From NCBI RefSeq assembly GCF_001194135.2, contig NC_068982.1, positions 27,589,640 to 27,653,639 on the forward strand: a stretch of DNA of 64,000 bases. Direction: 5' to 3'. The notes beneath the pieces are model-generated. The model had not been told where the DNA came from. It did no database searches and was given only the letters and a program-made list of their open reading frames with translations. The translations under genes were made by a program, and so were the position numbers. Shown one piece after another: positions 1 through 64,000 of the stretch (position 1 is the first letter of the stretch; each line of letters starts with the position of its first letter). This DNA comes from Octopus bimaculoides. Its lineage: Eukaryota.

Positions 1-334
1 GGAATTCATTGCTGTACTCATTTCCAACCCTCACCTTACTGGCAGCATCTCTGTACATGGCTCGCACAGCTCTCACTAACCATTCTTCTATCCCAAGTTT
101 CCTCATTGACCACCAGATAAGGGATCGGGGGACCCTGTCAAAGGCTTTCTCCATGTCAACGAAAGCCAGGTACAGAGGTTTATCCTTAGCTAGGTATTTC
201 TCCTGCAACTGTCTCACTAGAAATAAGGCATCAGTAGTGCTTTTACCTGGCACGAACCCAAACTGCATCTCATCTAAATTGATTCGCTCCCTAATTAGTT
301 GGGCTATGACCCTCTCTGTAACTTTCATAACCTG
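1..334 (-). mobile_element. RTE-clade LINE reverse transcriptase fragment
   Basis: Open frame reads QVMKVTERVIAQLIRERINLDEMQFGFVPGKSTTDALFLVRQLQEKYLAKDKPLYLAFVDMEKAFDRVPR. Confidence 0.9.
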
Positions 335-446
335 CAGGGTTGATAAAATAAAGTACCAGTTGAATACTGGAGTCGATGTATTCGACTTAACTCCTCCTCA
401 AAATTGCTGGCCTTGTGTCAAAATATGAAACCAATATTAACTATCA

Positions 447-658
447 GGCAGTGAGCTGGCAGCATCATCAGCACGTTGAGTAGAATGTTTAGTGATGTTT
501 CGTCTGTCTTGCATTCTGAGTTCAAATGCTGCCTAGGGTGACTTTACCTTTCATCCTTTCAGGTCGATTAAATAAGTACCAGTTGAACCCTTGGATTGAT
601 GTAATCAACTTAGCCCCTCCTTCGAAATTGCAGGCCTTGAGCAAAAATTTGAAACGAA
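447..658 (+). mobile_element. Family A SINE (older subtype); partial copy at 335-437
   Basis: Same A/B boxes and core; further copies at ~13684-13890, 14545-14745, 18037-18255, 34725-34940, 36455-36655(-) and 44035-44240. Confidence 0.8.
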
Positions 659-831
659 TGTTAAATAATTAGGCTACTTATTATATGTTTAATAAGTTAA
701 AAAAACAACTGATCCATCTGTATAAATTCCCATGAATATATTCGTCCATACTAGTATATACAACAACAGAAAGAACTTTTAGATGCATACCCTGAATTAA
801 GTTAAAAAAGTATTTATAAATGCGAAATGAA

Positions 832-837
832 TTTATT
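832..837 (-). terminator. Candidate PAAF1 polyadenylation signal AATAAA
   Basis: tttatt on + at 832-837, about 60 nt downstream of the stop codon. Confidence 0.5.
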
Positions 838-898
838 ATAACATTTTTGATCAAAAATATTTAAAGACAATTGGAATACAGTTGCTGATGTAAGGTAA

Positions 899-1053
899 TT
901 AATTCGGATTGTATTTCCTTATAAAGCCATCTCGACTTGCAGTAAAAATAAAGGTTTTATCACAAGCCATCCGGTACACAGGGTCACAGTCTGGGCCAGA
1001 GAGATTAAGTGTTGAGTTAAATTGCTTATTTACGTAGCAACAGGTTCCATCAC
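899..1053 (-). CDS. PAAF1: PAAF1 terminal coding exon 11 (DGTCCYV...GPDCDPVYRMACDKTFIFTASRDGFIRKYNPN*)
   Basis: cactag acceptor; TAA at 901-899; matches GADCDPVYK...YTCCRDGLVRRY; spliced CDS totals 1209 nt. Confidence 0.96.
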
Positions 1054-1594
1054 CTAGTGAAAAGGAAAAGAAAATTTGTTTTCCTTTTAATCGATCGATA
1101 ATACAAATGATAAAAGCAAACTACAAATATTTGTACATTATTATAAACAAAGAAAATAGTTCAAATCGTGCACACTATCATACATTATAAAACTGGCAAT
1201 TGGCTGCACCGGTATATTTCAAAGTTATTTGTCCATCAGATATGAAAGACATACTGAGGCATATTGTAAAAGAGAGAAACTTCATAGGAGTAACATGTAA
1301 CTAACAAGGTGACAGAAGTTGCTAACGAAAGACTGAGGAGGAAGAACTCCTTTTTCATTACTGTTTTTAACTAAGTCAACATACAAGGTGAGAGCATGAA
1401 AAACATGCTGCCAGATTTTGTTATGATTGCATGTCTGGGTATATCTATTTTCATCTTTTTATTGTATATCATTGTAATATCCTTTTAATGCAATTTATAC
1501 ACTAATGATTGATAAACTTGGGGAGGAGAATGCTGTAGGGTACCTAACTCTAGTTTAGAGAGTGAGATTGTCATTAATAATTTATGCCACTTAC

Positions 1595-1677
1595 GTGAGC
1601 TAACCAAAAATCCTTCTTTGTATGGGAGAATTGAAGTAATTGCTGAATTGGTAACTTTCAGTTCTTTGAAGGAAACA
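1595..1677 (-). CDS. PAAF1: PAAF1 coding exon 10 (VSFKELKVTNSAITSILPYKEGFLVSS)
   Basis: tttcag/gtaagt; 83 nt, phases match both neighbours; similar to SGAPVLSLLSVRDGFIASQ. Confidence 0.92.
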
Positions 1678-2740
1678 CTGAAACAATAAAAGTTCAGACT
1701 GAAAACAGACATACAAGATGTACCTTAAATAAAACAAAATTTTATAACAATAATTCCAAAAAGAATCATAAAGAAACTAAGAGACATTTACGATTGAACT
1801 AAGGAAGACTCAATTATCTCCCCTTCTGGCAAGCTCTAACAATACAAGGCAGAGGTGGGGAACATACATGGTTGCTTGAACTGCTAGAAATCTTTAAATC
1901 CAAATCCAGCCCAACCAACATTAATAAAGACTACACTGAATAATGTAATACTACATACTGGGATGATCATAGCAAGAATGCTTTATCATAGGTCTACTCA
2001 ACTAGGGGTGACTTTTGGGGCCGAACAACAATTGCAAGTAATTGAAAGAGGAGCCTTTATGTAGTCGCTTGATTTGGTAGAAAAAGCAGCCAAATTCCAT
2101 TCAAACGGCATGCCCACATCCTTAAAAAGGAAAAATGCAGTTTGGGTAATAGTCCTGATGTATTGTCTGAAAATAAGGTAGGATGGCCAGAGATGGAATG
2201 ACTGATCTGTGGCTAAACATTATTACCATAGCACATCCAAGACACCATGGAAGTCTATCTTTGGAATTTGAGAGTGTACATTGAATTGGATTTCAACTAC
2301 TGTCTCTAAACACATAAAGCTATATGAGTTCTGCCTTGCTAAGTTTGGTCTGTGAAGAGTTAAGCATGTTTACCATAGTCACACCACAACACTGATGACA
2401 TAAGATGAACTGCTGATTCTTTGGTTACTCCAGTACTCCATCAATTCAACCAGCTGTAGCCTGTCTTAACAATTATACAGCAGGTTGTTTGATCTGCTTT
2501 GTTCTTGGCTTTTGTCAACATGATCTATATCCTAGATTCTTCCATACAGATTTTATCTGAGGCAGGCAAGAGAGCTACGAGGTTAAAAATGTTATATGTA
2601 TTATCAAAAAGCCATGAATTAAATTCTGCTACAAAGCCATCTTTGATTCCTTAAGCTGCCTATCAATTATTGTCATCCATCTTGTTTTTTGGATCAGAAG
2701 CTTCTGACCAGATCACATCAATACAACATATACCAATGAT

Positions 2741-2794
<54 letters not shown>

Positions 2795-3713
2795 GCCAGC
2801 TCTTGCTTCACCCAAATGCTCAGTAATATCTCCTGCCACATTTTTCTGTGCATTAAGAGCTTATATGGCATTACTTCTAACAACATATCCAGTTATGAAG
2901 ATGATACCTTTTCACTTTTTTTTTTAACTCTTTGTGTAGTGGTTTCATCTACATTCAACCAAAACATCTCATGCAAGACCTGCACAACTCTGTGAACAGA
3001 GTCTTTAAAAACATCCTTCAATGGGGGTATATGAAAACTTAGTTTCTTTTGACATCAATAAGACTCATCACTACACATTTCCAGGAAAAAGTCTTGCATT
3101 TCTTCTTCTCTACACATGAACAACACAACTAGACCTGCAAACATGCAACAAATACTAGGCCTCACAATCTTGGATGATCTTTCAAAGTGACTTTATATAT
3201 ATAATACTGCATTACAGAGATTAGGATCCCTCGTAAGAACAGAAAATAATTTAGCCTTGATCAATTGCATACTCTTTACAAAACTCAATAAGATCCATGC
3301 TGGAGTACTCATCACATATAAAAGATGGTTATTCAACTTGGCAAAGATTCACTTACCAATATGCAAGAATCCTTGCTCACAGACATGCTGTTTTCTCTAT
3401 CATGCTTGTTTTCTCTGTCACTTTTACTGAAGCTATAACTGTATTCTGCTCCTCTGATTTAGCTAACTGGATACTCCCTCTCAGTAGGCTCACTCAACAT
3501 ATGAGTTTCTTCTACTATTACCTTTATTGCATCTCTTCTCTCAGATTCTGCATCGAATACTTTATTCAAGCCTTCTAACCTAGACCAACTTTTATGATTT
3601 TTTTCATCACCTTTATTTTACCTTAATATATTGATTGACAAATGTTCATACTTAACAACAACCACATTGATCTGATTAGTCTAGGAGGACCTACAAAAAT
3701 TATAAGTACTAGC

Positions 3714-4151
3714 TCTCTTTACTCTTTAACTTGTTTCAGTCATTTGAATGTGGCCATGCTGGAGCACCGCCTTTAGTCGAGCAAATCGACCCCCAGGACT
3801 CATTCTTTGTAAGCCTAGTACTTATTGTATCGGTCTCTTTTGCCGAACCACTATGTGACGGGGACATAAACACACCAGCATCGGTTGTCAAGTAATGCAA
3901 GGGGGACAAACACAGACACACAAACATACACACACATCACATANNNNNNNNNNNNNNNNNNNNNATATATATATATATATATATATACAATGGGCTTCTT
4001 TCAGTTTCTGTCTACCAAATCCACTCACAAGGCTTTGGTCAGCCCAAGGCTATAGTAGAAGACACTTGCCCAAGATGCCCAGCAGTGGGACTGAACCCGC
4101 AACCATGTGGTTGGTAAGCAAGCTACTTACCACACAGCCACTCCTGCGCCT
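3714..4151 (-). mobile_element. Family B SINE; N-gap 3944-3964 inside its microsatellite
   Basis: Reverse complement of 49544-49950. Confidence 0.85.
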
Positions 4152-5040
4152 CTTTGATTAAATTATCTTTAAAAAAAGACAAACTTCTGTAACAATCTTT
4201 GTAAATTTACCCCAAAACAAGTACAAGTCCAATTTCATGGCTCAGTTTAGCAATTAGCATTGTTAGAGGGAACTCTGTTATAAAACATATTCCAACACTT
4301 CATAAAATATTAAAATCTGTAGAACACCCACTTCTGATGTTAGCTTAAGAGAAAATGAAATGAATACTACATCTTCTGGTATACAATTTGAATTTTTCAG
4401 ACCAAAATTTACAATCCAAAATGGCAGGTTGACTCATACACCAAGACAACATAGGAAAATCAAAAATTCCATATGAAATGCAGCAGGATTTGGAAAGACA
4501 GTGACAATGTTTGAATGTTTACATTATATGTTTATACATGTTTACTATGTTGACTTGTATTCTGGAAAATACGGTTGTAAATGTTTCTATGAACTCAAAG
4601 TAAGTGCTTTGCCTGAAATCTTGTAGCATAAAATGAATGAAGATGAATGAAAAATGAATTTCTCTCTCAATAGTTATGCCAGACAGCCGAGATAATCCTA
4701 CACAAAACTTTAAATGAAGATACAGAGAAACTTAAAGAATACATAGAGAGAGAGTTTCAACTGTTACTGAAGCTACACAATATCACGACTGTGTATGTTT
4801 TTAAAATTTTATCTTGAATCTCAGGAGTACATGTTCCACAAAATGAATGAGATGATGATAGTTAGGATACTAATTGATATACCAATAATTTTGTATATCA
4901 ACACATATAAGGCTCTGGATCCATAGGTTTCTCATTAACAATTAATTACTAACTTCGATGTCATGGGTCAGCTAAAGAAAAATTGACCAGGGATGTTCAA
5001 GAACAAAAGAACTCGACAAAAGTAATTTTAAAGTACTAAC

Positions 5041-5156
5041 TTGTAGTTTCGAAGATCAATAATGTCAAGCATGCCATTTTGTGCTCCACAGACAACCATT
5101 GTTCCTGACAGGAATGCACAGCAGTTGACAGCATCAGAACATTTATAGTGAAAAAT
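5041..5156 (-). CDS. PAAF1: PAAF1 coding exon 9 (IFHYKCSDAVNCCAFLSGTMVVCGAQNGMLDIIDLRNY)
   Basis: aaacag/gttagt; 116 nt; matches SDAFNCCTFLSGFLLLAGTQDGNIYQLDVR. Confidence 0.95.
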
Positions 5157-6407
5157 CTGTTTGAAAAGATAAAAAAACAAACCAATTCAGGGATATGAAG
5201 ATGAAGTGAAAGAAGGAACAACAAAGTATATATATGTGTTTAATAAAGACCTAATAAGGGCTCTTTGTTAAGGCTGGTACTTATTCTATCAGTCTGTTTT
5301 GCTAAACTGCTAAGTTATGGGGGTGTAAACACACCAACAGCAGTTATCAAACCATAATGGAGGACAAAAACACACACACACACGATAGGCTTCTACCAAA
5401 TCCACTCCCAAGGCTTTGGGCAGCCAGAGGCTATAGTAGAAGACACTTGCCCAAGGTGCCATGCAGTGGGACTGAATATAGAACCATGTGGTTGGGAAGC
5501 ATGCTTCATACCAAGCAGCCATGCCTGTGATTATAATAGAAATAGCATTTTTAAGTAAATGTATTGTTCTTTGGTTAAAAAAGTGAGGTAATATTTTACA
5601 GGCAATACCCATTTGAAGCCATTTCTTATCATTTAAACAGTTAATGCCTTTGGACAACTTTTCCTTTCCTTACATTTCCTTTAACCCAATGATTCCATAC
5701 CTCATAGTCCATTGCTCATTCCCTGTCCTTTTCCTCACACCTTCTGTTTATACATGCCCCTTTAATGTAGGATAGTCCCAGAATCTCACCCCCTTATCAC
5801 CTTTCCACTTTATCCCCCTTGCCCTTATTTAATAATCTCTGGCACTAATCCTTTCTCTTTCTTCTTTTCTCACCCATCCCACTAAGAGACTACTGCTCTG
5901 TTACCCTCTCCATTATCACCTGCTGCAACTATTTATTACTCTCATCCTACCTAGAATTATAGCTCACTCTCTTTTTTATTCTCTTACATTTATAGGGGCC
6001 AATTTAGGCCCTTAGACTTGCAAACCACAAGGTAATCTTCACTAGTGCTGGTGCCATAAAAACAAAGCATCCAACACCCACTGTTACGTGGTTGGTGTTA
6101 GAAAGGGAATCCAGCTGTAGAAACCATGCTGAAGTAGACGTTGGTGTATGTGGCATTAAACAATGATTACTCTGTTGATATCTGTTGACTATACCAATTC
6201 ATATTAGAAGGAAAAAAAAATTTTGTGATACGCATGCCTCTCCCACAACATGACACTGAACTTATTTCTAATTCTACTGAGCTGTCTTAGAGACAAAATT
6301 TGGCAAAAGAATTTTTCAATGAGCAAAAATATTAGCACTAAAAAACAAAAAAAAAAAAAACCTTGAAAACTGTAGAATAATTTCAATGATATAACTGTCC
6401 AACATAC

Positions 6408-6499
6408 CTTTTTACGAGTCTGTAGTCCATAAGAAAGCAAACTGTTGCTTTCACAGGCCATCAGCAACATTTTACCTTCAGTTAGTACTTCTTTCTCAC
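6408..6499 (-). CDS. PAAF1: PAAF1 coding exon 8 (EKEVLTEGKMLLMACESNSLLSYGLQTRKK)
   Basis: atacag/gtatgt; 92 nt; matches EREVGTEAKMLLLAREDKKLQCLGLQSRQ. Confidence 0.95.
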
Positions 6500-7809
6500 C
6501 TGTATTAATAAACAACAATATTTTAGATGGAACAGAATAGATATCCAACAACAGTTTATCATCCATCGTTAGCATCCCATTTTGCCAAACAATAAATGTA
6601 CTGAAAAATTGCTTCTTTTTGTAAATGTCTTTTCACATTTTACACCAAAGGATATTTATGTAATTCTGAATACTTTATTAGTTATATTAACTTCTCTGAA
6701 GTTATATCCCTATTTATCTTACATAATCTATATTACTGTGTTGCTCTATTAGTTAAGCTTGAAGTGTGAATACTATAGACTTAAACATTTGCATTTTAAA
6801 TAACATCACAATAAGATAGATCAGATCTGAAAAATTCTCAAACAAAAATAAAAAGTTTGTTTTCTGACAAAAGGTTTCTAATGTACAGAATCCTACTTGT
6901 TTTGGTCAACTACAGTGTAGAGGTGAAAAGAAAGAAGTGACATTATAAACTGGTTATGAGCAAAATGAAGGAATAAACTGAGGCTTAATCCTATTCTGGC
7001 TATATCCAGCCCAAATATTCCACTCGTTTTATGTTCAAACTGGCCAGATCTGGCCTCTCACAATTGCTCTACAATGTCACTCTATAAATAAACAATCACA
7101 TCATCAAAATCTCGAAGCTGTGAGATAATACATACTTAATTCAAAACTATGTGAATAATTAAGCATTTGATATGACAAAGTAATCAGAAAACTTAAAGGT
7201 TTAATGGCAATATGCAGAAGAGAGATAGATTTTTTCCTTTGATTGGTGACAATGTATCTCAGGTAAAATCTTCAGTTGGTATGGAACTTTTTTTGAATGC
7301 TAGATGAACAGAGGCGTGAAGAATTTTAAAATATTTACCAACAAAACAACTGCAGTTCAATACAATATCTACTCAGTCATTTCACTTCAGCTGAAATAGA
7401 ATAGCTTCTGCATGGAACTTAGCTTTACTTCATGAAATTTACGAAAAATTTATATAGACAGAAAATATTGATTTCTGAATTTGGCAAACAGCCATAAGTA
7501 TCTTAGGGACTAGGATAAAAGAATTAACCCACAGCAGTATGCTACATATATTCATTTTCTTGACTCCTCAAAAAAAAAAAAACAAAAAAAAAACGAAAGA
7601 TAAAGTCATCTGAAAAGTCATTTAATTTCAAAATGTAAAGGGATATAGCTTTAAATATCTAACTCAAACCATTTAGGCCACCATTCTGCTATTTCCAAGG
7701 GCATCAGATTTTTGACACTGTCTATTTGGCATTGATGATTTGGTACTGACTTATTTGACCTCAAACAATTTAATGTTTTTCTTGTTCTCTCCCCACCTCT
7801 CTCTTTGCT

Positions 7810-8028
7810 TATAATTGTTATTACTTGAAACCATATAACATAGAGGCAAGAACACTACAAATACCAAACTAATTTGCCTAATTTAGTTTTGTCCTTCAAG
7901 GTTTCTGAGTTAAAATTTGGCTACAGTCAAATTTACAACAAAGTTGTTAAAATAAATATCAGTGACATGCAGTCCCCCATTTCAGTCAACTATATGTCTA
8001 CAACACTAGCTTTATGCCGTCAAAAGAA
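7810..8028 (+). repeat. About 220-bp block duplicated at ~13432-13660
   Basis: Collinear direct copies (ATAATTGT.ATTACTTGAAA...CAAGAACACTACAA...AAAAGAAATTATTATT), roughly 80% identical by eye. Confidence 0.8.
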
Positions 8029-8063
<35 letters not shown>

Positions 8064-8074
8064 CATTATTATTA

Positions 8075-9275
8075 CCAGGTTAAGGAAAAAGTTCATGCAC
8101 CGTGAACATGACATGAGCTGAATGAATACACCACAAAAATATATTAAAAAAAAGCATTATTTTAACATGGCACACAAACTTTTTCCTCAACCTAATATTT
8201 TGGTTTGGCTCAGGTTCAGTCTTATTCCTGATCGGATTTATGTGCACAGTAGGTTACTACCTGTAACCTTAGGTATCCACAAGTTTTCAGCGGTCTTTCA
8301 AGTTCTTAGAACCCTCCTGATAATCCTTGCTGTTCCTAAAAGACAAACTTTCTGTAGGAGCTCTACTGGGCATTCTATTTCAATCTCCTTCAGCCATTTG
8401 TTAATATCTTTGCTTACTGTTCCCAACTCACCAATTATTATAGGCATGACCTTTACTGTTCACATGCTCCAAAGTTTTCCTATTTCAAATTCTAAGGGAT
8501 TGTATTTTTCTTGTTTTTCTGCCTCTTTCTTTACAACCCTGGAATCAAATGTGCATGATGGGTTGATAAGTAAGCAACTTTGCTTTCCCTTATCTATAAT
8601 TATTATGTCTGGTCAATTATTTTCTAACTTCTTGTCCGTTTGAATAGGAAGGTCCCACAAAGTCTTGTACTCTTTCAACTCGATGATTGTATCATGTGTT
8701 TCCTGCTTCAAATCCCCGTTTCTGGTATAGTTTCCAGTGTAATACTTTTACAACGTGGTCATGTCTCCATTTCGTATATTCCTTCCTGTGCCAACTTGGG
8801 GCATTCTGTCACAATGTGTGCCACTGTCTTGTTCCACGTTCCAGAGGCTGTACATTTTTCTGATACATTCTTTCCATATATATTTTTCTCAAGTTGTTTG
8901 TTTTTACCACTTGATCTTGGGCTGTACAATTACGCTCACTGTTTCTTTTTTTTAATTGCCCCTTTTTTAACCAAGCCCAGGATTCTGTTCCACATATGTC
9001 TTCAGTGGCTCTGCAAAATTGGCCATGCAGAGGTTTCTCTTCGATCTGTCTGATATGCTCTCTTTGTATTTCATTCTTATCCTTTTCTCCTTTAACATGC
9101 TTCATCACTTGTTCTTTATTGTCTTTAGTAGTTTTTCTGTGCTGCTCTGTAAATACTCTACTAGACATTACTTTCCATCTGTACACATTCTTCTACTGTT
9201 ATTAAGCCTCTTCTACCCAGGTCTCTCTTCAAGTACAGCCAGATGATATCAGCTTTCAGACGGTGGGCTCCATAC
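8075..9275 (-). mobile_element. R4/Dong-like non-LTR retrotransposon 3' fragment (restriction-like endonuclease type)
   Basis: LYLKRDLGRRGL, KPLHGQF, HIVTECPKLAQKEYTKWRHDH (zinc knuckle plus RHD) and RPDIIIID motifs; disrupted; TAA repeats on both sides. Confidence 0.8.
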
Positions 9276-9537
9276 ATTATTATTATTATCATTATTTATG
9301 AGGAGAGGGGAAGTATTTGTCAATCGTATTCACTCAATAAATTCTAGCCTCTCTCTCTTACTATCTGTATGTGTGTGTGTGTGTATGTGTGTTTGTCTCC
9401 AGTGCCAAAAAGTACTATAACCAAAACAGGTTCTGTTTTGTGTGTCCACCAAAATCATCAGCATCCCAAACAGCTGAACCCAAACATTGCTTTCCTATAT
9501 AGAAAACAGTATCTTACATATTATAAAAGATACTTAC

Positions 9538-9732
9538 CAGGAGGTTGGTTACATTGCCCTAGCTGTATGGGATTGTCGGTCACACCAATGGCACAACTGT
9601 TAACAGAACCAGCCATCCCTTGAAATGTACCAAGACAAACTTGTTGGCTGCAATCCCAGAGTTTGGCTGTGCCATCACTGCTACAGGATACAATATTTCG
9701 GCCTCGTTCTACAATTGCTGTATCCAACACAC
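9538..9732 (-). CDS. PAAF1: PAAF1 coding exon 7 (VLDTAIVERGRNIVSCSSDGTAKLWDC...NQPP)
   Basis: atttag/gtaagt; 195 nt; matches ILDTAIVDRGRNVVSASRDGTARLWDC. Confidence 0.97.
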
Positions 9733-9829
9733 CTAAATATAGATGATAAATAACAATTAAAGAGATATTTCACACCAAAAATTGCATATTGATATTTCAT
9801 ATACATAGTATCAGTCCTCAGCCCCTCTT

Positions 9830-11325
9830 GTTCATTATATTCCTCCAGGCAAGAACAGGGGAATTCAAGACAGGCTGCCCAGAGCTCCTCTATGCTGATG
9901 ACCTTGCTCTAATAGCCGAGTCACTACCAGAACTAGAGACGAAGTTTCAGGTGTGGAAGCAAGGATTAGAATTGAAGGGCCTTAGGGTGAACCTAGCAAA
10001 AACTAAAGTCTTAGTAAGTAGGAAGGCTGTCAAATCCCAAACCCCTTCATGTAGATGGCCCTGCTCGATCTGTAGAAAAGGCATGGGTAGAAACTCCATA
10101 GGATGTACCCAGTGTAAGCTATGGACACATAAAAGGTGCAGCAATATCAAAGGAAGGTTAACCAGGAAAACAGATCTTGTGTGTGGCAGATGCACAGGGG
10201 CAATAAACACTGAAGATGTACAGAAAACAGATTCCATCATATGCCAGGGGAAGAAACTAGAAGTAGTTAATAGCTTCTGCTACCTAGGCGACCAAGTCTG
10301 TAGTAGGGGTGGTTGCTCTGAGACTGTAGCAGCTAGAATAAGAATAGCTTAGGCAAAGTTCAGGGAGTGCCTGCTTCTGCTGGCAACTAAGGGCCTCTCG
10401 CTCAGGGTGAAAGGTAAACTGTATGATGCATGTGTGTGAACAGCCATGCTACACAACAGTGAAACAAGCCATGACTGATGAGGACATGCATAGGCTTGAA
10501 AGAAATGAAGCTAGTATGATTCACTGGATGTGTAATGTCAGTGTGCACATACAACAGAGTGTAAGTGCCCTGAGAGAAATGCTAGGCAAAAGAGGCATCA
10601 GATGTGGTGTGCAAGAGAGACAACTGCGCTGGTATGGCCATGTGCTACATATGGATGAGGACAGTTGTGTGAGGAAGTGCCACTCCCTAACTGTGGAAGG
10701 AACCTGTGGAAGAAGTAGACTCAGGAAGACATGGGATGAAGTGGTGAAGATGACCTTCGAACATTGAGCCTCACAGAAGCAATGATAGGAAACTGAGACC
10801 TTTGGAGATATGCTGTGATTGAGAAGACCCGACAACTAAAGTGAGATCACAGCCATGCATGTCTGGCCCAGTTAAAAGTATCCCTGATGTGTTGGGCGAT
10901 ATGATGTGCTTGAGAAGACCTGTTGAGTCAAGTAAAACCAATATCATAGCTGTGGCCAGTGATCCCTGACTGGCTCCCATGCTAGTGGCATGTAAAAAGC
11001 ACCATCCAAATGTGGTTGATGCCAGGTCTGCCTGACTAGCCCCTGTGCCGGTGGCACATAAAAAGCAACATCCAAACATGGCTGATGCTAGTACCCGCTA
11101 ACTGGCTCCCATACCAGTGGCACATAAAAAGCACGATCTGAACGTGGCCAATGCCAGTACCCACTGACTGGCGTCTATGCCGGTGGCACGTAAAAAGCAC
11201 TATCCGAACGTGATTGATGCCAGGCCCGCCTGACTGGATCCTGTACCAGTGGCATGTAAAAAGCACCCACTACACTCTCGGAGTGGTTGGCATTAGGAAG
11301 GTAAACAATGATGATGATGATGATA
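9830..11325 (+). mobile_element. 5'-truncated RTE-clade LINE (RT C-half with PHD-like insert, 3'UTR with 66-bp tandem array, (GAT)n tail)
   Basis: LLYADDLALIAES, GLRVNLAKTKV, FCYLGD and LRWYGHV motifs with stops and frameshifts; ends in gatgatgat. Confidence 0.9.
10956..11266 (+). repeat. 66-bp tandem array, about 4.7 units
   Basis: Unit starts at 10956, 11022, 11088, 11154 and 11220; conserved core GTGGCA(C/T)(A/G)TAAAAAGCA. Confidence 0.9.
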
Positions 11326-11340
11326 TATATATATATATAT

Positions 11341-12590
11341 ATCATCATCATCATCGTTTAACGTCCGCTTTCCATGCTAGCATGGGTTGGACGATTTGAC
11401 TGAGGACTGGTGAAACCGGATGGCAACACCAGGCTCCAGTCTGATTTGGCAGAGTTTCTACAGCTGGATGCCCTTCCTAACGCCAACCACTCAGAGAGTG
11501 TAGTGGGTGCTTTTACGTGTCACCCGCNNNNNNNNNNNNNNNNNNNNNNNNNNNNNNNNNNNNNNNNNNNNNNNNNNNNNNNNNNNNNNNNNNNNNNNNN
11601 NNNNNNNNNNNNNNNNNNNNNNNNNNNNNNNNNNNNNNNNNNNNNNNNNNNNNNNNNNNNNNNNNNNNNNNNNNNNNNNNNNNNNNNNNNNNNNNNNNNN
11701 NNNNNNNNNNNNNNNNNNNNNNNNNNNNNNNNNNNNNNNNNNNNNNNNNNNNNNNNNNNNNNNNNNNNNNNNNNNNNNNNNNNNNNNNNNNNNNNNNNNN
11801 NNNNNNNNNNNNNNNNNNNNNNNNNNNNNNNNNNNNNNNNNNNNNNNNNNNNNNNNNNNNNNNNNNNNNNNNNNNNNNNNNNNNNNNNNNNNNNNNNNNN
11901 NNNNNNNNNNNNNNNNNNNNNNNNNNNNNNNNNNNNNNNNNNNNNNNNNNNNNNNNNNNNNNNNNNNNNNNNNNNNNNNNNNNNNNNNNNNNNNNNNNNN
12001 NNNNNNNNNNNNNNNNNNNNNNNNNNNNNNNNNNNNNNNNNNNNNNNNNNNNNNNNNNNNNNNNNNNNNNNNNNNNNNNNNNNNNNNNNNNNNNNNNNNN
12101 NNNNNNNNNNNNNNNNNNNNNNNNNNNNNNNNNNNNNNNNNNNNNNNNNNNNNNNNNNNNNNNNNNNNNNNNNNNNNNNNNNNNNNNNNNNNNNNNNNNN
12201 NNNNNNNNNNNNNNNNNNNNNNNNNNNNNNNNNNNNNNNNNNNNNNNNNNNNNNNNNNNCCCAGGCTATTCTTATTCTAGCAGCTACACTTTCAGCGCAC
12301 CCACCCCCACTACTAACTTGGTCGCCCAGATAGCGGAAGCTATCGACTACCTCTAGTTTTTCACCCTGGAATGAGATAGAAGTTGTTTCCTGTTTGTTTG
12401 CAGTCTTTATTGCACCTGAACATCTGCCACAAACAAAAACTAACTTGCTAGTTAACCTGCCTTTGATGTTGCTGCACCTCTTATGTGTCCATAGCTTGCA
12501 CCGGGTACATCTTATAGAGTTACTACCTACTCCTTTTCTACATACTGAGCAGGGCCATCTACCTATACAGTTAAAATTTACAGGAAGCAA
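11341..12590 (-). mobile_element. RTE-clade LINE, same family, inverted; interior lost in N-gap 11528-12259
   Basis: 3'UTR with (ATC)n tail left of the gap; RT/PHD segment WPCSVCRKGVGSNSIRC...SFRYLGD right of the gap; continuity across the gap is inferred. Confidence 0.8.
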
Positions 12591-13016
12591 AAGACAAAGA
12601 CAGGTATAGGAACAAGCAGGTGTATTAGTTTAATGCCCGGAAAAATAAAAAAGTCTTTAACGTTTTGAGCCTATGCTCTTCAACAGAAAGAATTAAGAGA
12701 TAAAAACGGAGAGAGAAAAACTGTGCTGAGTTCAATGGTCTAACATGGCAAGAAGACTGGAAAAAAAAAAGAGGTTGAATGGAAGGAAGATAATAATAAT
12801 AACGGTAATGGTGACCCCCACCCCAATAAACCAAGGTGATTGAATAATTTTCTCTCTGGGTATTATTTATACTTATTTTATCTTTTGCAGATATATAAAA
12901 GGCAGTCAACCTCATTGGAATTTGAACTCAGAATGTAAAAGCAGGAAACTAAATATTGTAGGTTGCTGACATTCCCACCAAATCATTACTGATAAAGAAA
13001 ATATAAGGGATACATA

Positions 13017-13224
13017 CAAAGGGGTGTTGAAAAGTTCCTTGATTTTGGGTAAAAGAAAATACAGGAGGATCAGTTAATTATGATTTTATTCCCCTCAGAT
13101 TCACACACTTATTGCAGCCATCCTCCAGTTTTTCCTAAGTCCTGTAAAAGAACTCAGAAAGTTGGGCATTCAACCATGCCTTTCACAATATCCTTAAAGC
13201 CAGGAACTTTTCAGTACCCCCTCG
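13017..13224. mobile_element. Tc1/mariner-type MITE
   Basis: TIRs CAAAGGGGTGTTGAAAAGTTCC versus (reverse complement) CGAGGGGGTACTGAAAAGTTCC; TA on both sides. Confidence 0.85.
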
Positions 13225-13886
13225 TATATATATAGTTGTTATGCACAATATAGTCAATTTGTTTGTCTCTAATATATTACTGATACACAATGCTTTGAGC
13301 CTGGATCATTTTAATTTGAAATGGTAACTAAACACTATAAATTATCCAAACTCATTTCATCCTCCAACACTAACTCCATGTCTCTAAACAACATTAGGAT
13401 ATTCTACAATGAAAATTAAAAGCACATAATCTATAATTGTCATTACTTGAAATCATACAACATAGACGCAAGAACACTACAATACCAAACTAATTGCCTT
13501 AAATGTAATTTAGTTTTATATTTCAAGGGTTCTGAGTTCAAATTTGGCTACAATCATATTTACAAAATTGTTAAAATAAATACTAGTGACAAGCAGTCAT
13601 AATTTCAGTAAACTGTATTTCTACAAGACTAGTTTTATACTTTCCCAAAAGAAATTATTATTATTGTTATCATCATTATTATTAAGCTGGTGAGCTGGCA
13701 GAATTGTTAGCACATCAGACAACATGCTTAGCTCTTTACGTTCTGAGATCAAATGCCACTAAGGTCTGTGGCTTTCATCCTTTTGAAGTAGAGAAATAAG
13801 TAAGCACCAGTCAAGCACTGAGGTCAATGATACTGACTTACTTCTTTCTCTAAAATTGCTGGCCTAGTGCCAAAATTTGAAACCAT

Positions 13887-13975
13887 TATTATTATTAGTA
13901 GTAGTAATAGTAATAATAATAATAATGATGATGATGATGATGATGATGATGATAATAATAATAATAACAATAATA
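13887..13975. repeat. Compound trinucleotide microsatellite (ATT/AGT/AAT/GAT)
   Basis: Direct reading; other microsatellites include (CT)n 2742-2793 and 38430-38486, (TA)n 49707-49760, (CA)n 43135-43169 and (TG)n 61352-61384. Confidence 0.9.
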
Positions 13976-14532
13976 AATGCCCTGATGTAGTACCAGGCAG
14001 CGGCTCTTATGGTTTCTGATCTTAATTGATTGGAAGTGTTATCATGTACGTTGTTTTGTCTTGGTATAAAAGACGGGCTGCAGCAAATATTCTGCTCAAT
14101 ACCACAGATTTGCTTGTCAGTTGTTTGACCTTAACCAGTTGAGCATGTCCCTTAGTAGCTGACGATATGTGCATCTCTGTTCAGGAGCAGAAGTAGCGGG
14201 AGAACATCATAACCATGTGTTGAGAGGAATTCTTTGGGGTTTGAATAATTCACCTTTGGAAACATGGGTGTTTTGTTCATCATCCTTAAACAAACCTTAT
14301 TCAGGGACCTTTTGAGTGGGGTGGGCTATTCAACCTAAAGAAAATTCTAACTGGGCCCCACCTGCAAGGTCATGCGCTGTTTATCTTGAAAGAAGATCAC
14401 CATGTCGCACACATGTGGCTGTGATGCACGTGCCTGGTGTACCCTTATCAGAAGGGTAGTAATGATGGGTATATTGGGCTTCGTATAATTGCACCCCAGT
14501 GTCAATTTGATGCATGCGCTGCTCTCTCACTC
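13976..14532 (+). mobile_element. Interspersed repeat, probably a non-LTR element 3' region, bounded by (AAT)n/(GAT)n tracts
   Basis: GC-richer block between a compound microsatellite (13887-13975) and TAATAATAA; recalled as an octopus repeat; class uncertain. Confidence 0.5.
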
Positions 14533-14851
14533 AGTAATAATAAGAGGGTGTGCTGGCAGAATCATTAGCACACTGGGGAAAATGCTTAGCAGCATTTTGT
14601 CTGTCTTTATGTTTTGAGTTCAACTTTTGCCTTTTATCCTTTCAAGGTTGATTAAATAAGTATCAGTTCAGCACTGGGGTTGGAGTAAGTGTCTTTCCCA
14701 CTCTCCTCCAAATTGCTGGCATTGTGCAAGAATTAAAAAGAATTATTGTTATTACTATGTCAATTTTTTTTTTATATGTTTAAAGAGAAAAGAGAAATAA
14801 AAATATGTTTTAAAAGAAAAACTTAAAGGGTTTTTTTGTTGTTTTTTTTAC

Positions 14852-15002
14852 CTGACTTATGACCAACAAAGGTTGCAGCACATTTGCCAGTGTCAGCAGC
14901 CCAAACTTTCAGTTGCATATCTGCACTGCCACTCAAAACAACAATTCCTGATGGGAATAAACGACACGTGTTGACCTCACCAACATGGCCTGTTAAGTTG
15001 CG
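14852..15002 (-). CDS. PAAF1: PAAF1 coding exon 6 (RNLTGHVGEVNTCRLFPSGIVVLSGSADMQLKVW...GHKS)
   Basis: ttgcag/gtaaaa; 151 nt; WD40 repeat matching GHVFDVNCCRFFPSGLVVLSGGMDAQLKIW. Confidence 0.97.
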
Positions 15003-15323
15003 CTGCAATTAAATCAATGGATTTCAGATTTATAATTAAAATGTAAAAAAAAATAATTACTGCAAATATCTCAGCTTATTCATGTTGTAGCTATTGTAGA
15101 TCTGAGCTAATTGAAGGAACATTTATGTGAGTGATAATGAGCCTGTAATACACATACTGGCAGTGTAACTTCAGAGAAGGTCTAAATTCAATATGGCTTT
15201 AACTTTGTAACTCTTTTGATGAACTGAACTTTTAGTCAAAAATAAAGGAATTTTAAAATGAAATAAATAAATAAATGAAATATTTAAAAATCAATTTTAA
15301 GTTTCTGTTTATTGAATACTTAC

Positions 15324-15419
15324 TCTGACTTCTCCAGTGTCTATCTGCCATACTTTCAAAGTTCCATCTGTAGAAGAAGAAACTCCCAGACCACCAGTGC
15401 TTACATCTAGACCTAACAA
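15324..15419 (-). CDS. PAAF1: PAAF1 coding exon 5 (LLGLDVSTGGLGVSSSTDGTLKVWQIDTGEVR)
   Basis: ttccag/gtaagt; 96 nt; WD40 repeat matching GGLGVSSSTDGTMKIW. Confidence 0.96.
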
Positions 15420-16217
15420 CTGGAAATACGATGAAAATGAAATTGAAAGATGGAAGCTTTATTTGAAACAAGGTGAAATAATTACATTAAAAGTCATTTG
15501 AATTTGTTGAGTTGAAATCAATGATCAAATCTTACATGTAAAAAAAGTTAAGATAGGGAAGAGGTGGAAAATCCCCTTTTTATCTATATAGGAGAATAGT
15601 AAATCTCCCTTCTTAGCTATATAAAAGAAAAAAGATCAAAGGGCAATCTCAAGCTGTAGGCTCATAAGGCCAGTTTCCTGGATTCTCTGGTGTATATACT
15701 CTCCATTGGATGGGAAACCAGTCTGTTGCAGGAATACTCATTTTTGCCAGCTGAGGGGACTGGAGCAAGCATGAAATGAAGTGTTTTGCTCAAGAACACC
15801 GCCTGGTCTAGGAATTGAAACTACAATCTTATGATCATGAGTCCAACATCCTAACCACTTAGCTATATAGGGGAGTAGTTAAAATACCGCCTTAGCTACA
15901 TAGGGAAGTGGTAAAACTTCTTTCACAGCTATAAATGGAAGGGATAACACTACTTCTTTGACTCATTATATAGGGAAACTGCAAAGCTACCTCCTTAGCT
16001 ATGAAGAAGTCACATAAAATCTCTGACAAAAAACAGCAAACAACCATAAATTAAAGTATATTTGAGAACCTAGGAAAGATATATTACTCTATGAATCAAA
16101 TAAACGTTCAATCCAATATTATATAAAGCATCAATATTCAACAGCAGTAAAAAAAAATGCAGTAACAAAAAATGCAGTAAAAAACGGGGGTGGGGAGAAG
16201 AAAAAGGAGTTTCTTAC

Positions 16218-16328
16218 AGATTTGTTTGGATCATGGATAGCAGGAAAAGTCTTCAAAGGACTTAGGAATGTCATAAAATTAGAAGGTTGACTTGAGCATT
16301 CATCACAGTAACTAATATCAATTCTTTG
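16218..16328 (-). CDS. PAAF1: PAAF1 coding exon 4 (QRIDISYCD...FLSPLKTFPAIHDPNKS)
   Basis: ttgcag/gtaaga; 111 nt, phase 0/0; similar to FLAPYTTFSRIHTKS. Confidence 0.92.
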
Positions 16329-16998
16329 CTGCAAAACATGTAAAACAGTATTTCTTTGACATTATAACAATTTATTACAAAGTTGTTACTGTATTTATAA
16401 TTCTTTCTAATATAGGTGCTGGTGCCATGTACAAAGCACTGGTGATGGTGCCACATAAAAAGCACCCAATGCACTCTGTAAAGTGGTTGACATTAGGAAG
16501 GACATCCAGCTGTAGAAACCAAGCCAAAACAGACTATGGAACCTGATGCAACTCCTGACCTTGCCAGTTCTTGTCAAGCCATCCAAACCATGCCAGCATA
16601 GAAAATGGATGCCAAATAATGATGATGACAATGATGATGGCAGAGAAAGACAGTGCCAGATTTAGGACAGGCGAGGCTCTGTGCTAGTCAAGTTATGAGG
16701 TCCCTTACTTGGACAGTCATGCAAATGTGCTCAGGAAATTCATTGTAAAAAATTTGTTGGGCAGGGAAATGTGCCCCTCGGTCAATGGGGCCCTGTGCTT
16801 AAGCACACCTGAGTACAATGGTAAATCTGGTACTGCAAGGAGGGGACTAGTCAATTACATCAACCCCAGTGTTCAACTGGTACTTATTTTATTAATGTTA
16901 AAAGGATGAAAAGCCAAGTTGATCTCAGCAGAATTTGAACTCAGAACATAAAGGTGAAAAAAATGCCACCAAGCACTTTATTCGGTGCGTTAATGATT

Positions 16999-17230
16999 CT
17001 TATTTCTTTATTGCCCACAAAGGGCTAAACATAGAGGGGACAAACAAGGATAGACAAGGGGATTAAGTCGATTACATCGACCCCAATGCGTAACTGGTAC
17101 TTAATTTATCGACCCTGAAAGGATGAAAGGCAAAGTCAACCTCAGCAGAATTTGAACTCAGAATGTCATGGCAGACGAAACACCGCTAAGCATTTCGCCC
17201 GGCGTGCTAACGTTTCTGCCAGCTCGCTGC
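16999..17230 (-). mobile_element. Family A SINE, full length, nested in an older family A copy (~16805-17265)
   Basis: Near-identical to 57659-57891; TSD CGGTG(C/T)GTTAATGATT at 16983-16998 and 17231-17246. Confidence 0.9.
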
Positions 17231-17483
17231 CGGTGTGTTAATGATTTTGCTATCTCACTGTCTTCATTATTGTATTTATAATAACATGAATTTAAACACA
17301 AAGATAAAAAAATATTAGGCAATGACAGTTGATTAATTAAGCAGAGTGTTTAAAAGCAGACATCAATGGAGTACATGTTTCCTTTTTTTTATTTTCAGAT
17401 AAGTTATAAAAACACAAAAATTCATGTAAGCAGAAACCAATTACTTTATACATCATATTCATACAATGTTTTACTCTCTATAA

Positions 17484-17766
17484 GTGAAGGTGCATGGCTT
17501 AGTGGTTAGAGTGTTGCACTCACAAGTGAAAGACCATAGTTTCAATTCCCAGGCTGGGTGGTGCAATGTGTTCTTGAACAAAACACTTCATCTTGCATTG
17601 CTCTGTGATCACTTTGCCATGTGATGTGTGGCATACCATGCACCTGTACAGACAATGTTGATTTGATGGAAATATTTAATCACTATAAGTAAATCATCTG
17701 TGCAGGTTGTTCAGCAGTAAACAGCAGAACCCTCATTTGTCATCTATGAGAGGAGGAGAGAGTATG
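17484..17766 (+). mobile_element. tRNA-derived SINE, family E, 11-bp TSD
   Basis: GTGAAGGTGCATGGCTTAGTGGTTAGAG head; TSD ACTCTCTATAA at 17473-17483 and 17767-17777. Confidence 0.8.
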
Positions 17767-19395
17767 ACTCTCTATAAAGATAACAGCTTGTATCTAATGA
17801 CTGTAAGAATAGATTGAATTTTAAGATCGATACTGTGTGATAAGAAAAAGACTGAGAAACAAGTTAGAGATAGAATTAGGAGCAGAAAAGTCCTAACAAC
17901 TTATATCATTTAAAATGTCAAGTGCTCTGTTTAAAAGCTCAACAATGTATTCCATGACAAGCTGAGTTAATCTTAGAATAATTTACAATTATTCAAACCC
18001 ATAGCATTCACCTTGCATTATTTATAAATACACAAAGGTGGCAAGCTGGCAAAATCGTTAACATGCCAGACAAAGTGCTTGGTGACATTTTGTCCATTTA
18101 CGTTCTGAGTTCAAATTCCGCCGAGATTCACTTTGCTTTTTATCCTTCTTTCAGGGGTCAGTGAAGTAATTACCAGTTGAACACAGGGGTCAATGTAATT
18201 GACTTACCCCTTCCCCCAAAATTTCTGGTCTTGTGCCTATAGCAGAAAGGGATTATTTATAAATACACAAATGTGCAGGCATAGCCATGTGGTTAAGAGG
18301 TTTACTTCCCAATCACATGGTCTCAGGTTCAGAGTTACTGCCTGGCAACTTGGGTAAATGTTTGCTACTACAGCACTGGGCTGACCAAAGCCTTGAGTGG
18401 GCTTGATAGTTGGAAACTAAAAGAAGACCATCAAGCAAGTATGCATGTGTGTGTGTGTGCACATGCTTGTGCCTCTTTGTCTTGACATCATGTGACAGTT
18501 GTAAATGAGTGTCACCATCATACAGGCAGTGTCATTCATTTCCAATATTTTGTGAAACCATGTTTGGGTATGGAGAAATATTATCTGGCTAGGAAACAGG
18601 TGAAGATTGGCAACAGGAAATGACATGTGTCTGCAGAAAATCTGCCTCAATAGACTCCATGTGACCCACACAAGCTTGCAAAAGTGGGCATTAAAACAAA
18701 GATATGTAAAACAGAAGCAGGGATGATGTACAAAACGGATTTCCTTTTGACTATACACAAAACTAATCGTCCCATAACTCAAGAATATCTGAAGAATTGA
18801 AATAAACTCAAAAGTCAGTTTAGTGATTTATCCAAATATGGATGTGTCATTGGGAAGCCTTAATGTATAATGGCCAATATTTAATGAAATATAGTAGAAC
18901 CTGGAGAAAAGTTCAAGAATTATAAGGCACCATAGGAATAAAAAGAAACCTAGTATTAGCTTTAAATCATTATCATCATCATTTAATGGCTATGTTGCAT
19001 GCTGGCATGGGTTAGACGGTTTGAAAGGAACTACACTGAGCTCCAATGTCTGCTTTGGCATGGTTTTTATAGCTGGATGCCCTTCCTAATACCAATATTT
19101 TTTAGATTGAGTCAAAGGTACCATTAGCAGAAAAGATCATATTTTTTTACTGTTTAATTGTGAAATAAATTTCATGGTTATTCCAGTAATGCTGCTAAAC
19201 ATTTATCAAAAAATAGAATTGGCATGTTCTCTAAGTCAATAAACTCAATAAACTTGACATATTTCAATAGAAAATAGTTTTAAACATAACATTCCTCAAT
19301 AAAAGAAAGAGAGGTATATAAAACTGCTTTCTGCAGGGTAATGAAATTTTGAACGGATGTATCTGCTTTTCACAGTAAAAGAGTTAAATACTTAC

Positions 19396-19499
19396 CCCTT
19401 GAATTCTCTTGACAGAAAAACCATTACTGCCAACGACATTGGGAAGACCAGGGGCAGCAATACTTTGTGTAACCAACTGACCTCTAATTGTAGGGTTGG
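19396..19499 (-). CDS. PAAF1: PAAF1 coding exon 3 (NPTIRGQLVTQSIAAPGLPNVVGSNGFSVKRIQG)
   Basis: ctttag/gtaagt; 104 nt; similar to KPSLYGSLTCQGIGLDGIPEVTASEGFTV. Confidence 0.9.
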
Positions 19500-19655
19500 C
19501 TAAAGAAGTAAATTTTATATAATGGATTAATATGGATACAGAGAAGATGAAATACTGCAAAGAATAACTAACTATAATCTGAACAGAACTAAATTAAATA
19601 AAATATGAAGATGAAAGTTATAATTTATCAAAGCTTATGTGAACAAAGTAATTCA

Positions 19656-20010
19656 TCATCATCGTTTAACATCCGCTTTCCATGCTAGCATGGGTTGGAC
19701 GATTTGACTGAGGACTGGTGAACCAGATGGCTACACCAGGCTCCAATCTGATTTGGCAGAGTTTCTACAGCTGGATGCCCTTCCTAATGCCAACCACTCC
19801 GAGAGTGTAGTGGGTGTTTTTACGTGCCACCGGCACGAAGGCCAGTCAGGAGGTACTGACAACGGCCACGCTCGAAATGGTGTATTTTAGGTGCCACCTG
19901 CACAGGAGCCAGTCCAGCGGTACTGGCAACGAACTCGCTCGAATGTCTTTTCACGTGCCACTGGGCGATGTTGGTAACGATCACGCTCAAATGGTGCTAT
20001 TTACGTGCCC
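19656..20010 (-). mobile_element. RTE-family 3'UTR / RTE-dependent short element with (GAT)n tail
   Basis: Near-identical to 11341-11527, 27755-28020(+), 37799-37982, 46087-46378, 48340-48680 and 60205-60448 (CCATGCTAGCATGGGTTGGACG...CAGCTGGATGCCCTTCC). Confidence 0.85.
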
Positions 20011-20249
20011 CTATAAAAAAATTAATTATAGACCATCATAGTCTAAAATGACCATGAGGAAATTATAATATCTACTGCCATGATGTGATTGTCATTGTCT
20101 TAAACTCATTTTTACAAGCATGGCAAAACAGTGAGAGCATCATGAGCAGTGCAACAGCCATGAAACATAGACTTAATGTAAATGGTTGCAACTGAGTGTA
20201 TATAAATGTAAGTAATGAAAAATGATGATCATCATCATTTAATATCTGA

Positions 20250-21800
20250 TTGCCATAGCAGCATAGACTGGAAAGCTGGATGGTTTTGACAGGAGTTGGT
20301 GAGCCAGAAAAACTGTACCAAGCTCTACTGTCTGCCATGGCATGGTTTGTGTGGCCAGATGCCATTCTTAACAAGAGCAACTTTACAGAGTGTTCTGGGT
20401 GTTTTTTTACATTTGACACTAGCACCAGTGAAATAACTTACATAACAAAACTCCTCAGTTGAGTGAGGAGTAGTATTGAGGGAGGTGGTTTTGTACCAGA
20501 TGATGAGAGGTTAGAGTATGAATAGAGGGATAGAATCAGGTGTCATGCAGTGGAGATGATACATGGCTACATCAGTTGGGAGGGGGGGGAGAGAGAGAGA
20601 GAGAATGAATGGAAAATGACAGATGCTAGGGAGGAGAATGCAGTGAGTGAACATATATGGAGAGAAGAATGTCAGGAAGACGAGTTGTGTGTATGTGAGA
20701 GAGAGAGAAAGAGACAGACAGACAGAGACGAAGAGAGAGAGAGAGATTCGTCAGTGATAAATTGTGTACAGGTATGTTTTTCAAGTGTGCAAAAGGAGAG
20801 TGGAGGATAGAGAGGAGGGGAATGCAGTGAGAGGTGGACATGGGAGAATGGAGGAAGACCTGTTAGGGTGATGAGTTGTGGGGTTAGAATGTCATGAGTT
20901 ATGGGGGAGTGGAGCATAGACATGTTTAGGGTCTCATTTTTACTAAGATGGATGAATCTTCTCAAGCACAGAAATATGCCAATCTTCTTGGTTCTTTGCC
21001 ATCTCCTCTGGGAAGCTCATCATCTGAAAGTCTTTCTTTTCCAAAGGTTCCATCCACATTTAGGAATCTGCACTTATTTATGCAGCTGTCCTCATCCATA
21101 ATACATCTCATAACCAAACCAACACAGTCTTCTCTCTTGCGCACTTTATATCTGATACCGCTTTTGCCTAGTTTTTCTTTCAACACATTTACACTTTATC
21201 ATTCATGCACACTGACTCTGCACATCCAGCAAAGCATGCTAGCTTCTTCAGAGCATTCACATGTTCTCTGCATTCACAGCCCACATTTCACAACCATATA
21301 GCACTGCTGTTCATACACAAGCATCATACAATCTCCTTTTCACTCTGGGGGAAAGGCCCATTGTTACCTACAAAGGTAAGACCTCTCTGAACTTTCCCCA
21401 GCCAGTTCAGATTCTAGTGCCTGTGCCTTCAGAGCATCCTCCTCTGCTGCTAATTATGACATCTAAGCACAGAAAAAAATTTACTACCTCTAAGGATCTT
21501 CCTGGGGGTTTGAGGGAATTTATTTCCTGAGTATTCTTAGTGTTTATTGTTTATGCATTTCTGCCACACACAAAGACTACCTTCTCCATTAACCTTCCTG
21601 TAATTCAGCTGCACTTATGTGTCCATGATTTGCATTGGGTACACCATATAGAATTTCTACTTAAACCATTTCTATATATTGAGCAGGAGCATTTTCCTGA
21701 AGGGATTAGTAATTTGTATGCTTTCTTGCTTACTAAGACTTTGGTCTTTGCTAAGTTAACTCTAAGGCCCTTTGAGTCCAAGCCTTGCTTACACACCTTG
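20250..21800 (-). mobile_element. Degenerate RTE LINE 3' portion with GA-rich 3'UTR
   Basis: KGLRVNLAKTKV, CSICR...CTQCKSWTHKC and EDSCINKC motifs; 3'UTR related to 34100-34600 and 38270-38940. Confidence 0.8.
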
Positions 21801-21992
21801 CAAATATGAAAAAAAAAAATCCAGATATAAAGTAATGATGATGATGGTGATGTTTGTGATAAACTTTTTCTACTTTTAAGCTTTAATAAATCAATGTTAT
21901 TCTTCTTGTCAGATGTTAAATTTCTCAGTGGAGATGGAGAATTGTTAAAGAATTAAATTATAGAGGTGAAAAACTGATTGGAAAATATATAC

Positions 21993-22045
21993 CTGAAGTT
22001 TCTGAGAGATCTTGAAGTGCAACCCATGCTCTTCCATGATTTTCT
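21993..22045 (-). CDS. PAAF1: PAAF1 coding exon 2 (ENHGRAWVALQDLSETS)
   Basis: ttttag acceptor, gtatat donor; 53 nt, joins exons 1 and 3 in frame; similar to KDEGEAWLSCHPP. Confidence 0.88.
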
Positions 22046-22195
22046 CTAAAATCAAGCAAACAATATTTAATTGCATACCCAATTAAACAAACAATCTAAT
22101 AAAATAATATTAATTAAATGTCTAAATTGAGTTGTTACTGATAAAATTTACAATTTTATTAACCTCATCTTTAGAGATTAAGACATGCTAATATC

Positions 22196-22458
22196 TACAC
22201 CACGTTTCCATCAGTTTGATCTCTGATTATCATCAGATATCATATTCCTGAGTCTGTATATACTACCAAACCGGATTCGAACTAGGACTCTTTACTTATA
22301 AACTAAGAGCATAAAACTCTGAGAGCTCAGTAACCTTGTAGATTAGACCGTTTAAAAATAAAAGTTCCTAGTTCGAATCCACTTTGGTACCATACACACA
22401 TCTAGGAATAAGACACCTGAGGATGATGATGCAGGTGAAACTGATCAAAACGTTGTTC
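22196..22458. repeat. Imperfect palindrome; each arm is a tRNA-like head plus a hammerhead-like motif
   Basis: Arms share TCCTAGTTCGAATCC, TTTGGTA, AGGAATA, CTGANGA and AAACTGAT..AAACGT; centre GAGCTC at 22323-22328. Confidence 0.75.
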
Positions 22459-23823
22459 AAATGTAAACATTAAAACAAATATCAATATAATATTATTTTT
22501 TAGCATTGGTGAAAGGTCACATAATGGAAAGGAACTAGCTATAGCGATTAAATGGAATTCAAACTATTACTAGTAAGTATTATCTGAAACTAAGGTAAAG
22601 GGAGATAACTACACACGGCACTAATTTCTAACATATTTTGTCTTAAAATTTTCGAGATGAACATTTTTTACATATTCCAAAAGAATTTTTCTATAAGTAT
22701 ATAAAACTGAGTTAACTTTAAAAAAATCTCACAATAAGCGGTAATAGTCATTAATCAATAGTACCACAACTGCGATGAGCAGTAACTTGAACCTCTGAGA
22801 AGTAACAAAACGCAATATATATATATATATATATATATATTACGGATAGAGTACTCAATACGCAAAAGTAGAGTTAAAGTAATGCAATACAAAATGCATG
22901 CGCAAAATAGTGTAGTATAAATATTTTAATATTAATATTCGTACTTCCTCTTATATTTTCGCGTTTATCCTTACACAAATACATATACAATTGTGATGAA
23001 CAAGATGAAAAGCGGGGGAAAAAACACATCAAACTAAACAGTTAATAGTCATCAGGAAAAGGACATTTTTAAAAATTCGTTAAGCTATAATTAAACTTAA
23101 ACAGACTGACAAAGCGATCAGCGTTTAGGTTGAAATTTTCAGCGTCTATTTAAGTAGTAAAATATAATGAATGAATTTACTTGAAAAGAACTTGATCCAC
23201 TTGTACTTGATAAACATCGACAAAAAACGATATACCACATAGATTTCACATAGAATGAAGATAGAAGTGTATGTAGTAAAAGGTAGAGAAATCTGCTTCA
23301 TCAGTGTTTATATGATAGAGGGGGGTTTTAGCATACGACACTTGGAAGTGTGGTCCTTAAGGACTAAAATTAAAATTTTTTAATAAGTATTCGACAGAAA
23401 AACAAACAGGTTGAGTCAAGAGGCGAGACATTACCGACAGCCAAAAACTGTTTGTTTACGAAAAGAATAAAAATAAATATTCCGACGCAAATACACTTCT
23501 AAAAAATCACTACCTATATTATGTTTTATTTACGGCTGTCGTTTAATAAATCCAAAGTATTGATTCTTTAAATATAATGATAAATATAGAAAATTATATT
23601 TTCTCTATTCAACTAAAAGAAAAGAATGAATCGAAACACATTTTAATGAAATGTACATCGCAAGCCATGCGAAATGGATCAATCTTTGACTAGCAACTCA
23701 TTAGTCAAATTATTCCTAACAAAATTATTCAAATAAGGAAAAACAGTTGACAACGCTTGTTTGCTTCCCCCACCTCATTGCTGTCCAATAATTTAAAGAG
23801 AGCAGTGATATACTTGTTCGTAC

Positions 23824-23876
23824 CTGAGACATACATCCCAGTCACATTGCAACAGCAATCTCCGACATGCGGCCAT
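23824..23876 (-). CDS. PAAF1: PAAF1 coding exon 1 (MAACRRLLLQCDWDVCL-R)
   Basis: ATG at 23876-23874; 53 nt ending AG|gtacga; resembles the PAAF1 N-terminus MAAPLRIQSDWAQALR. Confidence 0.9.
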
Positions 23877-24314
23877 TGTTATTGCTGAAAAGCGGTTAGG
23901 CGGAAGCCTAAGATGTACAGATTTTGTTATTTCATAATTGGTCTTTTTAGAGTTATGTCCTTTATTATATTAATTATAAACAAATGAGAAGCTCTTTAGT
24001 TTATTTGATAACGATTAATTCTGAGATATATTATATTTGAATAATTATTTGATGATTCCATGTATTTCATTATAATAATTACGATATGCCGGAAACGCGT
24101 CTGCCTTTGCTACTGCTGCTGCTGGCCGGTCTAGATCCCAGAAGTAGGACATGAAAATATCAACATCGCATACCAACCACGAGTTCACTTCACTTACCTA
24201 ACTTATTTCCTTGCGGAAACCAGGATTTTCCCTACCATTTGTGATTGTTATATCTTTTCAGGACACTTTCAAAATGGTTTGGCATAGTTTTATTCATTGA
24301 AGACTTGATTTATT
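23877..24314. promoter_or_regulatory. Bidirectional promoter / 5'UTR region shared by PAAF1 and WDTC1
   Basis: Divergent ATGs 438 bp apart; ETS-like CGGAAG (23901) and CCGGAA (24089) cores flank a very AT-rich spacer; CpGs retained. Confidence 0.7.
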
Positions 24315-24395
24315 ATGGATTCTGCTAAACCTAACAGAGACAGGTTTCAGTTGAGCCGTACCCTGTTGAAGTACGATTTGCGTCGAGAATATACG
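24315..24395 (+). CDS. WDTC1: WDTC1 putative first coding exon (MDSAKPNRDRFQLSRTLLKYDLRREYT)
   Basis: 81 nt, phase 0, joins 45488 in frame; TLLKYDLRRE resembles ITRDLIRRQ of the WDTC1 N-terminus; donor ACG|gttaac is weak. Confidence 0.7.
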
Positions 24396-27300
24396 GTTAA
24401 CTTCTGTTGATGAGACACTCAGTCAAAACCAGTGTCTTACGACTTTCACAACAGAATTACCAGTGAAGCTGGGAAAGTTTAGTTGGAAAATGAAGAGCAA
24501 GTAGAGTAAAATAGAACAGATAGTGAAAAGATGTATTTAATTGTTCATATGTTTATATTTCCAACTGTCTGATGGTGTAATTAATAGACAGTTAGCCACA
24601 ATATTTTCGAGACTAAATCACTTCTAAAAAAAAGTAATTAAAGTGGAAAAAGTCTTATAGAACTGAATTGCAATAATGGGAAATTTATATACATATACTT
24701 TTATGGATTAATGTCTATACTAGCACTCTGTAGTTTATCGTTCAGTTTAATTTCAATACATCTTTATTATTGTCTGTGTAGTCTAAGTTTTCGTTTAGGG
24801 TGGTTCGTTGATATTAACACAGAAATAATATCAATAACAAAACATTGAGCAATTTTTTTTTTTTTTAAAGTTCGTCTCCCCTAAATTCTTGTTGATCGTT
24901 TTGTTTTCTAAACCAGTCTTCATGAACGAAAAAACCTAGTTGAAAAACAAAAAAAAATCCTCCCAAACTTCACTCCTTTGTTATTTCTTTAAGACAAAAA
25001 TCAGGAAAATTAAGAAATGATGTTTAACCAAGGAACTTTAAAACGAAAGCTGCTGCGAGAGACCGATGTAAGTTCAACATACTCAACTCTTAACTCTTTT
25101 GTCATGCTTATAAAGAATCATTTATGTTTAACTTCATGTGATTCGTGTCATTCTCTACTTTGTTATTGGTTACTTTGAGGTTTAGCTCCAGGTCAACCCT
25201 GATCGAACAGACCTATCATCAAAGACATTCCAGCCATGACCATTCCGTCTTTTTTTGTGGGTGGATGGTTTCTAAGACTATATTATATGTCTTTTTTTTC
25301 TTTTTTCTTTTTGCGGTGGAGTTTGATTTGAAGGCGATTTGGCTCCTATTTTCAGAAGGCTTAGTGACCACATAGATGCTTTCTCGGTGGCTCGTTGGTT
25401 AGTTAGTTAATGGGAAGGGTGGACTGATGAAATCAGAGATATATTGTTATTGCATTGTTGTATAAATGGTGCTTTCTCCGAGTGCATGAGATTGATTCAT
25501 ATGTATCCATAAGAAGAGGTTACCCTGAAAACTCGTTTGCAAATTGTCTATATGGTATTGTGTGTGTATGGTTGCATATTTGTGTTATCGTGTTATATCC
25601 ATGTATGTATATATTTATGTGTGATTAGGATTATATATGTGATATTGTTTACCTGTATGGTTGATCAGATATATCTTGTTTGTGTGTCTAACGATGTAGC
25701 AAAATCTAGACGAGTTGTTTTGTTTTTGTTGTTATTTTTTCTCTCTCCCATTACTATCAACCCGTTAATCACGATTTCCAACATCGTAAGTCCGTTTTTC
25801 AGATATTTTCAAATTAGTTCGTCTTTTTTTTTTTCTTTTAGATTTTCCAACCCGCCCTCAACATTGCTCTTGCATTTATTTAAACTGTCAGTTGCTGCTC
25901 GACTTCATTGTAAATAAGCAATCTAAAATTGTCAATACATGGATCTCTATTATTTGTATTTATTCTTGTGCTTTTTGATGTTGATTGAAGCAAGTCACAG
26001 TAGCGCTATCCGAACCTATTTTTTTTCTCTCTTTTTTTTTTTAAATTTGAAATCGATTTGTACCAAAGTCGTCCCTATATATGATCACTGATTTTTTTTT
26101 TTTAATAATAAAGTCCCGATCACGAGTATTTATATGCATTATACACACACACAAAATTTGCAATATTTATCATTAAAATGTGATGTACTGGTTTTGATGT
26201 AGCTTTTTTCGAAGGTAATTAAAAATCAATATAAACTTTTTTTTTACTCCCCTGCAAATATCGAAGACTGACAATATGTTTCGAAAACAAAACCCTATTG
26301 ACAAGGTGAAAATGTAGATATATATATGAGTTGGAAAAGAAAATGGAAAACGAAATTGTTCTGTAAAGGAAGTCACATTCTCATAAAATGAAAAAAAATT
26401 ATATATATATTTATATCGATAGCCGCTTTGAATGGTTATTTACTTTTTGTCTACATTTGTGTTATTCATTTTATTGAATTTTTTTAAATAGTTCTGTTTT
26501 TGGTCGTTCATTATTTGGATTTATTATTCCTGTCATTATTACTACTTTTCAAGGTCTGTGTTGATAAGTTCGTTGTTTTTTATTTTTTTTAAAAATTTCT
26601 GTAGAAAGCTTGTAAAATTGTCTCTATCATCTATATCCCTCTTTCTAATTTTATTTTTTAATGTCAGCGTTGCTTGTAACGTAGTTTCGGAAGAAGTTCT
26701 TTATTGTAACTGTGCTAACTGTTAGGCAATGTGTTCAACCCTTCATGTCGTTGACACTCTGCATTCCAGCCATTAATCAGCTGTTCTCTCTCGCCTACTC
26801 TCTCTCTTTTCCTTCGTTCTTTCTCTCCCCCCTCTCTCTCCTTCGCTCTCTTTCTCCTTCACTCTCTCTCTCGTCTTTGTCTTTCTCGTTTTTGGAGAAA
26901 AACAAACAAATCCAAAACAAGTTTATTCAACGTTGAAGTTTAGACATATCCAAACAAGCTTTACTCTTTTAGTATTTGTTTATGAAAGGATGACCCTTAC
27001 ATAGTTAGTATATTATCAGTATTTATTTCATCAAAAGAGGGAAAATAAAATAAAAAGAAAATCCTTGCATGGTTTGAACTCAAAAGCGGGCAAGATCCAT
27101 TAAAGCATCTACTCAGTGTTCCACGGTTTGCGCCTCTTCTATGTGAAGTTATACATTGGTTTCAAATTTTGGCACTAGGTCAGCAATTTTTCGTGGGGAG
27201 GGAGTAGGTCGATTACATTGACCCCAGTGCTCGACTTGTACTTATTTTATCGACCTCGAAAGGATGAAAGGCAAAGTCGACCTCGGCGGAATCATGTGTA

Positions 27301-27754
27301 GTTATATATTAAAACAGCTCTAACATTAAACTGAAGGATTGCTCAGTACTTTTTAGTAGAGTACATATTTATTAATTTTTACAAGGAGTAGGTTGATAGT
27401 GACTTCGAAGTTTCGGCTCACCACTTGTCATATCACTGAATCTTTCTCTCTCACACACACACATACACACAATTTCTAACCATGAGTTTTCAGTTCAATT
27501 AACTATAAGTACTAAGCTCGCAAAACGAGCATGAAAGTGGTTGAGTACTCCACAGGCACGTGTTTTCTTAATGTAATTTTCAAATGGAATTGGTGTAACA
27601 CCTTGTGATGTGGCTCAACCTTTGAATTACAGATACAATCCAGCTGATTAGCTTTCATACAGTCTTCATCTACCCAGTTTCATTCACAAAGTATGAATTA
27701 ATCCAAGGCTATAGACTCCTCCACCTGATACCAAGCAGCATGACCAAATGGGTT

Positions 27755-28020
27755 TATATTGGCTCTTGTGCAGGTGGCACGTAAAATACACCATTTTGAG
27801 CGTGGCCATTGCCAGCACCACCTGACTGGCCTTCGTGCGGGTGACACATAAAAGCACCCACTACACTCTCAGAGTGGTTGGCGTTAGGAAGGGCATCCAG
27901 CTGTAGAAACTCTGCCAAATCAGATTGAAGCCTGGTGTAGCCATCTGGTTCACCAGTCCTCAGTCAAATCGTCCAGCCCATGCTAGCATGGAAGGTGGAC
28001 GTTAAACAATGATGATGATG
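27755..28020 (+). mobile_element. RTE-family 3'UTR element
   Basis: Reverse complement of the 19656-20010 family; ends gttaaacaatgatgatgatg. Confidence 0.85.
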
Positions 28021-28699
28021 ATATATCACCATCATCATCTTTTAAAATTCATCTTCCATGCTGATATAGATTGGACTACTTGATAGGATCCAATGAATCT
28101 GAGGGCTGTATTGTGCTCTAATGTCTGCATTGGCATGGTTTCTGTAGCCCTTCTTAAGGCCATCTATTATACAGAGTATACTGGGTACTTGTTTCATGAT
28201 TGACATGCAGCTTGCAAGACTAAGATACCCTTCGACTAAGTGGTGCTACAGTAGAGCGGGAGACGGATTTATGCTTGGAGATGAGATGCTAAAGTATGAG
28301 AGAAAGGGCCAGAACAGAATAGGTTTCTTGTTATTTTTGAAGCTACATGCTTACTCACACAAGAATGGAAAATGGACATTAAATGATGATGATGTGTGTG
28401 TGTGTGTGTTTCTGACACTCTATCATATTTTAACCTCTCATCACTTAGCATAAAGCCACTTCCCTGAAATTAGTAAGAAACTCTAGGAAGAGCTGAACAA
28501 CAAAAGGTTTTCAGAGAATAAGCCCCACCTCATGCAAGTGCTTCGATCCTGACAATCTAAGGGGACAGGACCACAGCTAGATCATGACTCCTAGATACCC
28601 CTCTGCTGCTACACTCTGTACTATTGTGTGCTTTGCAACCCTCCTGGCTGATTAAGGGGCCTCAGATCCAAGGTTGAGTGTTATAATGAGTTCAGTCTG

Positions 28700-30050
28700 A
28701 GACATCAATTGACTGCAGGGTAAATCATGCCTTATGAATCTCACTTCCATTCTTTCTTAACCATACAAAGTTGGAACTCCTCTCAGCTACTTCTGCCATT
28801 GCTTTAAGAACTTTGGTTCTCTCTCTCCCATGGGATCATATGCAGATTTGTCCACAATCCCTCTTGCACTCACACCTCTATGGTGAGGACTTTGGTTTGC
28901 AAAGCAGATCCTCTATGTCTAATGGCTAAACTGTCATATTTTTTTAGCCTTGTTGATGTGAGCTTCCTCCTTTCAGTTTTCAGATGACTGAGAGAGTTCA
29001 AGCAGAATCACTTGTTTTGATGAAAGTGAGCTGAGTACAATATCCAGTCTCGCACCAGTCCTGGTGATTTTATCCATTCCAGAGGGTCTGCTGATCACTC
29101 CTAGTCATCAACTCCATCCAGTAGATCCTGCTTTCATGATCCAATTTACAGCTGTTCCAGGCCACAGTCTTTTACAACCTGCTGTGGAGAACATCGGTGG
29201 AGCTTCCAATGATATCATCTTCTCTCTCATGATGCAAATCACATGTTAGATCTTGAAGCACTTGATTGAACCTCCTTGTGTATCTCCCTTGGGTTAATGC
29301 ATAAGCTCAGGACATGTTCCACTGATTGTTTGCCTTAGCAGAATGGGCTTGTAGGGTTATCTAATTTCCCCCACCTCACCAAGTCTGTATTTGAGGGCAA
29401 GAGATCATATACAGACCTGAAGATAAAGCTAACACCAAGAGGAGCCATATGTCATTCCAGCTGAAATTTCTTTGGAGTGCACTCTCCCACATTGTCCACT
29501 GTTCCAGTTAGTCTTTCTGGAATCTCTTAGCATCCTCTTCTCCCACACTTGTTAAATTGCCATGTCTCTCTTTGAACTCCACTCCATTGAGTCTAGTATC
29601 CACCTTTTGGTCTGAGTATGTCCCATTATTTTCCTGAATTTGAAGCTCTTTTTTATTGCATTCACTGCCTCCTAAATCTTCCATTTCTTGCCAGATCTCA
29701 GCTTAGGTTGAATTGATCTTATGGCTTCACCTAAAACCTCAAGCATATACAAAAGCCATACTTTTCACGCCTTGTATTCTTCTTCGATGGACTTCAGGGA
29801 TAGCTTCAGCTTTGCTTGGCAACAGTTGAAAGTAATCAGGTGGAACACCAAATCATTTCCTGGTGTATTTATTAATTTTGGGCTTCATCATTTCCACTAT
29901 ACTAGTTCATATATCAACAAAGCTAAAGGAAATTTGGTATCTGCATGAACTGCAAGCACTAAACTTTGCATTTGCTAAAGAGACCACATAAATCTGTTGT
30001 CTGCAAGCTCTCCTCTATCACTTGCTTGGTTTTCTTTCTCTTTTCTGTAT
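28700..30050 (-). mobile_element. HERO/NeSL-like non-LTR retrotransposon remnant
   Basis: Fragmentary translations WESALQR.SWNDIW, FRSVYDLLPSNTDLVRWGK, VEHVLS, RLDIVLSSLSSKQVILLELS, AKKYDSL; many frameshifts. Confidence 0.6.
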
Positions 30051-30307
30051 CATTCAGGGATGTCATCACCTTCCAGAGCCCTTGACTAATTTTTTTACTA
30101 CCGTTGAAATGTGTTGGTTGGCTACAGTAAATGAGATTTTATCCACAAACGGGTACATAATAGTGCTAGTAGAATCTCAAGCAGGTTGACATGGAACCAA
30201 GACTATAGAATTACAGGAATAGTAAGCGGCAAGGACACATGTATAATGTGGACTGCTCAGATGACTTATTAGAAATAACCGATAACTTCTGTCACCTAAG
30301 CATCTTA

Positions 30308-30470
30308 CCATATTTTAACGTGTATAAGGAACCCCCTAATTTTGGGGGCTTAAAATTTGGAAAAAAGGTTTTGTAAGGGATTATAATACTGTCCATGTAT
30401 AAGAAAATCCCATATTGTTTTTAACCTAATTTTTGACAAAAAAGGGTTCCTTATACATGCTAAAATATGG
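30308..30470. mobile_element. TA-flanked MITE (Tc1/mariner-pogo type)
   Basis: 27-bp TIRs with 25/27 identity (CCATATTTTA(A/G)C(G/A)TGTATAAGGAACCC); TA on the left, TG on the right. Confidence 0.85.
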
Positions 30471-31109
30471 TGATTAGTACTGGTGATGGTTGTAAGAAAT
30501 GTAGTAAGGAAGGACTGTTGCTGTATGGCAGAATACAGAGGCCAAAAAAAAATGTGTTGTTTGATATGTAATGTTAAGTTGTATCAAAGGATTGGAGTGC
30601 AACTGAGGTGAGAAAGTAAATGGACTTCAAATATTCTGGCTGATATGTGTAGAAGAAATGGTTGGACTAACAATGTCAAAAGTGGCGTATACCAGTGATG
30701 GAGAGAGTTTCACAGAGGCAATGACAAGTGACCAAGACCTTTGGTGGTTCACTTTACTTGAGAGGGCATATCAAGCTAAGTGTAATTGTAGTCATTGCCA
30801 GTGCTGGTGATATGTAAAAGACACCCAGTACACTCTGGAGTGGTTGGTGTTAGGAAGGGCATCCAGTAATAGAAACCAAGTCAAAGCAAACTGGAGCCCA
30901 GTGCAGCTCGCGGTCAAACCATCTTACTCATGCTAGCATAGAAAACAAATGCTAAATGATGATGAGGTGGAAGAGGTGGAATACACAAAGATAAAGTGAG
31001 GTGAGGTTTTGTGGTACAAAGCCTCACATAATTATAAGAGATGGTCATATCTTGTATAGTAAATCTATCTGACCTACCAACTTTGACAAACAGGTAGTAA
31101 AATAATGAT

Positions 31110-31334
31110 TTAACCCTTTTGTTACCACATTTCTGTTGAAATATGCTACCTTTGTTTAAATTAGTTTTGAAAATGATGAAAAATTAACTAAAATAACTTT
31201 GCCTTTATTAAGTAGGTGCTTGGAACATAATGTGAATTTTTGATGGAAGGTTTTAATTTAGATTATTTTAAAACAAGAAGTTTGTCTCACAGAGCCAGGG
31301 GTGGTCCCAAGTGGGTTGATACCAAAAGGATTAA
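31110..31334. mobile_element. TTAA-ended MITE (piggyBac-like ends)
   Basis: TTAACCCTTTTGTTACC versus (reverse complement) TTAATCCTTTTGGTATC; inverted copy at ~47390-47610, partial at ~63110-63200. Confidence 0.7.
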
Positions 31335-32015
31335 TCATCCATTTTTCTATCTGGTATCGGCTGGACTGGTGAACTATATAGCATTTTTCTCTCTATCTTA
31401 TCTATGACATCCATTGTGAACTATGCATAATCTTAGGCATCTTTCTTGTTTTAAAGCTACCATAATGATTTATCTTGCATGTCAAACCAAGTGCAGTTTT
31501 CTTAGCTACAGACTTCCGTCAATAATATCTTCTATGCCCAACTACTTTATCAATTCAGTTGCACTCATCCTTTTTACACATCCACTGAATCATTCTTAGT
31601 TCAATTTCTACTCAATCTTATGAATTCAGTTTACCGGATCAGTGAATAAAGGATTTGTATAGTCTAAAAGGAAAATAACAACCTATAGTGTGGCATATTT
31701 GATCTTTTTGTAGATTGTTAGTAAGTGCTTATGGCTAAAGAAATAATCAGATTTTGTTGTAGTCTGTTAATATCAAGAAGCTTCCATATGGTCACTCAAC
31801 CTGTTAAAAATAGTCTCTAAATTTCCCTCAAATCACATCCTATTGTCTTAAATAAGGAAAAGCCACATGAAATAATGTAGTTCATCTAGATGGTCATGGC
31901 ATGAATGTCTGATATTAAGTGTGCTTAATGAAGGTTGACTTCAATACCAACTACATGAAGCTTAACGATCAGCATACATGAGTTTTAGTATGTGACTGCT
32001 TTAATTAAATGTTAT

Positions 32016-32403
32016 GTTGTTGACATTCCGTCGCTTACGACGTCGAGGGTTCCAGTTGATCTGATCAACGGAACAGCCTGCTCGTGAAATTAACGTGCAA
32101 GTGGCTGAGCACTCCACAGACACGTGTTCCCTTAACGTAGTTCTCGGGGATATTCAGCGTGACACAGTGTGACAAGGCTGCTGACTCTTTGAATTACAGG
32201 CACAACAGAAACAGGAAGAAAGAGTGAGAGAAAGTTGTGGTGAAAGAGTACAGCAGGGTTCGCCACCATCCCCTGCCAGAGCCTCGTGGAGCTTTTAGGT
32301 GTTTTCGCTCAATAAACACTCACAACGCCCGGTCTGGGAATCGGAACCGCGACCCTACGACCGCGAGTCCGCTGCCCTAACCACTGGGCCATTGCGCCTC
32401 CAC
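32016..32403 (-). mobile_element. Young tRNA-derived SINE, family D, full length, 13-bp TSD
   Basis: Head GTGGAGGCGCAATGGCCCAGTGGTTAGGGCAGCGGACTCGCGG...GGTTCCGATTCCC; (AAC)n tail; TSD AATTAAATGTTAT at 32003-32015 and 32404-32416; many CpGs; old copy at ~27480-27700. Confidence 0.9.
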
Positions 32404-32627
32404 AATTAAATGTTATATATTTCTTTGAAATATATAACATCTACATTGAATTGATGATAAAGAATTAGTGAATGATCTGCTACCCATTGGATGTTGACTA
32501 TCAGGAGTTGTTGTTATTTTAGAGGAAGGTGGTGGGATTGTGGGTTAAATGGGTGGATAAGTTTCTGTTATCAGGAGTATATATGTATAAAGTTATTTCT
32601 TATTTATAGAATGCAATTAATTAAGCA

Positions 32628-33018
32628 TAGGTGCAGGCATGGCTGTGTGGTTCAGAAGTTTGCTTCCCAACCACATAGTTTCAGGTTCGGTTCCACTGCG
32701 TAACACCACTCCAGGTTGACCTAAACCTTGTGAATGGATTTGTAAGCTGAAAGAAACTTGTTGTGTGTGTGTGTGTGTGATAGTTTCCTTAACCTTACAT
32801 TGCATGACAGTTCTAAACAGATGTTACCATTATGCAAATGATGTCCTTCTTTTCAGTCTTCTGTGAAAACATGTTTGATCATGGGAAAATATTACCTTGC
32901 TTCAAAACAGTGAAATTTAGTGACAGGAAGAGGACTCAGCAATAGAAAATTTACCTCAACAAATTCCATTCACCCATGCAAGCATGGAAAAGTGGATATT
33001 AAAATGGTAATGATGATT
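32628..33018 (+). mobile_element. Family B head with an alternative RTE-type tail
   Basis: Same head; tail ends CCATGCAAGCATGGAAAAGTGGA...(GAT)n; also at 18283-18730 and 51918-52400. Confidence 0.7.
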
Positions 33019-33022
33019 AGAA

Positions 33023-33350
33023 GTGAAGGCACATGGCTCAGTGGTTAGAGTGTTGGGCTCACAATCATGAGGTAGTGAGTTTGATTCCTGGACCGGGTTG
33101 TGTGTTTTGTTCTTGAGCAAGACACTTTATTTTACATTCACTCAGCTGTAAAAATGAGTTGCGACATCACTGGTGCCAAGCTGCATCAGCCTTTGCCTTT
33201 CCCTTGTTGCATGGAGAGGGGAGACAGGTATACATGGGCAACTGCTGATCTTCCATAGACAGCCTTGCCTGGATTGTGCCTGAGAGGGGAACTTTCTAGG
33301 TGCAATCCTATGGTCATTCATGACCAAAGTAGGTCTTTAATCTTTTACCC
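33023..33350 (+). mobile_element. tRNA-derived SINE with a family E head
   Basis: GTGAAGGCACATGGCTCAGTGGTTAGAG head; body shared with the 5'-truncated copy at 41328-41570. Confidence 0.75.
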
Positions 33351-35182
33351 TTGATAACTAGAAGTGTTTATTTTTAATTGCTGGTTTTGGAGGAAGGGGA
33401 AGTGTTCCAGATCTTCTCAAGCTCTCCTAAACTGGTGAAATTGATACCATTCATGTTCCTCTTGTCTCTTTGCTTGTCAACACATGTGGGGGGAAAAAGG
33501 AAGGAGGAAATCCCAGAGAGTTAATGTTCTGGAATGGAAGGAAAGACTGAGTATAGTAATTAGTGCAGGACCTGGGGGTGTTTGGACACAGCAAAGGGGA
33601 TGAGCTGATGTGGAGCAAGTAGAACACAAAAACCTGAATGTGGATGGCCTGAGGGTTGTCTGCTCTGAGGAGCCAAGGCTGTTATAATAGCAGCAGAAAA
33701 GGCAGAGACAAGGAGACAGTGAGCCAGAGCTGGAGCATGTCTATGTAATTTTAAGCCAATCAGTCAGATGGCTTTTTTTCTGGATGTGGCCTAGGATGTC
33801 TGTGTGCAGCAGCTACATGGTCTTAGATGCGAGTACAATACTTCATTATGACCTGCACTTGTGATTTGTAGAGTGTTAGCAATTGTTAGAGGCTGAAGTA
33901 ATCATCATTTAATGTCCTCCTTCCATGCTGGCATAGGTTAGATGGTTTGACAGAAGCTGGCAAGTGAGGGGACTGCCCCAAGTTCTACTGTATGTTTTGG
34001 CATGTGGCTGGATGCCCTTCCTAATGCCAACCACTTTGCAGAGTGTAATGGGTGTTTTTTTATATGGCAACAAGAGCCAGTAAGGTCACCAAGTAACTGA
34101 GGCAGGGTGTGGTATTAAGGGAGGTGGCTTTGTGTCAGGTAATGAATGAATAGAGGAGCAGAAATGGATGTCTTGCAGTAGAGCGGATCCATATCTACTT
34201 CAGTTGAAGAGAGAGAAAGGTGGGTGATAAGATGGTGAAGGAGTGACAGAGCATAGACTCCAAGTTACAGGATAGTGTATATAAGTGAAGTTGACCCAGG
34301 GTTTGGGTAGAGTGAGTGGATGGGTAAGTTTGTGAGATTGCAAAAGGAGAGTGGAAGATGGAAAGGAGGGGACATGTAGTGAGTGGACACAGTTTGAGGG
34401 AGCAGGTGTTAGCAGGATATGGTATGAGGAAGAGATTCAACAGGGACATATTGTGTACAGGTAGGTTTACAAGGGTGCAGAGAGATAGCAAGGAGGGGAA
34501 TACAGCCAGTGGTGAACAGGTGATAAGAAGGGGAGATGTTAGGATGATGGGATGTGAGGGAGCGTTTTGTCAGGGACATATTGATTGCAGGGGTATGGAC
34601 ATAAATGACATACCTTATGACTTAATTTTACTTACCTAGATGGGTTTTCTCAATATAAATAATATCAAATACAATAAAAAAGAAAGTATTTAAGTGGCTG
34701 AATAATAAGTTAATTAGTCAAAAGGAAGGCATTGAGCCAGCAGAATCATTCAGACGCTATTCAGAAAGCTTAACAGCATTTTGACCATCTTTACATTCTG
34801 ATTTCAAATGCTACCAAGGTCAACTTTGCCTTTCATCCTTTCAGGGGTCAATAAAATAAGTACCAGTTGAACACTTGGGTTGATATAATTGATTTACCCC
34901 CCTCCCCCAAAATTGCTGGCCTTGTGCCAAAATTTGAAATCAGTCAGTTTGTCAAAAGGAGAAAGACAATAACCATCATCTCTGCAGACCTTTCCACACT
35001 GACAAGAACGCTGCATTGAATGTTCAGTTTGAACAGTTTTACATGAATACTTGCAATGAAAACATGAAAGCAGAGACTGTTGGTTAGCCCTGAGATTAAG
35101 TAAACCTCTGATTAAGAGCAATTCATTCATGATAAAGGTTGAAGGATATGCTGATCTCAAGAACAATATTACTTTTCTCTAT

Positions 35183-35389
35183 TTTACTCTCTTTTACTTG
35201 TTGCAGTCATTTGACTGTGGCCATGCTGGAGCACCGCCTTTAGTCGAAGAAATTGACCCCAGGACTTATTTTTTGTAAGCCTAGTACTTATTCTATCTTT
35301 TGCCAAACCGCTAAGTTACGGGGACATAAACACACCAGCATCGGATGTCAAGTGATGTTGGGAGGACAAACACAGACACACAAACATAT

Positions 35390-35438
<49 letters not shown>

Positions 35439-35600
35439 TAAGACAGGCTTCTTTCAGTTTCCATCTACCAAATCCACTCACAAGGCTTTGGTCGGCCCGA
35501 GGCTATAGTAGAAGACACTTGCCCAAGATGCCACGCAGTGGGAATGAACCTGGAACCATGTGGTTGGTAAGCGAGCTACTTACCACACAGCCACTCCTGT
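35183..35600 (-). mobile_element. Family B SINE
   Basis: Reverse complement of 49544-49950. Confidence 0.85.
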
Positions 35601-36669
35601 GCAAGTTCTTTAGGATAATAAGACACTATTGTGTCATATATATAGTAATTCATGCCTTTATGGAAATCATACTGGTGATCATTGTACAGAGAAGGGAATT
35701 TAAGGTGATAAAGGAAGTGGTTATTCATAACTTTCCCCATCATCTTTGAGAGTTGGAAACAGCAATATGCCAGTAGATAGTAAATTTGGAGAAGATGCCC
35801 TACTTGGGGAAAAGACATAATGTACAGTCTCACCTGGCTCTCACTACCATGTCTAACCACATTAAATGCCTCACTCTTGTTTTTTTTAATCCCAAACTGC
35901 AGTCCTCTAAAACCCCCCTCTATTCATATTTCCCCAACAGATATCAACCTGCAGACCTTCAAGTTGAACATCTTCTGCTTTGACCGCACCAGTTTGAGAG
36001 AGAGCTTGCAAAGCACCAGCCTTTATGAGCTCCTCAGTCTTACTCTCTCTTAATGACAGAATAGATTAGTCGGATTGAAGCTTTCTAGGTCCCACAACCA
36101 CCCATGTACATATTGCGTAATCTGTGTCAGTAGATTATAATAAATACATTCAAAGGATGACTGATTAGGAGAGCAGCTCTACAATAAGTGAGTTGTGAAC
36201 TCAACTGTCTACTGACGAAGCTTTTACAAATCTTTTCATCATTCTGAATGTTTTATGGATATTTGAATATTTTATGTATATTACCTGAAAATTGTTCTAT
36301 ATAAAATTTGTTACTGTCAATACCAGATCACTCTAGGTGATCATATTTAAAGTAAATTTCCACCTTTACTTCAACAAATTGTTTTAAGCTTAAAGAGCTT
36401 TTAAAAAATGAAGTTGTGCAATAGATAAGTTATGTAACAAAGAAAGCAAAGGTGGGATAGGCCTGAAATTTGCAGGAGGGGGCTAGTCTATTACATTAAT
36501 CCCAGTGCGTAGCTTGTACTTATTTCATTGACCTTGAAAGGATGAAAGGCATAGTCAACCTTGGTAGAATTTGAACTCAGAACCTAAGGGTGGACGAATT
36601 GCTGCTAAGCATTTTGCCTGGTATACTAATGATTCTGCCAGCTCACTACTTTGAGATTGGATATAATAA

Positions 36670-36960
36670 TGGCCATAACCATTTGACATCCATTTTTCGT
36701 GCATGCATAGGTTGGACAGATCTTCTTTAGCATAGTATCTTCCCTCTTATTGCAGCCTTTTGTCTTGTCTTTGATGAGTTTCAGCTTGTTAAGATCAGTT
36801 TTCACCACTTGGTCCCATATATTCTTTGGGCTTCCTCTTCTGCAAATTCATTCCACTTGGATCAATTAGCTTTACTTTAGTCAACTGTCACTCTCTCTAC
36901 ACATTACATGTCTGTAACATAGCAGTTTCTTGTCTTGCACACTACAGCTGATTCCCTTTC
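36670..36960 (-). mobile_element. RTE 3' end fragment
   Basis: ICRRG.PK..WDQVVKTDL-like ORF end followed by the family 3'UTR. Confidence 0.55.
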
Positions 36961-37798
36961 ACTTGGCCATAGATGTAGGGGGGTAGGGCAGACTGTTACT
37001 TATGTTATTAATTTGGAACGGATGGAAAACTATGGTTTGAACAGATCATAAAGACTCATAGTTAAATAAAGGCCTTTTATCTTACACTCTACACATGTCA
37101 CCATTCACTGCTCTGAATTCATATACAGATAAGCACATGCCTGTGAACTTGTAATAGAGGAGGTGTAGTTAATTGCAGCTGCTCCAAGCCTGAAACTAAG
37201 TATTATAAGGGCTTCGTTATCAGTCATAATTTGTATTGCCAAAAGGGCAAGAAAGACACAGAAATTGCAATACAGTACATTACATACAAATAATAAACAC
37301 AAAATTCACAAAATGAATACAAGCTTATGTGCCATGAGAAGAAAATTGGGATTTTTCAAACAGTAGCCCTTCTTTAGAAAATGAGAATGTGTTGAGAGGT
37401 TGTAAATAAGGCCAAAAAGTGTATGAAAGATGTAGAAAGAGATGACTTTCTGTGCTCTGAGTTCTGACTTTGCCAAGGTCATCTTTGCTTTCATACTTTT
37501 AGGCTTGATAAAAATGTATCAAACTTGTGCAAGGAATTGGCAAAAGTGTAAGAATGATGGCCTGGATGCTGCCTTGCAGTTTTTATTTCTGCTCTTCACA
37601 TTCTGAGTTCAAATCCCGTCATGACCTGCTTGGTTGGTAGACTTATTTCAATGTGTAGCTTGACACCTTGGGTGTCTTTAGTGAAGTCCATTCTGTTGCA
37701 AGCATTCAGGTTAGGTTTCTGGTTTGAAGATGTCTTCTTCCCACCTGTCTCAGAGGTGCTGTGAAATGTCATTGGCACTGGCTTCCTTCCTGACTAAA

Positions 37799-37982
37799 TC
37801 ATCATCGTCGTTTAACATCCGCTTTCCATGCTAGCATGGGTTGGACGATTTGACTGAGGACTGGTGAAACCAGATGGCTACACCAGGCTCCAATCTGATT
37901 TGGCAGAGTTTCTACAGCTGGATGCCCTTCCTAACGCCAACCACTCCGAGAGTGTAGTGGGTGCTTTTACGTGCCACCTGCA
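37799..37982 (-). mobile_element. RTE-family 3'UTR element
   Basis: Same family, tail atcatcatcgtcg. Confidence 0.8.
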
Positions 37983-38434
37983 AGGTGGTTGTAGAAAAGT
38001 GTAATGAGTTAAAATATACAGAATTATTTGTGTGTGTGTATACCCCTCCCCCTCTCTCTCTCTCTATATATATATGTATGTATTTATCTGGGTTAAATAG
38101 TGAAATGAATCTGTTGTCTATATGATATTGTTCTGAATAAAATATATACTTAAATTTATCAATAGCTTAATGGTACAAAAGAAACTTTGAAATAAATGCC
38201 ATATAATATTAGTGCCACTTCTGCAACAATTTCTTATATCCTGTTGTCCCCAACCCTCTACCCAGGTTTCACCAGTCACTGCATTGCTCTGCCTCCCCTT
38301 TCGACATTCATGTAAACTCCCTATTCATGCACCTTGGACAATCCTCTACCATCTCATCTATATTCACATCCTCATACCTTGAGAGTGTGTTCTGGCACAT
38401 TACCACCATCCCTCTTGCTCTCTCCCATTCTCTA

Positions 38435-38489
<55 letters not shown>

Positions 38490-39079
38490 TTCTTACTCTT
38501 CCTCTTACAGGGGTAACCATGTATCCCCTCTACATCAAGACACCAGTTTCTGACCCTCTGTCTTACTCTAACCTCTCGTTACCTGGCACAAATCTACCTC
38601 CCTCAACACCAGCCCCTCTCAAAAGATCTTTGTCTTGCAAGTTGCTTGATGGCTTCATTGGTACTGGTGCCATGTAAAAGGCATCCAGTCCACTCTGTAA
38701 AGTGGTTGGCATTTGGAAGGTCACCCAGCCATAAAAACCATGTCAAAACTGACCTCACCAGTGCTGGTGGCACATAAAAAGCACCTAGTCCACTCTGTAA
38801 TGTAGTTAGCATTAAGAAAGGCATCTAGCCATAAAACATGCCAAAACAGACCTCACTGGTGTCAGTGCCATGTAAAAAGCACCCAGTCTACTCTCTAAAG
38901 TGGTTGGCACTAGGAAGGGCATCTAGCTGTAAAAGCCATACCAAAACCACTTTCACCTTGGTCACTCCCATCTCTTTTACCTTCTATTTTTCCAAACAAG
39001 ATTGCATTTGCAAATGACCCAATCACTCTATGGATATGATTGAATTACCTAATTTTTCTCAATTTTTTTTTTCTTTACC

Positions 39080-39640
39080 TTTCTTCCCAACCAACATCTT
39101 AGATTCTAAGATTGACTTGTTTGTCTGGTAGTCCTTCTTGTAACACCAAGTATTCTGAGATAGCATTTCACTTTGAATGCTGATAATTTCAACTCATTGT
39201 TTTTTCAGTATATCTATATCTAACAGCCATACACTGCAACTGCAGTTATCCTCGCCTTAGTTTGTTACTCATAGCGATGTCCTTACTGCTCCAGATCTAA
39301 TTCAATTTTGCTAATTGTGCTGTTATATTCTCAGAGATTAACTGAGAGCATCCACTGATTTCAACTAAATTCCATTCACTTGGAGTGTACCTAAGTCGGT
39401 GTCATTGTTTCTACTGTGTATTGTTCTTCTGTGTCTATGACTTGACTTTTTTTTAACAATTGATTTCTATACCATATTTACTTGAAGCAATAACTAGTCT
39501 TCTTGTTATCAAATAATTCACCTTGAGAATTGGCTGAAAAATCAGTGTCACCTACAAGTCTTAGATAAATTGGTGATCATTCTTCCACTAATCTTTCCTG
39601 TGCCTTCAAAATTCTCTTGGGCATGTTATTTGTTCAAGAG
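39080..39640 (-). mobile_element. Degenerate RTE (BovB-like) RT fragment, lacks the PHD insert
   Basis: SKYGIEIN, YLGTL, IWSSKDI and AF..KCYLRILGV-like motifs. Confidence 0.55.
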
Positions 39641-42007
39641 AAATACATTGAAAAGTTCTGATGATAATGAGCAGCCCTTTAAAATTCCAATACTTGCTTC
39701 AAACCACTCCATTGTTTCATTGTTTTTTTTTTATATTGTATTTGCAGTTATTCAATTAAATGCATTAGGATACATTACACTTCGTGATACTTTGTTTTTT
39801 TTTTTCTGTCAGCAAATGTGTGATAAAAATGCTTTTTATGGTTTCAGCAATGCTTCTCACGTAGGTTATGTTCAATAATATTGCAACCTCCTTGAACCCC
39901 TGCTTGTTCTTTAACAATTATTATAGTTTATTATCTGTAATATGTGGGAAAATTTTAACTCTAATATAAAATTTAGCTCAAAGTAATTAGTTATTGAAGT
40001 GTTTAGTCCAGCTATTATAATTACAACAGTTGTTTCTTTATATTTCTTTTTACACTAGAGCCAGTTCATTAAAACAATGAAACATACAGAAATATGACAA
40101 AAGATGTGAGAATAAACATAGCAAAGTTATATTAAAATGAGGGTAGGGAAAGAAATATTATGCAGTATGTTAAAACTTTAAATATTTTAAACTTGCACAA
40201 AATAACTAAATGGTCATATATAACAGATATAATTTAAAGAAACAAGAAATAGGTGCTAACCCAATCACACNNNNNNNNNNAGGTAAGCAGAGTTAGCAGT
40301 TATAGTAACCAACTAAGGGATAAAATATCCATATTTACTATTGGTATCAGTTACCTGTGCTATCTCTGGGTATGGTTATGCAGGTACACTATGCTTGTAG
40401 AGTACAGGTAACAACAGAATAAACAAAAGTTTATCAGGAATCAAATTTAAATAATCAGAAAATGGAGAAAACTTTAGATCAACAAACAAATCACTTGGAC
40501 CACATCTGTAGCTTATTATTAAATACAAAATATGACTTAGTGTAATAGTCAGTATTTGTTTTATATTGGCTTCTTTTATTGGCCTTGTCCACAGGTTTGG
40601 TTTATAACAGTTCCAGAACTCATCTTGAACTTTTACTCTATCAACAAGTATATTCAACAAACATTTCTGTTGTTCCTTTTATTCAAATACTTCATAGTCA
40701 GTTCACACTTTAGCTTTACTTTTGTTGGTTTTGAGGCTGCTTTTCAAATTGAATGCAGTATCTTCTTCACAATAATCAATACATCATTGAGGGAAATGGT
40801 TTGTGTGCTTGCTTTCTGCAATAAAGGAAAATATAAAATATTGCAAATGTTTTAATAAAGAATTAGTTGACTGATGGTTTTTGATGATGACAGTGACAAC
40901 AATGACTGTTATTATTACTATTACTAGTGGGACCTGTGGAAGTTCCACAGAATAGAAATGATTAAGAGAAGCTACTTAAGAAGAAAGGATGATTTGCATT
41001 TTTATTTTCATTTTGCTAGGCTATTTCACTTCCAGTCACAATAATATTTTATATGATTTTAAAATTTCCCTCTGCGAAGCACTTTATATTTCTCTCTTTC
41101 TCTCTACCTCTTCATTCCTTTCTTCATGTTTTTTCAAATTTCTCTCTTTCTCTTCACCTCTCACTTCCACTAACCACATGAGTGACAGCATAATGCATTG
41201 GCTGGCTATCTGCTCTCTCACTCATTCTCACATTCCCTCTTCTCTCTTGTTCCACCTCCTCCTCCTCTCTAACAAACTAAAGTGTGAAATGTGAAAGAAC
41301 AGGTAAAAGAAGAATATTATAGACTTAGTTCACACTGCTCCAGTTCACTCAGCTGTAGAAATGAGTTGCAATGTCATTTGTGCCAAACTGCATTGGCCTT
41401 TGCCTTACCCTTGGATAACATCAGTGGTGTGGAGAGGAGAGGCTGATATGCATGGGTGACTGCTGGTCTTCCAAAAACAACCTTGCCTGGACTTGTGCCT
41501 CGGAGGGTGACTTTCTTGGTGCAATCCCATGGTCATTCATGACTGAAGGGGGTCTTTACCCTTTACCCTTAAAGTGCAGTTAAAAAAAATACTTTTCATT
41601 ATCAACACACCACCACCACCACCACCACCACCACTATAGTTTTCAATAACAAAACTCATTTCATTTCAGTTCAGCTGTTTGTCTCATCATCATCATTTAA
41701 CATCCGTTGTCCATGTTAGCATGGGTTGGACAGTTTGACTGGGCTGGCACGCTAGAAGGCTATGCCAGGATCTAGTCTGGTTTGGCATGGTTTTCTACAG
41801 CTGGATGCCCTTCCTAGCGTCAATCACTCTGAGAGTGTAATGGTGCTATTTGCATGACACCAGTATCTGCCACGACTGCGATTTTGCTCGGCTTGATGGG
41901 TCTTCTTCTGAAGCACAGCATAATGCCAAAGGTCTTGGTTATAGCCTCTGTGACACTCAATACTCGAAAGTAGCTTGGTCATTTTGCCTCCATGAAGCCC
42001 AACACTC

Positions 42008-42430
42008 AAAAGGAGTGGCTGTGTGATAAGTAGCTTGCTTACCAACCACATGGTTCCGGGTTCATTCCCACTGCGTGGCACTTTGGGCAAGTGTCTCCTA
42101 CTATAGCCTCGGGCTGACCAAAGCCTTGTGAGTGGATTTGGTAGACGGAAACTGAAAGAGGCCCGTCATATATATGTATATATATATACATATATATATA
42201 TGTATGTGTGTGTATATGTTTGTGTTTGTCACACACACCCCCAGCATTGCTTGACAACTGATGGTGGTGTATTTACGTCCCCGTAACTTAGCGGTTCGGC
42301 AAAAGGGACCGATAGAATAAGTACTAGGCTTCCAAAGAATAAGTCCTGGGGTCGATTTGTTCGATTAAAGGCGGTGCTCCAGCATGGCCGCAGTCAAATG
42401 GCTGAAACAAGTAAAAGAGTAAAAAGAGAG
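42008..42430 (+). mobile_element. Family B SINE
   Basis: Near-identical to 49544-49950. Confidence 0.85.
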
Positions 42431-42559
42431 AGTCAAGAGAAGCTTATATTTTGTAAGGCCCAAAGAAGGTCCATTTAAAGAAATTAGACTTCATAGGGTA
42501 ACTGCTGCATTTGTTGACTATATAAACAGTTCGGCTGCTTGTTTCTCTGGAGATTGTCA

Positions 42560-42627
42560 GAATGATGTGGACGCCTCTGATGAGAACCCAATAAGGTTCG
42601 AAAATCGATTAAGATCATTTGTCATTT
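42560..42627 (+). ncRNA. Putative type I hammerhead ribozyme
   Basis: CTGATGA (42577-83), stem II GAACC/GGTTC, GAAA, palindromic stem III AATCGATT, cleavage triplet TTA (42609-11); stem I is weak. Confidence 0.6.
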
Positions 42628-43132
42628 TCCCAGTCTGTGGATAAATGGCTATAATTTGCCCTGTTTATAATTAGACCATATGTTACATACTAATATTAGA
42701 GCAAATGTTATGTCAGTTAGGAAAATAAATATAACAGGTTAATCAATAATAACCTTAATGCTAAAAACATGAAAATGCATAGTTGGAACTAATAACTTGC
42801 AGAGCTAATTAGACTATGGTTAGCTCAGTGCTGTCCTTGTATAACAACACTATAGGATCATAGCTGATGTAGAAAATAATGTTGGCTATATGGTCAAGAA
42901 GTCGGCTTGTCATGCATTTGACTCCAGGTTCAATCCCATTGCAATGAATGGCACCTTGATTCATTGTCTTCTACCATAGAATAAAGAACATGGATGAAAT
43001 CAAGTAAAGAATAACTACAGAAGTTTGTTAGGTGGACTGTTTAATCACAGGATGAGACAATTAGATGCAGCTATTTGGCTGCCAATGATTTGGCATGGCT
43101 GATCGGACAGTCAACCTGTTTTGGCACATCAG

Positions 43133-43171
<39 letters not shown>

Positions 43172-44243
43172 CATGTGTGTGCTGAAATGTGCACATAGAA
43201 TGAGTAAGAGTAAGTGAGAGAGAGAAGGATAGAGAGAGCAATCTATTTAATTGAATGCAATTGGTATAAACACTTTCCCTCTCCTCATGCACAACAATAA
43301 GAGAAATATGCTCATATTCATAAAGGAGAGAGTGTGGTAATGGTGAGAACGAGAGAACAATGAAATGTCTGATGTCAAATAAGTCTGCTTCAAGTCAGCG
43401 ATGCTAAATAGGTGACGCCAAAACAACATTTCATACCCACTTGACCCATTGCTTGGTTTAATACTGTCACCTAGCTATTGGAGGCCTTTGGCTGCATCCA
43501 CTCATTTACAGATATCTAAACTAGGTTTCAGGTCAGAGGATAAACTATGAGCAGTGATTTCTTCTTCCCTTTCCATCTCCTAGTCTTGGGGATACTGAAA
43601 AAGGTTACAGGTGCTGCCCTACCTCTTTTTAATTAAGGCAGAAAAAATGTGCTGTGAAGAATCATAGAAAAGCTGATGCAAAATAGTTTTAACAATGATT
43701 AAAATGTAAAATGTAGCTTCATTGTATAGCAAGGTGTGGAAGAACAATCTTAGAACTACAGAAGGAGAGTGTTGGGTAAAAAATGTGAACTGGTGGACTA
43801 TAAGAAAACAATTAGAAAAGAATAATTTGTGAAGGATATTGAATTTGTGTTGTGAGGCTAGAGATATAATCAGGATTAACTTAAGTAATAATTTCATTAG
43901 GAATTTAAATCATACAAAATTCTTTCTTCAACTTGTTTTTTTTTTTTTTTAGCTTTAATACTAAATAACAAGATTCAGGACTAAAAGTACATCGTGGGTT
44001 TATATTTTTTAATATATTATGTAAATAAAGTCCGTGTGTTGACAGAATCATTAGCACACCAGGCAAAATGCTCAGTGTTATTTCATTTATCTTCACATTC
44101 TGAGTTCAAATTCAACCAAGTTGACTTTGCATTTTATCCTTTCAGGGTTGATAAATTAATTATGAGTTGAACACTGGGGTTGATAATCGAATTACCCTCC
44201 CCCAGAATTGCTGGTCTTGTGCCAAAATTTGAAACCAATATAT

Positions 44244-44566
44244 TGTTAGGTCATCACATAAATAATGCAGTTTTTTGAATTGCATGAACTAAAAGTCAGT
44301 GAGGGATGGGATAAACTACCTGCATCAACTTACTATAAAAGCAGGTAGTAATTTTACCATGTCCTTATTCTTAGTACAAGTTTTGAAGAGTGCAGTTTGA
44401 TTTTAACGGTTATTTTTTCAAAGCTATAATGGAAGTGACAAAGGAGTATATTCGGCATATTTTGCTTTATGAGTTCAATAAAGGCAACAGCGCAACTTTG
44501 TTTATCTTAATTTTGAAAAATAAAAGAAGTATTAAAAAATTGCATTATTTATGGGATGACTCAGTA
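44244..44566 (+). mobile_element. Internally deleted mariner element
   Basis: TIR core GTCATC(A/C)CATAAATAATGCA at both ends; 44429-44497 encodes MEVTKEYIRHILLYEFNKGNSAT, like mariner transposase N-termini. Confidence 0.85.
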
Positions 44567-45487
44567 TATAAATGAAGTTGCTTTTATAGCTTGAATTAGT
44601 TGATGAGCAAGTTTGAATTGACAAGGAAGCTCAAGAATTCTAAAATTGAACAACAGGATAAAAGTAGGGAATTTGTAGTCTGAATAACAATATCGTGAAT
44701 GAAATTGCTTATGTTGGGTAAACAGAAACTTGATGTTTTATTAAAAAAAAAAGATTTGTAGGGATTAATGTGATACTCACTTTCTGAACCAGCAGTGGAA
44801 ATAAGAACTGAAAATCATAGAAATTTCTGATAACTGTAAATAAATTCTTTAACTTAAACACCAACACTGTTTTGGTGTTACAATCAGCATTAGGAGAATA
44901 TGTAGAGTATAAAATGTAAGGGTGAAAGAAGTTAAAAAGAAAGGGTTCCAGAACTAATTTAACTATCTAAAGTTCCTTCATAATATATCAAATGGAATGT
45001 AATGTGTCCTCTTTTTTTTTTTTTTAACTCTTAGTACTTCTAAAATCATGTTTGAATGTTTCAAGTTTAAAAAATTACTTAGCATTAAGATCAAAGTGCT
45101 TGCATTATTTAATTTTGAACCTATTTATTGACATCATCATCATCATCATCATCATCATTAAACTTGTCTTTCTTAATCTGGACCATTTATTACTTGATAC
45201 AATAGCGCAAGAATTAGGTCACTTGTTTCTTTGCTTTGACCTTTTTTTTTTAATTCACTGCAAAAAGAATTCACAGGAATTTGACTAATATGGAATCGAT
45301 ATTTCATGTGTGCTGAATCAGCAGTTGAAGGATTCAAAAACTGAAAGTCAAAGCTAGAACTACTAATAGTAGTCCTAGATGTGGGCCTCTCACTGGGTTC
45401 TTCTCAATACCAGCCAATAGTTAAATATGTTTGTCCTCAATGTATGAAATAAAATGAAAACTAATAACTGCTTTATTCTCTTTTCAG

Positions 45488-45571
45488 GATCAACAATGTA
45501 TTTGCTTCCAGCGAACCCTACAAGTCACTCCAGACATGATTCATCGGCTGGGGTTAGAGAAAGACCTTGAG
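45488..45571 (+). CDS. WDTC1: WDTC1 coding exon (DQQCICFQRTLQVTPDMIHRLGLEKDLE)
   Basis: tttcag/gtttgt; 84 nt; matches FERRYHVTDPFIRRLGLEAELQ. Confidence 0.93.
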
Positions 45572-46086
45572 GTTTGTAAATTAACTCTTAATAAACAATC
45601 ACAACATGATTTAAATCTTTGCTCAAAGAACCCTTTTTTTTTTTTGTTTTTACACTTCTCTCTTTGTGCTCAGATAACATTCCTCACAAAGGGACTCATA
45701 TTTCATATAAAGTGTTAATTTTAAGGACTTATACTACTTAAAATTTGTTGAAATAAATAAATTCTTTTACTAGTTTCAACCAGGGGCTGAGGCCATGACA
45801 TTTTATAATTGGTGCCCATTGATGTTCTGACAGCTTATAATTCATGCCCCTTGGCTCAAATAAAAGGGAAATAAATACTACTTAATTATGTGGTTGGTGT
45901 TGGAAAGGACATCTGACCATAAAATATTTATTCCTGACAAAAACAATATTATTATGTTTCTGTAAGTTTAGTTGCAGTCAGGTAGCTCTATCTTAATTGT
46001 GTGAGTATCAACGGATTAATGGTTAAGTGCTCATGAAATAACTATTTCTAACAGAGTTACAAGGTCAGAAATTTGTGGAAGGAGGT

Positions 46087-46378
46087 TATCATCATCGTTT
46101 AACATCTGCTTTCCATGCTAGCATGGGTTGGATGATTTGACTGAGGACTGGTGAAACCAGATGGCTACACCAGGCTCCAATCTGATTTGGCAGAGTTTCT
46201 ACAGCTGGATGCCCTTCCTAATGCCAACCACTCAGAGAGTGTAGTGGGTGCTTTTACGTGTCACCCACACGAAGGCCAATCAGGCGGTACTGGCAACGGC
46301 CACGCTCAAAATGGTGTATTTTATATGCCACCCACACAAGAGCCAGTCCAGGGGCACTGGCAACGATCTCGCTCGATA
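46087..46378 (-). mobile_element. RTE-family 3'UTR element
   Basis: Same family; interrupts an older family A SINE. Confidence 0.8.
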
Positions 46379-46900
46379 AAAATTGACAACAGTAACCACA
46401 GTACTTGATCGCTGCTTTATTTCATTGACCCCAGAAAGATGAAAGGCAAAATTGGCCTTGATGAGGTTTGAACTTGTAGCTTAGAAGACTAGAACAAATA
46501 TTGCAAGGCATTTTACCTGATGCTTTTGATGATAACCATAAAGTTTTGTGGATACATGCATGGTCTTGTGGTTAAGAAGTTCACATTGCAGTCATGTGAT
46601 TCAGTGTGTAAGTCCATTGTGTATCGCCTTGATTAAGTATCTTCTGCAATAGATACTAAATGTTACCTTGGTTAGGTGTCTTCTATGATAGACTTGGATC
46701 GACTGAAACCTCAAGAATAAAACTGGGCTGGTAGAAACCAGTTGAATGCACTGAGTTTGTGCCTGAACAGTTGACTTAAGAAGTTATTTAGCATATGATT
46801 TCTCACCTCCCCTAACAAGAAGTCTGCAGGAAGACAGAGAAAGAGACAGAGAAACAGATGCAGTGGGGGGAGTAGAAGACATAAGTAGCTGTAGAAAATT

Positions 46901-46938
<38 letters not shown>

Positions 46939-48339
46939 ATGAGGAAGAAAGAGGAAAATGTATTTATTTCTTATTTTCAAATGTCAATTTATTATTTCAT
47001 GTGTAGCTATACATGTGAAAACTTCAAGTAAACTTTTCAGAAGTTCAAGTAAGGGGGTATTTTACAGTATAGCTGCTGTTGTTTAACCCCAGGTCAGACC
47101 TGATTGAGTAGATGTGCAATCAAAAGCAGGTCAGTCATGACCATGTCCATTTTGTTTGTTTTTTCTTTAGGTATTGTGTTTACCTCAGACTACACTGTCT
47201 TGTGTGTTCTGATTTTTTAGACAGAAGGTAAAAATTTCATTGAAGTTTGGCCTCTGGTTGAATTGCCTATGTAGAGCAGAGGCTCTCAACCTTTTTAATA
47301 CCTGGGCCAGATCCAGAACCTGGTTACTCTTTAGGGGGCTGCACCAAAAAAAATAATAAAAAACAGAAGTCAATGTTAGACACCTAACATTAACACTTTT
47401 GATACCAACCTGCCTTATGCTGCCCTTGGTTCTATGACACAAACTTTCTGCTTTTAAAGTGATCTAAATTAAGACCTTTCATCAAAATTTCTTGCTAATT
47501 TATGTTCCAAACACCAGCTTAATAATGGCAACTAAATTCTTCATTATTTTCAAAACTAATTGAAAGAAAGGTAATCTATTTGAACAGAAATATGATAACA
47601 AAAATAATAAAAAGTTATTGTCGGCCAATAATCTGTTATCTTAATATGTAAATGTTAGTTATATATGTATTTTCTAATTTGGTATTTAATTAGCAATATA
47701 GTGAATAGGTGTGTTCTGTTATCTGGATAATGACGTTTTNNNNNNNNNNNNNNNNNNNNNNNNNNNNNNNNNNNNNNNNNNNNNNNNNNNNNNNNNNNNN
47801 NNNNNNNNNNNNNNNNNNNNNNNNNNNNNNNNNNNNNNNNNNNNNNNNNNNNNNNNNNNNNNNNNNNNNNNNNNNNNNNNNNNNNNNNNNNNNNNNNNNN
47901 NNNNNNNNNNNNNNNNNNNNNNNNNNNNNNNNNNNNNNNNNNNNNNNNNNNNNNNNNNNNNNNNNNNNNNNNNNNNNNNNNNNNNNNNNNNNNNNNNNNN
48001 NNNNNNNNNNNNNNNNNNNNNNNNNNNNNNNNNNNNNNNNNNNNNNNNNNNNNNNNNNNNNNNNNNNNNNNNNNNNNNNNNNNNNNNNNNNNNNNNNNNN
48101 NNNNNNNNNNNNNNNNNNNNNNNNNNNNNNNNNNNNNNNNNNNNNNNNNNNNNNNNNNNNNNNNNNNNNNNNNNNNNNNNNNNNNNNNNNNNNNNNNNNN
48201 NNNNNNNNNNNNNNNNNNNNNNNNNNNNNNNNNNNNNNNNNNNNNNNNNNNNNNNNNNNNNNNNNNNNNNNNNNNNNNNNNNNNNNNNNNNNNNNNNNNN
48301 NNNNNNNNNNNNNNNNNNNNNNNNNNNNNNNNNNNNNNG

Positions 48340-48680
48340 CTGGTATGGGTTGGCCGATTTGACTGAGGAATGGCGAACCAAATGGCTGCACCAGGCTCCA
48401 ATCTGATCTGGCAGAGTTTCTACAGTTGGATACCCTTCCTAATGCCAACCACTCCGAGAGTGTAGTGGGTGCTTTTACGTGCCACCGGCACGAGGGCCAG
48501 TCACACAGTACTGGCAACGGCCACGCTCAAAAAGGTGCTTTTTACATGCCACCTGCACAGGAGCCAGTCCAGCAGCACTGGCAACGACCTCGCTCGAATA
48601 ATTTTCTAACGTGCCACTGGCACAAGTACCAGTAAGGCGACGCTGGTAACGATCACACACAAATGGTGCTAGTGGCACGT
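48340..48680 (-). mobile_element. RTE-family 3'UTR element abutting N-gap 47740-48338
   Basis: Same family, includes tandem GTGCCAC units. Confidence 0.75.
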
Positions 48681-49543
48681 AAATAGCACATATGGAGTGT
48701 ATGAAAGCTGTGAACTCTGTGAGCTTGTAAATGAATGTGTTCATGGTACGTCTTCACATATCTGTATAGTGTGGATTCTATAAGAGATTAAGCATTTATT
48801 TCTTTATATATTTATCTATTTATTTTATGTATATAGTATCTTTGTCTTTTTGAAGGAAGTACTTGTGTGAGGGTGTGCATCAGTGTGCATGTATAGGCAA
48901 GTCCAGTGGCTTTTTTTTTATTTTTGAGGATGGTACAAATCAGATTACAAATTAATGACACTTCATTTTTCATTCCAACAACTCAAAGAAATAAGAAATA
49001 CAGCTTTTTAGAACTAATGAGGACTAATACCTTGCTCACACATGCAAAGCATATAATCCTGCACAAAACAAACAGATGTATGTTTATTAATCTTACTTTC
49101 ATACCATATGTAACCAACTTAAAAGTCTACAATTTTTTTCCTTCTGGTGTGGCAATGGTAAGTGTTTGTGTCTTTCATGAATTATGATTGTTAACAGAAA
49201 CTAAGTGGTTAATTAAATTCCAGCATCATTACATTAGCGGTACAGAATATCTGGAGTCTTCTAAAAAGCTGTCACCCTTTTTTGTCTTGGGATGATCTGT
49301 CTTACACAAGTAGATTTATATACAGGTATAACAGAGTTGGACATGTCATGCACTGGAAGTTATGCCAGACTAATGGACTTCCAACAAATATGGAAACAGT
49401 TAATTTCAGAAAAAAAGTTTGGAAATAGTGTGAAAGGGAGGATTTGCAGGTTGTCACCAGAAGATTTAAAGAGACAAATTGCCATTATATTACTCTCAAG
49501 GATCACCATGCAAAGAAAAAGAAATAATTAATCTATAAATATA

Positions 49544-49705
49544 GGCGCAGGAGTGGCTGTGTGGTAAGTGGCTTGCTTACCAACCACATGGTTCCGGGTT
49601 CAGTCCCACTACGTGGCATCTTGGGCAAATGTCTTCTACTATAGCCTCGGGCCGACCAAAGCCTTGTGAGTGGATTTGGTAGACGGAAACTGAAAGAAGC
49701 TCGTC

Positions 49706-49773
<68 letters not shown>

Positions 49774-49950
49774 ATTTGTGTGTATTTGTGTGTCTGTGTT
49801 TGTCCTCCTAGCATTGCTTGACAAACAATGCTGGTGTGTTTATGTCCCTGTCACTAGGCTTACAAAGAATAAGTCCCGGGGTCGATTTGCTCGACTAAAG
49901 GTGGTGTTCCAGCATGGCCGCAGTTAAATGACTGAAACAAGTAAAAGAGT
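49544..49950 (+). mobile_element. tRNA-headed SINE, family B, with internal (TA)n/(TG)n
   Basis: GGCGCAGGAGTGGCTGTGTGG head, GGGTTCAGTCCC B box, CORE-like CTTGGGCAA(G/A)TG, tail GTAAAAGAG; copies at 3714-4151(-), 35183-35600(-), 42008-42430, 59455-59900 and 5278-5527(-). Confidence 0.85.
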
Positions 49951-49959
49951 ATATGTCAG

Positions 49960-51100
49960 GCAATATGGGGAGATGTTATCCTCAATGAGTGGAGGAACAG
50001 TATCATCATCAACAGTTACAAAAGTGAAGGATAGGCTTTACAAAGAACTAACTACAGGGACATCAAATTGATGAAAGCAGCAGAAAAAAATTACAGCAAA
50101 GTTAATTAGGAAGAGAATGAGCTTCATTAAGATGTAGGATGAGGTAGCACCAATGCTAAAAGAGACTTGTTAGTGAAGAGCAAGCCACAATATTTGACAG
50201 TTACTGACCTAGTGAAAGCCTCTAACAGGGTACCGCATTTTGTAGTCTGGTAATCATAAAAAAAAAAAACTACACATAGATGAAAGATGAGAGAGAGCTA
50301 TATAAGCTGTGTACAGAGATTTTGTTAGGAAAATGAAAGTTAGCATTTAGTTCAACACTGGTAAGTGTCCATCAAGTCTCAGTTCTCAACCCCCTCCTTT
50401 TTTATTATAGTTCTGAAGGCCATAGCAGGAATTTAAGTTTGGTTGGCTGTAACTTAAATCTCAAAGCTGAATTTGTTGAATAATTAGCAAGGAAATTCCA
50501 AATGTAGAAGTAAAGCCTAAAATTGAGGCGTGAAAAGAAAAAAGAAGTAGCTATGTTAATAAATTTTGGTTAACTGGGAAGATAACAGGAGCCTAATGCA
50601 ATCTGAGAAAGGGCAAAGCTTGATATGCAGAAAGGAAATACCCAGTATAAACTAAGGATGTACTAGAGATGCAATGAGCAAGCGTGAAGATAAGGCAAAC
50701 TTCATACATAGCAAATGCATAGTAGTTAACAGAACACTCATTAAATTAGTTAATTTAAATGCTCAGAAGGCTACATTGAAGCTGTTACTGTTTCTTGAGT
50801 AAGTAATGGAGGCTGGTGTTCTGAGACCATAGTAGTGAGAGTAAGAACAAAATAGAAAAGGATCAGAATGCTATTACCTTTGCTGGTAACAAAGGGAATC
50901 TTTTTCCAGCTGAAGAACAGGTTGTATGATTTCTGTGTATAAAGTGTGATTTTGCATGAGAGCAAGACATGGCAATGAAATGTAATGAATATACTCTGCT
51001 GGATGTGTAACACCATTGTGAATAAAGGCCAGAGTACAAAAGATTTGAGAGAAAAAACTGAGTATAAGAAAAAGCAGTTGTAGTATACAAGAGAGGAAAA
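49960..51100 (+). mobile_element. Highly decayed RTE RT remnant
   Basis: DLVKASNRVP, FIIVLKAI.EFK and RMLLPLLVTKG-like motifs. Confidence 0.55.
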
Positions 51101-52734
51101 GTGCCAAATGATCCAAATGGAAGGAACCTGCAGAAAAGATCAGTTTTGGATATTCTATTCTGTTTAGAGTACATTATTTTTCACTTCATAGAATTTAGAT
51201 CTATGTGATACAATTCACCCTCCCGCACTCTCTCTCTTTCATATATATATATATATATATGTACAAATGGGCATAAAATTATGATGATATTTATATAAGA
51301 CAAAAATGAAGTTAATACTCTCACCTTTAGAGTTAAAAAACGTTTGCATGCTGTATTACATTTCTATTTGTTTTGTCTCTATTGGTCTTCAGGTATCTTA
51401 TTCCTGAACTTGTGCATAGGACTGTATTGGATGTACAAGTTGCGTCAGTGGCCAAGTTCATAAAATCATTGTTTACTCTACGTTTAATCCAGGTTGCTGC
51501 TATGTACATACTTGGAAACAAGACATCTAATGAGAATCAGAAATCAAACCATAGTGTAAATGATGATGATGAGGAGGAAGAGGAGGATGACGACAATGAT
51601 GATGACAACAACCACTACCTCCATTATTGTCATCCTCATTGGTAGCAGCAGCCTGTCTGCTTTTCCATGCTGTTCATCGGCTGAACAGGTCTTACAGAAT
51701 CATCGCTCATGATCTTCTGCATCTAATGAACATAGCAATAGAGAAAACTGACAACTTTATATCTCACAGCACATATCACTGGCTGTATTTTATCATGTCA
51801 TCAACATTGAAGAGTTTGTCTTATGCTCTGTATCGGTTTATATCTGAAGCTGCTGCACTCTCAAGACTGGTAACCTATACTGCAGCTCATGAAATCTGTA
51901 ACATAGATGTTAACAACTGTAGCTGTGTGGTAAAGGAGTTTGTTTCTCAACCATATAAGTTTCAAGTTCAATCCTACTGTGTAGCACCTTGAGCAAGTGT
52001 CTTCTACTGTAGCCCTGGGTCAACCAAAGGCTTGTGAGTGGATTGCCAGTCCTTAGTCAAATTTGCCAGTCTTCAGTAAAATTTGCCAGTCCTCAGTCAA
52101 ATTGCCAGTCCTCTGTCAAATCGTCCAACCCATGCTAGCATGGAAAGCAGACGGAAACTGAAAGAAGTCCATCATGTGTGTGTCTTTGCCTTAACATCAC
52201 ATGATATTTGTAAACAAATGTTACCAACATGCAAGCGGTATCTTCTGTGAAAATATGTCCGGTCATTGGGAAGTATTACCTTACTTGAAAACAGATGAGG
52301 GTTAGCAACTGGAAGGGCATACAGTTGTAGGAGACCTGCTGTAACAAATTCTTTTCGATGCTTGTGAACATGGAAAAGTGGATATGGGAATAATGATGAA
52401 TTATGATATTATATCAGTAGTGGTGATGTTAATTGTCTAAAAAAAGTGTAATTTCATTAACAATCAATCAATCCATCTTAGATATTTAGACACACTCACA
52501 TGCAAACAACAATATATTTCTAGAAGGATGGAGAAATTACCTGAATGTAAATGCCTGCGACTAGATAAATATAATGTAGAATTTGAAGACAGAACCAACC
52601 CCCAAAATAGGTCTACTAAGTGCAATAAGAAACATAAAAATAACATTTACGGAGAGTACTGCATAAGTATTGTGTAGAGTACACAATACTTCCAATCTAC
52701 TGCCTAATAATAATAATAACAATAATTACAATAA

Positions 52735-53370
52735 TAGTTGTTTCTAATTTAAGCACAAGGCCAGCAATTTTGAGGAAGTGGGTCAGTCAATTATGTCAAC
52801 CCCAGAATGTTACTATATTTTATTGACCTTCAAGGGACGACAAGTAAAAATTATCCTTGATTGGGCTTGAAACTAGTACATAAAGAGCTGCTATACTATG
52901 AGTCATTTTGTCTGACACTCTAATGATTCTGCCTAATAATAATAATAATAATAATCTTTTCTACTAAAAGCACAAGGCCTGAAATTTTGGGGGAGGTGGC
53001 TACTCGATTGTATCAATCCCAGTGCTGAATTGGTACTTATTTTATTGACCCTGGAAGGTTGAAAGGCAAAGTCAACTTTAGTGGAATTTGAACTCTGAAC
53101 TAGAGATAGACAAAATGCCACTAAACATTTTGTCCAGCATGCTAACAATTCTGCCAATCCTTTCTATCATAAGCACAAGGCCTGAAATTTTGTGGGGAAG
53201 GGAGCTAGTCAATTATATTGACCCCAATGTGAACTGGTGCTTATTTTATCAATCCTGAAGGGATGAAAGGCAAGTCAACCTCAGTGGAATTTGAACCCAG
53301 AACATAAAGATGCAGAATAAATGCCATGAAGCATTTTGTCTGGTGTGCTAACTATTCTGCCAGCTCACGA
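52735..53370 (-). mobile_element. Three tandem family A SINE copies
   Basis: Three successive GCACAAGGCC...GAAAGG...GAATTTGAAC...TTCTGCC units in the same orientation. Confidence 0.8.
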
Positions 53371-53517
53371 CTTTTATAATAATAATAATTATAATAAACC
53401 AGTCTAAATGTTTATCTGTGACAAAGATTGGATTTGTTCCATTTTGCCTTTTTTTTCCTCTCTTTTAAATACTTTCTTACACACATTTAACCTTATAACA
53501 TTTACATTTCCTCACAG

Positions 53518-53564
53518 GGTCACCAAGGCTGTGTGAATTGTTTAGAATGGAATGATAAAGGAAC
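53518..53564 (+). CDS. WDTC1: WDTC1 coding exon (GHQGCVNCLEWNDKGT)
   Basis: tcacag/gtgagt; 47 nt; matches GHSGCVNCLEWNEKG. Confidence 0.96.
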
Positions 53565-56500
53565 GTGAGTAATCTAAACTGTAATTTATGTTCTGTCTTT
53601 ACATTTTCTGTTCATTGTCTCGCTGGTGATATTTTTGACCAACTGGCATTGCATATACACCATTAAATGAAAGCAAATATTTTGTTTCTTTTTTCAATTT
53701 AAATATTCTCATTTGCAAGAATTTGATCCTGGAACTACAAACCACCAAAATGGATATCAATTTATTGTTAGTTTAGTGGTCTATCTTTACTTTTTTTGTA
53801 TCTTTCTTTTTTTTCTTTGTCTCATCTAATTGTAACTATAAATGTTCTATTCCTTGTCCAAATCATAGTACAGCACATGACATTTTACATGAAAAAAAAA
53901 CTGACATTTTATCTACTTATCTATTGTGACTCCATTTTAATGTTAAAACTTAAATTAGAAATGTTTTTAAAAAATGTAATTAAAGTATACACTATAAAAT
54001 TTTCTAAGTGAAGGTTCTCTTAGATATATTAATATCACGGTTTAAAAGTAGAGGAAGGGTAAAAACCTATAAAACTTGGATGATAGTATTATATTGTGAT
54101 CTTATGTAAGGTATAATGGTTTAAATGTCCCCGTAAACTTAATGGAAAAATCCCGAAATACATAACATTTCTCTTTACTGGTTAGGTATTTTGTGCTAAG
54201 AAGGGTAGCCAATTCTGAACTTAAGATTCACATAAATATCTAAATTTACAAACGTATCAACCTATGATATCTTAGAAAATAAATGTATATGTGAAGCTCA
54301 TATACTAAATTGTTATCATCATTATCATTGCTGGTGTGGACAACCCTAGCTAGTTGTCCACACTAGCAAGGGTTAGATGGTTTGACCAGAGCTGGCAAGC
54401 TGAAAAAGCTGCACCAGACTCCAGTCTGAATTTGGCATGGTTCCTACAGTTGGATGACCTTCCTATTGCCAACAGAGTGTGTGGGTGCTTTTACGTGGCA
54501 CTAGATATTGTAAGGTCTTTTTTTTTCCTTTCTTAATTTAGATTTATGCTATGGTCATAGTCAACTACTTAGGAAAATTATTCAAATATCCCAAAAATTA
54601 TGTAGACCACTTTTTCTTGATTCATATTGATATCTAAATTCAGATTACTTCTGTTGATTTTATATATTCTGTAATCTTTCTGAGTAAATAAGGTTTTTTC
54701 ATAGCTTATAGTGTCTACCTCCATTTTTGGATACATAACAAACTGAGCAAATCTTTAAAAGAATTTTATGTTGTTACTATAAACAAATCAGATGCTCATT
54801 ATTTTGATGAATATTCAATGTGTACAAGAAAATCATCACTTCTTTAATTTGGCTGAGAAGACATTGATTGAACAGTTAAGTACCGTATCTATGAGCGTAA
54901 CTTAGCAGCATAAATTTCAAATTTGAAGTCTGCACTCCTAATCACCATTCAGTTCATTTAGAAGTACTTTGATAAATTATTAAAAAGTTTAAAATTTTTT
55001 CTTATGTCTTTTACCTTTAAAGTTAAGGAAACTAGCATTAAGACCTACTTTCATGATCACTGTATTATAGCTTTGATGATGTAGTCTCACAATCAGTGAG
55101 CCTGGAGACTTCTAGATTTGCTATAAAATCACAGCTTTGAAATTGAAGCAATTGCTGCATGTTGCAAACTACATTTATTACTATGGACCATGTTCATCCT
55201 GAAATCTGCAATCAAAATAAAGGATATTTATTTCTTACTTATACACAAGGCCACAAATTCATAAAATGGGTGGTTATAATATTTGTACCTTTTGGCATAG
55301 GGGAAACAGAAAGACTTCAACTGGGAAAAAGTTGTTTGCAGGTTTGACAGTGAGTATAGTTGGTTGAATGTATCCTCATTATGTGTATTAAGGTTACTTT
55401 ATCAACACCAGCAGGATGATAAAAAAAATTGTCAGCCTTGACAAGCTTAGAACATTATAAAACAATCAGTGAAACTCTCTACATTTTCTGTCAATTGCTC
55501 TGATTAATATATAGTATTAACTGAAAGTTTATTAAATGTATATAGAATCAAATTTTATTGTTATTTCTCATATGTAAGTAAATGTGTGTTGAAATATTTT
55601 GCTCTCCCAGAATGAATGTACATTAGAATTTTCCAGTTCTTCCATCTCCTATAAGCTTAAAATATAGACATAAATGATAAGTGAATCATCAGTGCTTAGT
55701 CTTGAACTGAAACTTGTTGCAATTATGCTTTTGAGTAGTATGTTCAATTTTACAAGCTTTGACTCATCTTTCTTGAATAAGTACAGGATCTTGAAATGCT
55801 ACAAATGATAGGCAAGTGTTTTGTTTATTTATTTATTTTCGGAAGGAAAGATTTTTTTCCTTATTCATGGTATGAAGCAAGTGTTATGTCAAGCCACTTT
55901 GGTATACTTGCATTTCATTTATAACTCTAATCCTGTGTATTAATAAATCATGGCTATTTTCCATTACAATCTACTGTTTAAATCTGGGATAAGTAGTTTG
56001 AAATTTAGAAATTAAAATGCGTGCTGGCTTGCTACAGTAGGTTCTGTTGGACCTTGTGGTAAGTGACCAATTGAAGCACTTTGTATTAAATTGATGTATT
56101 TTTTCTCTCCCCGCTCCCTGTTTTTCTTGTTTTTCTTTTGTAAAATATATTCCTGTTCATATTTTGGATAAAACATATATATCTAAAAAGAATTACTTTT
56201 GATGTTGGCAAAATTCCCTTGGGTAGTACACTACATTTCAATGAAATATAACAATGTCTAGTCTTTAAAGACTCTAGATTCTTTTGACTTATTAAATTAC
56301 AGGCTTCTGATATTCAATTTTTTGTATTATTAAGTATCAGAAAGTGAGTGGGTAGGAGAAACTCCTATATAAAAATGTATGCCCTCCTAAACTGGGGATA
56401 GAGACCCCTTGGCTAAAAATAATATAGTTAAGATTCAGATTGGACACTAACAATGTACATATTGGAAACAAGACATGAAACAAGAAAGAGTTCTATAGAA

Positions 56501-57352
56501 ATGCATTTCAAGAAAAAGTGTTAGTGAATGCACCCAGTAACCACAATGTAATTACATAACTTATCTTCCTGTCATCTTCATCTTTTTATCAAAAAGTATC
56601 AAAACAAAAATAATAAAGAAATGTTCATAATTTTTTAATCAAAATAGTTAGCAGTAAGCACACCCTTGAGATAAGGTCCATCATCTGTTCAGATGCTTAC
56701 TTGTTAGAGGTAGTGTAATTTTTTTTTTTTTTTTGTTACATGGATAACCTTATTTGTAATGAGAATGCTTGTAGTAAAGATAATGGTTGTAGTAAATGTA
56801 TAGTAGATCGAGCAAGAAAGAAGGTGAGGAAGAACCTTTAGCTCTGTTGACAGTGGAGGTTTCTCTTTCACCGTAAACTGCATGAAGTCTGATGCTGTTT
56901 GAATGTAAGACATGGATACTGAGTGTAGCAAAAAGATATCTGAAGAGATATGAGATATTAGGTATGTAATATTAACTTGCTGTAAATGAGGAGCATAAAT
57001 GCTCGGAGTAGCTGAGCAATAAAGCATCAACTGATATGTGGAAGGAAAGATAACTCTGTGGTTATATGAATATGTGATGTGAATGGAGGGTGAGTACAGT
57101 GTACTGATGATGGTGAGTATCTGTAGCTCGGGACAACACAAGGTTGATAGTGTGGTCAGCTCTCAGAATGATGACGATTACAAAAATAATGATGCAGGAT
57201 TGAGATGTGTGGTGATGTGCCATTCTGCTGACCCATTCAACCCATGCCAGTCTGTGGAGGATAAGCACTGTAATCAATGACGATTCTGTTTTTTGCATAA
57301 TCTATATGATGTCATAATTTCTTTAATGTTTGAGATGGTTCTTCTGGTTTAG

Positions 57353-57464
57353 GTTATTGGCAAGTGGATCTGATGATGTTCAAATTATTGTGTGGAATCC
57401 ATTCCGTCATAAGCGCTTAACCACAATCAGGACAGGACATCAAGGGAATATATTTTCTTTGAAG
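57353..57464 (+). CDS. WDTC1: WDTC1 coding exon (LLASGSDDVQIIVWNPFRHKRLTTIRTGHQGNIFSLK)
   Basis: gtttag/gtattt; 112 nt; matches LLASGSDDQHTIVWDP...TGHTANIFSVK. Confidence 0.97.
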
Positions 57465-57658
57465 GTATTTTATATTTTCATTTGACTTCAATGGATGTTT
57501 TCATGATATTGTCTGTTGTAGCATTGGTTGAAGTGAAGGTGTTGATGGTGATAGTGGTGGTGTTGGTAGTGGTGGCAGTGACAAGATTTGGCAGAAGTAG
57601 TGGCAGCTGCTGTGGTAAAATTACCATTGTTATTGTTTAGCCTCAATCAAGTAGTTCT

Positions 57659-57891
57659 TATTTCTTTATTGCCCACAAGGAGCTAAACATAGAAGGGACA
57701 AACAAGGACAGACAAAGGGGTCAAGTCGATTACATCAACCCCAGTGCGTAACTGGTACTTAATTTATCGACCCTGAAAGGATGAAAGGCAAAGTCGACCT
57801 CAGCGGAATTTGAACTCAGAACGTAACGGCAGACGAAATACCGTTAAGCATTTTGCCCAGCAAGCTAACGTTTCTGCCAGCTCACCGCCTT
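57659..57891 (-). mobile_element. tRNA-headed SINE, family A, full length, 16-bp TSD
   Basis: A box TGGCAGAAACG, B box GAGTTCAAATTC, core CCTTTCATCCTTTCAGGGTCGATAAATTAAGTACCAG; TSD TCAATCAAGTAGTTCT at 57643-57658 and 57892-57907. Confidence 0.9.
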
Positions 57892-60204
57892 TCAATCAAG
57901 TAGTTCTATGTTTAGAGACATCCCAGTCTTGACCATCTTGTCTTTTTCTATATTCAGATTATATTTGCTCTGCATTTTTCTTTAAGATGCTTTTGTATGA
58001 TCTAGTTGCTGTCTCTAGCAGGTCATGGATTCTCCCTTGTTGATTATTCCCAAACACATTCTGGCCACGACTATCCTGTTTTAATTTCAGGAATAATGTG
58101 CCCTGGATTACATTATTCAATGTATCCATTTTTAAAGATGGCAGTGTGTGGCTTGAAAGAGATTTGGCTGCTATTATTAGCAGCTTGATAAAACATATAA
58201 AAGTGTTGGTGGTAGTGCTGGTGGAGGTAGTGGTGCTGTGATATCTGTCTCAGTTATAGTAACAATAGGAGTGGTTATTATGACAAAGACCTAATTTTGA
58301 TTGTCCGTTTAATGAATCTCCTCTTTGAAAACCACTGCATCAATTTCATTCTGTTGAACTGTTCTAACGGTTGTTATCAGAAGAGCAATTATTGTTATGG
58401 TTTAACCCCAAATCAATCATGATGAAGCAGACATATGATCAAAAGCAATTTCAGCTGTGACCATTATTGTCTTTTTAGGGGTATCAAGAGCAATATGATC
58501 TAATTTGTCCATTATTTTTGAAAAATGGAAAGCTGTTTTTCAAAGTGGGATATGGCTGCTATTTCTAGTTGGCCAAGTAACTGCATAGGGACTTCTCCAT
58601 TGGCTGATGGTAACAATAGTGAAAATGGTAGGCAGCAACAGTAACAATGGTTTTATATTTAAAGTTGGTGACTACAATAAAAAAAAAACACTGCATTTGG
58701 TATTGTCTGTATTTTTATAAATGTTATTATCTACTAACTAATGCAGTTACTATATTTATATTACGAATACAAAAGCATCCACCCACTACCACACAGGATT
58801 TTGATACCGTACTTGCTATGGATACAACCATGGATGCTTGGTTAAGAAGCTTGCTTCGCAACCTCAAGGTTCAAGGCCTGATATTACTGAGTGATACTTT
58901 GGGAAAGTGTTCTCTGTCATAGCCTCAGGTTGACCGAAACCTTTTCAGTAAAATTTGATTGTCAGTGACTCTTTGGAAGCTCATTGGCCCTTTGGCTAAG
59001 ACCTAAGTGTTGTATTTCTATACATGCGTGTGTGTATGAGATGGAAAGGATCAGTTTGTCAAACAAAAATACCTAGCAGTATTCTGTTTTGCTCCTTTGC
59101 ACCCAGGTCAGCTTTACCTTTCTTCTTTTACTAGGTTAATAAAATAAGTGACAGACAAAGTAAAGGGAGTTGGGGAAGTGATATAAGTATATAAGGCATG
59201 CCCCATCATGACTGCAGTCCAGTTACTGAAACAAGTAAATAAAATAATAAGATAATATCTAGTAAGTAATGGGCTTCATTGAGCACTGACAATAGTATGT
59301 TTTTCCAGCTTCTATAAATGAAGCATACCAGGCATATTTTAGAAGTATCTCTCCAAATCAATAACTCCAATAGATATTTTGTAAAAAAAAAAGTCTGTGT
59401 CTTGAGCTGACAATCTCATTATAGTGCAGCTCATTCCAGCTTCCAAGATATTTTCGAACAACAATATATGTATGGTTAGGAAACTCACTTTGCAACTGTG
59501 TGGTTTTCAGTTTAGTCCCACTGCATGGCACCTTGACCAAGTGTCTTCTACTATAGATCTGTGTTGATCAATACCTTGTGAGTAGATTTGGTACATGCAA
59601 ACTGTGTGGAAGCCCATCGTGTGTGTGAGTGTGAATGATTACATGTTTATGTTTTTGTGTCTGTGTTTATCAAATACATGCACGCACCCACACGCCCACC
59701 ACTTGAGTTGACAACCAGTGCTGGTTTGTTTACATCTTCGTAACTTAGTGGTTTGACCCAAGAGACTGATAGAACAAGTATTAGCATTATTAAAAAAAAA
59801 AACTTAAGTATTAGGGGTGATTTGTTTGACTAAATCCCTTCAAAGTGTTGTCCCACATGGCTGCAGTCTAATGATTGAAACAAGTAAAAGATAAAAGAGA
59901 ACTAAAAGTATAAGACTTATCATTGAACAGGAGATCAATCCCTCACACAGTTAACTTCAGCTTCCACTGGTTCTCATTTTTAGCTAAGTGTGCTGGAGCA
60001 ATGTGAAATTAATTACCTTACTTGAGAACACATGTTACCCCATCTGTGAATTGGATCCACTAACAATTGTAAGGCAATACTTTGCCACACTCTTTTACTA
60101 GCTATTAACCAAAGTTAGCATAAATGATTTCCATCTTTTATGTATTATTGATTAACAAGATTCAATAATATATGATCGGTTCAGTCTTTATAGAATGAAA
60201 CACC

Positions 60205-60448
60205 ATCATTATCATAGTTTAACGTCCACTTTCCATGCTAGCATGGGTTGGACGGTTTGACTGAGGGCTGGCAAGCCAGAAGGCTGCACCAGGCTCCAAT
60301 CCGATCTGGCAAAGTTTCTACAGCTGGATGCCCTTCCTAATGCCAATCACTCGAAGAGTGTAGTGGGTGCTTTTTACATGCCACTGGCACAAGGGCCAGT
60401 TAGGCAGTACTGGCATCGACCACGCTTGAATGGTGCTTTTTACATGCC
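60205..60448 (-). mobile_element. RTE-family 3'UTR element
   Basis: Same family. Confidence 0.75.
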
Positions 60449-61344
60449 CTTCATATAATGTTGAAAATCAAGCCAGTGGTCAGTTTTTCTTCAAGTGCAG
60501 AATCTAATGTTGGGAAATGTATTTTGTTTCATCACTATGAAAGAAATTATCTCTGGTGATATGTCTAGAAACTGAGGTTGGAGGTAAGCAAGGGCATGTT
60601 CCCCATAGAAAATCCAGCTCCAAAAAAGCCTCATGATAGCAAGGGAGAATGGGCACCAGCTAGCCCAAAGGTTGGGGTAGGCTGCTCCTACCTGCCTCAG
60701 TTACTATGACATTGAGGTAGATCCAACCACCCCTGTTAATGGGGACAAAACCCAGATTTAAAACACTGGATGATGATGGTATGTATAAGATCTCCATTGG
60801 TCAAAATTTTTAAAATGCAGTTGAACATTGTTTTACTTCAGCAACAACCTATTTACTTTTACATGAGCTTGACTAGTAAGCATTAAATGGTTTTAGCATA
60901 ATAATGCAATGCTGTTGATGGGATAGTAAACTGATTCTATTCACTACATTGTTTAACATCTGCTTTCTGTGCTGGCATGAGTTGGACAGTTTGACATGGA
61001 GCTGGCCAGACTCCAAATTGTCTGTTGTGGCATGGTTTCTATGGTTAGATGCCCTTCCTAACGTCTATCACTTAACAGAGCATGCTAGGTGCATTTCATG
61101 TACCACCAGCACAGATACATTAACACAGCACTGGCACAGGTGCATTTATGCAGCACCAGCATGGGTTCTTTTTATGTGGCACCATCACTGACACCTGAAA
61201 GGACAAGCCTGTATGTATGTATGGAAGACCGATATTTTCTTAGCCTGATGCATCCTATCACGTACAGCAAATCGCCTCATTTGCTCCCTTATCATTTCAC
61301 TACAGTTATATCATTTTCTCCTGGATAATCTGAATGGCTTGCGC

Positions 61345-61387
<43 letters not shown>

Positions 61388-61717
61388 GAGCAACAGAGAT
61401 AGTATTCATACCCAAATGTAAAATAATTACCACTTAAAAGTGGATGTTGCATTAAAACACAAATACTGCATTATTTACTAAGAGGGAAAACTCTCATATG
61501 GTTAACTGTTGCATAAAAGCACTACATTGCTATTGCCAGTGTCAGACAATCACTTCTCCCACTGTTCAGACTACCAGATCACGTGACTTTGGTCTGATTT
61601 GACCTTTTCCATGGTAGACACCAAGCTACCAAGCAGCTTGAAATAGCAACAACTGCAATGCTAGCAATATACATAGAAATACAGAGCCAAGACAGGCACT
61701 GATATATATATGAGTGA

Positions 61718-61777
<60 letters not shown>

Positions 61778-61826
61778 GTGTGTATATGTATATAATCATT
61801 TGTCTATGGATTTTCTTTGTTTTCAG

Positions 61827-62014
61827 TTTCTTCCCAACTCTAATGATTCGATAATTGTGAGTGGAGCAGCTGACTGCAAGATCCGAGTCCATGATGTAAA
61901 TATTCAGGAAACCACACATGTATTTGGCTGCCATGCAGGCCGTGTGAAGCGACTAGCTACTGCTCCGAATGTTCCGTTTATGTTCTGGAGTGCTGCAGAA
62001 GATGGCACTATCAT
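61827..62014 (+). CDS. WDTC1: WDTC1 coding exon (FLPNSNDSIIVSGAADCKIRVHD...FWSAAEDGTI)
   Basis: tttcag/gtaaga; 188 nt; matches RVKRIATAPMWPNTFWSAAEDGLI. Confidence 0.97.
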
Positions 62015-62333
62015 GTAAGAAAATTCCTTTAATTTCGAAAGATTTTTTGAAATGTTTCTGTTTTTTTTTAACTGATTATGTTGTTATAGGGGAGTTCAAT
62101 TGACAGTTTCTCTCAAGTATTGTATAGTCTTGGTCAGGACTATCAAATTTGGATGTTATGAAAAGAGGTTAGTCCTTTAGTATTGAAACTGGACACATCA
62201 GTCCCCAATATTCTACTTGTTTTTTTTTGTTCAAACTAGCCAAATCTAGCCTCTCACTCCTACCCTACAATGTCATTTTAAAAATCTCAAAGCTACAAAA
62301 TCATTAAAATCTCAAAGCTACAAGATAACGTAT

Positions 62334-63048
62334 GTGTTTAGTAACCGAGTGTCGTAAGCGCCACCCCGGCCATTTTCAAGATTAGTATAACATTTTCTTT
62401 GTCTCGACATCTAGAATCCCAAAAAGTTGGGAAGAAGAACCAGTGAAGCTTGCAATAAGTTCAAAAATCTTGCTGCAAAAATTGTACCTCAACGCTGTTG
62501 ACACGATGCTCGCTCACCCAAACTCGGACCAGAGAATTTAGTAACACACCATCATGAGCACACACACTCAATCAATAACTTCAGTGTGGTTCCTGTATCG
62601 TTTTTCAAGGTGTTATGGCTCATTTTCTAATATTCCTCATTTCCATCATAACGATAATGGGTTATTATCTTACTATCTTGTCTTACTTACCTCTTAAAGA
62701 TACTTACCTTGGTATATTAAAACACAAACAGTACCTTTGTGGGGTCTCTGTATGTTTTTTACTAGGTATTATGGCTAAAATATGCAATGCAATACACCGT
62801 TTTGTTGTACCAGTATATTCTACAAAATGAGAAAGACGCAGTCATTGTTTCATCTTTCAGATGCATACCTAAATAAATAATTATACATAGGTGGAATGAC
62901 TAGAGGAGGTCTTCACAGTCATTTTAAGACCAAAACCAGCTTCCTAACATCGTTCCTTGCTGAGATATCGCATTCTGAAAGTTGTGAAACTTTGACTTTT
63001 TTCTCGGTTTTTAAGTTGTGGTACTTATGATGGTCTGTTACTAAACAC
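62334..63048. mobile_element. Non-autonomous DNA transposon with 31-bp imperfect TIRs
   Basis: GTGTTTAGTAAC... TIRs, 24/31 identical; lies inside a TTAA-ended repeat (62190-62333 plus 63049-63085) homologous to 7000-7204. Confidence 0.7.
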
Positions 63049-63608
63049 CTCATTTAACAGAGTAATCTGAATACTAAAAGGTTAAATCTATTGTTTCTGG
63101 CTGGTCTCTTTAACTCTTTTGATACCAACCTGCTTGAGGCTTTGTGGACTGGTTCTCTGATACAAAGACAGTGTACAAGTAATGTGTAAAGTATTAAATC
63201 TCATCATCATCATTTTTACTCTCCCATATGTCCACTTTACCATGCTTGCATGGATCAGATGGAATTCATTAAGACAGATTTTCTATGGCTGCATACCCTT
63301 GTTGGCATTTGTAATCCAGTCAAGGTAACATTTCCATATGGTTAGACATGTTTTTATTGAAAGACTGGAAACAAGGGATACCACTTGCATGGTAGTGACA
63401 TTCATTTATAACTACAGCATAATCTCAAGACAAAGAAACACAAATACTCTCACATACAGCCATGCAGACACAGACAGACAGGCACACACACAGACACACA
63501 ATAAGTTACTTTCACTTTCCCTTTACGTAGATATAGAATTTATTTTTGTTGCTCCCATTTTTTTTTATTGACTCTTCTCATTCATTGCTTTTCTCAATAT
63601 CCTAATAG

Positions 63609-63833
63609 GCAATTTGATCTGCGAACTCCAATTATCTGTGATAGCACACCCCAGAATGTTTTAATCAATCTTAATGCACATATGGGACTTCATGCTGAAG
63701 CAAAGTGCATTGCTATCAATCCTTTACGGCCAGATGAGATGGCAGTTGGAGCTAATGATCCTTATGTTCGGGTGTATGACAGAAGAATGTTGTCATGCAA
63801 AAGTATCAAATTTCCTACTGATAATGGATCACG
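63609..63833 (+). CDS. WDTC1: WDTC1 coding exon (QFDLRTP...EAKCIAINPLRPDEMAVGANDPYVRVYDRRM...); gene continues beyond window
   Basis: taatag/gtaagt; 225 nt; matches QYDLRE...EAKCLTVNPQDNNCLAVGASGPFVRLYDIRM. Confidence 0.96.
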
Positions 63834-64000
63834 GTAAGTTGAGTTACTTCAATGTGTCAAATCCTTATTTTTCTTATATTGTAACATATTTATAATCAAC
63901 TGGATTTTACTCTATCTTTATTTACAACTAGATTCAGTAACTATAAATATTAAACTGTAAAGCTTTAAGATAAATCTCAGATCAGTTATTTGCATTGGTC

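Follow-up and report, generated by a model that had tools for sequence, protein, structure and literature searches.

A type-I hammerhead ribozyme motif in a solo copy of a retrozyme- or Penelope-like repeat near a WDTC1 homologue of Octopus bimaculoides, probably an inert relic

Hammerhead retrozymes and Penelope-like elements (PLEs) are already known to be widespread in invertebrates. Invertebrate type-I hammerheads have a helix III of 2 bp with a palindromic tetraloop, and a dimer mode has been reported where helix III is short and palindromic (PMC4209133, PMC7229834). The tandem repeats of metazoan retrozymes measure 150-450 bp, with a GC content below 45% (PMC7229834). The hammerheads of PLEs have a short helix I, down to 2 bp in D. 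virilis, and most genomic ones stand alone as remnants of truncated elements (PMC4209133). A 2026 preprint (10.64898/2026.07.22.740005) argues that retrozymes themselves derive from PLEs and are non-autonomous. Octopus genomes are rich in Penelope-like elements (PMC13282606, PMC8967140). We found no paper on hammerheads in cephalopod repeats, and the word is absent from the octopus repeat-annotation papers. The octopus family described here merits mention in repeat annotation; it adds a lineage and no new principle.

The window, that is, the whole stretch of 64,000 nucleotides of O. bimaculoides DNA that was analysed, is AT-rich and repeat-rich and carries on its + strand a full hammerhead core (C3 U4 G5 A6 U7 G8 A9, G12 A13 A14, A15.1-U16.1 and H17 = A). 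The core box C3-A9, CUGAUGA (CTGATGA in the DNA), was read from the sequence at 42577-42583 (+). It is followed by the helix II hairpin at 42584-42599 (+), in which GAACC (42584-88) and GGTTC (42595-99) form five Watson-Crick pairs, starting with G10.1-C11.1, around the 6-nt loop 2 CAATAA, and then by the core box G12 A13 A14 A15.1 (GAAA, 42600-42603, +), invariant in 5/5 copies of the repeat family presented below. Helix III, AAUCGAUU at 42603-42610 (+), is at the DNA level the 8-nt palindrome AATCGATT (42603-10) and consists of a 2-bp stem with a palindromic tetraloop, the 8-bp duplex being formed only in a dimer; U16.1 of the A15.1-U16.1 pair is located at 42610. H17 is the A at 42611 (+), and by standard hammerhead numbering the predicted scissile bond lies between 42611 and 42612.

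Helix I is the weak part of this copy. Its 5' strand, GCCT (positions 2.4-2.1), is located at 42573-42576 (+) and its 3' side at 42612-42619 (+), where AGAT (1.1-1.4) overlaps the ATCATT (42614-19) of a possible distal helix. Only two contiguous pairs were found, A42612:T42576 (A1.1-U2.1) and G42613:C42575 (G1.2-C2.2), against the about 4-6 bp of a type-I helix I, and the third position is mismatched (A1.3 vs C2.3). A distal extension is possible across an 8-nt bulge, with AATGAT at 42561-42566 (+) pairing with the ATCATT at 42614-42619. Loop 1 was not recognisable and loop 2 varied among the copies (CAAUAA, CAGUAA, CCAAAA), and no tertiary contact between loops 1 and 2, as known from canonical type-I hammerheads, could be recognised. 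Many PLE and mussel hammerheads also do without the canonical loop contacts (PMC4209133, PMC7229834). All the elements listed in a preliminary description of this DNA (CTGATGA, helix II, GAAA, the palindrome, A17 and a TATA-like sequence) were found in place, and its two proximal stem I pairs were seen, as was a possible distal helix, read here as AATGAT/ATCATT.

The bare pattern CTGATGA-N(10-40)-GAAA occurred in the window at chance level, with 3 matches vs 2.2 expected. In Markov-simulated sequence matched for composition, a loose structural descriptor gave 0.064 matches per 64-kb window, or about one per Mb. The strict descriptor, set from the literature before the relatives were examined (PMC4209133), comprised CUGANGA, G10.1-C11.1, GAAA and H17, with 4-6 bp in helix II, 4-8 nt in its loop and a perfect palindrome of 4-8 nt as helix III, and left helix I unconstrained. 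Its chance rate, a rough estimate from 8 hits in 4e6 simulated contexts, was ~7e-5 per 64-kb window, ~1e-3 per Mb of double-stranded DNA and ~2.6 per 2.5-Gb genome. The motif was the sole one of its type in the window when both strands were scanned.

The motif lies in a solo copy of a repeat unit, delimited by BLAST and by alignments A2 and A5 to 42470-42697 (+/-10 nt, + strand). The frame across the motif (which reads ...DVDASDENPIRFENRL...) is open for 73 codons, and a phmmer search of 1.84 billion representatives with this 73-aa frame gave three relevant matches, P0089 (E 1e-13), P0092 (E 1e-4) and P0093 (E 3e-4), in which the translated motif appears as DVDVFDESPIVFENRI, DVDAPDESPKRFEN and DVDASEENP, respectively; two other matches, P0090 and P0091, are repetitive proteins and irrelevant. 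P0089, P0092 and P0093 are spurious ORFs over DNA repeats. The unit has no coding capacity, its frames being interrupted by stop codons and by frameshifting indels. The gene calls of P0089 (L001 671-1258) and P0092 (L002 1243-1641) were flagged as not translating to the query with the standard table, and in-frame TAG and TGA are read through in both, so they are not proteins. A word-indexed protein search with the 73-aa frame returned nothing, nor did a six-frame concatenated alignment, and exact look-up of a 44-aa minus-strand ORF over the motif and of P0093 found neither on record.

Four further DNA copies of the surrounding unit were recovered through these matches, one in O. bimaculoides and three on two Logan contigs, with a tandem dimer among them. 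The first Logan contig, L001 (SRR11869384), carries two head-to-tail units with a period of ~280 nt and the motif in each: L001 819-1018 corresponds to window 42489-42692 (BLAST, 77%, E 8e-40) and L001 1098-1290 to window 42490-42684 (BLAST). The second, L002 (SRR11869391), carries one unit before the contig end. P0093 clusters with XP_014774269.1 of O. bimaculoides, which gave the locus L003 (GCA_001194135.2, CM046618.1), where one unit at 48255-48426 corresponds to window 42519-42689 (BLAST, 85.5%, E 5e-52) and is directly followed by (TA)n. The window and L003 each hold a single solo copy. Across copies the unit measures ~205-280 nt with 37% GC, and divergence among the five is 15-38%, similar to the Jukes-Cantor distance of ~0.2 at which an expansion of octopus Penelope-like elements has been placed (PMC13282606). 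The comparable copies share a common 3' end, just past ...CCATATGTTAC, and differ in their 5' starts; L002, which has diverged at its 3' end and whose contig ends soon after, stands outside this comparison.

Two other blocks of the unit are conserved. The TATA-like box ACTATATAAAC (consensus GTATATAAACAG), which the preliminary description had pointed out, is present at 42517-42527 (+) and conserved across the unit copies, with 6/60 deviating cells in alignment columns 64-75; it may have a promoter function. The 3' block GGCTAWAATTTGCCCTGTTTATAATTAKACCATATG at 42647-42688 (+), just after which the unit ends, has 3/60 deviations in its best 12-nt stretch. Twelve metagenome matches to a 19-mer from this block came without a hammerhead and are probably due to chance. 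Exact-pattern scans for the motif gave 0 matches in metagenome contigs and 0 in viral contigs. BLAST, a relaxed hammerhead descriptor and a covariance model made from the five copies each found no second unit copy within the 64-kb window. The family as treated here consists of the five copies reached in the window, L001, L002 and L003.

We compared the ribozyme region of the five copies. The window copy reads CUGAUGA, GAACC-CAAUAA-GGUUC and GAAA-AUCGAUU, with H17 A followed by AGAU, and the L003 copy CUGAGGA, GAACC-CAGUAA-GGUUC and GAAA-AUUGAUU, with H17 C and AGGU. In L002 the same elements are CUGAUGA, GAGCC-CCAAAA-GGUUC and GAAA-AUU, with H17 A and AGGU. The two units of L001 read UUGAUGA, GAGUC-CGAUAG-UGUUC and GAAA-AUCGAAU, with H17 A and AGAU (L001a), and CUGAUGU, GAGCC-UAAUAA-CGUCC and GAAA-AUAGAAU, with H17 A and AGAC (L001b). 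The core is perfect in 3/5 copies (window, L002 and L003), and each L001 copy has one core-damaging change, C3>U in L001a and A9>U in L001b. N7 varies between U and G, and H17 is C in L003 and A elsewhere. Helix III becomes AAUUGAUU in L003 and AAUU in L002, where four of its bases are deleted (AAUCGAUU to AAUU) with the palindrome preserved. The window and L003 ribozymes show six differences, each at a tolerated position: U>G at N7, a loop 2 change, A>C at H17 and, in the helix III loop, a C>U for which U.G is possible in the dimer; in helix I, C>U at 2.2 keeps a G.U pair and A>G at 1.3 gives back G-C.

Over the 12 core columns 2/60 cells deviate, where the remainder of the unit would predict 10-11 (permutation p 0.0004-0.003), and the three core-intact copies show 0/36 core deviations vs ~6 expected. 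The copies were found via a motif-containing query, by which conservation could be inflated; restriction to the query columns alone gave the same result, as did omission of the window. The TATA-like box and the 3' block are conserved as strongly as the core, and because these other blocks are equally conserved, conservation alone is no proof of catalysis.

The stems were less uniform. In helix II 88% of the cells are paired in the five copies, with G10.1-C11.1 invariant and 10.3 changing from A-U to G.U. Helix I has 63% of its cells paired over seven positions, and its family consensus is of 4 bp (A-U, G-C, G-C, U.G), the window copy having 2 bp because of the A at position 1.3. At position 1.3/2.3 two copies have C-G and one has U-A, and the window is one of the two with C.A. 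For the distal AAUGAU/AUYRUU helix, 83% of the cells are paired in the five copies, with one-sided wobble changes only. Covariation in the five copies was not significant, the two double-change pairs being reached in 118/500 shuffles.

The Rfam search of the whole window gave no family at gathering score, and a local search of 301 nt at E<=10 gave no hammerhead family (Hammerhead_1, HH9, HH10 and others). The covariance-model check proposed in the preliminary description had, in short, a negative outcome with the Rfam hammerheads even at E<=10. At the same threshold the Rfam hammerhead models matched none of the other family copies, and the whole repeat family is without the Rfam hammerhead match that is a standard criterion of membership. 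Because the other core-intact copies were missed too, the Rfam negative is uninformative for this variant; every copy, two other core-intact ones included, escaped the models, which implies that covariance-model scans alone under-count this class. The method, a protein-space search with a translated motif that recovered the family, may be of more use than the finding.

Thermodynamic folding did not favour the ribozyme. The 78-nt motif region folded no better than shuffled sequence (MFE z = -0.37), and for the 215-nt unit the MFE z-score was -0.28, not significant. The hammerhead fold of the window copy was evaluated at 0.0 vs an MFE of -14.4 kcal/mol, with an ensemble fraction of ~3e-10, and was unfavourable in every family copy. 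When two core copies were co-folded, an 8-bp intermolecular AAUCGAUU helix was obtained. RNAalifold on the five copies recovered helix II, the four proximal helix I pairs and the outer closing helix, plus a competing UGAU/AUCG pairing. This conserved pairing joins UGAU of the core (42578-42581) to AUCG of helix III (42604-42607), in columns 31-34 and 57-60 of alignment A4. It is retained in most of the 5 copies and, according to the model, would keep the monomer in an inactive fold.

The octopus unit was compared with the described hammerhead systems. Like metazoan non-LTR retrozymes (de la Pena and co-workers, PMC7229834), it carries a type-I hammerhead with a 2-bp helix III and palindromic tetraloop, and like them it shows a noncoding unit with 37% GC, which in L001 measures ~280 nt and forms a head-to-tail dimer. 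Unlike metazoan retrozymes, it was found here as one dimer and three solo copies, without long arrays and with both dimer cores damaged; its consensus helix I is of 4 bp vs the canonical 6 and its helix II of 5 bp vs 4, and it has no recognisable loop 1/loop 2 interaction. The common 3' ends and differing 5' starts of the comparable insertions look closer to target-primed 5' truncation than to randomly permuted circles. With the minimal hammerheads of PLE terminal repeats (Cervera & de la Pena 2014, PMC4209133) it shares a short helix I (4-5 bp in theirs, 2 bp in D. virilis), a conserved G10.1-C11.1 and the palindromic 15.2-16.2 and loop 3, the AAUU helix III of L002 being the fully minimal PLE-type form; as in PLEs, the motifs would be expected to act as dimers and are mostly dispersed singly. 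It differs from PLE hammerheads by having no extra nucleotide between A9 and 10.1 and a helix II of 5 bp vs 6-8, and from PLE terminal repeats in that no RT or GIY-YIG ORF adjoins the examined copies (for the window, +/-2 kb on the + strand).

HH9 and HH10 of amniotes (Rfam RF02275, RF02277) are, like the octopus motif, type-I hammerheads on the sense strand in or near a protein-coding gene. They are single-copy and deeply conserved at orthologous loci, with full helices and tertiary contacts, whereas the octopus motif belongs to a copy of a dispersed repeat and has no Rfam match. The octopus unit is also like Sm-alpha of Schistosoma and other satellite or SINE-like hammerhead repeats, which are short non-autonomous repeats with an internal type-I hammerhead. 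The loop 2 of Sm-alpha is a 6-nt CAA-rich loop that may resemble the octopus loop 2. The Sm-alpha hammerheads differ in their 6-bp helix I, tertiary contacts and efficient cleavage, and no sequence homology to the octopus unit was shown.

We consider it likely that the window holds a genuine type-I hammerhead in a solo, apparently 5'-shortened copy of a retrozyme- or PLE-type octopus repeat, and that this copy is an inert relic. The reading of the locus as a Penelope/retrozyme relic, already suggested in the preliminary description, gains from the four further unit copies, the tandem dimer and the conservation of the core beyond the rest of the unit. The small noncoding unit, its short helix I and palindromic helix III, and the common 3' end with variable 5' ends of the comparable insertions agree with what has been published on retrozymes and PLE-associated hammerheads (PMC7229834, PMC4209133). 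By analogy, the octopus family may behave like a metazoan non-LTR retrozyme, as a non-autonomous derivative of a Penelope-like element. Source elements arranged head to tail, as with the ~280-nt period of L001, would place two ribozymes on one transcript, and pairing of their palindromic helices III would give an active dimer. A cut after H17 would then produce unit-length RNAs, which a PLE-type reverse transcriptase could copy back to DNA, and the window copy would be left as an inert relic upstream of, or intronic in, the WDTC1 homologue. No RT or GIY-YIG remnant was seen beside any copy, the flanks of the other copies having been checked by eye only; because none adjoins any copy, the link to PLEs draws on analogy and on the literature. 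A PLE origin is compatible with this result because most genomic PLE hammerheads are solo motifs (PMC4209133).

A more extended reading, in which the repeats make up an undescribed cephalopod retrozyme family that is dimer-active and yields circular RNAs of ~280 nt, and whose dispersed copies affect host genes by occasional cleavage or exonisation, seems to us rather doubtful. As unlikely is a real repeat family whose hammerhead-like block was never a working ribozyme, was conserved for another role such as an internal promoter or recognition by an RT, and resembles a hammerhead by chance. The missing Rfam hammerhead match for any copy would agree with this, together with the hammerhead fold unfavourable in all copies, the UGAU/AUCG pairing favoured by RNAalifold, by which part of the core is sequestered, the equal conservation of other unit blocks, and the short helix I with no recognisable loop-loop contact. 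It is opposed by the strict descriptor, which at a chance rate of ~1e-3 per Mb would be unlikely to match anywhere in a few Mb of repeat library, and by the variation, which falls exactly at sites tolerated by hammerheads (N7, H17, loop 2, wobbles and the palindrome-preserving deletion in helix III); the tandem ~280-nt units with GC <45% are moreover the setting in which type-I hammerheads are known (PMC7229834). The least credible explanation is that the motif arose by pure chance in unique intronic DNA and never came from a ribozyme. The rate of ~1 match per Mb of the loose descriptor, the MFE z of -0.37 and the missing Rfam hit would be consistent with it, but the DNA is not unique, with motif-bearing units in O. 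bimaculoides L003 and on two other contigs, and the stricter descriptor gave p ~7e-5 per window; the family copies effectively refute it.

The preliminary description had also proposed that the motif could cleave WDTC1 pre-mRNA. In its strong form, an active self-cleaving ribozyme would cut the WDTC1 pre-mRNA or 5' region and regulate the gene, as proposed for HH9/HH10, which we regard as very improbable. The motif runs in the sense direction of the WDTC1 homologue with its core and helices II and III intact, and the distal AAUGAU/AUCAUU helix could close helix I. Against this stand the 2 proximal helix I pairs and a hammerhead fold that occupies ~3e-10 of the ensemble, a helix III that requires a dimer while a partner is absent within 64 kb, and single PLE-type minimal hammerheads in which in vitro activity was not detectable (PMC4209133). 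The motif belongs, in addition, to an ordinary copy of a dispersed repeat, and the exon 1 scans gave no support for a position inside the transcription unit. Cleavage as first suggested is unlikely with a 2-bp helix I, a fold ~14 kcal/mol above the MFE and no partner copy within 64 kb. An inert relic is instead expected, because there is no dimer partner within 64 kb, helix I is weak, the monomer fold is disfavoured and single minimal hammerheads showed no detectable activity in vitro; the window copy probably cleaves the WDTC1 transcript poorly or not at all.

The WDTC1 homologue was placed by its exons on the + strand. One at 45488-45571 covers residues ~16-44, with a clear acceptor and donor, and further WDTC1-homologous exons lie near 53515, 57327, 61803 and 63607 (+). 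The best database relatives are invertebrate WDTC1 proteins, with 77% for an unnamed transcript and 68% for Saccoglossus; the 77% relative sits on a transcript-sized contig, so that the orthologous intron is absent from the comparison. Relative to the first placeable exon (45488), the motif lies 2.9 kb upstream and in sense orientation. Regex and donor-site scans gave no convincing candidate for exon 1 and did not confirm the intron 1 position given in the preliminary description. A short ORF at 43287-43331, MHNNKRNMLIFIKER, followed by a GT donor, is loosely like the WDTC1 N-terminus and probably spurious. Near the motif there is no long ORF, and no Pfam domain was found in the three + strand frames of 40300-43300.

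The hammerhead unit is surrounded by other repeats. A tRNA-derived SINE of ~420 nt that contains a (TA)n/(TG)n microsatellite is present in five copies in the window, with 68-87% identity (42011-42430; 35176-35598, -; 3713-4145, -; 49549-49951, +; 59510-59900, +), and its L003 copies match the window ones at 90-97% identity. We considered a link between the hammerhead unit and the adjacent SINE at 42011-42430 and rejected this, the homology between SINE copies stopping at ~42430, which leaves roughly 40 nt up to the unit. On the other side, 42840-43170 holds a tRNA-like SINE fragment and then a (CA)n microsatellite, about 150 nt downstream. A second abundant repeat, of ~180 nt, was observed at 41684-41861 and in about 10 other places, with 75-81% identity in the window (for example 60206-60384, 37799-37978, 19653-19831, 11345-11524 and 46088-46265); its L003 copies are up to 97% identical, and it is found also at the end of L001 (1351-1539).

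We observed also that the unit copy of L003 overlaps a protein model. At 48170-48330 (O. bimaculoides CM046618.1) the last ~50 residues of XP_014774269.1 (LOC106871988) derive from a (GAT)n tract and the unit copy. The protein ends ...DASEENP exactly at the loop 2 sequence CCA/GTAAGG, which is like a consensus splice donor, and the unit copy in this model appears exonised or mis-annotated. The gene of XP_014774269.1 is placed at 10001-47140 in L003, and the coordinates are not quite in agreement.

Elsewhere in the window, fragments of non-LTR retrotransposons at 9789-10352 (+) and 11520-12590 (-) contain an RT end (YADD motif) and a Cys-rich zinc-finger-like tail, the fragment at 11520-12590 (-) being broken by a 732-nt N gap. 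A WD40-like exon at 14901-15008 (-), LQRNLTGHVGEVNTCRLFPSGIVVLSGSADMQLKVW, points to another gene that precedes the WDTC1 homologue upstream.
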